From a virus (lineage: Duplodnaviria; Caudoviricetes): a stretch of DNA of 43,525 bases. The notes beneath the pieces are model-generated. The model searched no databases. It saw only the letters and a program-made list of their open reading frames with translations, and was not told the origin of the DNA. A program made the translations under genes and the position numbers. The stretch is from the IMG/VR virus record IMGVR_UViG_3300049782_000030, positions 1 to 43,525 of that record; one strand, written 5' to 3'. Shown here piece by piece: positions 1-43,525 of the stretch (position 1 is its first letter; the number at the start of each line of letters is the position of its first letter).

Positions 1-30
1 CCAACCCCCCGGCGACCGCCCCGTCGCCGG
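1..30 (+). repeat. Terminal direct repeat (assembly overlap) identical to 43484-43513
   Basis: CCAACCCCCCGGCGACCGCCCCGTCGCCGG at both ends. Confidence 0.95.
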
Positions 31-172
31 CGACCCCCTCGACACCCACCACGACCTGCCCGCCGGGAGGTCTTCCTTTCGCGGCCCGGATCAGCGAGCT
101 GTGGCGGCGGCACCCGGGCAGACGGGTCCGCGGACGGACAGCGGCGACCCGGACGTGACGGAGGAGCCGTGA
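1..172 (+). CDS. 3' end of hypothetical protein that starts at 43038 and crosses the circular junction
   Basis: Frame from ATG 43038 continues through the overlap (..PQPPGDRPVAGDPLD..) to TGA 170-172, overlapping the next GTG. Confidence 0.8.
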   Translation, partial: QPPGDRPVAGDPLDTHHDLPAGRSSFRGPDQRAVAAAPGQTGPRTDSGDPDVTEEP

Positions 173-342
173 GCACCGCGGACTGGCTCGGCTACGGATT
201 CGTCGCCCTCGTCCTCCTCGGCCTCACCGTCATCGGCGTGCTCAACCAGCGCGCCGTCGACCGCCGCCGCATCGAGCGCGAGGGGTGCTGCGGGGACTCC
301 GACGGCCGCACCTACGGCGCCCGGGACAGGAGGCCGCAGTGA
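169..342 (+). CDS. Small membrane protein (57 aa)
   Basis: GTGA overlaps at both ends; hydrophobic WLGYGFVALVLLGLTVIGVL; not in the supplied ORF track. Confidence 0.7.
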   Translation: MSTADWLGYGFVALVLLGLTVIGVLNQRAVDRRRIEREGCCGDSDGRTYGARDRRPQ

Positions 343-833
343 CCGCCCGCACCTGCCGCAGTTGCGGCAAGCCCCGCCGCCCCGGCACCGGCGCCCACGG
401 CTGGTGCCACACCTGCACCGCACGCTGGTACCGCGCCGGCCGACCCGACACCGGCCCCCCACCCCCCTACGCCCAACGCCAGGCGGACCGCCGCGAAAAC
501 TACGACTGGCTGCGCAGCCAGGGCCTGGATGCGCTGGAGGTCGCCGCCCGGCTCGGCCTCACGCCCTTCATCGCCCGGCACGAGGAGGACCGCCGCGCCG
601 CCGCCGGGCTCCCCTCCCAGTACGTCCCCCTGCCCGGCCGCATCATCACCTGCGCCTCCTGCGGCGAGCGCAAGCCGCACAAGTGCCACGGCTGGTGCAG
701 CGCCTGCTACCAGCGCTGGAACAGCGCCGGACGACCCGACACGGGACCGCCGGAACCAACGCCGCCCGGGCAGACGACAGCACTGCGGCACGCCCTCAAC
801 CGCGCCCTCCGGGAAGGCGGGTGGGTCGCATGA
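339..833 (+). CDS. Hypothetical protein with duplicated zinc-finger-like module and central HTH-like segment
   Basis: CxxC..HGWCxxCxxRWxxAGRPDTGPP occurs twice; AGGAGG RBS before GTG 339. Confidence 0.75.
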   Translation: MTARTCRSCGKPRRPGTGAHGWCHTCTARWYRAGRPDTGPPPPYAQRQADRRENYDWLRSQGLDALEVAARLGLTPFIARHEEDRRAAAGLPSQYVPLPGRIITCASCGERKPHKCHGWCSACYQRWNSAGRPDTGPPEPTPPGQTTALRHALNRALREGGWVA

Positions 834-1018
834 CGCCCCGCCGCACGCACGGCCCCGACCGCACCGGGCCGCCCCAGGCCCCCGCCTCGCAGGGGGTCCA
901 GCTCCACCTGTTCGAGGACGTCTCGGACGCCACCCGACCCGCCCGCACGTACGCGCCGGTCCACGCGCCTCGCTACGGCCGGCCGGTCGTCGACGTCCCC
1001 GTCGGGAGGTACCTGTGA
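830..1018 (+). CDS. Hypothetical protein
   Basis: ATGA/GTGA translational coupling with neighbours; QLHLF motif. Confidence 0.6.
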   Translation: MTPRRTHGPDRTGPPQAPASQGVQLHLFEDVSDATRPARTYAPVHAPRYGRPVVDVPVGRYL

Positions 1019-2181
1019 CCGCCCACCGGACCGGTCCCGCCCCCAGCACCCCGGGGGGCGGGGCCCCGGTCCTGCGCCTTGGCTCCATGTGCTCCGGGTA
1101 CGAGGGGCTCGGCATGGCCATCGCGTCCATGCTCGACGTCGAGCTGACCTGGGTCGGCGACCCCGACCCCGGCGCCGCCGCCATCCTCGCCCACCACTGG
1201 CCGCACGTCCCCAACGTGGGCGACATCACCGCCGTGGACTGGGCGGCCGTCCCGCGCGTGGACGTGCTCGCCGCCGGGTTCCCCTGCCAGAGCGTGTCCA
1301 CCGCGGGCAAGCGCGCCGGCCTCGTCCCCGACGCCGCCTCAGGTCTGTGGGCACACGTCGCCGCCGCGATCGCCGTGCTCAGGCCGCCCCTTGTCGTGAT
1401 CGAGAACGTTGGAGGACTGCGCAGTGCCCGAGCCGGTGGCGACGTGGAACCCTGCCCGTGGTGTCTGGGAGACCCCGGAGAACAGCATCATCTGCGAGCA
1501 CTTGGTGCCGTTCTCGGAGACCTGGCCACGCTCGGGTTCGATGCGGAATGGGTCAGCCTCAACGCATCCGACGTGGGTGCCCCGCACCAGCGGGACCGGG
1601 TCTTCATCGTCGCCTGGCCTGCTGCCCACCCCCCGAACCTCCGACACCAACGGTGCCGGGCCGCACGGGGACGGCGGCATGGATCTGCGGACGGCGGTCT
1701 TGCTGCTGCCGACGCCCAGGGCGACGGATGGGACGAAGGGCGGCCCGAACCAGCGGGGATCGTCCGGGGATCTGATGCTGCCCTCGGCGGTGGTGCGACT
1801 GCTCCCGACGCCGACCGCGATGGACGCGCACGGGGCCCGCAACGCCACCGCGACCAGGAAGCCGGGCTCGAAGCACAACAGCGGGACGACGCTGACGGAC
1901 GCGTTCTGGACTGGGGAAAGTACGCCCCCGCCATCGACCGGTGGGCCCGCATCCTCGGCCGGCCAGCTCCAGCTCCCACTGAACCCGGGCTGAACGGCCA
2001 GCCGCGCCTGACCCCCGCCTTCGTCGAGTGGCTCATGGGCCTCCCCGACGGCCATGTCACCGCCGTCCCCGGCCTGTCCCGCAACCAGCAGCTCACCGCG
2101 CTCGGCAACGGCGTCGTCCCCCAGCAGGGCGCCGCCGCCCTCGCCGTGCTGCTCGACCGGATCGAGGAGGCCGCGGCATGA
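1015..2181 (+). CDS. DNA (cytosine-5)-methyltransferase
   Basis: Motif I SMCSGYEGLG, IV GFPCQ, VI ENV, VIII QRDRVF, IX/X FVEWLMGLP..LGNGVVP; GGGAGG RBS before GTG 1015. Confidence 0.93.
   Translation: MTAHRTGPAPSTPGGGAPVLRLGSMCSGYEGLGMAIASMLDVELTWVGDPDPGAAAILAHHWPHVPNVGDITAVDWAAVPRVDVLAAGFPCQSVSTAGKRAGLVPDAASGLWAHVAAAIAVLRPPLVVIENVGGLRSARAGGDVEPCPWCLGDPGEQHHLRALGAVLGDLATLGFDAEWVSLNASDVGAPHQRDRVFIVAWPAAHPPNLRHQRCRAARGRRHGSADGGLAAADAQGDGWDEGRPEPAGIVRGSDAALGGGATAPDADRDGRARGPQRHRDQEAGLEAQQRDDADGRVLDWGKYAPAIDRWARILGRPAPAPTEPGLNGQPRLTPAFVEWLMGLPDGHVTAVPGLSRNQQLTALGNGVVPQQGAAALAVLLDRIEEAAA
1424..1993 (+). CDS. Nested out-of-frame gene inside the methyltransferase (putative second subunit / target-recognition polypeptide)
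   Basis: GGAGGA RBS 1411-1416, 7 nt before GTG 1424; FSETWPRSGSMRNG and three LLPTP-containing repeats. Confidence 0.75.
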   Translation: MPEPVATWNPARGVWETPENSIICEHLVPFSETWPRSGSMRNGSASTHPTWVPRTSGTGSSSSPGLLPTPRTSDTNGAGPHGDGGMDLRTAVLLLPTPRATDGTKGGPNQRGSSGDLMLPSAVVRLLPTPTAMDAHGARNATATRKPGSKHNSGTTLTDAFWTGESTPPPSTGGPASSAGQLQLPLNPG

Positions 2182-2372
2182 CCGCCCACGCCACCACCAC
2201 CGGCCACCTGCCCGCCGCCCACGCCACCTCCTGGGCCTGCACCTGCGGGGCCGCCCACGTCCTCGACTACGGCCCGTCCGTCACCGGCGAATACGCGCTG
2301 CGCCTCGCCACCGAACGCGCCGCCACGCACCGGCGGATCGCCAACCTCGCCCGAGACCTGGAGAAGCGATGA
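2178..2372 (+). CDS. Hypothetical protein
   Basis: GAGGAGG RBS, ATGA coupling, WACTCG motif. Confidence 0.7.
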   Translation: MTAHATTTGHLPAAHATSWACTCGAAHVLDYGPSVTGEYALRLATERAATHRRIANLARDLEKR

Positions 2373-2743
2373 CCGCCCGGACGTGGACGGTGGAGCTGCC
2401 CGCGGGCCTGCCGCTGCTCAACGCCAACCGGCGCGTGCACTGGCGGGTCCGGGCCGAGACCACCAAGGACATCCGCACCGCCGCCTACCTGGCCACGGCC
2501 GCCCGCACGGTCCCCGCCCTCCAGCGCGCCCAGATCGTCGCCGAGTACCGGCCCCCCGACCGGCGCCGCCGCGACGTCCACAACCTCTACCCCTCGGCCA
2601 AGGCCGCCGTGGACGGGCTCGTGGACGCCCGCGTGCTGCCCGACGACTCCGACGCCCACCTCATCGGCCCCGACATGCGCATCGGCCCCGTCGTTGCCCG
2701 CGGGCGGCTGCTGCTCCACATCACCGAACTGGAGGTGACCTGA
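2369..2743 (+). CDS. RusA-like Holliday junction resolvase
   Basis: LNAN..HW, PPDRRRRDVHNL..SAKAAVDGLVDA.VLPDDS acidic catalytic pattern. Confidence 0.85.
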   Translation: MTARTWTVELPAGLPLLNANRRVHWRVRAETTKDIRTAAYLATAARTVPALQRAQIVAEYRPPDRRRRDVHNLYPSAKAAVDGLVDARVLPDDSDAHLIGPDMRIGPVVARGRLLLHITELEVT

Positions 2744-3093
2744 TGGCTACCGCCAACCAGATCGCCGCGGCGTCCGCCCGGCCCCGCAAGTCCACCGGCG
2801 GGAACGTCATCGACCGCGTCGGCAACCTCGGAGACGTCACCTACGAAGCCTGCGAAGGCCGCCGCGCAGCCCGTGCACTCGCCCGGCAGGCACCCGACCT
2901 CGCTGAGGTCATCGGGCTCACGCTGCCCTGCGCGGCGGCCACGTTGCCCGCCCGGGTCGGCCGGGAGGCGGCCGACTTCCTCCTGGACGCCGTCGCCCAC
3001 GACCGCAACGCCCGGCAGGTCGCCGAAGGCATGGCGCCCATGGAGTTGGAGGCCGCGCGGGACGAACTGAAGGCGCGGGTGAAGGACCGGTGA
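2743..3093 (+). CDS. Hypothetical protein
   Basis: GGAGGT RBS, TGATG coupling. Confidence 0.7.
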   Translation: MATANQIAAASARPRKSTGGNVIDRVGNLGDVTYEACEGRRAARALARQAPDLAEVIGLTLPCAAATLPARVGREAADFLLDAVAHDRNARQVAEGMAPMELEAARDELKARVKDR

Positions 3094-3278
3094 GGGATGA
3101 ACTCGACGCCCGCATCCGGGCGCTGGAGGCCGAGCGAGGACGCCCGGATGCGCAACCGCAGACGGTGGCCGAGCTGATGCAGCGACTCATCGGCACGCTG
3201 CACGCCCTGTGGATAACCCCGCCCGACCCTGTGGATAACTCTGTCCCCCGCACCCGCGACAATCGGAAGGATGAGTGA
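3090..3278 (+). CDS. Hypothetical protein
   Basis: GTGA coupling; its 3' part carries the DnaA boxes. Confidence 0.5.
   Translation: MRDELDARIRALEAERGRPDAQPQTVAELMQRLIGTLHALWITPPDPVDNSVPRTRDNRKDE
3205..3239. promoter_or_regulatory. Two perfect DnaA boxes
   Basis: TGTGGATAA (reverse complement TTATCCACA) at 3208-3216 and 3230-3238, 22 bp apart. Confidence 0.75.
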
Positions 3279-3335
3279 GTCCGGCAGATTCCGCACGGCC
3301 TGATCAACTATTCATTTGAGACAGGACAAGGGCAG

Positions 3336-4331
3336 GTGGAAGTGAGAATCGTCCGCGTTCCGGCACCCACGGGATTTACCCAGGTGCCGAATGTCGCCCT
3401 GCGCGACGAACGCCTGTCCTACAAGGCGCGCGGCATTCACGCGAACCTGCTGAGCAATTCCGATGAGGACTGGAACGAGACGGCGGAAACGCTCGCGCAG
3501 AAGAGCCCGGACGGCCGGGACGCCTGCCGGAGCGGGCTGCGGGAGCTGGCGAAGTACGGCTACATCGAGTACCGCAAGACGCAGATCGAGCGCGGCCGGT
3601 GGGCGACCGACATGATCGTCTACTCCGTCCCGAAGGACATCGTCGCAGGTCGCACCGAGGACGGAAAACCCGCTCTCGGTCCGACCAGGGGAAACACCGA
3701 GAACCCGCAGGTCGCACCGAAGACGGAAAACCCGTCCTCGGTGGGGGGTCACCGAGGCCGGAAAACCCGCTCTCGGTCCGACCTGCAGGAACAGGGCATC
3801 CCCGCAGGTGGCACCGAGAGCGGGAAACCCGCTTCCGGTCCGACCAGGGCAAACGACGTTTCCGCAGGTCGCACCGAAGACGGGTTTTCCGGCCCTATAC
3901 AGAACACCAGGATGCTTGCTGGAGAAGAACAACAAGCAGGCGATGCGCGCGCGAGCGCGAGCCAGGCCGAGCCCATCCCCGACTGGGCCCTCCCCCTCGT
4001 CCACCGCATCCACGCCGCCGGCCTCCCCGGCATCCGCTGGAACCTCCGCGGCGACGACTGGTACCTGCTCCATTCGCTCATGCAGCGAAAAGGCATCGAC
4101 GCCATGGCCGACTACGCCGCCCGCGTCGCCGCCTCATCCGCCAAGCCCGTCTTCTCCGCCCGCTATTTCATGTCCGGCTGGAAAGAACTCATCGACGCCC
4201 CGCCCGCCGGAAACGCTGCCCCCGCCCTCCGCGCCATTAACGGCGGCGCCGCACGCCCCCTCACCGGAACCGACGCCACCGTCGCCGGATGGCTCGCCCT
4301 CGGCAACCAACTCCACCAGGAAGACCAATGA
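3336..4331 (+). CDS. Phage replication initiator protein (winged-helix)
   Basis: FTQVPNVALRDERLSYKARGI..LLS..LRELAKYGYI N-terminus typical of phage Rep proteins; internal iterons. Confidence 0.88.
   Translation: MEVRIVRVPAPTGFTQVPNVALRDERLSYKARGIHANLLSNSDEDWNETAETLAQKSPDGRDACRSGLRELAKYGYIEYRKTQIERGRWATDMIVYSVPKDIVAGRTEDGKPALGPTRGNTENPQVAPKTENPSSVGGHRGRKTRSRSDLQEQGIPAGGTESGKPASGPTRANDVSAGRTEDGFSGPIQNTRMLAGEEQQAGDARASASQAEPIPDWALPLVHRIHAAGLPGIRWNLRGDDWYLLHSLMQRKGIDAMADYAARVAASSAKPVFSARYFMSGWKELIDAPPAGNAAPALRAINGGAARPLTGTDATVAGWLALGNQLHQEDQ
3644..3898. repeat. Five ~27-bp quasi-palindromic iterons (putative replication origin)
   Basis: ACCGA-n3-CGG(A/G)AAACCCG-n4-CGGT units starting 3654, 3716, 3751, 3813 and an inverted copy at 3873. 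Confidence 0.85.
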
Positions 4332-4978
4332 CACCCGACGAAGCGATCCAGCTCCTCGCCCACGCCGCCGCGTTCGACAACCGCAAGCCGTCCGCGGTCG
4401 CCGCCAAGGCGTGGGCCGCCGCCCTCCACGACGTCCCCCTCGACGAGGACGCCCTCGCGGCCGTCGCCCGCTACTACGGCCTCAGCACCACCACCGACGA
4501 CGGCCCCCGATGGATCCAGCCCCACCACGTCCGCGCCCACCGCCTCGCCCTCCGCGACGAACGCGGCCACGTCCCCGGCTACCTCGCCGCCCTCCGCGAG
4601 CAGCGCACCCGCGCCGCCAGCGGGCACTCGGTCCCGGCCCTGGCCGCCGGCGACTCCGACCCGGCCGACAACCCGGCCGCCCGCAAGGTCCGCGAGATGT
4701 TCGACGCCGCGCAGACCGAGGCCCGCCGCCGCAAGGCCGAGGAGGCCCGCGCCGCGTCCGAGGCGCTGCGCCTGTACCGCGCCGCCGTCGAGCACGTGCT
4801 GGCCCTGCCCGACCACGGCGGCGACGCCATGCGCTGGGCACGCGAGGAACTCCTCGGCGACGACCAGGCCGCACAGGGCTTCCCGCTCCTCGCCCAGGTG
4901 CCCGGCGTCACCGACGACCACAAGGTCACCATCCGCGCCGCCCTCGCGACCGGGATGACCGAAAGCGAGGCGTCATGA
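4328..4978 (+). CDS. Replication-associated protein (helicase loader/inhibitor-like N-terminus)
   Basis: MTPDEAIQLLAHAAAFDNRKP..AKAWAAAL..WIQPHHV; coupled directly to rep. Confidence 0.65.
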   Translation: MTPDEAIQLLAHAAAFDNRKPSAVAAKAWAAALHDVPLDEDALAAVARYYGLSTTTDDGPRWIQPHHVRAHRLALRDERGHVPGYLAALREQRTRAASGHSVPALAAGDSDPADNPAARKVREMFDAAQTEARRRKAEEARAASEALRLYRAAVEHVLALPDHGGDAMRWAREELLGDDQAAQGFPLLAQVPGVTDDHKVTIRAALATGMTESEAS

Positions 4979-5313
4979 CCATCTGGCACTACACGTGCGA
5001 CCACGGCGCCCCCGGCATCCGCCGCAACGGCCTGGTCAGGCCCAACGGCCACCCGCTGCTCGATGGCCTGCCGATCTCCTGGTGGACCGACCTGGGCCCC
5101 GAGTACCGATTCGAGATCGGCCTCACCGCCGACTGGATCACCTGCGACCGCATGGCCCACCGTTTCGAGGTCAAGGACCCGTGCCAGCTCATGCGCTGGC
5201 CGAGCGCGGCCCGGGTGCTGGGGGTCCCGCAGCCGATCCGCGACGACCTGGAGATCGGCCGCCTGCCCGCGCACTGGTGGGTCGCCTTCCAGCCGGTCGA
5301 GGTGATCGCATGA
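4975..5313 (+). CDS. Small ADP-ribosyltransferase-fold-like protein
   Basis: IWHYT..GIRRNGLVRP..WWTD start and HWWV..PV end resemble H-Y-x ART domains. Confidence 0.5.
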   Translation: MTIWHYTCDHGAPGIRRNGLVRPNGHPLLDGLPISWWTDLGPEYRFEIGLTADWITCDRMAHRFEVKDPCQLMRWPSAARVLGVPQPIRDDLEIGRLPAHWWVAFQPVEVIA

Positions 5314-5618
5314 CCGACCGCGACCCGGCCCTGCAGGCCGCCATCGACCGCGCCGTCCGCGCCCTCGCCACCCGCCTACGCCCCTTCGCCGACGCAATGA
5401 AGGACCCCGACGCCTTCGCCCGCCAATACGTCACCGACCTCTACGACGAAGGCTGGCGCCCCTGGCCCCGCCCGCCGGTCATCACCCAGCACGCCCGCCC
5501 CGGCGACTACCGCCGCGGCGCCGAAGAGGCCCGCGAGGCGCTGCGGGAGGCCAAGGCCCGCACCGCCGGCGACCCCCTCGGCCTCAAGCCCAAGCCCCGA
5601 CCGGAAGGACAGCGATGA
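5310..5618 (+). CDS. Hypothetical protein
   Basis: ATGA coupling at both ends. Confidence 0.7.
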   Translation: MTDRDPALQAAIDRAVRALATRLRPFADAMKDPDAFARQYVTDLYDEGWRPWPRPPVITQHARPGDYRRGAEEAREALREAKARTAGDPLGLKPKPRPEGQR

Positions 5619-5926
5619 AGCCCAGCGAAGTGCCCGCGGAGGCGGTTCAAGCCGTCGCCGAGATCTTGTACCGCGCCTACGACGCCGAGTTCGTCGCCGA
5701 TCACCTGTCGTGGCGAGACTTCAGGGGGCAGGCCCGCGACCTGATCGTGGCCGCCGTGCCGCACATCCGGGAGCAGGTCGCCCAGGAGATCCTCGACGCC
5801 CAGGCCGAGCGCGAGCAGCGCTACGTCCCGCCCGGGAGGCCCGACGCCCTGGGGCGCTGGCACGGGGAGCGCAAGGGCATGCAGCGCGCCGCCGAGATCG
5901 CGCGGAACGCGCGGGGTGGGTCATGA
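5615..5926 (+). CDS. Hypothetical protein
   Basis: ATGA coupling; AAVPHIREQVAQEI..AAEIAR pattern common in actinophage early genes. Confidence 0.75.
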   Translation: MKPSEVPAEAVQAVAEILYRAYDAEFVADHLSWRDFRGQARDLIVAAVPHIREQVAQEILDAQAEREQRYVPPGRPDALGRWHGERKGMQRAAEIARNARGGS

Positions 5927-6081
5927 GCCTGCGCGACCGCCGCGCCCGATGGGGTCGCCTCACCGCCTACATCGAGCCCCGCAACATCTGGATCGGCGCC
6001 TACGTGGCCGCCGACTTCGTGTACGTGTGCCCGGTGCCGCTGGTGGTGCTGCGCTGGGAGAGGCGGTGCACGTGCGGATGA
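5923..6081 (+). CDS. Small hypothetical protein
   Basis: ATGA coupling; YIEPRNIWIGAY..YVCPVPLVVLRW. Confidence 0.7.
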   Translation: MSLRDRRARWGRLTAYIEPRNIWIGAYVAADFVYVCPVPLVVLRWERRCTCG

Positions 6082-6422
6082 GCCTGCGCGACATCATCGC
6101 CCGCGCCCTGCGCGAGGACCGCACGCCCAGCACCGACATCCGGCCCTCGTACCAGGCGGCGGACACGATGCTGGCCGCGCTCGCCGCGCACTACCGGACC
6201 GCCGCCCAGGCCATCGAGGACTCCGGCGGCATGAACGACGACCCGCTCACCGACGCGATCTGGTCCGGGTGCCCGCAGGCCGACCGGCAGGGCCCCGTGA
6301 CCGTGGAAGCGCCCGACACCGTCGCGGCCCTGGCCGTCGCCCAGACCTTCGCCACCTGCGCCTTGGTCAACGCCGTCCAGGAACTCACCGACGAGGTCCG
6401 CAAGCTCAGGGAGAGCTGTTGA
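6078..6422 (+). CDS. Hypothetical protein
   Basis: ATGA/TTGA coupling. Confidence 0.7.
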   Translation: MSLRDIIARALREDRTPSTDIRPSYQAADTMLAALAAHYRTAAQAIEDSGGMNDDPLTDAIWSGCPQADRQGPVTVEAPDTVAALAVAQTFATCALVNAVQELTDEVRKLRESC

Positions 6423-6610
6423 ACGCACGACTGATCGCCGGAGTGACGCTCCTGGCCCTGGTGTTCGGCGGCATCTACGTCGCCTCCGCGATCGACATGG
6501 GATGGCTCGCCGCATCCTTGATCATGGCGATCGCCTTCGGCCTGGTCGCCGTCGTCATCGCGGCCGTGACCCTGATCTCGAACGGAACGGACCGCGAGGA
6601 GAACCGTTGA
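6419..6610 (+). CDS. Small two-TM membrane protein
   Basis: TTG start overlapping the upstream stop; two hydrophobic helices. Confidence 0.7.
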   Translation: MNARLIAGVTLLALVFGGIYVASAIDMGWLAASLIMAIAFGLVAVVIAAVTLISNGTDREENR

Positions 6611-7437
6611 GCCTTCCCTGCCCAGTCGAGACGTGCCGTCGCGAGATGAAGGGCGACCAGACCATCTGCGGGGCGTGCAGCGCGGAACTGGGGCGCGCGC
6701 TGACCTCCGTGCGATGGCTCGCCCGCGAACTGGAAACCACCCTGACCCGGCAGACCTCCCGCACCGGCGGCGGTCGCTCCGCCGAGGTGCCGCTGCCCTT
6801 CGACCCGCGCGCGTCCGAACTCACCTACGTGCTCCGCAACACCCTCGTCGGCTGGGTCCGCACCCTCATGGAGATCACACCCGGCGAATCGTGGCCCGGA
6901 GACTCCTGCGAAAGCATGGCCGCATGGCTCTCAGATCGCCGCCAGAGGCTCGTGACCCATCCCGCAGCCATCGAGGCCTACGAGGAACTCGTGACGGCTG
7001 TGGAAGGCGCTGAGCGCATCGTGGACCGGCCCGCCGAACGAGTCTTCGCCGGACGCTGCGAATGCGGCGCCGCTCTCTACGCCCGACCCGGAGCACCGCA
7101 GGTCTCCTGCCGCGAATGCGACGCCGAACCCCACGACGTTGCCGCCAAGCGCGAGGAGATGCTCGCCCAAGTCGAAGATCAGCTCGCCACCGCCGCCCAG
7201 GCCGCCCACATCCTCACCCGCCTCGCCGCCCCCCTCCGCGCCGACCTCGTCCGCAAGTGGGGCGAACGCGGCCGCCTCATCCACCACGGCACCGACCCCC
7301 ATGGGCACCCCCTCTACCGGGTCTCCGACGTGCTGGAACTCCTCGTCGCCAAACTCACGCGAGAGGAGGAATTGCGAGCCAAACGCGAAGCCGAGCAGCA
7401 CAAGGCGGATACCGACACGCCCGCCAACGCGGCCTAG
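6607..7437 (+). CDS. Putative late-gene transcriptional activator (Zn-finger + C-terminal HTH)
   Basis: CxxxC/CxxC, GRCECGAALYA..CREC, VRKWGERGRL..PLYRVSDVLEL; last early gene before the late promoter. Confidence 0.7.
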   Translation: MSLPCPVETCRREMKGDQTICGACSAELGRALTSVRWLARELETTLTRQTSRTGGGRSAEVPLPFDPRASELTYVLRNTLVGWVRTLMEITPGESWPGDSCESMAAWLSDRRQRLVTHPAAIEAYEELVTAVEGAERIVDRPAERVFAGRCECGAALYARPGAPQVSCRECDAEPHDVAAKREEMLAQVEDQLATAAQAAHILTRLAAPLRADLVRKWGERGRLIHHGTDPHGHPLYRVSDVLELLVAKLTREEELRAKREAEQHKADTDTPANAA

Positions 7438-7438
7438 C

Positions 7439-7468
7439 TTGCGCGCAGGTCAGAGCATGTGTCACGCT
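7439..7468 (+). promoter_or_regulatory. Putative late promoter
   Basis: TTGCGC-18 nt-CACGCT immediately after the activator gene. Confidence 0.45.
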
Positions 7469-8076
7469 GGTCCTCCCTGGACACACGTGTCTCTGAGGCC
7501 CGGTTGAGCGTCGCGCTCCCGGGCCTTTCGCGTTCCGGGTGGCAGATAGGCCCGGACGCCCCTCGCACCCCCAGAGAGCGAGGGGCGTCCGCATCTCTGG
7601 GAGCTAACTTCACATGGACGGTCATCGGTGTCTGCCGTCCATGCGAGCAAACGGCCCGCGACGCGCGGAAGATCGACAACCGATGGGCGGTCAAGGCTCG
7701 CGACGTGATCCGGCGCCACGCCGTCCGGTTTGGTATCCCCAAGGACGACCTCGTTGCCCGGTACGGCTGGGAGCCCAAGCGGCTCGCCCACGATGCCGAG
7801 TTCCAGTACGGCAACGGCTGCAACTACTGCGGTCACCAGTACAAAGCCATGGGGCACGGGCTGGCCGACATCACCCTCGACGTCGTCGACCGCGACAAGC
7901 CCCCCTACTACCGCACCAACACCCGCTGGTGCTGCCAGACCTGCAACCGCAAGAAGGGCGCCATGGCGCCCGAAGACTTCGAACTCGACCGGCAGGTCTA
8001 CGAGACGTGGAAGCAGGCACGGCGGGCACCCGCCGAAGAACGTGGTCTGCTGTTCGACCTAGAACCCAGCGTGTAG
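7459..8076 (+). CDS. HNH-like endonuclease; true start uncertain, possibly 5'-truncated
   Basis: CNYCG..ITLDVVD..NTRWCCQTCNRKKG; the first ~50 codons of the frame overlap promoter and hairpins and look non-coding. Confidence 0.6.
   Translation: MSRWSSLDTRVSEARLSVALPGLSRSGWQIGPDAPRTPRERGASASLGANFTWTVIGVCRPCEQTARDARKIDNRWAVKARDVIRRHAVRFGIPKDDLVARYGWEPKRLAHDAEFQYGNGCNYCGHQYKAMGHGLADITLDVVDRDKPPYYRTNTRWCCQTCNRKKGAMAPEDFELDRQVYETWKQARRAPAEERGLLFDLEPSV
7496..7534 (+). terminator. Intrinsic terminator-like hairpin in the late leader
   Basis: AGGCCCGG/CCGGGCCT plus GAGCG/CGCTC stem followed by TTCGCGTT. Confidence 0.6.
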
Positions 8077-8089
8077 CACGGAGGTGCCA

Positions 8090-8518
8090 GTGGCCACCAG
8101 GATCTCCACCGCCGCCCGCAACGCCGCCGTGGACGCCATCACCGCGCTGATTGACCCCAGCGCCGCAGGCGTCCTCCGCGTCTACACCGGCACCCAGCCC
8201 GCCGGACCCGGCACCGCGCCCAGCGGGACGCTGCTCTTGGAATTCCCCCTGTCCGACCCCGCGTTCGCCGCAGCCTCCGGCGGCAGCGCCGCCCTCGACG
8301 TCACCCCGATCCCCGCCGACACCGGCCTCGCCGCCGGGACCGCGGGATGGTTCCGGATCCTCACCGCGACCGAGGCCGCCGGCACCGGGCTCGGCATCGT
8401 CGACGGCGCGGTCACCGCGACCGGCGGCGGCGGCGAACTGCAGCTGAACACCACCACGGTGAGCGTGGGCCTGGAGGTGGAGATCACCTCCGGCACCATC
8501 ACGATGCCCGCAGGCTGA
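8090..8518 (+). CDS. Virion structural (fibre-associated/minor) protein
   Basis: GGAGG RBS; ARNAAVDAI..LRVYTGTQP..GTAGWFRI..DGAVT..ELQL, Gly/Ala/Thr-rich beta pattern. Confidence 0.75.
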   Translation: MATRISTAARNAAVDAITALIDPSAAGVLRVYTGTQPAGPGTAPSGTLLLEFPLSDPAFAAASGGSAALDVTPIPADTGLAAGTAGWFRILTATEAAGTGLGIVDGAVTATGGGGELQLNTTTVSVGLEVEITSGTITMPAG

Positions 8519-8522
8519 ACCC

Positions 8523-10064
8523 ATGGCCACCCTGGCCAACACCTTCGAGGGCGGCTCTAACGGCACCACCATCACCGCCGCCAACTCCGGGGGCGCCAGC
8601 GGGAACGCGTTCAACACCGTCGTCGTTGACTCCACCCTCACCTACACCACCGCCAGCGCCGCGCACGGCTCGGTCGCCGCCCTGGCCTCCGGAACCTCCG
8701 ACGCCTACGTCGCCTGGACCTCCGGCCTCGCCGGCACCTCCGCCACCGCGTACGCCCGCACCTACTTCAGGGTCACCAGCCTCCCGGCCGCCAACACCAA
8801 CGTCCTCCGGATGCTGTCCAGCTCGAACGGCATCATGGGCACCATCCGGATCAACTCCGCGGGCACCCTGGGGATGCTGTACGGCGCCGGAAGCCTCGGC
8901 GGAACGACCAGCGGCACCATCACCCTGGGCGCCTGGTTCCGCGTGGAGCTCCGCGTCACCGCGGGCGGCTCCAGCAACGGCACGATGGTCATGCGGGTGT
9001 TCTGGACCCCGGACGCCACCACAGCCGACCAGGAGATCACCTCCAGCAACGTCACCACCGGCGCCGCCAACCCCACCAGGCTGCGGTGCGGGATCCTGTC
9101 GAACTCCGCCGAGGTCTACTTCGACGACCTGGCGTTCTCCGACACCGACTGGATCGGCCCCGCGGGAGGCGGTGCCGGCCCCTCCACCGGCACCCTGGCC
9201 GCACCCCTGCCGCCCCTCGCCGCACAGGCCGCGGGCAGCGCGTCCTCCCACGCCGTCGCCTCCACCACGCTTCCCGCGCTCACCATCCAGACCACCGCGA
9301 CCGCCCAGGCCCACGGCGGCGTCAGCGCCACTCTCCCGGCCATCCAGGCCGGCGCGACCGCGGACGCCACAGCGACCGGGCAGGGCGCCGCAACGCTCCC
9401 CGCGCTGACGGCCACGACAGCCGGCGCCGCGCACGCCAGTGGGGCCCTGCAGGCGCCCCTCCCGGCCCTTACAGCGGCCGCGGCAGGGGCAGCCCACGCG
9501 GACGGCACCCTGCCCACCACGCTTCCCGCGCTCACTGCGGCAGTCGAAGGCGACACGATCCCCGAAGGCGGTCGCCTCGACACGCAACTGCCCCCGCTCA
9601 CCGCGGCGGCCAGCGGGACAGCGCGAGCAGACGCCAGCCTCGCCGCGCCCCTGCCCGCACTGGACGCCTCCGCAGTCGGCCGAGCCCGGACCGACGCGAC
9701 CCTGGACACCGACCTGCCCGCACTGACCATCACGGTGGCCGGCGCCCGCGCCGACGGCCCCGCGGGCGCTCTCAGCGCCGTTCTCCCCGCGCTCACGTCG
9801 ACCGCCACGGCCCGCGCCGGGGCCCAGGCCGAGATGGCCGCGACGCTCCCCCCGCTGGGCATCAGCCTGAACGAGGAAGCCCCGCCCCTTCCCGACCTCG
9901 CAGGCACCCTGCGCCCCGCCGGACGCTACGAGGGCGTGCTGACGGAAGCCGGGCAGTACGGCGGGACCCTCGCACCCGCCGGGACGCTCACAGGGGCACT
10001 CAGTGCCGAAGATGACCGCGCAGGGACGCTCGTCACCACCGGCCAACTCACCGGGACGATCTGA
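8523..10064 (+). CDS. Fibre-like protein: N-terminal carbohydrate-binding-like beta sandwich + 21-aa LPAL repeats
   Basis: NTFEGG..WFRVELRV..VYFDDLAFSDTDWIGP domain, then about 11 LP(A/P)L repeats and 10-aa GTL repeats. Confidence 0.75.
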   Translation: MATLANTFEGGSNGTTITAANSGGASGNAFNTVVVDSTLTYTTASAAHGSVAALASGTSDAYVAWTSGLAGTSATAYARTYFRVTSLPAANTNVLRMLSSSNGIMGTIRINSAGTLGMLYGAGSLGGTTSGTITLGAWFRVELRVTAGGSSNGTMVMRVFWTPDATTADQEITSSNVTTGAANPTRLRCGILSNSAEVYFDDLAFSDTDWIGPAGGGAGPSTGTLAAPLPPLAAQAAGSASSHAVASTTLPALTIQTTATAQAHGGVSATLPAIQAGATADATATGQGAATLPALTATTAGAAHASGALQAPLPALTAAAAGAAHADGTLPTTLPALTAAVEGDTIPEGGRLDTQLPPLTAAASGTARADASLAAPLPALDASAVGRARTDATLDTDLPALTITVAGARADGPAGALSAVLPALTSTATARAGAQAEMAATLPPLGISLNEEAPPLPDLAGTLRPAGRYEGVLTEAGQYGGTLAPAGTLTGALSAEDDRAGTLVTTGQLTGTI

Positions 10065-10075
10065 GGAGGTGCCTC

Positions 10076-10432
10076 GTGGACGACGACATCCTGAAGTTCC
10101 TCAGAGCTCGGCTGGCCGACGACGAGAAGGCCGCGAAGGAAGCACCGTCGGAACTCGGCGACGGCGAGTGGCCGTTCTGGGTCGACCCTGACGACCACGA
10201 CGCCCGGACCGCCGCCGAGCGCTTCCGCGACCACTTCCGCCCCAAGCGAATCCTGGCCGAGGTCAACGCCAAGCGCCGCATCCTGGACGAACTCCTCCCC
10301 GAAGTCGTCGGGACGGACGAGATGGTCGACGACGAATGGCGCAACGGCTGCGACAACGCCGGAGCGCTCCTTCAAATGCTCGCGCTCCCCTACGCCTACC
10401 ACGACGACTACCAGGACGAGTGGCGGCCCTGA
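10076..10432 (+). CDS. DUF6221-like protein
   Basis: FLRARLADDE..PKRILAEVNAKRRIL..LALPYAYHDDYQDEWRP. Confidence 0.8.
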   Translation: MDDDILKFLRARLADDEKAAKEAPSELGDGEWPFWVDPDDHDARTAAERFRDHFRPKRILAEVNAKRRILDELLPEVVGTDEMVDDEWRNGCDNAGALLQMLALPYAYHDDYQDEWRP

Positions 10433-10770
10433 TGCCCAAGCGCGTCACGCTCTCCCTGTCCCAGGGCAACGACGAGACCCTCTCAGGGCTCGTCCTGCAG
10501 GCCGACGACGGAACGCCCCTCGACCTGACCGGCGTCGCCCTGGAGATGCTCCTCAAGGCCACCCCGGAGACGCCCGACGAGGACGCGACCGTCCTGTCCA
10601 CGACCGGCGGCCAGATCGCCATCGTGAGCGCAGCGGCGGGCACCTACAGCGTCAACGTGCCCGACAGCGCCCTCACCGAGGCGGGCGACCGCTGGTACCG
10701 GGTCGACGCCGTAGCGGGCACCTCGCGCAAGACGATCGTGTACGGGCCCCTGCACGTGCGGGACCTGTAG
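10432..10770 (+). CDS. BppU-N-like (fibre adaptor) structural protein
   Basis: LSQGNDETL..DGTPLDLTG..IAIVSAAAGTYSV..WYRV..GPLHV; TGATG coupling. Confidence 0.65.
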   Translation: MPKRVTLSLSQGNDETLSGLVLQADDGTPLDLTGVALEMLLKATPETPDEDATVLSTTGGQIAIVSAAAGTYSVNVPDSALTEAGDRWYRVDAVAGTSRKTIVYGPLHVRDL

Positions 10771-10786
10771 ACCCACGGGGGGTGGG

Positions 10787-11143
10787 ATGGGACGCCGGGG
10801 GCTGCAGGTCTGCAGTACCTCCGGCTGTCCCGAACTCGTCCCCGCAGGGCGCTGCCCCACCTGCAAGGCCAGGGCCGAGCAGCGCAGGGGCAACAGCGCA
10901 CAGCGGGGCTACGGCAGGGCCCATCGGGACCGGTTCCGCAAGGGCGTCCTGGCCAAGCACCCCGTGTGCGTGCTGTGCAGACAGGCGCCCGCCACCGTGG
11001 CCGACCACTGGCCCATGGACCGCAGGCAGCTGGTGGCCAAGGGCCTGGACCCCGACGACCCCGTGCACGGCCGCGGCCTGTGCGCACCATGCGACTCCGC
11101 GCAGACCGCCCGCCGGCAGCCCGGCGGATGGCACGCACAGTGA
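10787..11143 (+). CDS. Terminase-associated HNH endonuclease
   Basis: RGYG..CVLC..ATVADHWP..GRGLCAPC directly upstream of terS. Confidence 0.85.
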   Translation: MGRRGLQVCSTSGCPELVPAGRCPTCKARAEQRRGNSAQRGYGRAHRDRFRKGVLAKHPVCVLCRQAPATVADHWPMDRRQLVAKGLDPDDPVHGRGLCAPCDSAQTARRQPGGWHAQ

Positions 11144-11320
11144 CCATCGGCCGCACGTCACACCCCGTGATGCGCCCCGTCCGCGCGGACCGTGACCACC
11201 CTGCGTGGCCATCACCGTCCGTGACGGCCCCGGGGGTCCACCCCATGATCGACTAGGGGTGTCGACCGTGCGGGAGGGCGCTGACCGGTCCGCCGGGTCC
11301 AGAGCCACCAAGATCACCAC
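11144..11320. other. Probable packaging (cos) region
   Basis: Non-coding gap between HNH and terS with G/C runs, the usual cos location; exact cut site not determinable. Confidence 0.45.
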
Positions 11321-11321
11321 C

Positions 11322-11366
11322 GGGCATCACGCAACGTGATGCCCACTGAGGTCACGCAACGTGACC
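11322..11366 (+). promoter_or_regulatory. Tandem CGCAACG-capped hairpins before terS
   Basis: GGGCATCACG-CAA-CGTGATGCCC (11322-11344) and GGTCACG-CAA-CGTGACC (11350-11366). Confidence 0.65.
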
Positions 11367-11383
11367 GAGGGAGATGATCACCA

Positions 11384-11857
11384 ATGACCAAGGGTGGAGC
11401 CCGCGCACGCTCGGGACCACCGCCGGACCCCAACGCGCTGCGGCGCGAGCGGGACAAGGGCGAGTGGGTCATGCTGCCCGCAACAGGCCGACCGGGCGAC
11501 GCCCCGGTGTGGCCGTTGCGCGGGCACTCCGAGCGCGAGGCGCTGCTGTGGGGCGATCTGTGGCGCAAGCCTCAGGCGCTGATGTGGGAGCGCAACGGGC
11601 TCGAGTTGGAGGTCGCGCTCTACGTGCGCAACCTGGCCATCGTCGAGCTTCCGGGCTCGCCGGTGAACCTGGGCACGCTGGTGCGGCAGCAGTCGGACTC
11701 GCTCGGCTTGACGACGCCGGGCCTGCGCGCGAACCGCTGGAAGATCGTCGACTCGGTCCCGGCCGAGGCGGTCCCGGCTCCGGGCAAGGAGCCGGCCAAG
11801 CGGACCAGCTCGCGGGGGCGGCTGAAGGTCGTCCGCGATGACGCAGACGAGGAATGA
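11384..11857 (+). CDS. terS: Terminase small subunit
   Basis: GGARARSGPPPDPNALRR..LWRKPQALMWE..LGLTTPGLRANRWKI; precedes terL. Confidence 0.88.
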   Translation: MTKGGARARSGPPPDPNALRRERDKGEWVMLPATGRPGDAPVWPLRGHSEREALLWGDLWRKPQALMWERNGLELEVALYVRNLAIVELPGSPVNLGTLVRQQSDSLGLTTPGLRANRWKIVDSVPAEAVPAPGKEPAKRTSSRGRLKVVRDDADEE

Positions 11858-13469
11858 CTGGGTCGTCCGCTGGCCGACGCTGGGGTTCCTCGCCGCCGAC
11901 TGGATCGCCCAGCACTGCATCGTGCCGGACCGGGACGCCAAGGGCGACCCGTTCGAGATGTACGACTGGCAGCTCTGGTGCACCGTCAACCACTACCGGG
12001 TGAAGCCCGTCGCGCAGGTCGGCCAGTTCGCAACGGCGTTCCACTATCGCCGGTCACAGATCGTCGCCCCGCAGAAGACGGGCAAGGGCCCCTGGTCGGC
12101 GACGCTCGTCTGCCTGGAGGCGCGCGGCCCGGCGGTGTTCGACGGGTGGGCCGAAGGCGGCGAGGCGTACGTGTGCGCCGAGCACGGCTGCGACTGCGGG
12201 TGGATCTGGGAGTACGAGCCCGGCGACCCGATGGGGCGGCCGTGGGCGACGCCGCTGATCCAGCTGCTGGCCACCTCCGAGGACCAGGTCGCCAACGTCT
12301 ACCGGCCGCTGCAGTCGATGGTGAAGAACGGCCCGCTGGCCGAGCAGATGAAGGTCGGAGAGAACTTCGTCCGGATCGGTGACGAGGGCCGCATCGACGT
12401 CGTTACCAGTTCGGCGCAGTCCCGCCTGGGCAACCCGCTGATCTTCGCGCTGCAGGACGAGACCGGGCTGTACAACGCCACGAACAAGATGATCCGGGTG
12501 GCTGAGACCCAGCGCCGCGGCGCGGCCGGCATGGGCGGCCGGTCGATGGAGACCACGAACGCGTGGGATCCGTCGGAGGGGTCGACGGCGCAGCGGACGC
12601 ACGAGTCGCGCGTCAAGGACGTGTTCAAGTTCTACGAGCCGCCGCCGCCCGGCCTGTCCTACACCGACAAGCGTGAGCGCCGGAAGATCCACCGCCACGT
12701 GTACGCGGGCAGCGCGCACGTGGACCTGGACGGCATCGAGGCCGAGGCCGCTGAAATCCTGGAGAAGGACCCGGCGCAGGCCGAGCGGTTCTTCGGCAAC
12801 CGGATCGTCAGCGGGACCGAGAGCTGGCTGCGTGAGGGCGCCTGGGAGGCGCGCGAGCGCCGCCGGGATGTCCCCCGCGGGACGCCGGTCGTGCTGGGCT
12901 TCGACGGCTCCGACGTCGACGACTGGACGGCGCTCCGGCTCGAAACGCTGGACGGCCACCAGTTCACCCCGACGGCCGGCCCCGACCGCCTGTCGACGAT
13001 CTGGAACCCGGCCGACTACGGCGGGCAGGTTCCCCGGCTCGAGGTCGCGGCGGCGTTCGACGAGGTCATGGCCGCCTACAACGTCGTCCGCGCGTACGTC
13101 GACCCGCCGTACTGGGAGTCCGAATGCGACGCCTGGGTGGACAAGCACGGCGAGAAGGTCGTCATCCGCTGGTACACCCGCCGGCCAGTGCAAATGCACG
13201 CAGCGGCCGAGCGGCTGCTGACCGACGTCGCCAAGGCCGACTCGACATTCACGCACGACGGGTGCCCGATCACCACCGAGCACATGCGCAACGCCCGCAA
13301 GGCCGCGCGGCCCGGCAACCGGTACGTGCTGGTGAAGGCCTCCGACGCGCAGAAGATCGACGCCTGCGTCACCTCGATCCTCGCCCACGAGGCCGCCGGG
13401 GACGCCATCGCGGCGGGCCTGAACCGGGTGAAGAAGAAGAGCTACGTCTACACCTCGTCGATGTGGTGA
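11838..13469 (+). CDS. terL: Terminase large subunit
   Basis: Walker A PQKTGKG, Walker B ALQDE, nuclease LGFDGS and KIDA. Confidence 0.95.
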   Translation: MTQTRNDWVVRWPTLGFLAADWIAQHCIVPDRDAKGDPFEMYDWQLWCTVNHYRVKPVAQVGQFATAFHYRRSQIVAPQKTGKGPWSATLVCLEARGPAVFDGWAEGGEAYVCAEHGCDCGWIWEYEPGDPMGRPWATPLIQLLATSEDQVANVYRPLQSMVKNGPLAEQMKVGENFVRIGDEGRIDVVTSSAQSRLGNPLIFALQDETGLYNATNKMIRVAETQRRGAAGMGGRSMETTNAWDPSEGSTAQRTHESRVKDVFKFYEPPPPGLSYTDKRERRKIHRHVYAGSAHVDLDGIEAEAAEILEKDPAQAERFFGNRIVSGTESWLREGAWEARERRRDVPRGTPVVLGFDGSDVDDWTALRLETLDGHQFTPTAGPDRLSTIWNPADYGGQVPRLEVAAAFDEVMAAYNVVRAYVDPPYWESECDAWVDKHGEKVVIRWYTRRPVQMHAAAERLLTDVAKADSTFTHDGCPITTEHMRNARKAARPGNRYVLVKASDAQKIDACVTSILAHEAAGDAIAAGLNRVKKKSYVYTSSMW

Positions 13470-13484
13470 GCCGGGAGGAGGAGC

Positions 13485-14960
13485 GTGGAGCTGCAACAGG
13501 CCCGCGAACTGGCCGACCGGCTGACCGAGGAGCTGAACCGCCGCACGCCGGAGGCGGAGCGGCTGGGCAACTACTACGCCGGTGACCATCCCCTGAAGTT
13601 CGCCTCGGCGGACTTCTCCAAGTTCTTCGCCGACCGCTACAAGGGGTTCTCCGACAACTGGACGCAGGTCGTGGCCGACTCCCCCGTGGAGCGGCTCACC
13701 GTCACCGGGTTCCAGCCGTACGGGGCGGAGAAGGCCGACACCGACCTGTGGCGGGTCTGGCTGACCAACGGCCTGGATGCCGACTCCCAGCTCGCGTTCC
13801 TGGACGCCAGTGTCGCGGCCCGGTCGTTCGCACTGGTGTGGGGCGACCGGGACGACGAAGAGACGCCGCTGGTGACGTTCGAGGACGCGACGCAGGCGAT
13901 CGTCGCCTACCGTGCCGGTTCGAGGCGGGACCGCGTGGCGGCGCTGAAGCGGTGGCAGGACGGCGACGACGAGTACTGCACGCTGTTCACCGCCGCCGAG
14001 GTGTGGAAGTTCAAGCGGGCGACGTACCAGGCCAGCCAGGCGGCACGCAAGAGCCTGCCGCTGGCGTCGGTGGACAAGATGGTGCGCGAATGGGTGCTGC
14101 GCGACGTCAAGGAGACCGGGGACGAGCAGAACCCGCAGGTCAACCCCATGGGCGTGGTGCCGATGGTGGAGCTGCCGAACCGGCCCCGGCTCGCCGACGA
14201 CCCGATCTCCGACGTCGTCGGGGTCGTCTCCATGCAGGATGCGATCAACCTGCTGTGGGCACTGCTGTTCAACTCGGCCGACTTCGCCTCGCTCCCGGCA
14301 CGGGCGGTGCTGAACGCCGAGCTGCCCAAGATGCCGAAGCTGAACGAGGCCGGGGAGGTCGTCGGCGAGATCCCCGTGCCGCTGGAGAAGTTCACCCTGG
14401 ACCGCGTCATGTGGATCGAGGACGAGAACGCCCAGATCGCCAACTGGCCGGCCGCCGACCTGAAGGCGTACACCGACGTCGTCGAGGTCGCCGTCGGGCA
14501 CATCGCCGCGCAGACGCGCACGCCCGCGCACTACCTGATCGGCAAGATGGCCAACCTGTCCGGCGACGCGCTGATCGCGGCCGAGACGGGCCTGGTGAAG
14601 CGGTGCGAGGAGAAGCAGCTCTGGTATGGGCAGGCGCTCCGCGAAGTGTTCCGGCTCGTCGCGCTCGCCAAGGGCGAGGACTCCCTGGCGCAGGCGGCGC
14701 AGGCGGGCACCGTGCTGTGGGCCGATCCGGAGTCCCGCAACCTTGCCCAGCTCACCGACAGCGTCCTGAAGCTGAAGCAGGTGGGGTTCCCGTTCGAGTA
14801 CCTCGCGCGCCGGTACGGCCTGACACCGACCGAGGTCGCCGACGTGGTTGCGATGCGGGAGCGCGAGGCCGCGCTGGACCCGGTCTCGCAGATGGTGAAC
14901 GGCCGGCCGGAGCAGGACGGCCCCGCGCCTGAGCCGGTCGACGAGCCGGTCGCGGAGTAG
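13485..14960 (+). CDS. Portal protein (SPP1 gp6-like)
   Basis: YYAGDHPL..NWTQVVADSPVERL..MANLSGDAL; follows terL. Confidence 0.93.
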   Translation: MELQQARELADRLTEELNRRTPEAERLGNYYAGDHPLKFASADFSKFFADRYKGFSDNWTQVVADSPVERLTVTGFQPYGAEKADTDLWRVWLTNGLDADSQLAFLDASVAARSFALVWGDRDDEETPLVTFEDATQAIVAYRAGSRRDRVAALKRWQDGDDEYCTLFTAAEVWKFKRATYQASQAARKSLPLASVDKMVREWVLRDVKETGDEQNPQVNPMGVVPMVELPNRPRLADDPISDVVGVVSMQDAINLLWALLFNSADFASLPARAVLNAELPKMPKLNEAGEVVGEIPVPLEKFTLDRVMWIEDENAQIANWPAADLKAYTDVVEVAVGHIAAQTRTPAHYLIGKMANLSGDALIAAETGLVKRCEEKQLWYGQALREVFRLVALAKGEDSLAQAAQAGTVLWADPESRNLAQLTDSVLKLKQVGFPFEYLARRYGLTPTEVADVVAMREREAALDPVSQMVNGRPEQDGPAPEPVDEPVAE

Positions 14961-14963
14961 CCC

Positions 14964-15902
14964 GTGGCCACGGTCGACGAGGTCGTCCGGGAGCACCAGG
15001 CGGGCCAGAGGAACCTCGTGCAGCGCGCGCTGGCGGCGACGCTGCGGCTGCTGGGCCGGATGCCGCGGGACAGGCCGGGCCCGTCGTGGACGGGCGGCGT
15101 GGACGAGCAGGTGCTCGCCGCCGTGATCGCGGCGCAGCAGGAGTCGGCCGAGGCCGGCGCCGACTACATCCGGCAGGTGCTGCGGACGGCGGGCGTACGG
15201 TCCCGACTGGCGGGCCGGGTCGCATCCGAGGCGCTGGCCGGGACCGCCTCCGACGGCCGGCCGCTGGACACGCTGCTGGGCTACCCGATCGCGGTGGCGA
15301 TCCGCAACATCGAGAACGGCATGCCCGCCGACGAGGCGTTCGAGCGGCTGATCCGCCGAATGGCGATGATCGTTGCGACGCAGGTCGAAGACGCGGGCCG
15401 GGTCGCCGCCGGGGTGGCGCAGGCCGGCGACCGGGTGGTCCTCGGCTATGAGCGGCTGGTGTCCCCGGGTGCGTGCTCGCGGTGCATCATTCTGGCCGGG
15501 CAGATCTACGCCTGGTCGGCCGGGTTCGAGCGGCATCCGAACTGCGCGTGCGTGCACCGGCCGATCTACTCGATCGAGGACTACCGGGCCCGGCGCTCAC
15601 GCAACACCGCCAGGCAGATCTTCGACGGGATGTCGCGGGCCGAGCAGGACCGCATCTTCGGCAAGGCGGCGGCGCAGGCGATCCGGGACGGCGCCGACAT
15701 CAACCAGGTCGTCAACGCCCGCCGCGGCATCTCGACCGCGGGCGGGCGCCGGACCACGACCGAGGGCACCACCCGCCGGGGCTCGGCCCGCCGCCGCGGA
15801 TCACCCTCGCCTCGGATCATGCCCGAGGAGATCTACCGGATCGCAGACGGCGACCGCGACGAGGCCATCCGCCTGCTGCGCCTGTACGGCTACATCGTCT
15901 GA
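14964..15902 (+). CDS. MuF-like minor head / capsid maturation protein
   Basis: ACSRCIILAG..FERHPNCACVHRP; between portal and scaffold. Confidence 0.85.
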   Translation: MATVDEVVREHQAGQRNLVQRALAATLRLLGRMPRDRPGPSWTGGVDEQVLAAVIAAQQESAEAGADYIRQVLRTAGVRSRLAGRVASEALAGTASDGRPLDTLLGYPIAVAIRNIENGMPADEAFERLIRRMAMIVATQVEDAGRVAAGVAQAGDRVVLGYERLVSPGACSRCIILAGQIYAWSAGFERHPNCACVHRPIYSIEDYRARRSRNTARQIFDGMSRAEQDRIFGKAAAQAIRDGADINQVVNARRGISTAGGRRTTTEGTTRRGSARRRGSPSPRIMPEEIYRIADGDRDEAIRLLRLYGYIV

Positions 15903-15938
15903 CCTGCCGCAACGGCAGGCCACCACACCCGCAACGGG
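15903..15938 (+). promoter_or_regulatory. Tandem CGCAACG-capped hairpins before the scaffold gene
   Basis: CCTGCCG-CAA-CGGCAGG (15903-15919) and CCCG-CAA-CGGG (15928-15938) overlapping the GGGAG RBS. Confidence 0.65.
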
Positions 15939-15948
15939 AGATCCACTC

Positions 15949-16584
15949 ATGTCCGACGAGCAGACCACCGAGCCCACCGAGCAGCCCGACCCGGCCCCCG
16001 AACCCGAGACGCCCGCGGAGGAGCCTCAGACCGCCGAGGAGCGCCCGGAGGAGGACGACAAGCCGCTCGGCCCCGCGGGCCAGAAGGCCCTGCAGGCCGA
16101 GAAGGAGAAGCGCAAGGAGGCGGCCCGCAAGCTGCGGGAGGCCCAGGCCGAGCTGGAGCGTCTCCGCAACGGGGACGACAAGGCAGCGGCGGCGGCGGCC
16201 GAGGCCGAGAAGGCCGCGCTCGCCAAGGCGAACAAGCGGATCCTGCGCAGCGAGGTCAAGGCCGCGGCGGCCGGGAGGCTGGCCGACCCGACCGACGCGC
16301 TGCGCCTGCTGGACCTCGACCAGTTCGAGGTGGGCGAGGACGGCGAGGTCGACGAGGGCGAGCTGAATGACGCGATCGCCGACCTGCTGAAGAAGAAGCC
16401 GTACCTGGCTGCGCAGCAGAACGGGAAGCCGCGGTTCCAGGGCGGTGCCGACCAGGGCGCCCGCAAGAAGGTCCCGGCCAAGACGGTCGTCGAGCAGATC
16501 GCCGAGGCCGAGAAGGCGAGCGATTGGGCGACGGCGCGGCGGCTGAAGAGCGCGCAGCTCGCGGCCGCGCGCAACGACACCTAA
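15949..16584 (+). CDS. Capsid scaffolding protein
   Basis: Acidic N-terminus, LGPAGQKALQAEK coiled coil, LADPTDAL, KPYLAA; precedes capsid. Confidence 0.88.
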   Translation: MSDEQTTEPTEQPDPAPEPETPAEEPQTAEERPEEDDKPLGPAGQKALQAEKEKRKEAARKLREAQAELERLRNGDDKAAAAAAEAEKAALAKANKRILRSEVKAAAAGRLADPTDALRLLDLDQFEVGEDGEVDEGELNDAIADLLKKKPYLAAQQNGKPRFQGGADQGARKKVPAKTVVEQIAEAEKASDWATARRLKSAQLAAARNDT

Positions 16585-16638
16585 CGAGCACGGCAGGCCG
16601 CACGGCCCTGCCTGTCACCCGAGACGAAGGAGAGGCCC

Positions 16639-17622
16639 ATGGCGGGCATCACCGGGCAGGGCACCACCCACAACCTGCCGAACTACGTCGGCGAACTGTT
16701 CGCCGTCACCCCGACCGACACGCCGTTCCTGTCCGCGATCGGCGGCCTGACCGGCGGCGAGCAGGCCACCTCCACCCTGTTCCAGTGGCAGGGCTACGAC
16801 CTGCGCGCCCCCGAGAACAACCGGCAGCGGGTGGAGGGCGCCAACGCGCCGGCCGCTGAGGAGCGCGTCCGGTTCAACGTCACCAACGTGGTGGAGATCC
16901 ACCAGGAGGCGCTGGAGGTCTCCTACACCAAGCAGGCCGCGACCGGGCAGTTCCACTCCACCGGCTCGGCGCACCCCGGGTCGGTCGGCATCGCCGGGTC
17001 CAACCCGGTGACCGACGAGCTGGACTGGCAGACCCAGCAGCAGCTCATCCAGATCGCCCGGGACATCGAGGTCAGCTTCATCACCGGGACCTTCGCCAAC
17101 CCGGCGACCAACGCCACCCCGCGCAAGACCCGCGGGATCCTGGAGGCCATCACCACCAACGTCGTCGTCAACGGCACCCCGGCGGCGCTGACCGAGGCGA
17201 TGGTGCTGGACCTGCTGCAGGACGTGTGGGAGTCGGGCGGCATCCAGGTCTCCGAGACCGCCACCCTGATGGCGAACGCCTGGCAGAAGCGCATGCTCAC
17301 GAAGATCTTCATCACGGACAAGAACTACCAGGAGTCCAGCCGGACGGTCGGCGGTGTCCGAGTCACCACGATCGAGACCGACTTCGGCACGCTGAACATC
17401 ATGCTCAACCGGTACATGCCCGCCGCGGAGCTGGCCGTGGTCTCGCTGGACCAGTGCGCCCCGGTGTTCCTGAACATCCCCGGCAAGGGGTTCCTGTTCA
17501 CCGAGCCGCTGGCCAAGGTCGGCGCGGCCGAGCGGTACCAGATCTACGGCGAGGTCGGCCTGAAGTACGGCAACGAGCGCACCCACGGCAAGATCACCGG
17601 CCTGACCACGGCCGCGGCCTGA
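16639..17622 (+). CDS. Major capsid protein (DUF5309/SU10-like HK97 fold)
   Basis: PTDTPFLSAIG..NVVEIHQE..RKTRGIL..IETDFGTLNI..YGEVGLKYG; AAGGAGA RBS. Confidence 0.93.
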   Translation: MAGITGQGTTHNLPNYVGELFAVTPTDTPFLSAIGGLTGGEQATSTLFQWQGYDLRAPENNRQRVEGANAPAAEERVRFNVTNVVEIHQEALEVSYTKQAATGQFHSTGSAHPGSVGIAGSNPVTDELDWQTQQQLIQIARDIEVSFITGTFANPATNATPRKTRGILEAITTNVVVNGTPAALTEAMVLDLLQDVWESGGIQVSETATLMANAWQKRMLTKIFITDKNYQESSRTVGGVRVTTIETDFGTLNIMLNRYMPAAELAVVSLDQCAPVFLNIPGKGFLFTEPLAKVGAAERYQIYGEVGLKYGNERTHGKITGLTTAAA

Positions 17623-17636
17623 CGGGAGGCGAAGAC

Positions 17637-17954
17637 ATGAAGTTCACGTCCGAGAAGTACCCGTACCTGCGGGTCAACGCGCCCGGCGGCAAGTCCGGGC
17701 GGTTCGCCGACGGCGAGCTGGAGACCACCGACGCCAAGGTGATCGAGGCGCTGCGGGGCCTGCCCTCCGAGTACGGGGTGGCGGCCGCCGACGGCGAGAA
17801 GGCGCAGGACGACGACGAGCCGAAGGACGGCCGGCCGTCCAAGCGCGCCTCCAAGGAGGAGTGGGTCGACTACGCCGTCAGCCGGCAGGGCGTAGAGCGC
17901 GCCGAGGCCGAGGAGATGACCAAGGCCGACCTCGTCGAGCTGTACGGCGGCTGA
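17637..17954 (+). CDS. Head-associated hypothetical protein
   Basis: GGGAGG RBS; RPSKRASKEEWVDYA..MTKADLVELYG C-terminal motif. Confidence 0.8.
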   Translation: MKFTSEKYPYLRVNAPGGKSGRFADGELETTDAKVIEALRGLPSEYGVAAADGEKAQDDDEPKDGRPSKRASKEEWVDYAVSRQGVERAEAEEMTKADLVELYGG

Positions 17955-17955
17955 G

Positions 17956-18555
17956 GTGGCCCTGGCCCCGCTGGCCACGACCGCGGACCTGGACGCCCGG
18001 CGCATCGCCTGGGACGACGAGACCCTCGCCGAGACCTACCTGGCCGTCGCCTCGGCGGCGGTCCGGGACGCGGCCGGGGTCCCCATCTCCCGGGTGACCT
18101 CGACCGTGAAGGTGTACGGGGACGGGTCGCTGTACCTGCGCCTGCCGGGGCCGCCGATCATCTCGGTGACGTCGGTCGTCCTGGACGGGGAGACGGTCGA
18201 TCCGGACTCCTACGCCCTGGTCGACGGCCGCCTGATGCGGCCGTGCGGGTGGGAGGTGTGCGGCCCGCTGCCCAGGCCCGCGGTCGTGACCTACGTGCAC
18301 GGTCTGGCCGAGGTTCCCGCGGACGTGGTGGACCTGGTGGCGCGGATGGCCGGGACGGCGATCGCGCTGTCGGGTGAGGAGGAGGACGGCTCCGGGCTGA
18401 CGATCAGCAACATCGCCTCCGAGCGCCTGGGCGACTACGCCGTCACCTACAACGGCGACGCGGGCGCCACCGAGATGGAGCTGTCGGACCGGACCCGCGA
18501 CCGGCTGCGCAACCGGTTCGGCGGGGCGGCCGCTGGGATGGTGAGGGTCGGATGA
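17956..18555 (+). CDS. Head-to-tail adaptor
   Basis: PLATTADL..ASAAVRDAAG..VTYVHG..SERLGDYAVTY. Confidence 0.85.
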   Translation: MALAPLATTADLDARRIAWDDETLAETYLAVASAAVRDAAGVPISRVTSTVKVYGDGSLYLRLPGPPIISVTSVVLDGETVDPDSYALVDGRLMRPCGWEVCGPLPRPAVVTYVHGLAEVPADVVDLVARMAGTAIALSGEEEDGSGLTISNIASERLGDYAVTYNGDAGATEMELSDRTRDRLRNRFGGAAAGMVRVG

Positions 18556-18869
18556 GCGTCACCCGGCTCATGCGCCAGCGGGTCACCATCGAGCCGCTGA
18601 CCGGCGAGGGCGCCAAGGGCCCGGTGTACGGGCCGGGGTTCTCCGCGCGCGCCCGGGTGCAGGAGGGCGTGGACGTGGAAGCCGGCCGGGACGGGTCGGC
18701 CGAACGGCACGAGGCGACCTCGGCCACCACCGTGTACCTGCCGTACGGGACCGACTGCCCGGAGCGGTCCCGTATCACGCTGCCGTCCGGGCAGGTGGGC
18801 CGCGCGATCGCGGTCACCCGCCGCTGGGAGAACCGGCGGGTGCGGCATCTGGAGGTGAGGGTGCAATGA
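18552..18869 (+). CDS. Head-to-tail stopper/closure protein
   Basis: VTIEPLTGEGAKGPVYG..CPERSRITLPSG; synteny. Confidence 0.8.
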   Translation: MSVTRLMRQRVTIEPLTGEGAKGPVYGPGFSARARVQEGVDVEAGRDGSAERHEATSATTVYLPYGTDCPERSRITLPSGQVGRAIAVTRRWENRRVRHLEVRVQ

Positions 18870-19213
18870 CGCGCATCGATCTGGACTGGGACGGCGAGCG
18901 TGTCACCGCGGCGGTGCGGCGGGGCGCCGGGCTGGGCAGCAGGGCCGCGGCCGAGCTGCTGCTGGAGGTGTCGAACCGGCGGGTGCCGCTGGAGACCGGG
19001 CAGCTGCTGGCCTCCGGGCAGGTGACCACCGACGCCGCCGGCCGCGCGGCGGTGTCCTATTCCGACCCGAATGCGGTCCGCCAGCACGAGGACCCGCACT
19101 ACCAGCACGACCCGGGCCGGTCGCGTAAGTACCTGGAGATTCCGATGATGACGCAGCGGCCGCGGATGCTGCGGGTCATGGCCCGGACGATCCGCAACGT
19201 CCTCGGCACGTAG
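18866..19213 (+). CDS. HK97 gp10-like neck protein
   Basis: VPLETGQL.ASG..AVRQHED..KYLE. Confidence 0.82.
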   Translation: MTRIDLDWDGERVTAAVRRGAGLGSRAAAELLLEVSNRRVPLETGQLLASGQVTTDAAGRAAVSYSDPNAVRQHEDPHYQHDPGRSRKYLEIPMMTQRPRMLRVMARTIRNVLGT

Positions 19214-19669
19214 ATGTCCTGGACCGAGGACCTTCTCGTCGGTCTGGCCGAGCACCTGGACGCCGCCGGCGTCGGGCAGTGGCAGCCCACCGGCGCCTAC
19301 GCCGCCGACTCGCCGCCGCCGATCGCGCTGCGGACGCTGCCGGAGCGCTTCGACCGGGCGTACGCGCTGGGCGCCTACGTCGAGGTCGAGCTGGAGGACG
19401 CGGGCCTGGGCGATGTGACGGTGGGCGTGCAGCTCCGCTCCCGCGGCACGACCGAGCCGGACGTGTGCGACGACGTCGCCGACGCGGCGTGGAACCTGCT
19501 GCACGGCGCCCAGATGCTCACCCTCGGCTCCGGGCCGGCGGCGGTGCACACCTCGCTGATCTACCGGCGGTCCACCGCGCTGCTGGGCGTCGACAAGAAC
19601 GGCCGCTACGAGCGGGCCTGCAACTACTTCATCCACGCGTCCCGGCCGAACTCGCACCGGCCAGACTGA
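19214..19669 (+). CDS. Tail terminator protein
   Basis: VGVQLRSRG..LGVDKNGRYERACNY; precedes the major tail gene. Confidence 0.82.
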   Translation: MSWTEDLLVGLAEHLDAAGVGQWQPTGAYAADSPPPIALRTLPERFDRAYALGAYVEVELEDAGLGDVTVGVQLRSRGTTEPDVCDDVADAAWNLLHGAQMLTLGSGPAAVHTSLIYRRSTALLGVDKNGRYERACNYFIHASRPNSHRPD

Positions 19670-19685
19670 ACAGGAGTAAACACTC

Positions 19686-20408
19686 ATGGCCATCGCGATC
19701 ACCGGCATCACGCCGGCCACCGCGCCCGTGACGGGCGGGACGACCCACCTCATCACCGGCACCGACCTCGACGACGTCACCGGCGTGACCATCGGCGGCA
19801 CCGCCGTGCAGAGCTTCGTGGCGCTGTCGCCGACCCTGATGCGCGTGGTCGCCCCGGCGGGCGCGGCGGGCGCGGCGAACGTGGTGCTGAACCCGGGCGC
19901 GGTCACGCTGACCGGCGGCCTGACGTTCACGGCGCTGACCGGCGACGAGCAGCTGGTCGCGACGCTGGCGCGCAAGTGGAAGCTCGACGTCAACACCGGC
20001 ACCGTCGCCGTCCCCGTGTGGACGCCGGTCCGGGCGATCGGCGAGCTGAAGCCCAACCAGGAGAACAACCTCGAGGACGACTCCGACTACGACAGCGACG
20101 GCTGGTCCTCCAACACCAAGACCCAGATGAGCTGGGAGTTGGAGGCCACGGTGCTGCGCAAGGTCGGCGTGACCTCCGGCAACTACGACCCGGGCCAGGA
20201 GAAGCTGCGTTCCCAGTCCGACCAGTTCGGCTCCGGCGGCACCGCGCACGTGCGCTGGTACGACCGCGACGGCGGGCCGGAGGCGTACGAGGGGTTCGGG
20301 TCGGTGTCGTGGGAGCCGGAGGGCGGCGACGCCAAGGACCTGGAGAAGGTCACCGTGAAGATCTCCGGCAACGGCAAGCGCAACCCCATCGCGAACCCGG
20401 CGGTCTGA
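19686..20408 (+). CDS. Major tail tube protein with N-terminal IPT/TIG (Ig-like) domain
   Basis: ITGITPATAPVTGGT..ITGTDL then LARKWKLDV..DDSDYDSDGW..VRWYDR. Confidence 0.88.
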   Translation: MAIAITGITPATAPVTGGTTHLITGTDLDDVTGVTIGGTAVQSFVALSPTLMRVVAPAGAAGAANVVLNPGAVTLTGGLTFTALTGDEQLVATLARKWKLDVNTGTVAVPVWTPVRAIGELKPNQENNLEDDSDYDSDGWSSNTKTQMSWELEATVLRKVGVTSGNYDPGQEKLRSQSDQFGSGGTAHVRWYDRDGGPEAYEGFGSVSWEPEGGDAKDLEKVTVKISGNGKRNPIANPAV

Positions 20409-20409
20409 G

Positions 20410-20925
20410 GTGGCCTTCAAGGACCTGCGGGAGTTCGTCGACGGCCGGTTCATCGACCTGCCGATCGGCGGCACCACCTACCGCGTCCACGACGTCGACG
20501 CCGAGACCGGCGTGTGGGTGCAGAAGGTCATGGACATCGGCCTGGCCGCCTACCAGGGCAAGGACGTCGACGGCGCGGTCCTGGACGACGACGAGGAACG
20601 CGACACCTACGAGCGCGTCCTGGGCGACACCTACGAGCAGATGCTCGCAGACGGCGTGGACTGGGGCGACATCAAGCACGTCGCCGTCACCGCGATGATC
20701 TGGATCGCCTTCGACGCCGACACCGCCGAGCGCTTCTGGGAGACCGGTGACAAGGGGGAAGCGGCGGCCCCGGAGACCCCGGGGCCGAACCGGGCCTCCC
20801 GCCGGGCGTCGTCGGCCGCGGCGCGTACGACCCGGTCACGGGCCTCTACGAATGGTACGAGGGCCTCACGGTCGGCACCCAAGAAGGCATCACCTGGCAA
20901 GCGCTCCTCGAGCAGTGGGCGCTGA
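20410..20925 (+). CDS. Tail assembly chaperone (G)
   Basis: Between major tail and tape measure genes; sequence becomes low-complexity after the slippery site. Confidence 0.85.
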   Translation: MAFKDLREFVDGRFIDLPIGGTTYRVHDVDAETGVWVQKVMDIGLAAYQGKDVDGAVLDDDEERDTYERVLGDTYEQMLADGVDWGDIKHVAVTAMIWIAFDADTAERFWETGDKGEAAAPETPGPNRASRRASSAAARTTRSRASTNGTRASRSAPKKASPGKRSSSSGR

Positions 20926-21116
20926 TCGAGGCCGACCTGCACAGCGAGTTCGGCGTGGACGTCGAGGACCAGGCCCTGATGCGGTCCCGGTCGTGGCGCT
21001 GGCTCCGCGCCCGCATCGTCGCCCTCCTCAACGCTGAGACGCGCCTGAACCGCCACTTCGCCCCACCGGACAAGGAAGCCGACAAGGCCGAGAAGGCCAC
21101 GGCGAACGGGAGGTGA
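20410..21116 (+). CDS. Tail assembly chaperone G-T fusion via programmed -1 frameshift at GGGGGAA (20754-20760)
   Basis: The -1 frame is open 20757-21116 and encodes WALIEADLHSEFGVDV..RSWRWLRARIVALL, ending 1 nt before the tape measure start. Confidence 0.88.
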
Positions 21117-21117
21117 C

Positions 21118-23691
21118 GTGGCACTCAACCTCGGCCAACTGGTCGCGACCATCACCGCGGACGACTCCCGGTTCCGCCGGACGATGCGCGGCGTCCAGCG
21201 GTCCCTGCAGCAGGTCGGCCGGGCCGCGGCGTTCACCGCCCTGGCCGGCGCCGCGGCGACGCTGACGACCGCCATCGCCCCGGCGGCCGCCGGCATCGCC
21301 TCCCTGGGCATCAGCCTGGGGGCGGCCATCGCGCCGGCGGCCGGGCTGGCAGTGGCGCTACCGGCCATCGCCGCCTCGGCCGTGGTGGCGCTGCAGGCGC
21401 TGAAGCTCGCCTTCACCGGTGTCGGCGACGCTATCGGCAAGGCGGTCTCGGGCGAGCTCGACAAGTTCGAGGAGGAGCTGGCCAAGCTCTCACCGGCTGC
21501 CCGTGCGGTGACGCGCGAGCTGGGCACGGCGCTGCTGGGCCTGCGCACCACCGTGCAGGAGGCGTTCTTCAAGCCGCTGGCCAAGGAGTCGGCCGGGCTC
21601 GGGAAGCTGCTGCGCGGTCCGATCCAGTCGGGCATGTCCGGGGTGTCGTCCTCGATGGGCGGCCTGGCCGCCCGGGTGGCGGTGTTCGCCCGCGAGGCGC
21701 GCAGCATCGCGTTCCTGAACAACCTGTTCGGCCGGACCCGGCAGGCCATCGACAACGCCGGCCGCGGGGTGCCGTCGCTGCTGGCCGGGCTGCGCGACAT
21801 CGCCAACCTCGGCCTGGGGCAGATGCCCCGGCTCGGCAGCGCGATCGGCCGGATGGCCACCGCGATGGGCGAGTGGCTCCAGAAGATCGTCGCCAGCGGG
21901 CAGGCCGCGCGGTGGTTCGAGCGCGCAGTGGAGACGGTGACGCGCCTGGGCCGCATCCTGCGCAACGTCGGGTCGACGCTGCGGCAGGTGTTCCGGGCGG
22001 GCAGCATCGGCGCGTCCGGGATGCTCGTCTCCCTGGAGGCGCTCACCGCGCGGATGGCGACGTGGGCGAAGTCCTCGACCGGGCAGCAGAAGCTGGAGGC
22101 GTTCTTCATCCGCGGGCGCCTGGTGGTGAACCAGCTGACGACCGTGGTGCGGAACCTGGGCCGCGGGCTGGCCGGGGTGTTCCGGCAGGCCGGGACGGGC
22201 GCCGGTGACCTGCTCGGGTCGCTGGTGCTGCTGTCCGAGCGGTTCGCCAACTGGGCGAATTCGGCGCAGGGGCAGCAGCAGCTCGCCAACCTGTTCCGCC
22301 TGCTCAACCAGACGGCGCAGCAGCTCACGATGGTGCTGCCGATCCTGGGCGGCGCGCTGGGCCTGATCGCCTCGATCATCGGGTCGATGCCGCCCGGCAT
22401 GCAGGGCGTCGTCACCAACTTCCTGGCGTGGTCCATCGTGATCGGGCTGATCACCTCCAGGATCGGCCCGCTGCTCACCGGCATCGGCCTGCTCGGCAAG
22501 GGCCTGTTCAAGCTCGGCAGCGCGGTGGCCAACCCGACGTCCCGCCTGCGCCAGTTCGCCTCCCGCATGGGGAGCATGTTCGCCTCGGTGGGCCGCGGCA
22601 TCGGCCGGGCGGCCGCAGCTGTCGGGCGGGGCGCCGCGCAGGCGGGCGCCGCAGCCGGACGGCTGGCGATGGCCGGTGCGCGCGCCGCTGCCACGGCAGC
22701 GGCCTCGGCGGGTCGGGCGGCTGCCAGCTTCGCGATCGCGGCCGGGCGGATGGCCGCCTCGGCTGCGATGACGGCGGCCCGCGTGATCGGCTCCGGGCTG
22801 CTGATGACCGGACAGATGGCGCTGGCCGCCGGGCGGGTGGTGGCGAGCTGGACGATGATGGCGGCACGGGCGGTCATCTCAGCCGCGATCATGGCCGCCC
22901 AGTGGCTGATCGCGTTCTGGCCGGTGGCGCTGGTCGTAGCAGCAGCGGGCGCGGCCGTTTTCCTGATCATCAAGTACTGGGACAAGATCGTCGCCTTCTT
23001 CACCAAGACCCTGCCGCGCTGGCTGAAGATCGGGTTCGACTTCATCGTCAAGCTGATCAAGAACGCGGCGAAGTTCGGGTTCCTGGGACCGATCGGGCTG
23101 ATCATCTCCCACTGGGACAAGATCTCGAAGTTCTTCACCAAGACCCTGCCGTCGGCGGTGTCGACCGGGCTCAAAAACGTCATCAACTGGCTGGCCCGCC
23201 TGCCGAGCCGCGTGCTCGGCGCGCTGGGCAATATGGGGTCCCTGCTGGTCAACGCGGGCAAGAGCCTGCTGTACGGCCTGTGGAACGGCATCGTCAGCGT
23301 CGCGTCGTGGCTGCAGCGGTCCCTGGTCAACCTGGTCAAGCGGATCGTGCCCGGCCCCGTCGCCCGGATCCTCGGCATCGCGAGCCCAAGCAAGGTGTTC
23401 GCCGGGTTCGGCGCCAACCTCGCCGAGGGCCTGGCGCTCGGCATGGACAAGAACCAGGGCCTCGTCGAAGCCGCAGCCGGCGCGCTCGCGGGCGCGGCAT
23501 CGGTGGGCGGCTCCACCGTGGCCACCTCCCGGCCCGCGCCGGTGGGAGCCTCGGCGGCCCGCGGGCCGAACGGGAATGTGAAGGTCACCGTGGACCTGCT
23601 CGGCGGCGACCGGGACCTACGTGAGCGCATCCGCAAGATGGTCACGACCGAAGGCCGCGGCGACGTCCAGATCGCCTTCGGGAGGCGCTGA
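21118..23691 (+). CDS. Tape measure protein
   Basis: 857 aa, Ala/Gly-rich, WDKI repeats, LGIASPSKVF motif. Confidence 0.93.
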   Translation: MALNLGQLVATITADDSRFRRTMRGVQRSLQQVGRAAAFTALAGAAATLTTAIAPAAAGIASLGISLGAAIAPAAGLAVALPAIAASAVVALQALKLAFTGVGDAIGKAVSGELDKFEEELAKLSPAARAVTRELGTALLGLRTTVQEAFFKPLAKESAGLGKLLRGPIQSGMSGVSSSMGGLAARVAVFAREARSIAFLNNLFGRTRQAIDNAGRGVPSLLAGLRDIANLGLGQMPRLGSAIGRMATAMGEWLQKIVASGQAARWFERAVETVTRLGRILRNVGSTLRQVFRAGSIGASGMLVSLEALTARMATWAKSSTGQQKLEAFFIRGRLVVNQLTTVVRNLGRGLAGVFRQAGTGAGDLLGSLVLLSERFANWANSAQGQQQLANLFRLLNQTAQQLTMVLPILGGALGLIASIIGSMPPGMQGVVTNFLAWSIVIGLITSRIGPLLTGIGLLGKGLFKLGSAVANPTSRLRQFASRMGSMFASVGRGIGRAAAAVGRGAAQAGAAAGRLAMAGARAAATAAASAGRAAASFAIAAGRMAASAAMTAARVIGSGLLMTGQMALAAGRVVASWTMMAARAVISAAIMAAQWLIAFWPVALVVAAAGAAVFLIIKYWDKIVAFFTKTLPRWLKIGFDFIVKLIKNAAKFGFLGPIGLIISHWDKISKFFTKTLPSAVSTGLKNVINWLARLPSRVLGALGNMGSLLVNAGKSLLYGLWNGIVSVASWLQRSLVNLVKRIVPGPVARILGIASPSKVFAGFGANLAEGLALGMDKNQGLVEAAAGALAGAASVGGSTVATSRPAPVGASAARGPNGNVKVTVDLLGGDRDLRERIRKMVTTEGRGDVQIAFGRR

Positions 23692-26402
23692 TGCCGTTCC
23701 CTGACGAGGCCATCGACGTCCGCGTCGAGCTGCGGGTAGGCCAGACGTGGACCGACGTCACCGGGCACGTCTACACCCGCGACCCGATCACCATCACCGG
23801 CGGCCGGTCCGCCGAGGGCTCCCAGCCCGACCCGTCCCGGTGCACCCTGACGCTGAACAACCGGGACGGCCGCTACAGCCCCCGCAACCCGCTGAGCCCC
23901 TACTACGGGCAGATCGGCCGGAACACACCCCTGCGCGTCAGCGTCCCGGGCAGTGAAACCTACCTGCTTCTGCCCGCCGCCGGTTCGGCTGCTTCCACCC
24001 CCGACCATGCATCCCTTGACATCACTGGCGACCTGGACGTCCGTCTCGAAGCGGAGATGACGTGGGTAGGCAACGCGGTCGACCTGATAGGGAAGACTGC
24101 TCTGCCGGATCAGCAGTCATGGACGATGTCACTGCTTAGCACGGGCCACATCCGACTGTCCTGGAGTACTGGCGGTACGAGCCTCCTCACGCGGACATCG
24201 ACGGCCCCGGTGTCCTCGACGCGGCGGCAGGCTGTGCGAGCGACCCTGGACGTTGACAACGGCGCCGGCGGGCGTACCGCGACGTTCTACACCGCCGATT
24301 CTCTGGCGGGCCCCTGGACTCAACTAGGCGACCCCGTCATCGCAACGGGTACTACCTCCATCTTCGCCAGCACCGCACCGCTGAGTGTGGGCATGCTCGA
24401 CGGCATTCCGCTGGACAGCAAGGTCTATCGGGCCGAGCTGCGCAGCGGGATCGACGGCACTGTGGTTGCCTCGCCGGACTTCACAGCCCAAGCCGACGGA
24501 ACCGCATCCTTCGCCGACGCGCAGGGGCGCACCTGGTCCGTGACTGGGGGCGCCGAGCTGACCAGTCGCCTCTTCCGCTTCATCGGCGAGGTGCCGTCCT
24601 GGCCGGTGTCCTGGGACACCTCTGGCCACAACGTGTGGGTGCCAATCGAGGCTGCCGGGCTCATGCGGCGCCTTGGCCAAGGGGCTAAACCGCTGCACAG
24701 CGCGATATTCCGCAGCGTCATGAGCGCCGCCCCCTATACCGCGTACTGGCCCCTCGAGGACGCACCGGGCGCGCGCATGGCGGCATCCCCCTATCCACGG
24801 CTCAACGGAATGCGGCTCGCAGGTGAGGTGAACTTCACCGGAGAACCGTCCGGCGGCACGGCGGGAGGCGCCTCCTTTGGCGAGACGGGATCCCTGATCA
24901 ATGGCGTGCCCGGGGGGCCATCCGACTGGACTGTGGCGTTCTGGATTGACCTGCCCGCCGACATGGGCGCCGATGGTGTCTCGCCCGTGATCCAGTGGCG
25001 CACCCCTGGCAACTCACTGGCAACTGAGTGGTCTATCTATACAGGTCAGTCGGTGAACGGGCTTCTGGTGCTCGAGGCGGCGGACCGCGACAACAACATT
25101 GTGATCAGCGAACCCGGTGCGATCGACGTACGCGGCCGTGGCCCCGTTCAGGTCGTCGTCATGGCCACTCAAGACAACGGCACGATTCCGGTATTCGTCT
25201 CGGTGGACAACGAGATCGACATCATCGGCAATACCGGGCCCGATACAGCTACCCCCGTGACAACGGTCGGGATAAACCTCGATGTTGCGCAGGGCCTCAC
25301 CTTCTCTGGCACCGTATCTCATCTGATAGTGGCGCCCTACAACCGACGCGGAAGCGTCCTTGGCCATGCGCCTGCAGGGTCCGGCTACACCGGCGAAACC
25401 GCCGCCGAACGCATCGCCCGCCTGGGCACCGAAGAAGGCGTGCCCGTCGTCATCGTCGGCGACGCCACCACCGCCGCGCCCATGGGACCACAGTTCCCCC
25501 TGACCTTCCTGGACCTACTGACCGAGGCCGCCGACGCCGACGGCGGAACCCTCTACGAGCCGCGCGACGCCCTCGGCCTGCGGTACAAGTCGCTGACCGC
25601 CTCCCTCAACACGCCCGTCGAGCTGGAGCTGGACTACCACGACCAGGTCGCCGCACCGCTGGAGGCGACCGAGGACGACCAGAACCTCCGCAACGACGTC
25701 ACGGTGGAGAGGCAAGGCGGCTCGTCGGCACGCGTCGTCGTCGAGAACGGCCCCCTGTCGACCGCCGCCCCACCGGACGGCGTCGGCGTCTACGACGAGC
25801 AGGTCACCGTCAACGTCGCCGACGACTCACAACTCCTCGACCAGGCCGGGTGGCGCGCCCACCTCGGCACCGTCGACGAGGCCCGCTACCCGATCGTGCG
25901 GCTCAAGCTGCACAAGCACCCCGACCTCATCGAGACCGCGCTCGGCCTGGACCTGCGCTCCCACATCCGCCTGACCGGGCTTCCCCCATGGATGCCGCCC
26001 GGTGACGTCGACCTGCTCATCGACGGCTACACCGAGGTCATCGAGCCGCTGCGGTGGTGGCTGGAGTGGAACACCGTCCCGGGCAGCCCCTGGAACGTGG
26101 GCGTCCTGGACGACCCCGTCCTCGGCCGCGCCGACACCGACGCCTCAGAACTGGCCGCCGCCGCCGACGCCGACGACACCACGCTGTCGGTGGCCACCAC
26201 CGAGGGCCCGCGCTGGGTCACCGACCCCGCCGAGTTCCCCTTCGAGGTCACCGTCGGCGGCGAGGTCGTACAGGTCACCGCCATCTCCGGGACGTCCAGC
26301 CCGCAGACCTTCACTGTCGTCCGCAGCCAGAACGGCATCGTCAAGGCCCACACCGCCGGCACCGACGTGCGGCTCACGCACCCGATGATCCTGTCAATGT
26401 AG
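23691..26402 (+). CDS. Minor tail / baseplate hub protein with internal LamG-like domains
   Basis: WTDVT..LNNRDGRYSPRNP.SPYY; ASLDITGDLDVR; AYWPLED; C-terminal GGEVVQVTAI..VRSQNG. Confidence 0.88.
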   Translation: MPFPDEAIDVRVELRVGQTWTDVTGHVYTRDPITITGGRSAEGSQPDPSRCTLTLNNRDGRYSPRNPLSPYYGQIGRNTPLRVSVPGSETYLLLPAAGSAASTPDHASLDITGDLDVRLEAEMTWVGNAVDLIGKTALPDQQSWTMSLLSTGHIRLSWSTGGTSLLTRTSTAPVSSTRRQAVRATLDVDNGAGGRTATFYTADSLAGPWTQLGDPVIATGTTSIFASTAPLSVGMLDGIPLDSKVYRAELRSGIDGTVVASPDFTAQADGTASFADAQGRTWSVTGGAELTSRLFRFIGEVPSWPVSWDTSGHNVWVPIEAAGLMRRLGQGAKPLHSAIFRSVMSAAPYTAYWPLEDAPGARMAASPYPRLNGMRLAGEVNFTGEPSGGTAGGASFGETGSLINGVPGGPSDWTVAFWIDLPADMGADGVSPVIQWRTPGNSLATEWSIYTGQSVNGLLVLEAADRDNNIVISEPGAIDVRGRGPVQVVVMATQDNGTIPVFVSVDNEIDIIGNTGPDTATPVTTVGINLDVAQGLTFSGTVSHLIVAPYNRRGSVLGHAPAGSGYTGETAAERIARLGTEEGVPVVIVGDATTAAPMGPQFPLTFLDLLTEAADADGGTLYEPRDALGLRYKSLTASLNTPVELELDYHDQVAAPLEATEDDQNLRNDVTVERQGGSSARVVVENGPLSTAAPPDGVGVYDEQVTVNVADDSQLLDQAGWRAHLGTVDEARYPIVRLKLHKHPDLIETALGLDLRSHIRLTGLPPWMPPGDVDLLIDGYTEVIEPLRWWLEWNTVPGSPWNVGVLDDPVLGRADTDASELAAAADADDTTLSVATTEGPRWVTDPAEFPFEVTVGGEVVQVTAISGTSSPQTFTVVRSQNGIVKAHTAGTDVRLTHPMILSM

Positions 26403-26410
26403 GAGGCCCG

Positions 26411-26920
26411 TTGCCGTTTCCGGAGTGGTACGCCGGGTCGCGAGTGCGAGCCAGCCTGCTGACCAAGATGCAGCCGCTGTATGTCCGCAAGGGCAGCGAC
26501 GAGTCGCGTGCGTCGAACACGACGCTGGCCAACGACTCCAGCCTGTTCCTGACGGTGGACGCGAACGCCACGTACTCGATGCAGTCGATCATCTACTACT
26601 CGACCACATCGACCGCCGACTTCAAATGCAGGTGGACGGTCCCGACCGGGTTCATGGAGTGGACCGGCGCGGGCCTGGGTGTCGGTGCGACGGGCACCTC
26701 GGGCGACGTCTACTTCAACCGGCTCATCCTGTCCAGCACTGCGCAGTTCGGCGGCGCCGACGCGACGAACACCCCGTTCATGTCGCTGACCATCCAAGGC
26801 ACCCTCAACGTCGGCGGCACCGGCGGGCTGTTCCGGTTCCAGTGGGCGCAGATCACCAGCAACGCCACCGCCACCCTGGTCCGCGGCGACTCCTACATCG
26901 TGCTGACCCGGGTCGCATGA
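26411..26920 (+). CDS. Minor tail protein
   Basis: AGGAGG RBS, TTG start; WYAGSRVRASLL..FQWAQ..VRGDSY. Confidence 0.82.
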   Translation: MPFPEWYAGSRVRASLLTKMQPLYVRKGSDESRASNTTLANDSSLFLTVDANATYSMQSIIYYSTTSTADFKCRWTVPTGFMEWTGAGLGVGATGTSGDVYFNRLILSSTAQFGGADATNTPFMSLTIQGTLNVGGTGGLFRFQWAQITSNATATLVRGDSYIVLTRVA

Positions 26921-26944
26921 TCCACCAGACAGTGAGGGGGCTCG

Positions 26945-27331
26945 GTGGCCGATGACCCTTCGACGATCGCCTGGCGCCTGGCCCAGCTGGAAACCGCCGT
27001 TCGCGATCTCGGCCAGCGGGTCGTGTCCAAGGACATCCATGGACGCGACCTGGAAGAGGTCAAGCGGCGCCTGGCCGAGATCGAGCGAGACATCGCCGAG
27101 GAGAAGCTGGCCCGCAAGGAGGCCATCGAGGCAGAACGGCAGGCCCGCGAGAAGGCCGACCAGAGCGAGAAGGAAGCCCGCGAAAAGGCCGACAAGGAGA
27201 CCGCCGACCGGCTGGACAAGGGCGGCGCGAACTGGCGCCAGGTCATCTTCAACGGCGTGCTGCCCGCCCTGTTCGTCCTCGCCAACATCATCCTCGCCGT
27301 CCTGCTCGCCCTGCGGGGTGGTGGCAAGTGA
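26945..27331 (+). CDS. Coiled-coil membrane protein (lysis cassette)
   Basis: E/K/R-rich coiled coil plus C-terminal TM helix. Confidence 0.75.
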
Positions 27332-27864
27332 AGCGTGAGCCGCCGCCCCGGAAGCGGCGCCGGTGGTGGCTACAGACCGTCCTGGTGTGGGTGCCGGTCC
27401 TGCTGCTGACCGTCTTCATGGTGAACAAGGTCGGCGACCTGGGCGACCGGCTGGAGGTGGCCGAGCGGGAACGGCAGGCATACGAGCAGCAGCTACGCCA
27501 GCACAACATCGCTCCCAATCCCGATACCCCGGGAGCGCCTGGGGCGCCCGGCTCCCCCGGACCTCCCGGGTCCTCAGGCGCTCCCGGCTCAAGGGGCAAC
27601 CCAGGTCCCGCCGGCGGCCGCGGCCCTGCAGGTTCACCCGGATCCCCGGGACCGTCCGGCGCACCCGGGTCGAGCGGCGCACCCGGGCAGCCCGGCCAGG
27701 ACGGCACCCAGGGCCCCGCCGGGCCGCCTGGCCCGGCCGGTCCGCAGGGCGAGCCGGGGCCGCGCGGCGAGCAGGGCCCGCCCGGCGAGACCCCACAGAC
27801 CGTGTACTGCACCCCGCCGACACCGCCCCTGGGGGCGTGGACCTGCACAACGGAGGCACCGTGA
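27328..27864 (+). CDS. Membrane-anchored collagen-like protein
   Basis: N-terminal TM, 29 uninterrupted Gly-X-Y triplets, C-terminal Cys pair. Confidence 0.85.
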
Positions 27865-28013
27865 CCGACCCGCCGCACGTGGACGTGCCCAACGACGACG
27901 AGGACGACGGGATGGACGTCGAGGAGATCGACGTGCCCGACGTTCCCGAGCCCGACGAGCCGGAAGACGGCGACATCGACCCTGCCGACAGCTACGCCGA
28001 GGGACGCGGATGA
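27861..28013 (+). CDS. Small highly acidic protein (50 aa)
   Basis: GGAGG RBS, GTGA and ATGA coupling; D/E/P-rich. Confidence 0.65.
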
Positions 28014-28801
28014 AGCTGGAGAAGCGCAGCGCGTTCGGCTGGCCGGCGACCGCCGCCGGATACGCCCCCTGCAAGAACGGCATCGTCGTCCACTACGACG
28101 GGTCCAACCAGGGCCTGGCGGGCAAGTCGCACGAGGCGTGCCGCACGTACTGGCGCAACACCCGCCGGTTCCACATGTCCAGCGCCCGCGGCTGGGCGGA
28201 CATCGGCTACTCCTTCGCTGTCTGCCCGCACGGCATCGTGATGGAGGGCCGCGGCTGGCAGAAGCAGCAGGCCGCGCAGCCCGGCGGGAACTCGACGTGG
28301 ACGAGCGTGACGTTCATGTCCGGCGACAAGGAACAACCCACGGCCGCGCAGGTCAACGCGTTCAAGGAACTGCGGGCGTGGCTGCGCGGCAAGGGCCTCG
28401 CTGCTGCGATCAAGGGTCACCGCGACTTCATCTCCACCAGCTGCCCCGGTCTGGCCCTGTACGGGCTGGTCCGCGATGGCAGCCTCACCGGATCGGTACA
28501 GGAGGACGAGGACATGCCGCTGTCGAATGAGGACCTGAACAAGATCCGCGACATCGTGTGGAACACCGACACCGCCCCGCGGCCGACCGGCTCGGCCGAG
28601 GACAACCCGACGTGGCGGCACGTGAACATCCTGCGCGACACCTACTCGGCGGTGCGGGAGGTGCAGGGCCTGGTGGTGGCGCTGGCCGGGCAGGTGCCGG
28701 ACGTGGATGAGGCGGCCATCGCCCAGCACGTGGTGAACGCGCTCCCGGAGACGCTCGCCCAGCAGGTCCTGGACGGGCTCCGCGCCCGCCTGGAGTCCTG
28801 A
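28010..28801 (+). CDS. Endolysin, N-acetylmuramoyl-L-alanine amidase (PGRP/Amidase_2)
   Basis: IVVHY..RGWADIGYSF..EGRG..GHRDFISTSCPG. Confidence 0.93.
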   Translation: MKLEKRSAFGWPATAAGYAPCKNGIVVHYDGSNQGLAGKSHEACRTYWRNTRRFHMSSARGWADIGYSFAVCPHGIVMEGRGWQKQQAAQPGGNSTWTSVTFMSGDKEQPTAAQVNAFKELRAWLRGKGLAAAIKGHRDFISTSCPGLALYGLVRDGSLTGSVQEDEDMPLSNEDLNKIRDIVWNTDTAPRPTGSAEDNPTWRHVNILRDTYSAVREVQGLVVALAGQVPDVDEAAIAQHVVNALPETLAQQVLDGLRARLES

Positions 28802-29004
28802 TGGCCGCCGAGACCGCACCGGCGGAAACGGGCGTCGACAGCCTGGGCGGGCAGATCCTCCACTGCGCGAAGCCGATGGCCAAGCGGTCCGAGCGCGTGA
28901 CGTGGACGGGCAAGCCCGGCGAGGGTGCCCAGTACACCACGATCGACCTGCGGTGCGGCAAGTGCGGCGCCACAGGGACGCTCACCCTCACCGAGGAGTG
29001 CTGA
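28801..29004 (+). CDS. Small zinc-ribbon-like protein
   Basis: HCAKPM..CGKCGA; TGATG coupling. Confidence 0.65.
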   Translation: MAAETAPAETGVDSLGGQILHCAKPMAKRSERVTWTGKPGEGAQYTTIDLRCGKCGATGTLTLTEEC

Positions 29005-29005
29005 C

Positions 29006-29090
29006 CCGGGCCGTCTTGCATCTGTGCTTATAAAAGAAGCAACTCGGCCGAGACGGGCGAAATATAAGCAGCCACGGCCCGGATGCACGG
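29006..29090. ncRNA. Candidate structured RNA / cis-regulatory element
   Basis: Four interleaved complementary pairs in an AT-rich intergenic gap (see findings). Confidence 0.35.
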
Positions 29091-29147
29091 CGCGCCCCTC
29101 CAACGTGGCGGCACCGGCCGCCCTGTGACCTGAGGAGGTCGCCACCC

Positions 29148-29378
29148 GTGATGGACCTGACCGACCGGCACCCCGGCACGCAGCAGATCGCCCGCTACTT
29201 CGGCTACGAGCACCTGAAGACGCCGCTGCGCGAGGTCTCCCGGCAGTGCCACGACCTCGCCGAGCAGATGATCGTCACCCTGCCGGACGGCCCTGAACTG
29301 ACGGCGGGGCTCCGCAAATTGCTGGAGGCGAAGGACTGCTTCGTCCGGGCCGCGCTCGACACCGCCCAGGAGGGCTGA
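29148..29378 (+). CDS. Small helical-hairpin protein, Acb2/Tad1-like by eye
   Basis: GAGGAGG RBS; YFGYEHL..DLAEQM..LPDGPELTAGLRKLLEAKDCFVRAAL. Confidence 0.6.
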   Translation: MMDLTDRHPGTQQIARYFGYEHLKTPLREVSRQCHDLAEQMIVTLPDGPELTAGLRKLLEAKDCFVRAALDTAQEG

Positions 29379-29381
29379 CTC

Positions 29382-29735
29382 ATGAGGATCTTCGGCTTGG
29401 AACCGGCCGTCATCGCCTACGCGGTGAACGCGTTCGTCGCCATGCTCGTCGCCTGGGGCCTCGGCCTGGACGAGGCCATGGTCGACGCGATCTCGGTCAT
29501 CACCACCGCTCTACTCGCGGCGGTCGTCGCTGCGATGACGAGGCCGGTCGTGGTGCCCACGCTGGCCGGCGCGGCGGCCACCATCCTGACGGCGTTCGCC
29601 GCCTTCGGCTGGGACCTGAGCGCGAACGCGATCAGCACGAGCGTCACGGCGGGGAGCATCGTGCTGGCGCTGCTGCTCCGGCAGAACGTGTCCCCGGCGC
29701 CGGTCGTGGCGAAGGTGGGGCCGCCTCGGGCCTGA
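29382..29735 (+). CDS. Holin
   Basis: MRIFGLEPA start, 3-4 TM helices, RQNVSP end; last gene of the late operon. Confidence 0.82.
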   Translation: MRIFGLEPAVIAYAVNAFVAMLVAWGLGLDEAMVDAISVITTALLAAVVAAMTRPVVVPTLAGAAATILTAFAAFGWDLSANAISTSVTAGSIVLALLLRQNVSPAPVVAKVGPPRA

Positions 29736-29776
29736 CATCGCCTGGCCTCGTCGGCGCGTAGGGAAGCGCGCCGCAC

Positions 29777-29819
29777 ACGAACGCCCCGTCTCCTCCGGGA
29801 GTCGGGGCGTTTCGTCGTG
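29777..29819. terminator. Intrinsic terminator ending the late operon (likely bidirectional)
   Basis: AACGCCCCG-T-CTCC/GGAG-T-CGGGGCGTT stem followed by TCGTCGTG between convergent genes. Confidence 0.8.
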
Positions 29820-29828
29820 GGTGGCGGC

Positions 29829-29975
29829 CTACTCCTGGTGAGCGTAGTAATCGGCCCAATCCGGTTCCCCGCGGCTTTCCTTCCACGCCTGGAGGACGTC
29901 GTCGGCGTGCCGGTCCTCCTCGGCCCAGCGCGCTTCCCGCTCCTCGAGGGTCTCTTCGGTCACGGGCTGATCCAT
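29829..29975 (-). CDS. Small acidic hypothetical protein (48 aa)
   Basis: AAGGAG RBS before ATG 29975; MDQPVTEETLEEREARW.. Confidence 0.65.
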   Translation of the reverse strand: MDQPVTEETLEEREARWAEEDRHADDVLQAWKESRGEPDWADYYAHQE

Positions 29976-30001
29976 GGCACTCCTTCGGGTGTTGTCGTCG
30001 G

Positions 30002-30412
30002 TCAGCGGATGCTCTCGGGGTCGACCACGATCACCTTGGCCGGATCCGCGTGGTCGAGCACCTCCTCGATGGGCGTCTGCCGCGTCCATTCGCCGGGCGG
30101 CAGCGGCTGGACCGGCAGCGTCTGGGCCCCGAGCTGGTCGGCGACGTGCGCGGCCCAGGCGTCCATCGCCGGGTAGTCGTCCTTGGTGAATCGCTCGTGC
30201 TCGAACCGCTCCGGCTTGACGAAGTCGGCGAGGCGGGGGTGCTGCTCCAGCAGCCACGGCCGGCTCACCGTCACGGCCCGGATGGCCGTGACCACGTCCA
30301 TGGGCTGCCCGGTGAGGTGGGTGAGGATGTCCAGGTAGGGGTCCAGGCCGCTGGGCAGGCCATGGGTGACCGACAGCACCGTGTAAACCTCGAACTGGCG
30401 GGGCTGGGACAT
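30002..30412 (-). CDS. Hypothetical protein (DUF7736-like)
   Basis: GAGGAG RBS; VLSVTHG..ILTHLTG..PWLLEQHPRL. Confidence 0.75.
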   Translation of the reverse strand: MSQPRQFEVYTVLSVTHGLPSGLDPYLDILTHLTGQPMDVVTAIRAVTVSRPWLLEQHPRLADFVKPERFEHERFTKDDYPAMDAWAAHVADQLGAQTLPVQPLPPGEWTRQTPIEEVLDHADPAKVIVVDPESIR

Positions 30413-30537
30413 GACGACTCCTCAGAGAGCGGTGGTGGCGCGGCTTTCTCCAGCGTCCCAACAGGGGGATGGAAAGGGGGCTGATCCGCGGAGATGTCAA
30501 GTTTTTGTCAACGTTCTGCGGCACGTAGGGCGAAACG

Positions 30538-30578
30538 CGAAAGGCCCGCCTCCTTCGGGAGGCGGGCCTTTCGTCGTG
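30538..30578. terminator. Intrinsic terminator hairpin
   Basis: CGAAAGGCCCGCCTCC-TTCG-GGAGGCGGGCCTTTCG, 16-bp perfect stem. Confidence 0.85.
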
Positions 30579-30792
30579 CCCGGGTGGGGACGACCGGCCG
30601 CTCCCCCGACCGGCCGCCCCCTGTGAGCCTCGGCCGCCCCCTCCCCGGAGTGGATGGACTGGCCAGCCAAGGCCCACGCCGAGCCGTACGGCCGCGCGGG
30701 GATAGTCGTCCACGGGGAGGGTGAACGCACACGGCCGTACGACGTTGGAACCGCGGCCCCAGGCGCGCGCCGTTGGCCTGGGGCCGCGGGGT

Positions 30793-30957
30793 CTACTCGG
30801 CGCCCGACTCCGGCTGAGGCGCAGGCTCAGAGATGATCTGCTCCAGGAGCGCGATCGTCTTCGGGTCGCCGCCCGGGTTGCGCACAGTGGGGATGTTGTC
30901 CAGCCATGCGTCGAACGCGGCAGCCTTGCGCGCCAGGCGCTCGTCCTCGTCGCTCAT
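30793..30957 (-). CDS. Small hypothetical protein (54 aa)
   Basis: ATGA coupling to the upstream gene; MSDEDERLARKAAAFDAWLD. Confidence 0.65.
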   Translation of the reverse strand: MSDEDERLARKAAAFDAWLDNIPTVRNPGGDPKTIALLEQIISEPAPQPESGAE

Positions 30958-31271
30958 GAGGGCCTCACGACCCGGCGAATCTCCTGGCCCGTGTTCACCA
31001 GTCCCTTGATGGCCGTGACCACGTCCGGGTAGTTGTCGCACTCGGCGAGCGGGTCGCCCTCGAAGGTGAGGAACCACATGCGGTCGCCGTCGTCGCTACG
31101 CTCCCGGGCGACGACCGTCGTGTTGGGCTCGTCCGCGTCAGGTGTGGTGATGTACAGCCCGTTGTCGGTCATCTCGGCGTGCAGCTTGTGCGCCCGCAGG
31201 ACGGTGCCCAGCGCTTCCAGCAGGGGCCTGCGGTCCGGAGTCACGTTCTCGGCGGCTGTTCTCTGCGTCAC
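30954..31271 (-). CDS. Hypothetical protein
   Basis: ARERSDDGDRMWFLTFEGDPLAE motif; divergent from the XRE regulator. Confidence 0.7.
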   Translation of the reverse strand: MTQRTAAENVTPDRRPLLEALGTVLRAHKLHAEMTDNGLYITTPDADEPNTTVVARERSDDGDRMWFLTFEGDPLAECDNYPDVVTAIKGLVNTGQEIRRVVRPS

Positions 31272-31321
31272 ACGTCACACAATGGGCCCCGCTGGCAACC
31301 CAGGGCGATGACACCCCTGGA

Positions 31322-31372
31322 CATCTACCGACATCTATCGGCCATGAGCCTGCCGCCGGATGTCGGTAGATG
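31322..31372. promoter_or_regulatory. 14-bp inverted repeat, likely operator of the XRE regulator
   Basis: CATCTACCGACATC (31322-31335) / GATGTCGGTAGATG (31359-31372) in a divergent intergenic region. Confidence 0.65.
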
Positions 31373-31385
31373 GCAGCATCACTGC

Positions 31386-32117
31386 ATGAACGAGCGACTC
31401 CGCCGCGCGATCCTCCGCCGCGGCTTGGACATCGCCGACATCGCCGAGATGGCCCAGGTCAGCGTCAAGAGCGTCGAACGGTGGTTGGCCGAGACCTCTG
31501 TGCCTTACCCCCGTACCCGCTACCGGGTCGCCGCGATCCTGCAAGAGGATGAGTCGTACCTGTGGCCGAACAGCGTCGACAAGGCATCCCTCACCGGCGC
31601 CGAGCTGGTCTCCACCTGGCCGCGCCGGTCCGACGTCCCCCGGCACCTGTGGACCGAACTCCTCCGCCAGGCCGAGCGGAACGTCGACTACCTCGCGTAC
31701 GCGGGCCTGTTCCTCACCGAGGAGCATCCTGACTGGATCCCACTCCTGCAACGGCGTGCGCAGGCCGGCGCCCGCGTGCGACTCCTGATCGGGGATCCGG
31801 AGGGCGAGCAGCTGCGCGCCCGTGACGGTGAGGAGAAGATCGGCGGGGGCGTCGCCGGGCGGGTGGCGGCCGTGCTCGGCTACTACCGGCCGCTGGCCGG
31901 GCTCGTGCAGATCAGACTGCACGACACCCCGCTCTACAACTCGATCTACCGGTTCGATGACGAGATGCTCGTCAACGCGCACGTGTACGGGATCCTCGCG
32001 GCCTACACCCCGACGATGCACCTCCGCCGGGTGGACGGCGCATACTTCAATACCTACCTGGAGAGCTTCGAGCGGGTGTGGGCGTCGGCCCGGCCGCTGG
32101 ACGGGGGCGAGGGATGA
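31386..32117 (+). CDS. XRE-family regulator with DUF5919 (PLD-like) C-terminal domain
   Basis: MNERLRRAI..VSVKSVERW HTH; LHDTPLYNSIYRFDDEMLVNAHVYG..SFERVW. Confidence 0.88.
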   Translation: MNERLRRAILRRGLDIADIAEMAQVSVKSVERWLAETSVPYPRTRYRVAAILQEDESYLWPNSVDKASLTGAELVSTWPRRSDVPRHLWTELLRQAERNVDYLAYAGLFLTEEHPDWIPLLQRRAQAGARVRLLIGDPEGEQLRARDGEEKIGGGVAGRVAAVLGYYRPLAGLVQIRLHDTPLYNSIYRFDDEMLVNAHVYGILAAYTPTMHLRRVDGAYFNTYLESFERVWASARPLDGGEG

Positions 32118-32608
32118 GCCCGAAGAAGACGAAGCGGGTCGATCACTGGCGGGACCCGGATGCCCCCAAGCCGACCAGTCGCAAGCCGTCAGCGAGTGCG
32201 CTGGTGCGGGACGAGGCCGGCCGCGTGCTGCTGCTCCGCCGCCCCGACAACAACCTGTGGACCATCCCCACCGGCGGCCTGAAGAAGGGGGAGACCGTCC
32301 GGGAGTGCGCGGTCCGGGAGTGCCGGGAGGAGACCGGCATCGAGATCGAGACCGGCGCTCTTGTGGGCGTGTTCACCACCCCGGATCACGTCATCGAGTA
32401 CATCAAGGGCGGCAAGGTGGACGAGGTCCGCCAGCCGGTGAACGTGTGCCTTCACGCCCGCCCGATCGGTGGCGATCTGACCACGACGGACGAGGCGTCC
32501 GAGGTGCGCTGGGTCGACCCGGCCGACCTTGCGGGCTATGAGATCCACCCGGCGTTGCGGCGCCGTATCGACCACGGCCTCACCTCGGACGTCCCGCACG
32601 TTGACTAG
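32114..32608 (+). CDS. NUDIX hydrolase
   Basis: Nudix box GGLKKGETVRECAVRECREETG; ATGA-coupled to the regulator. Confidence 0.92.
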   Translation: MSPKKTKRVDHWRDPDAPKPTSRKPSASALVRDEAGRVLLLRRPDNNLWTIPTGGLKKGETVRECAVRECREETGIEIETGALVGVFTTPDHVIEYIKGGKVDEVRQPVNVCLHARPIGGDLTTTDEASEVRWVDPADLAGYEIHPALRRRIDHGLTSDVPHVD

Positions 32609-32612
32609 CCGG

Positions 32613-32921
32613 TCACCATCCGGCCAGGTGTCGGAGGTAGGGCCACAGGTCCCACAGGATGATCGCGACGGCGACGAGGATGCACGCGGCCGTGACCCGC
32701 ATGACGTTGATCAGCAGGGCCCGGCCGATCGACTCGGCCGCCGGCTCGACGGGCTCGTGGGCGTAGGGGTAGAGGTAGCCCGTGGCCTCCTCGCGCATAA
32801 TCGCCGGGAAGGCTTCGTGGTCGCCGCCGCAGCGGCGCCAGGCTCGGCGGCGGGCGTAGTAGAGACCGAGGCGCCGTCCCCTGCCTCGGGCGTGGCGGGC
32901 GTCGTGCGGGCCGGTGACCAT
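32613..32921 (-). CDS. Hypothetical membrane protein
   Basis: GAGGAG RBS before ATG 32921; C-terminal TM helix. Confidence 0.55.
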   Translation of the reverse strand: MVTGPHDARHARGRGRRLGLYYARRRAWRRCGGDHEAFPAIMREEATGYLYPYAHEPVEPAAESIGRALLINVMRVTAACILVAVAIILWDLWPYLRHLAGW

Positions 32922-33185
32922 GGACTTCTCCTCGCGGACGGCCCCCGCGCAGATGACAGATACGGTCGCGATTCCTGGTTCGTGACGCATCGCATTTGAC
33001 CAGGCCATCGGCCTAGCTAGAACGCCGTGAACGCCGCGCTACGGGCACCTGTATCCATCATCTTTGCTGGGGTCTTGCGGTACTGTTCTGTGACGTTACG
33101 CTGCCAGGACTCCATTCGGCAACCGCCGCCGATCGTCGAATGCGGCTAGTACGCCGGATACGGTCCCCACTACGTGAGGTCCCTC

Positions 33186-34103
33186 ATGACCACTCCCCCC
33201 AACGCGGCCGACGACATCGAGCAACTCCTCACCTCCTACAAGCGGTACCTGCGCGCCAGCAACCTGTCCGACCACACCCTGCGCACCTACGGGCAGTCGG
33301 TGAACGCCTTCGTGCGCTACCTGCGCTCGCTGCCGGAGCCGCCCGCCGCGCTCGAGGACATCGAGCGCTCCCACATCCAGGACTGGCTCGAGGAGCTGAC
33401 GGCGGCCGCGCCCGGCTCCTCCACCCACCTGACCCGCTTCACCCAGGTCCGCACCTTCTTCCTGTGGCTGGTGGACGAGGGCGAGTTGGAGGCGGCCCCG
33501 ACCAAGGGGATGCGCGACCCGAAGGTCACCGCCAAGCCGGTCCCGGTGGTGGCCGCCGACCTCCTGCAGAGGCTGCTGAAGACGTGCGGGAACGACTTCG
33601 AGGGGCGCCGCGACGAGGCCCTGATGCGCGCCTACGCCGACGGCGGCATGCGGCTGAACGAGTGCCTGGCGCTGGAGCTGGAGCACGTCGACATGGACCA
33701 GCAGGTGTTCTGGGTGCACGGCAAGGGCGACAAGGTGCGGGCGGTGCCGTTCGGGCTGAAGACGGCGCGCGCCCTCGACCGGTACCTGCGGGCCCGGCGC
33801 AAGCATCCGGAGGCGGGCGCTACCAAGCGCGTGTGGGTGGGCACCAAGGGGCCGCTCGGGGAGTCCGGTGTGCGGCACATGCTGCACCGCCGCTGCGATG
33901 CCGCCGAGGTGGAGCGCATACACCCGCACCAGCTGAGGCACACCGCGGCGCACGAGCTGCGCAAGGCCGGAATGAACGACCAGGACATGAAGCGCATCTT
34001 CGGGTGGCGGTCGAACAAGATGCTGGAGCGCTACGGCGAGTCAGCCGCCGATGAGCGAGCGAGGGAGGCCCATCGGCGGCTGAGCTTCGGCGACCGGCTG
34101 TAG
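33186..34103 (+). CDS. int: Tyrosine integrase (XerC-like)
   Basis: Catalytic R (GMRLNE), K (HGKGDK), HQLRH, FGW, Y (ERYG). Confidence 0.95.
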   Translation: MTTPPNAADDIEQLLTSYKRYLRASNLSDHTLRTYGQSVNAFVRYLRSLPEPPAALEDIERSHIQDWLEELTAAAPGSSTHLTRFTQVRTFFLWLVDEGELEAAPTKGMRDPKVTAKPVPVVAADLLQRLLKTCGNDFEGRRDEALMRAYADGGMRLNECLALELEHVDMDQQVFWVHGKGDKVRAVPFGLKTARALDRYLRARRKHPEAGATKRVWVGTKGPLGESGVRHMLHRRCDAAEVERIHPHQLRHTAAHELRKAGMNDQDMKRIFGWRSNKMLERYGESAADERAREAHRRLSFGDRL

Positions 34104-34104
34104 G

Positions 34105-34524
34105 TCAGTTCCGGTGGATATGCGCCACGCCACCGGTGCCTGTCGCCCGGTCGGCCATCTCCCGGAACGTCTGGATGATGTGCCGCTCCCCGGCCTCCAG
34201 GTCGTTCACCCGTCCATTGAGCCCGGCGAGGATGTCGACGAGGCTGTAGTAGAGACCTCCTTCCTGCCGGCCGCGCAGCAGGGCGATGTAGGCCCCGGCG
34301 GCGACGCCGGTGGATACGCCGCCCAGGCCGGCCAGAGTGCAGCCTGCGACGAACCACCGCAGGTCGTGCTCCCATCCCCCGATGAAGGTGAAGGCGATGC
34401 CGGCGACCCAGAGGGCGACGGCGAGAGTGATGGTGACGCGGCGCAGAATCCGGAGCGCGGTTTCTGGATCATCGGGCCGAGGGTGGTCACTGTCCGTGTG
34501 CGCGCTGGGGTCCTGCCTGGGCAT
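34105..34524 (-). CDS. Two-TM membrane protein (possible superinfection exclusion / lysogenic conversion)
   Basis: GAAAGGGGAG RBS 9 nt before ATG 34524; two TM helices and short coiled coil; same strand as the repressor. Confidence 0.7.
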   Translation of the reverse strand: MPRQDPSAHTDSDHPRPDDPETALRILRRVTITLAVALWVAGIAFTFIGGWEHDLRWFVAGCTLAGLGGVSTGVAAGAYIALLRGRQEGGLYYSLVDILAGLNGRVNDLEAGERHIIQTFREMADRATGTGGVAHIHRN

Positions 34525-34556
34525 GGGTGTCGGCTCCCCTTTCAAAACAGACCTCC

Positions 34557-34574
34557 GGGGGGGGGGGGGGGGGG
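34557..34574. repeat. G18 homopolymer tract
   Basis: 18 consecutive G, 32 nt upstream of the 34524 start (C18 on the coding strand). Confidence 0.9.
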
Positions 34575-34806
34575 TATCGTCGCCGAGTCTTTTTGCGGGG
34601 AGCGAGCGGGATGGACCGGTCCCGATACACCATTCAGTTGTGACCCTCCGTGATCAACAAGCGATCCGGAACGGGTCACAGAAGTATGTGACGCTGGGCC
34701 ACGAAAAGGGAACCCTAAGCAAGTTTCGGCTTTGGGCGGGGTGACAACTACGTCCAGCCATACGCGGGGTTACAGCAGGTCAAAAGGAGTTTTGGCGCCC
34801 GCCCGG

Positions 34807-34822
34807 TCGAACATGCGTGCGA
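34807..34822. promoter_or_regulatory. Actinobacterial LexA (SOS) box
   Basis: TCGAAC-ATGC-GTGCGA, one mismatch to TCGAAC-N4-GTTCGA. Confidence 0.6.
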
Positions 34823-34851
34823 GCATCTGACAGGGGTACTGACGGGTTTCG

Positions 34852-34882
34852 GACTTCCATAACAAGTGGATTAGCAATCCAA
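34852..34882. other. Candidate attP core
   Basis: TCCA-TAACAAG-TGGA inverted repeat around a 7-bp spacer in an AT-rich gap near int; unverified. Confidence 0.3.
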
Positions 34883-34921
34883 TAGCCGCGTGGGCGTAGG
34901 AAAATCACGCTCTGGCGCGTT

Positions 34922-35389
34922 TTACCCTGCGTCCTCGTCCAGCGCGCGGACCACGCGAGCCGTCCGGCGGATGCTCGCCTCGTCGCCCGCCTCAACCCAG
35001 CGCGCCACCAACTCGCGCAGCGAGAGCAACTCGCGCTTGGTCTCCTCGCTCAACCCCGACCGGCGCACGGCCTCCTCGGTCGACCACTCCCCCGCGGGGC
35101 CGGCCGACTCGACCTCGTAGGCGGTGCCGATCGGCTTCCGCTGGGCCATGGGTACAGGGTCACCGCCATCCAGCACGGAGCGGACACTGCCCGGCTCCCA
35201 GCGCATGCCGCGCTCGAACTTGCTCAGGGTCCGCCCGCTGTACCGGTCGGTGCGGACGGACTCGATGGACTGGACGCGATCCAAGGACAGCTCGCCGCGC
35301 GTCGCCACGTCGAGCTGCGTCCAGCCGTGCAGTTCGCGCCGCTCCTTCACAAGCCGAGCAAGGCGCTGCCAACCCTCTGCGTTGTCCAC
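34922..35389 (-). CDS. Immunity repressor (CI-like, XRE HTH)
   Basis: WQRLARLVKERR..WTQLDVA..LSLDRVQSIE..TLSKFERGMRWEPGS; divergent from cro. Confidence 0.88.
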   Translation of the reverse strand: MDNAEGWQRLARLVKERRELHGWTQLDVATRGELSLDRVQSIESVRTDRYSGRTLSKFERGMRWEPGSVRSVLDGGDPVPMAQRKPIGTAYEVESAGPAGEWSTEEAVRRSGLSEETKRELLSLRELVARWVEAGDEASIRRTARVVRALDEDAG

Positions 35390-35395
35390 GTGCCC

Positions 35396-35539
35396 ATCAT
35401 GCCAGGCGTGTTTAGGCGTGTTCCCGTGAGACCGGTCCAGAAGTAAGGCCAGTATGGCAAGCAGTCACGCCTGATCAAGTATGTTCAGGTCACTTCCACT
35501 GGTTTCGGACTTGATTCACGCCTGAACACGCCTTAGAGT
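35396..35539. promoter_or_regulatory. Lysis/lysogeny switch: divergent promoters with CACGCCT operator repeats
   Basis: TTGATT(35511)-CACGCCTGAACACGCCT-TAGAGT(35534); minus strand CACGCCTAAACACGCCT (35420-35404) next to CATGAT; single site at 35466. Confidence 0.8.
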
Positions 35540-35546
35540 GGTCGTC

Positions 35547-35810
35547 ATGACACAGACGCCCCCCACCCGGATCCAGAACGGACCGGCGATCAGGGCGATC
35601 CGCGAGCGCAGCGAACTGACGGTCCGGCAGGTCTGCGACCTCATCAGGGAGCACGACGGGATCGACGTTCACCCCAACCACATCCGCAACGTGGAGACAA
35701 ACGCGCGCGGAGCGAGTCCTCAGCTCATCGGCGCGATCGCCCGCGCACTCAAGGTGCCCAAGGTGGCCATCCTCGCCGAGGCCGAACGCCCGGAGGCCAG
35801 GACCGCGTGA
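35547..35810 (+). CDS. Cro-like HTH regulator
   Basis: NGPAIRAIRERSELTV..HIRNVETNARGASP..IARAL; ATG 7 nt after the -10 box (leaderless). Confidence 0.85.
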   Translation: MTQTPPTRIQNGPAIRAIRERSELTVRQVCDLIREHDGIDVHPNHIRNVETNARGASPQLIGAIARALKVPKVAILAEAERPEARTA

Positions 35811-35911
35811 GCCCCACACCAAGGCGCCAGCCGATGAAGGAGTGCCCGCACTGCTTCACCGAGAACGAGCCGAGCCGAACTCGGTGCCGCAACTGCGGGA
35901 AGGAGATCTGA
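35807..35911 (+). CDS. 34-aa zinc-ribbon microprotein
   Basis: KECPHCFTEN..RCRNCGKEI; GTGA and TGATG coupling. Confidence 0.65.
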   Translation: MSPTPRRQPMKECPHCFTENEPSRTRCRNCGKEI

Positions 35912-36753
35912 TGAGCGAGATCAGGGAAGTCGCCCTCACCGAGTCGCGCACCCTCCGCGACCAGTACGCCGGACGTACGGACGTGCTCGACAAAGTCAAG
36001 GCCCTGTCGCTGCTGCCTGACGGTGTCCACGCCACGACCGAGATGGTCGCCTCGTACTACGAGGTCGACGTCGACGCCGTCGAGAGCCTGGTCCAACGCA
36101 ACCGCGCCGAACTGGAACTCAATGGTCGCCGCGTGCTGCGCGGCAGCGAACTCCGCGAGTTCAAGCAGACCGTCAATCTGACGGGCTCCTCTCGCAACGC
36201 CCTCGCGCTCTTTACTCGACGGACGATCCTGAACGTCGGCCAACTCCTCACTGAGTCCTCCATCGCGCAGGCCGTCCGCACCTATCTGCTCGACGTGGAG
36301 GAGGTCGCCGGTCCGGAGGTGCGGAATGAGGCGATCGAGCGAGCGGCCGTGTCCCGCGCGCAAGTGAAGCTGCTCGACGCCGCCCGCAATCTGGTCGACC
36401 CCGGATGGCTGGGCGCCAAGACCAAGGTCGTCATCGCGCGAGGTCTCGGCGAGGAGCCGGAGATCGACCCGGACGACATGCCGCTGTACGTCCCCGACTT
36501 CCTCAAGAGCAAGGGCCTGGCCAAGGCCGACATCGAGTCCGTGCAGTCCTGGTTCGGCCGGCGCGTCGCGTCGCTCTACGAGGCCGAGCACGGCGAGAAG
36601 CCGGGCAAGCGCGCGAGCGAGCTGCCCAACGGTCAGATCCGGGAGACCTACGCCTGGACCAGGCGGGACATGCCGCTCTTCGGCGAGGCATGGGACCGCT
36701 GGTACGCCGACCGCTATCCAGCCACGCTCGCCCTCATCGACGGCGGTGCGTGA
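35911..36753 (+). CDS. Antirepressor-like DNA-binding protein
   Basis: LTESRTLR..VLDKVKAL..TTEMVASYYEV..LFTRRTILNVGQLLTESSIAQAVRTYLLD; AAGGAG RBS. Confidence 0.8.
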   Translation: MSEIREVALTESRTLRDQYAGRTDVLDKVKALSLLPDGVHATTEMVASYYEVDVDAVESLVQRNRAELELNGRRVLRGSELREFKQTVNLTGSSRNALALFTRRTILNVGQLLTESSIAQAVRTYLLDVEEVAGPEVRNEAIERAAVSRAQVKLLDAARNLVDPGWLGAKTKVVIARGLGEEPEIDPDDMPLYVPDFLKSKGLAKADIESVQSWFGRRVASLYEAEHGEKPGKRASELPNGQIRETYAWTRRDMPLFGEAWDRWYADRYPATLALIDGGA

Positions 36754-37091
36754 TGGCCGCCACCTGGACCTGTGGCTGCGGCACCGAAAACCCGCGGACC
36801 GCCTCGCTCTGTCGGAACAAGGGCTGCCCGCACGCCGCCGCGATGCGCGGCCTGCGCGCCCGTCTGGCCGTGCACTCGAGCTGGGCGAAGACGACCGACC
36901 GCACCGCCCGCACCGCGCCAGGCACCGCCGCTTCGCCGGCGTCCCTCTCCTACTGGGAGAAGCGCGTCGACCCCGACGGCGAGATGGACGAGGCCACCCG
37001 CGCGAAGGCGGCGGAGAACGCCAGGTCGGCGCACTACTCGCGCATGGCCTACCGCTCCGCGATGGCCCGCCGCAAGAAGACCACCCCCTGA
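36753..37091 (+). CDS. Conserved actinophage hypothetical protein with N-terminal Zn ribbon
   Basis: HSSWAKTTDRTARTAP..VDPDG..AENARSAHYSRMA. Confidence 0.8.
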   Translation: MAATWTCGCGTENPRTASLCRNKGCPHAAAMRGLRARLAVHSSWAKTTDRTARTAPGTAASPASLSYWEKRVDPDGEMDEATRAKAAENARSAHYSRMAYRSAMARRKKTTP

Positions 37092-37171
37092 ACAAGACGA
37101 CCCCCGGGGCCGCCAAGCAGCCGGAGGTCGCCGCGGAGCAATCCGCGAACCCAGAGTAAAGGAGCGAATCC

Positions 37172-37408
37172 GTGAAGCAGGTGAACGAGCTGCTGACCGA
37201 CGCCGAGATCCGCGAGGCGCTGGAGGACCCGGCCTCCCCCTACTTCCTGGAGGGCTGGCAGGCCCGGACCGCGCTGAAGGTGCAGGCCGAGTTCGGCTTC
37301 ACCCTGGAGCGGGCCGTGGCCGGTTCGTTCGCCCACCAGCACGAGATGCGCGCGGAGGGCCGGTTCCCGCTGGCCGGCCGAGTGGCCGAGGGGCGGTGGG
37401 CGCGGTGA
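37172..37408 (+). CDS. Hypothetical protein
   Basis: AAGGAG RBS, GTG start. Confidence 0.7.
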   Translation: MKQVNELLTDAEIREALEDPASPYFLEGWQARTALKVQAEFGFTLERAVAGSFAHQHEMRAEGRFPLAGRVAEGRWAR

Positions 37409-37842
37409 CCGGCCCCGTGAACCCCTTCCGCGAGGCGATGCGCAGGGCGTGGCCGTCGGCTGGCTCCGACGACCTGGCCCCGGAGGTGCGGCTGGTCGCC
37501 CCGTCCCGGCCGGTGACGTGCGCGACGGGCGAGGTGTGCGGCGACCGGCACCCCGAGACCGGCCGGCACGTGGTGCGGGAGTTGCCTGCCGGTGAGGACA
37601 CGCGGCCGTGGTCGATGCCGGTGAAGTCGCAGCCCGCGCCGCCCCCGCCGCGGATCCAGCGGTGCGACGGGCTGTGCCCGGGTGACGACTGCTACGCGTG
37701 CGCCCGCGCCGCCGACGCCGCCGCTGAGCGCCGTGCCCTTGCCGAGCAGGTGGAGGCGCTGGCCGAGCGGGTGGCGGCGCTGGAGGCGGAAGTGCTCGGC
37801 CTCATCGAGACCAACAAGACCCTGAAGGCGAGGACGCCATGA
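37405..37842 (+). CDS. Hypothetical protein
   Basis: GTGA/ATGA coupling; Cys cluster and C-terminal coiled coil. Confidence 0.65.
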   Translation: MTGPVNPFREAMRRAWPSAGSDDLAPEVRLVAPSRPVTCATGEVCGDRHPETGRHVVRELPAGEDTRPWSMPVKSQPAPPPPRIQRCDGLCPGDDCYACARAADAAAERRALAEQVEALAERVAALEAEVLGLIETNKTLKARTP

Positions 37843-38054
37843 CCGTCCCGGAGCCGTCCCTGACCGACTGGGTCGCGATGGCCGCCGAGATGTACGACGA
37901 GCAGATGGCCGGCCCCACCGAGGCCGTGGACTTCCTGAGCGAGGTCGCCGAGGTGTCCCGGCCGCGCGCCGCATTCCTGCTGCTGGACGAGGCCCGACGC
38001 CGCGCCGATACCCACGTCCAGACCATCCACATCGACGACGACTGGCAGGAGTGA
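37839..38054 (+). CDS. Hypothetical protein
   Basis: ATGA/GTGA coupling. Confidence 0.65.
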   Translation: MTVPEPSLTDWVAMAAEMYDEQMAGPTEAVDFLSEVAEVSRPRAAFLLLDEARRRADTHVQTIHIDDDWQE

Positions 38055-38908
38055 CGAACGTGAAGATCGTCCGCCACGACAGCGGCCGCAACCACTGGTA
38101 CATCGACACCGAGACCGGCGACCGGATCGACGGCGTCACCACCATCCTCGACAAGGGCCTGCCCAAGAAGGCCCTGATCAACTGGGCCGCGAACGCCACC
38201 GCCGACTACACCCTGGACCACTGGGACGAGCTGGCCGGACTAGCGCCGTCGGCCCGGCTCAAGAAGATCCAGGGCGGCCGGTACGCCGTCAAGGACGAGG
38301 CCGCCAAGCGCGGCACCCAGGTGCACAAGCTGGGCGAGAGGCTCATCAACGGCGAGGCCGTCGTGGTACCCGACCTGCTGCGCCCCTACGTGGACAGCTA
38401 CGTCAAGTTCCTGGACGAGTTCCAGCTGCGCGCCCGCTACGTCGAGGCGGTCGTGTACTCCGAGTCGCACCGCTACGTCGGGACGTTCGACATCTTCGGC
38501 GACATCCTCCTGCCGGACATGGAGGAGTACGCCGAACTGCCGCGCGACGACGAGGGGTTCGTGTGCAACTGCCTGATCGACGCCAAGACCAACCGGTCGG
38601 GAATCTTCGGGGAGACCGCCGCACAACTGGCCGGCTACCGGTTCGCCGAGTTCCTGCAGCCCGACCCGCGTGACCCGGACTCGGCGGTCCCGATGCCGGA
38701 GGTCGAGTGGACTGGCGCGCTGTGGATCCGCCCGGACGGCTACTCGCTGATCCCGGTGACGGCGGGCGAGGAGCAGCACCGGGCGCTGCTGTACATGCAG
38801 CAGGTCGGCCAGTTCGACCAGGGCGCGCGGGACCTGATCGGTGAGCCGATCGAGCCGCCGACCGCGTCCCGGTACGTGCTGGCCAAGGCCGACGAGGTGG
38901 ACGCGTGA
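38051..38908 (+). CDS. PD-(D/E)XK exonuclease (RecE/Cas4-like) of the recombination module
   Basis: GVTTIL..LINWAA..RGTQVH..YVGTFD..LIDAKT..QLAGY. Confidence 0.88.
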   Translation: MTNVKIVRHDSGRNHWYIDTETGDRIDGVTTILDKGLPKKALINWAANATADYTLDHWDELAGLAPSARLKKIQGGRYAVKDEAAKRGTQVHKLGERLINGEAVVVPDLLRPYVDSYVKFLDEFQLRARYVEAVVYSESHRYVGTFDIFGDILLPDMEEYAELPRDDEGFVCNCLIDAKTNRSGIFGETAAQLAGYRFAEFLQPDPRDPDSAVPMPEVEWTGALWIRPDGYSLIPVTAGEEQHRALLYMQQVGQFDQGARDLIGEPIEPPTASRYVLAKADEVDA

Positions 38909-39708
38909 TGACCGCGACCCCGAAGCTGAACGCCGCGCTGGCCAAGGTGCAGGCCAAGCTCCCCAAGCTGGAGCGCGACCGCACCGTCGAGGTGACGACG
39001 AACAAGGGCAGCTACTCCTACAGCTACGCCACGCTGTCCAACCTCACCGAGGCCGTCCTGCCTCTGCTGGCCGAGCACGGCCTGGCGTTCGCGGCAATGC
39101 CGGGTCTCGGCGAGGCCGGGAAGATGTGCCTGCGCTACAGCCTGCTGCACGAGTCCGGAGAGGCGCTGACCGGCGAGTTCCCGCTCGCTGGTGAGGGCGG
39201 TATCCAGATGCTCGGCGGCCGGATCACCTACGCGCGCCGGTACTGCCTGGCCGCCGTGGTCGGGATCGCCGCGGACGAGGACGACGAGTCGCGGCTGGCC
39301 GATGACGGGCCGCGCCCGGCCCAGAGGTCGCAGCGGCAGGCGGCGCAGCAGCAGCGCGGGACGACGACCCAGCGGTCCACGCCCCCGCCGGCGGCCGCCA
39401 GGCCGCCGCTGCCCGGCGAGTCCGCGCCCGACAGTGTCACGGGACCGCAGCTCACCAAGGTCAACACGGTGCTCGGTCAGATCGGCTGGAACGACCGCGA
39501 CGACAAGCTGCGGGCCGCGTCCGCGATCGTCGGCCGCCCGCTGCAGTCGAGCAAGGACATGACCAAGGCTGAGGCCCACGCGCTCATCGAGGCACTGGAG
39601 AAGGTCGCGGCCGGCCCGGACCCCGCGGACAAGCTCGGCGAGCTGGTGGCCGAGGCGCGCGGCCAGGAGGGCGAGCAGGGCAACGGCGCCGAGGGCGGTG
39701 ACCGGTGA
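38905..39708 (+). CDS. ERF-family single-strand annealing protein
   Basis: YSYATLS..LLHESGE..GGRITYARRY.LAAVVGIAADEDDE. Confidence 0.9.
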   Translation: MMTATPKLNAALAKVQAKLPKLERDRTVEVTTNKGSYSYSYATLSNLTEAVLPLLAEHGLAFAAMPGLGEAGKMCLRYSLLHESGEALTGEFPLAGEGGIQMLGGRITYARRYCLAAVVGIAADEDDESRLADDGPRPAQRSQRQAAQQQRGTTTQRSTPPPAAARPPLPGESAPDSVTGPQLTKVNTVLGQIGWNDRDDKLRAASAIVGRPLQSSKDMTKAEAHALIEALEKVAAGPDPADKLGELVAEARGQEGEQGNGAEGGDR

Positions 39709-39905
39709 TGGCTGACCTGTTCACCCGCCTGCTGACGCCGTCCGAGGTCGCCGAGTACCTGCGGGTCGATGAGGACGTCGTGCACGCCATGGTCGCCGAC
39801 GGGTCCCTGTCGGCGTTCGACGTGGGCGGCGGGGTGCTGGTGCCGGGCGGTTCTCTGCGGGAGTTCGTGGTCGGGGCGTGGGTCAGAGGGGTGTGGAAGT
39901 CATGA
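39705..39905 (+). CDS. Excisionase-like HTH protein
   Basis: LLTPSEVAEYLRVD..V..MVADGSL.AFDVG. Confidence 0.8.
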   Translation: MMADLFTRLLTPSEVAEYLRVDEDVVHAMVADGSLSAFDVGGGVLVPGGSLREFVVGAWVRGVWKS

Positions 39906-40327
39906 CCGAGTCGATCAGCGCCGAGCGGCTCGCCAAGATCCGCAGCGTCCTCGACGCGCTCGGCACGGTTCCCCCTGGGGCCGTCCGCGCGCTGCTGGCC
40001 GAGGTGGACCGGCTCCGCGCCGCCGTGGAGCAGGCCACCGAATGGCAGTGCCGCGCCTGCGGTCGATGGGTCGCCGACGATCCCGAAGACGTGCCCGACC
40101 CCGTGGAGTTGTGGTGCACCGAGTGCGGCCACATCGGCCCCCGCGCCGAGGCCGAGCGACGGATCATCAGCGGCGCCGAGGTGGAGCGGCTCCGCGAGCA
40201 GGTGCGGCACGTCCGCGACCTGCACTCGGCCGAGCCCGGTAGCGACACGTGCTACGCGTGCGACAACGACTGGCTCGTCGGCCAGTGCCCCACCATCCGC
40301 GTCCTGGACGCCGAGGCCCGGTCATGA
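39902..40327 (+). CDS. Hypothetical protein with zinc ribbons
   Basis: ALLAEVDRLR, CRACG, CTECG, CYAC..CPT. Confidence 0.75.
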   Translation: MTESISAERLAKIRSVLDALGTVPPGAVRALLAEVDRLRAAVEQATEWQCRACGRWVADDPEDVPDPVELWCTECGHIGPRAEAERRIISGAEVERLREQVRHVRDLHSAEPGSDTCYACDNDWLVGQCPTIRVLDAEARS

Positions 40328-40587
40328 CCGCCCGGTCGATCCTGCGCGCCCTCACCCGGCTGCGCCCGCCGGTGGTCCGCGAGTGCCAGATGTGCGCCCG
40401 CCGCGTCCGCCGCCTGACCCCGGCGCACCACGCCGACATCGGCGCCCGCCGCATGCCGGAGTGCCGCAGGTGGGGGTGCACGGGACCGCTGTGGCACCCC
40501 GAAGACCTGGCCGGGCATCGGCGGCACGTGGCCGCGCACACCGCAGCCGAGTACGCCCGCAAGTGGGAGGAACCGTTCAATGGCTGA
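40324..40587 (+). CDS. Hypothetical Cys/His-rich protein
   Basis: ATGA coupling; CQMC, CRRWGC. Confidence 0.6.
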   Translation: MTARSILRALTRLRPPVVRECQMCARRVRRLTPAHHADIGARRMPECRRWGCTGPLWHPEDLAGHRRHVAAHTAAEYARKWEEPFNG

Positions 40588-40951
40588 GCAGCTCGCCTTC
40601 GACGCGATCCCCGAACCCGGGCCGGACACGGCCGCCGTCGTGAGCGACATGCTCGCCCGGTACGCCGCCCACACCATCGGCGCACGCTACAGCGGCACCG
40701 CCTACAACCTCATGACGCAGGCGACCTGCTCGTGCGGCTGGGAGGCGGACGAGCCCACCAGGGACCAGCGTCCGCAGTGGGCGGCGGTCGACGCCCACCT
40801 GCTGCCGGTGCTGCCCGACTGGGAACGCGGCGTGTGCTGGTGCGGGCGGGCCATGCTACTCAGCCCGTTCGGGAAGTGGACCCACGCCGCCGACGCCTTC
40901 ATGGGCCACGACGCCAGGCCGCACCCGAAGATCGCCGAGGACAAGCAGTGA
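40580..40951 (+). CDS. Hypothetical protein
   Basis: GGAGG RBS; CSCGW, CWCG. Confidence 0.7.
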   Translation: MAEQLAFDAIPEPGPDTAAVVSDMLARYAAHTIGARYSGTAYNLMTQATCSCGWEADEPTRDQRPQWAAVDAHLLPVLPDWERGVCWCGRAMLLSPFGKWTHAADAFMGHDARPHPKIAEDKQ

Positions 40952-41496
40952 CCGGGGAGCGTCCGCCGACGGCCGTCGAGGACACCGCCATGCGCGCCCT
41001 CCTCGCCGACCCCACCCCCGACCGCGACCCCGGCGGCGAGGCCCTCCGCAAGATCCAAGACCGGATCAACGAGATGCATGCCCGCATCAACAAGAACGGC
41101 GCCCAGGTGGTCGAGACCTGGGCGCCGCCCCAAACGGCCGTACACCTGAAGGGAGCCACGGCCATGCACCTGCGTATCACAGACGACACACCCCCGGGCG
41201 GGCAACGCGACGCCGCCCTGTGCCTGTACCACCTGCTCGACCTGCGCGTCCCCGACGCCGACTGGACCACCTACACCGACGGCGGTCTCCACGGCCACCT
41301 GGAGCGCGACGACGACCGTGACGCGCGCCGCGACATGCGCCGCTACGCCACCTTCCTCGGCGCCCGGCTGAAGGCGTCTCAGGGCCGCGACGGCGGGCTG
41401 GAGTGGATCCACCTGTGCGTGTCGGCGACCTACCGGGGCGTGCCCGTGACCGTGTGGACCCACGTCGACGTCAGGCCCGTGGCGGTGAAGTCATGA
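40948..41496 (+). CDS. Hypothetical protein
   Basis: GTGA/ATGA coupling; internal RBS and in-frame ATG at 41164. Confidence 0.65.
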   Translation: MTGERPPTAVEDTAMRALLADPTPDRDPGGEALRKIQDRINEMHARINKNGAQVVETWAPPQTAVHLKGATAMHLRITDDTPPGGQRDAALCLYHLLDLRVPDADWTTYTDGGLHGHLERDDDRDARRDMRRYATFLGARLKASQGRDGGLEWIHLCVSATYRGVPVTVWTHVDVRPVAVKS

Positions 41497-42113
41497 AGAT
41501 CCCCGAGTACCCCGACTACGACGTCCACCGATTCCTCGCCGACGTCACCGAGCACGAGATGACCGTCCTGCACGACGACCGCCTGTACCGGCACGTGCGG
41601 TTCCAGAAGCCCGGCACCGGCTTCTCCTGGTTCGACCTGATCACCTGGCCCGGGAACCTCGCCTTCCGGGGCGACATGGGCGGGTTCATGTTCACCCGCA
41701 TCCAGGACATGTTCGAGTTCTTCCGTGGCCCGACGATCAACCCGGACTACTGGGCGGAGAAGCTGCCCGGCGGTCGCGAGAGCGTCAAGGCCTACGACTA
41801 CGTCCTGTTCAAGCAGGAGGTGAAACAGGACGTCGCCGAGGCGATCCGCGCACGCCAGGCCCCGGCGGGCATCAGCCGGGCGGTCCGGGACCTGTTCGAG
41901 TGGGGCGACATCACCTGGGAGCACGGGGCCCGGTGCGAACTGGAGCGGTTCGAGTACGAAGGCTGGCGCTTCGTCGACACCTTCGAGTGGGACTTCCGCA
42001 CCTACACCTGGCAGTACCTGTGGGCCTGCCACGCGATCCGCTGGGGGATCGAGCGGTACTACCAGGCCCTGCGCGCCCTTGCCGCGACCGAGGTGAAGGG
42101 CGTCGCGTCGTGA
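41493..42113 (+). CDS. Conserved phage hypothetical protein
   Basis: HEMTVLHDDRLYRHVRF..FDLITWPG..INPDYWAEK..YLWACHAIRWGI. Confidence 0.85.
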   Translation: MKIPEYPDYDVHRFLADVTEHEMTVLHDDRLYRHVRFQKPGTGFSWFDLITWPGNLAFRGDMGGFMFTRIQDMFEFFRGPTINPDYWAEKLPGGRESVKAYDYVLFKQEVKQDVAEAIRARQAPAGISRAVRDLFEWGDITWEHGARCELERFEYEGWRFVDTFEWDFRTYTWQYLWACHAIRWGIERYYQALRALAATEVKGVAS

Positions 42114-42283
42114 CCGCCGCCGAGCGCGAGCAGCGCCTCCACGACCTCACCTCGCACGAGGAACACATGGTCGCCCGCTGGCTGTGCGACCACCAGCCCG
42201 CCGTGTTCGACCGGGCCGCCGACTACGTCGAGGCGATCCGCCGCATGGACACCGACCACATCCGCAAGGAGGCCCGGTCATGA
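42110..42283 (+). CDS. Hypothetical protein
   Basis: GTGA/ATGA coupling. Confidence 0.65.
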   Translation: MTAAEREQRLHDLTSHEEHMVARWLCDHQPAVFDRAADYVEAIRRMDTDHIRKEARS

Positions 42284-42465
42284 GGCTGCCGTCCGACTGG
42301 AAGGCCGAGCGCGCGTCCGGCTGGTGGCAGATCCACCACCTGATCCACATCCCGTGCGGGCTCCGCACCGGGCTGGCCTACGACCTCGTCTGCAACGACG
42401 CCGACGCGCGCCAGGTCGTCTACGGCCACCGCTGCGGCGACGACGAGGAGGCGATCGACGAATGA
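42280..42465 (+). CDS. Hypothetical protein
   Basis: AGGAGG RBS, ATGA coupling. Confidence 0.65.
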   Translation: MRLPSDWKAERASGWWQIHHLIHIPCGLRTGLAYDLVCNDADARQVVYGHRCGDDEEAIDE

Positions 42466-42833
42466 GCACGCCCGTGACCGAACTGAGGCAGGCGGCGGCC
42501 AAGCTCCGCCAGACGGCTGCCAAGGCCACCCCCGGCCCCTGGGAGGACCACTCCACCGGCGACGGCCCGTGGCCCGTCCTCGTCGCAGGTGGCCCCGTCC
42601 CCGGTGACCCGGCGGGCTACCGCGACACCGTCATCAAGGTCCACGAGTCGGTCCGCGAGGACATCCTCGCCGTCGCCGACGCCGCCTGGATCGCGCTGGC
42701 CGGACCGCAGATCGCCGAACCGCTCGCTGACCTGCTGGAAGCGTTCGCACTGGTCGCGCCCGTGCTCAACACGGACAAGGCACTCGCCATCGCCCGCGCG
42801 ATCAACGGCAAGGAGGCCCGCAATGGCGCGTGA
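42462..42833 (+). CDS. Ead/Ea22-like hypothetical protein
   Basis: AKATPGPW..DAAWIALAGP..ALAIARAI. Confidence 0.75.
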   Translation: MSTPVTELRQAAAKLRQTAAKATPGPWEDHSTGDGPWPVLVAGGPVPGDPAGYRDTVIKVHESVREDILAVADAAWIALAGPQIAEPLADLLEAFALVAPVLNTDKALAIARAINGKEARNGA

Positions 42834-43041
42834 GCTGAAGCCCTGCGGCACCATCGCCGCCTACCAACGCCACCGGCGCCACGGCGAGGACCCCTGCGAG
42901 CCCTGTCGGGAGGCCAACCGCGCCCACAGCGGGCCCGCCACCCGTGCCCGCAACGCCGCCGTCCGCCGCCTGATCGACATCTACCCGGACGTGTTCGACG
43001 CCCTCTTCACCGAGGAGCTGGCCAAGGAGAAGACCCGATGA
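42823..43041 (+). CDS. Small Zn-binding protein
   Basis: LKPCGTIAAYQRHRRHGEDPCEPCREAN motif. Confidence 0.78.
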   Translation: MARELKPCGTIAAYQRHRRHGEDPCEPCREANRAHSGPATRARNAAVRRLIDIYPDVFDALFTEELAKEKTR

Positions 43042-43513
43042 GTGACATCGTCGCCGACCTGCGCGCCCACGCCGCCGACTACGCCCGCAAAGCCACCGCC
43101 ATCGCCGAAAAGCGCGACCTGCTGCCCCCACTGGACCAGCTCGCCACCCAGGAGAAGGACGTGGCCCGCCAGATCGGCGACCTGCAGGCCAAGCTCGACG
43201 ACCTCAACCAGGCGCTAGAGCGCGTCCGCCGTGACGCCGTCGACCGCGCCGCACTCGACTACCAGCACCGCAGCTACGTCGAGATCGAACGCGAACTCCT
43301 GGCCAAGGCCGACGGGCACGCCAAGGCCGTCGCGCAGCTCACCCGGCCCCGCCCGGCCGCCGCCGCCATCGCCGAGACCTGGCACGCCATCGGCCGCGCC
43401 CCCGACGCCGAGCCGCTCCCGGCCCCGCACCGCACCCCCGACGCAGGCGGGCTACTCCCGATGCCGCCCGGCATCCCCGCACCCCAACCCCCCGGCGACC
43501 GCCCCGTCGCCGG
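43038..43513 (+). CDS. 5' part of coiled-coil hypothetical protein continuing into 1-172
   Basis: AAGGAGA RBS, ATGA coupling, open to the contig end. Confidence 0.78.
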
Positions 43514-43525
43514 GGGGTTGGGGTG

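Follow-up and report, generated by a model that had tools for sequence, protein, structure and literature searches.

A phage C5-cytosine methyltransferase gene conserved as protein in two reading frames, with a nested chain that likely supplies target recognition

The methyltransferase locus and its two reading frames

The window, that is, all of the DNA analysed here, comprises an entire virus record (43,525 bases), estimated to be complete and with a G+C content of 71%; it carries terminase, portal, major head and tape-measure genes. Its sequence is present in soil metagenomes, and no RNA dataset containing it was among those listed. Contigs of runs X1 and X3 are identical to positions 900-2300, with no mismatch or gap, both runs being possible sources of the window DNA. 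The best genome matches, at about 50% identity, come from Actinomadura, Nonomuraea and Streptomyces, and the host of this phage is presumably an actinomycete. None of the 16 and 30 ORFs scanned in the window was identified as a restriction enzyme, so the methylase looks like an orphan. Downstream of it are genes for a RusA-like resolvase and a replication initiator; by eye, the latter contains, at 3640-3890, repeated CGCACCGAG/CCGACC-type stretches resembling origin iterons. Another ORF (339-833) encodes two copies of a CxxC...HGWCxxC...W..AGRPDTGPP unit and has a weak PHROG match to HNH. Several palindromes are depleted in the window genome relative to the Markov expectation (CTAG 0.24, ATCGAT 0.13, AGGCCT 0.15, GAGCTC 0.19 and TTCGAA 0.24), which suggests restriction-site avoidance; this depletion indicates no methylase target.

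The main frame encodes, on the plus strand, a C5 cytosine methyltransferase of 388 amino acids (GTG1015-TGA2181, 1015-2181), hereafter the alpha chain, which matches Pfam PF00145 (E 1.5e-28). Its start codon overlaps the stop of the upstream ORF and is preceded by a likely ribosome-binding site, GGGAGG, at 1004-1009. All the catalytic motifs that the sequence-only reading had assigned to this frame are indeed there, in the order typical of C5-methyltransferases, i.e., motif I (1081-1107), IV with the PCQ signature (1276-1290), VI with ENV (1402-1410), VII (1516-1539), VIII (1576-1599), IX (2005-2046, beyond the stop of the nested frame) and X (2101-2121). The AlphaFold model of the alpha chain (mean pLDDT 81) adopts an M.HhaI-type fold (Z 26.7, rmsd 3.3, 246 of 327 residues aligned to M.HhaI) and is confident apart from a stretch of 93 amino acids between motifs VIII and IX (1621-1902). 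This stop-free filler, rich in Ala, Gly, Arg and Asp, is a shadow of the modules encoded in the other frame, and its pLDDT falls below 50 at model residues 197-257 and 260-274. The region between motifs VIII and IX is unconserved in the alignment and unfolded by prediction, and the modelled alpha chain appears to have no folded variable region of its own. The suspicion that the variable region is off-frame filler is borne out, and so is the drop in third-position GC content of the main frame, which amounts to 0.93 before the overlap, 0.67 within it and 0.95 after it; the corresponding value for the nested frame is 0.86.

The nested ORF, in the +1 frame on the same strand, runs from GTG1424 to TGA1993 (1424-1993) and encodes a chain of 189 amino acids, hereafter beta. 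It was correctly described from the letters alone as having its own GGAGGA ribosome-binding site, the FSETWPRSGSMRNG stretch (1511-1552) and three LLPTP-containing repeats. The likely ribosome-binding site (1411-1416, 7 nt before the GTG) lies within the codons that follow motif VI, and rare purine-rich codons are found at the same positions in homologues; TTG1409 and GTG1436 are further in-frame starts. The N-terminal piece of beta (N-piece; 1424-1618), with a WPxSG core, overprints alpha motifs VI-VIII and is followed by module 1 (1619-1702), module 2 (1703-1798) and module 3 (1799-1906). Contrary to the original proposal that motifs VII and VIII are encoded in both frames at once, these motifs exist in the main frame only and the +1 frame encodes a different conserved peptide there. 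The tail of beta (1907-1993; the last ~28 residues, 1907-1990) is an unconserved shadow of the alpha WGKYAPAI helix read up to the first stop, and it is probably not functional, given that its length varies from 42 to 291 nt among 42 loci with the same layout. No family match for beta was found in Pfam, NCBIfam or PADLOC, and an Atlas search returned only unnamed viral clusters at 0.96, with a recognition score of 1718, below the level of known families. The phrog_1008 profile, which matches beta with an E value of 2e-26, unites beta residues 2-146 with alpha residues 269-386, and PHROG 1008, 116 and 363, which comprise phage DNA methyltransferases, belong by profile to the same clade as the window gene.

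Gene layouts among relatives and selection on both frames

Relatives were collected as two sets of IMG/VR loci, with alpha and beta queries, each comprising the best 80 (of 115 and 141), which together with the window make 161 rows; after removal of 6 incomplete ones, the remainder reduced to 114 unique loci. The homologues are related to each other, so that the counts below do not represent independent events. The layout of the window, with all modules in the +1 frame and motifs IX-X in the main frame, is found in 42 of the 114 loci, whereas in 45 the early modules are in the +1 frame and the later ones in the main frame, and in nine the detected modules are solely in the main frame. In 12 loci with a split layout, motifs IX-X continue the +1 frame, a partition like that of M.AquI; the cultured phages TaylorSipht, Rebeuca, Catdawg and DrYang share this layout, and some of the split metagenome loci could be assembly slips. 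A tblastn match to the N-piece is absent in six loci, five of which, by eye, have a divergent N-piece in the +1 frame. The sixth, L008 (691-2391), is a natural single-chain member, the only one-chain form found, in which a homologue of the N-piece, seven modules and motifs IX-X follow motif VIII in frame and the +1 frame contains stops. None of the 114 loci has the C-terminal part in the third frame or beyond a main-frame stop.

A further, independent set, the best 80 of 542 genome loci, was found by scanning with the alpha alignment, using the motif IX pattern alone. The N-piece is in the +1 frame in all 80 of these loci and in 11 of 12 hand-picked annotated phage regions, the exception being a P1-like Dmt. 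The nested piece occurs in actinophages as well as in phages that infect Vibrio, Bacteroides, Paenibacillus, Streptococcus and Clostridium; for the six non-actinophage matches, the score of the real N-piece is reached by 0 or 1 of 200 controls. In phages Shelly and ZQ26, the +1 frames match the profile of the window's beta N-piece, and the nested chain ends with motif IX while motif X is in the main chain; in P0092, phiCDHM19 and S4-7, the nested chain stops soon after the N-piece. For two of these phages the inner gene is already annotated in GenBank, namely gp56 ('g55 internal gene') of Paenibacillus phage Shelly and P0092_45 of Streptococcus phage P0092. By comparison, the DotProduct record annotates the main frame alone, and in the TaylorSipht record the start of the second gene is placed downstream of the N-piece.

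One explanation of the nested frame, that it is a chance shadow, a relic or an assembly frameshift of a split gene, draws on the fact that in the window gene alone both frames would be open by chance with a probability of 0.5-0.6. Specifically, under synonymous recoding, the +1 frame is open given the main protein with P = 0.54 and the main frame is open over the filler given the nested protein with P = 0.61. The length of the open frames in the window was accordingly rejected as evidence, and the statistical case rests on the homologues. In these, the protein sequence of the nested frame is conserved. Among 63 aligned alpha chains (the window, 35 of 39 window-type loci and 27 of 53 others), the alpha codons under the WPxSG core of beta, in motif VII, are locked to GCC (57/57), CTC (50/50), GGG (57/58) and GAC (54/55), whereas at conserved Gly columns outside the overlap all four codons are in use, and the third codon positions there vary strongly, with an entropy of 1.3-1.5 bits. 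The locking is milder over the whole VI-VIII overlap, with a top-codon share of 0.69 vs 0.58. In each of the 80 genome loci, the +1 frame outscores all 20 of its controls made by synonymous recoding (median 81.6 bits, against 21.8 bits for the controls). Among 41 copies of module 2 in the +1 frame, identified with a beta-frame pattern, amino acid identity is 95% and third-position identity is 53%, compared with 50% amino acid identity in the alpha frame.

The start codon of beta is under selection as well, judging from its covariation among the homologues. The nested GTG is supplied by an AGT serine codon followed by G in 62 of the 105 loci in which motif VI was found (9 of the 114 are unscored), and AGT is rare elsewhere (23 of 665 single-coded Ser codons); where this GTG is missing, an ATG formed by AAT-G within ENV is commoner (19/43 vs 6/62, p = 6e-5). 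There is no +1 start 4-12 codons after ENV in 30 of the 105 loci, some of which have other starts. Together with the synonymous locking and the recoded controls, with the presence of the window layout in so many loci, and with the contigs that confirm the window sequence, these patterns leave the explanation by chance, relic or assembly error scarcely credible. Dual coding is close to certain on comparative grounds, and the homologues lend strong support to the original suggestion of a separately started nested chain.

The main frame is also preserved where it appears to encode nothing but filler. It is open in 96 of 96 nested loci, with no stop in 8,964 filler codons, against 31.6 open frames expected from recoded beta, whereas a similar shadow lying under main-frame modules contains 146 stops in 7,230 codons (2%). 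Of the 12 split loci, 9 have a main-frame stop at most 100 nt from motif VIII. The alpha-query loci were ranked by similarity to alpha, which biases them towards unbroken main frames; among 65 unique beta-query loci, no main frame is broken except in three split ones. It follows from the stop-free filler of the nested loci and the early stops of the split loci that alpha is likely made whole, being translated through the filler, when it carries motifs IX-X.

The sliding hand-over between frames

In the window, alpha resumes at a helix with the sequence DWGxYxxAI (1909-1935) that lies before motif IX and is conserved. In loci of the window type, the last module of beta ends where alpha restarts at WGxYxxAI. 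Where modules are present in the main frame (54 loci), beta terminates exactly 6 nt upstream of the first of them in 37 loci, and its stop codon is TAG or TAA in 35. Among relatives, the hand-over slides along the gene, and it can be located after the N-piece, in the middle of the module array, after the array, as in the window, after motif IX, which is the M.EcoHK31I layout, or after motif X. In a tree built quickly from the catalytic part of 105 rows, with 9 omitted, the layout changes 18 times, compared with a minimum of 3 and a mean of 41 for shuffled layouts; the 10 split loci included are scattered over the tree and require 10 changes, at least 5 of which are forced by well-supported branches.

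The precise placement of the hand-over could be taken to mean that ribosomes translating the nested frame shift by -1 at this point and produce a fusion of beta with motifs IX-X that pairs with the N-terminal part of alpha, similarly to M.AquI, in which case full-length alpha would be incidental. The 12 split loci and the four cultured phages with this layout do encode such a fusion in one frame. A canonical slippery heptamer near the hand-over is, however, absent in the window and is found in only 1 of the 35 scored window-type loci (7 of 42 are unscored) and in none of the 54 others. Moreover, such a shift has no need of the stop-free filler, which contrasts with the early main-frame stops in the split loci, and this scenario is improbable. 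Another possibility is a three-chain arrangement in which translation of the IX-X part begins anew through coupling at the hand-over. The beta stop overlaps a main-frame start in 8 of the 54 loci with main-frame modules, but no such overlap exists in the remaining 46; in the window, no main-frame start is present in the 20 codons before the helix, and a start near the hand-over is found in 5 of the 35 scored window-type loci (again with 7 of 42 unscored), so that a third chain is very improbable. Both mechanisms, canonical -1 frameshifting and coupling, are disfavoured by the counts of heptamers and start codons, respectively. Two separately started chains, with alpha continuous through the filler, are the reading that we prefer.

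A frame change of a different kind is seen in 20 of the 80 genome loci, from Streptomyces, Kitasatospora and Actinacidiphila (L197, L198, L209, L211, L213-L216, L218, L227, L229, L234, L235, L238, L239, L242, L247 and L251-L253), in which the main frame passes into +1 right after the catalytic PCQ, at locus position ~1698-1720. The change always occurs at CAA AGA C, both sides look conserved as protein, and the identity of the downstream codon positions is 0.98/0.97/0.71; the window is in frame at this site. This is a candidate for a programmed +1 frameshift at a rare Arg codon or, alternatively, an inherited inactive allele. In addition, the catalytic part contains insertions in four loci (L163, which is gp64 of phage DotProduct, with ~160 codons, L034, L046 and L049), and for phages Bibwit and Inspectinfecti the region that matches the methylase carries an annotated endonuclease. 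An out-of-frame HNH is tolerated as a loop in a phage methylase, according to the available portion of PMC11855218.

Modules, target recognition and relation to known methyltransferases

The modules share a common build, namely LPTPxAxD, a variable Gly-rich loop and a Leu-containing end of the Leu/Ala/Val type, with a length of ~30 amino acids (25-44 for most). By pattern, there are 1-8 modules per locus. In total, 488 modules form 25 clusters of three or more, and 18 of the 25 clusters occur in both frames. All three window modules belong to such clusters, i.e., module 1 to cluster 1 (38 copies among relatives, of which the main frame has 12 and the +1 frame 26), module 2 to cluster 0, the commonest (79 copies, 19 and 60), and module 3, the end of which abuts the resumption of alpha, to cluster 4 (26 copies, 7 and 19). 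A low-depth contig of runs X1, X3 and X4 joins window positions 1702-1793 to 1909 (115 skipped, 10 letters between, frame kept); it represents a soil relative in which module 2 stands directly before the WG helix, without module 3. The idea of an array that expands or contracts while the catalytic chain stays intact agrees with what is observed, namely 1-8 repeats per locus and a main frame that remains open in all nested loci. The confinement of the modules to the nested chain that it implied does not hold, because some or all of them are in the main frame in 54 of the 114 loci. The LPTPxA of the modules may resemble the TL motif of target-recognition domains (TRDs).

In the AlphaFold model of the single-chain L008, the N-piece and modules are mostly at pLDDT < 60, and the profile of alignment A4 matched solved structures in motif I only, with no match for the N-piece or the modules. 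A role of the modules in DNA recognition is suggested by where they are located, by their modular build and by their conservation. The structural results, along with the short, Gly/Pro-rich nature of the modules and 4 of the 80 genome loci in which no module was detected by pattern, fit a scheme in which beta is a genuine protein and partner whereas its modules act as structural spacers or have a ligand other than the target DNA, the enzyme having a single short or relaxed specificity. That alpha seems to have no folded variable region of its own speaks against this scheme, and so does the behaviour of the 25 module types, which reappear with little change and in 109 different orders across 110 loci, a pattern unlike that of spacers; on balance, the scheme is unlikely. 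Recognition of DNA by the modules remains the preferred view, and each of them may have its own target, a proposal in which our confidence is somewhat short of even.

In C5-methyltransferases, the variable region between motifs VIII and IX mediates target recognition (PMC3404938, available portion), and tandem TRDs in this region make C5-methyltransferases of Bacillus phages (SPR, phi3T, H2, rho11 type) multispecific, with a role in antirestriction (PMC8936443 and PMC12707154, in the parts available). As described there, the latter resemble the window gene in being orphan phage enzymes with a tandem array of variable units between VIII and IX, which in the window consists of the three modules (1619-1906). 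They differ in that their TRDs, with separate specificities shown, are in one polypeptide with the catalytic motifs, whereas the units of the window are in the +1 frame and, among relatives, the array is divided between the two frames. With respect to the two-frame organisation, the closest counterpart is M.EcoHK31I of E. coli (YGGCCR), a heterodimeric C5-methyltransferase whose beta subunit comes from a gene lying entirely within that of alpha and read in a different frame (PMC2836561); motif IX belongs to beta and the predicted TRD to alpha (PMC2836561 and PMC3404938; both statements as given in the portions available). Knockout of a single start in M.EcoHK31I was compensated by starts located further downstream (PMC2836561). 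This enzyme had been invoked as a precedent, and the gene layout fits, the beta gene of the window also being contained wholly within alpha in the other frame. The division of parts does not, given that in the window both IX and X are in alpha and beta carries a shuffled module array; on the same partial descriptions, it is phages Shelly and ZQ26 that share the reported layout, with IX nested and X in the main frame. The window gene is therefore best read as working like M.EcoHK31I, beside which it is set by layout, and, because motif IX is in alpha and not in beta, it is not counted as a member. M.AquI (CYCGRG) is a two-polypeptide C5-methyltransferase with motifs IX-X in the small chain, going by the available part of PMC3404938; the window differs in keeping IX-X in the first chain and in having a nested second gene, although the split relatives do have the M.AquI partition. 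No description of a nested module array or of a sliding hand-over was found in the literature covered, which took in main texts and only a minority of subscription papers. In the portions available, two papers on actinophage methylases (PMC9957025 and PMC11855218) do not mention 'frameshift', PMC11855218 mentions neither 'heterodimer' nor 'EcoHK31I', and PMC6070908, PMC2884959 and PMC11954522 contain nothing on the nested layout.

Taken together, the comparative data make it fairly probable that this gene, conserved as protein in two frames, gives rise to two separately started chains that form a single orphan phage C5-methyltransferase, with the nested chain likely supplying target recognition. 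Under the proposed mechanism, one mRNA would be translated into alpha, starting at 1015, and into beta, starting at the internal site 1424. Alpha would comprise motifs I-VIII, the unfolded filler that is the shadow of the other frame, and then the helix and motifs IX-X. Beta would provide the variable region that one-chain enzymes have between VIII and IX, in the form of the N-terminal piece and three modules, and might dock on the catalytic domain of alpha in place of the missing variable region, with the filler looped out. The alpha-beta pair would then methylate the phage DNA, presumably as protection against host restriction. A broader scenario, which merits less than even confidence, is that these genes represent a widespread phage clade of multispecific C5-methyltransferases built of ~30-residue LPTP cassettes, one target each, that are swapped among phages and between frames, and that the path of one enzyme is divided between two chains at a site free to move along the gene, from just after the N-piece to after motif X.

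Altogether, a large clade of phages appears to use, as a rule, a layout for which the literature covered gives experimental proof in a single enzyme, M.EcoHK31I. Annotation limited to the main frame misses the part that likely sets specificity, so that attempts to predict the targets of these genes, to clone them or to optimise their codons would fail. The sliding hand-over provides a natural series for studying the evolution of overlapping genes and split enzymes. The ~25 recurring cassettes, should each module be a recognition unit, would amount to a code for 5mC specificity that can be tested and to a compact set of antirestriction tools.
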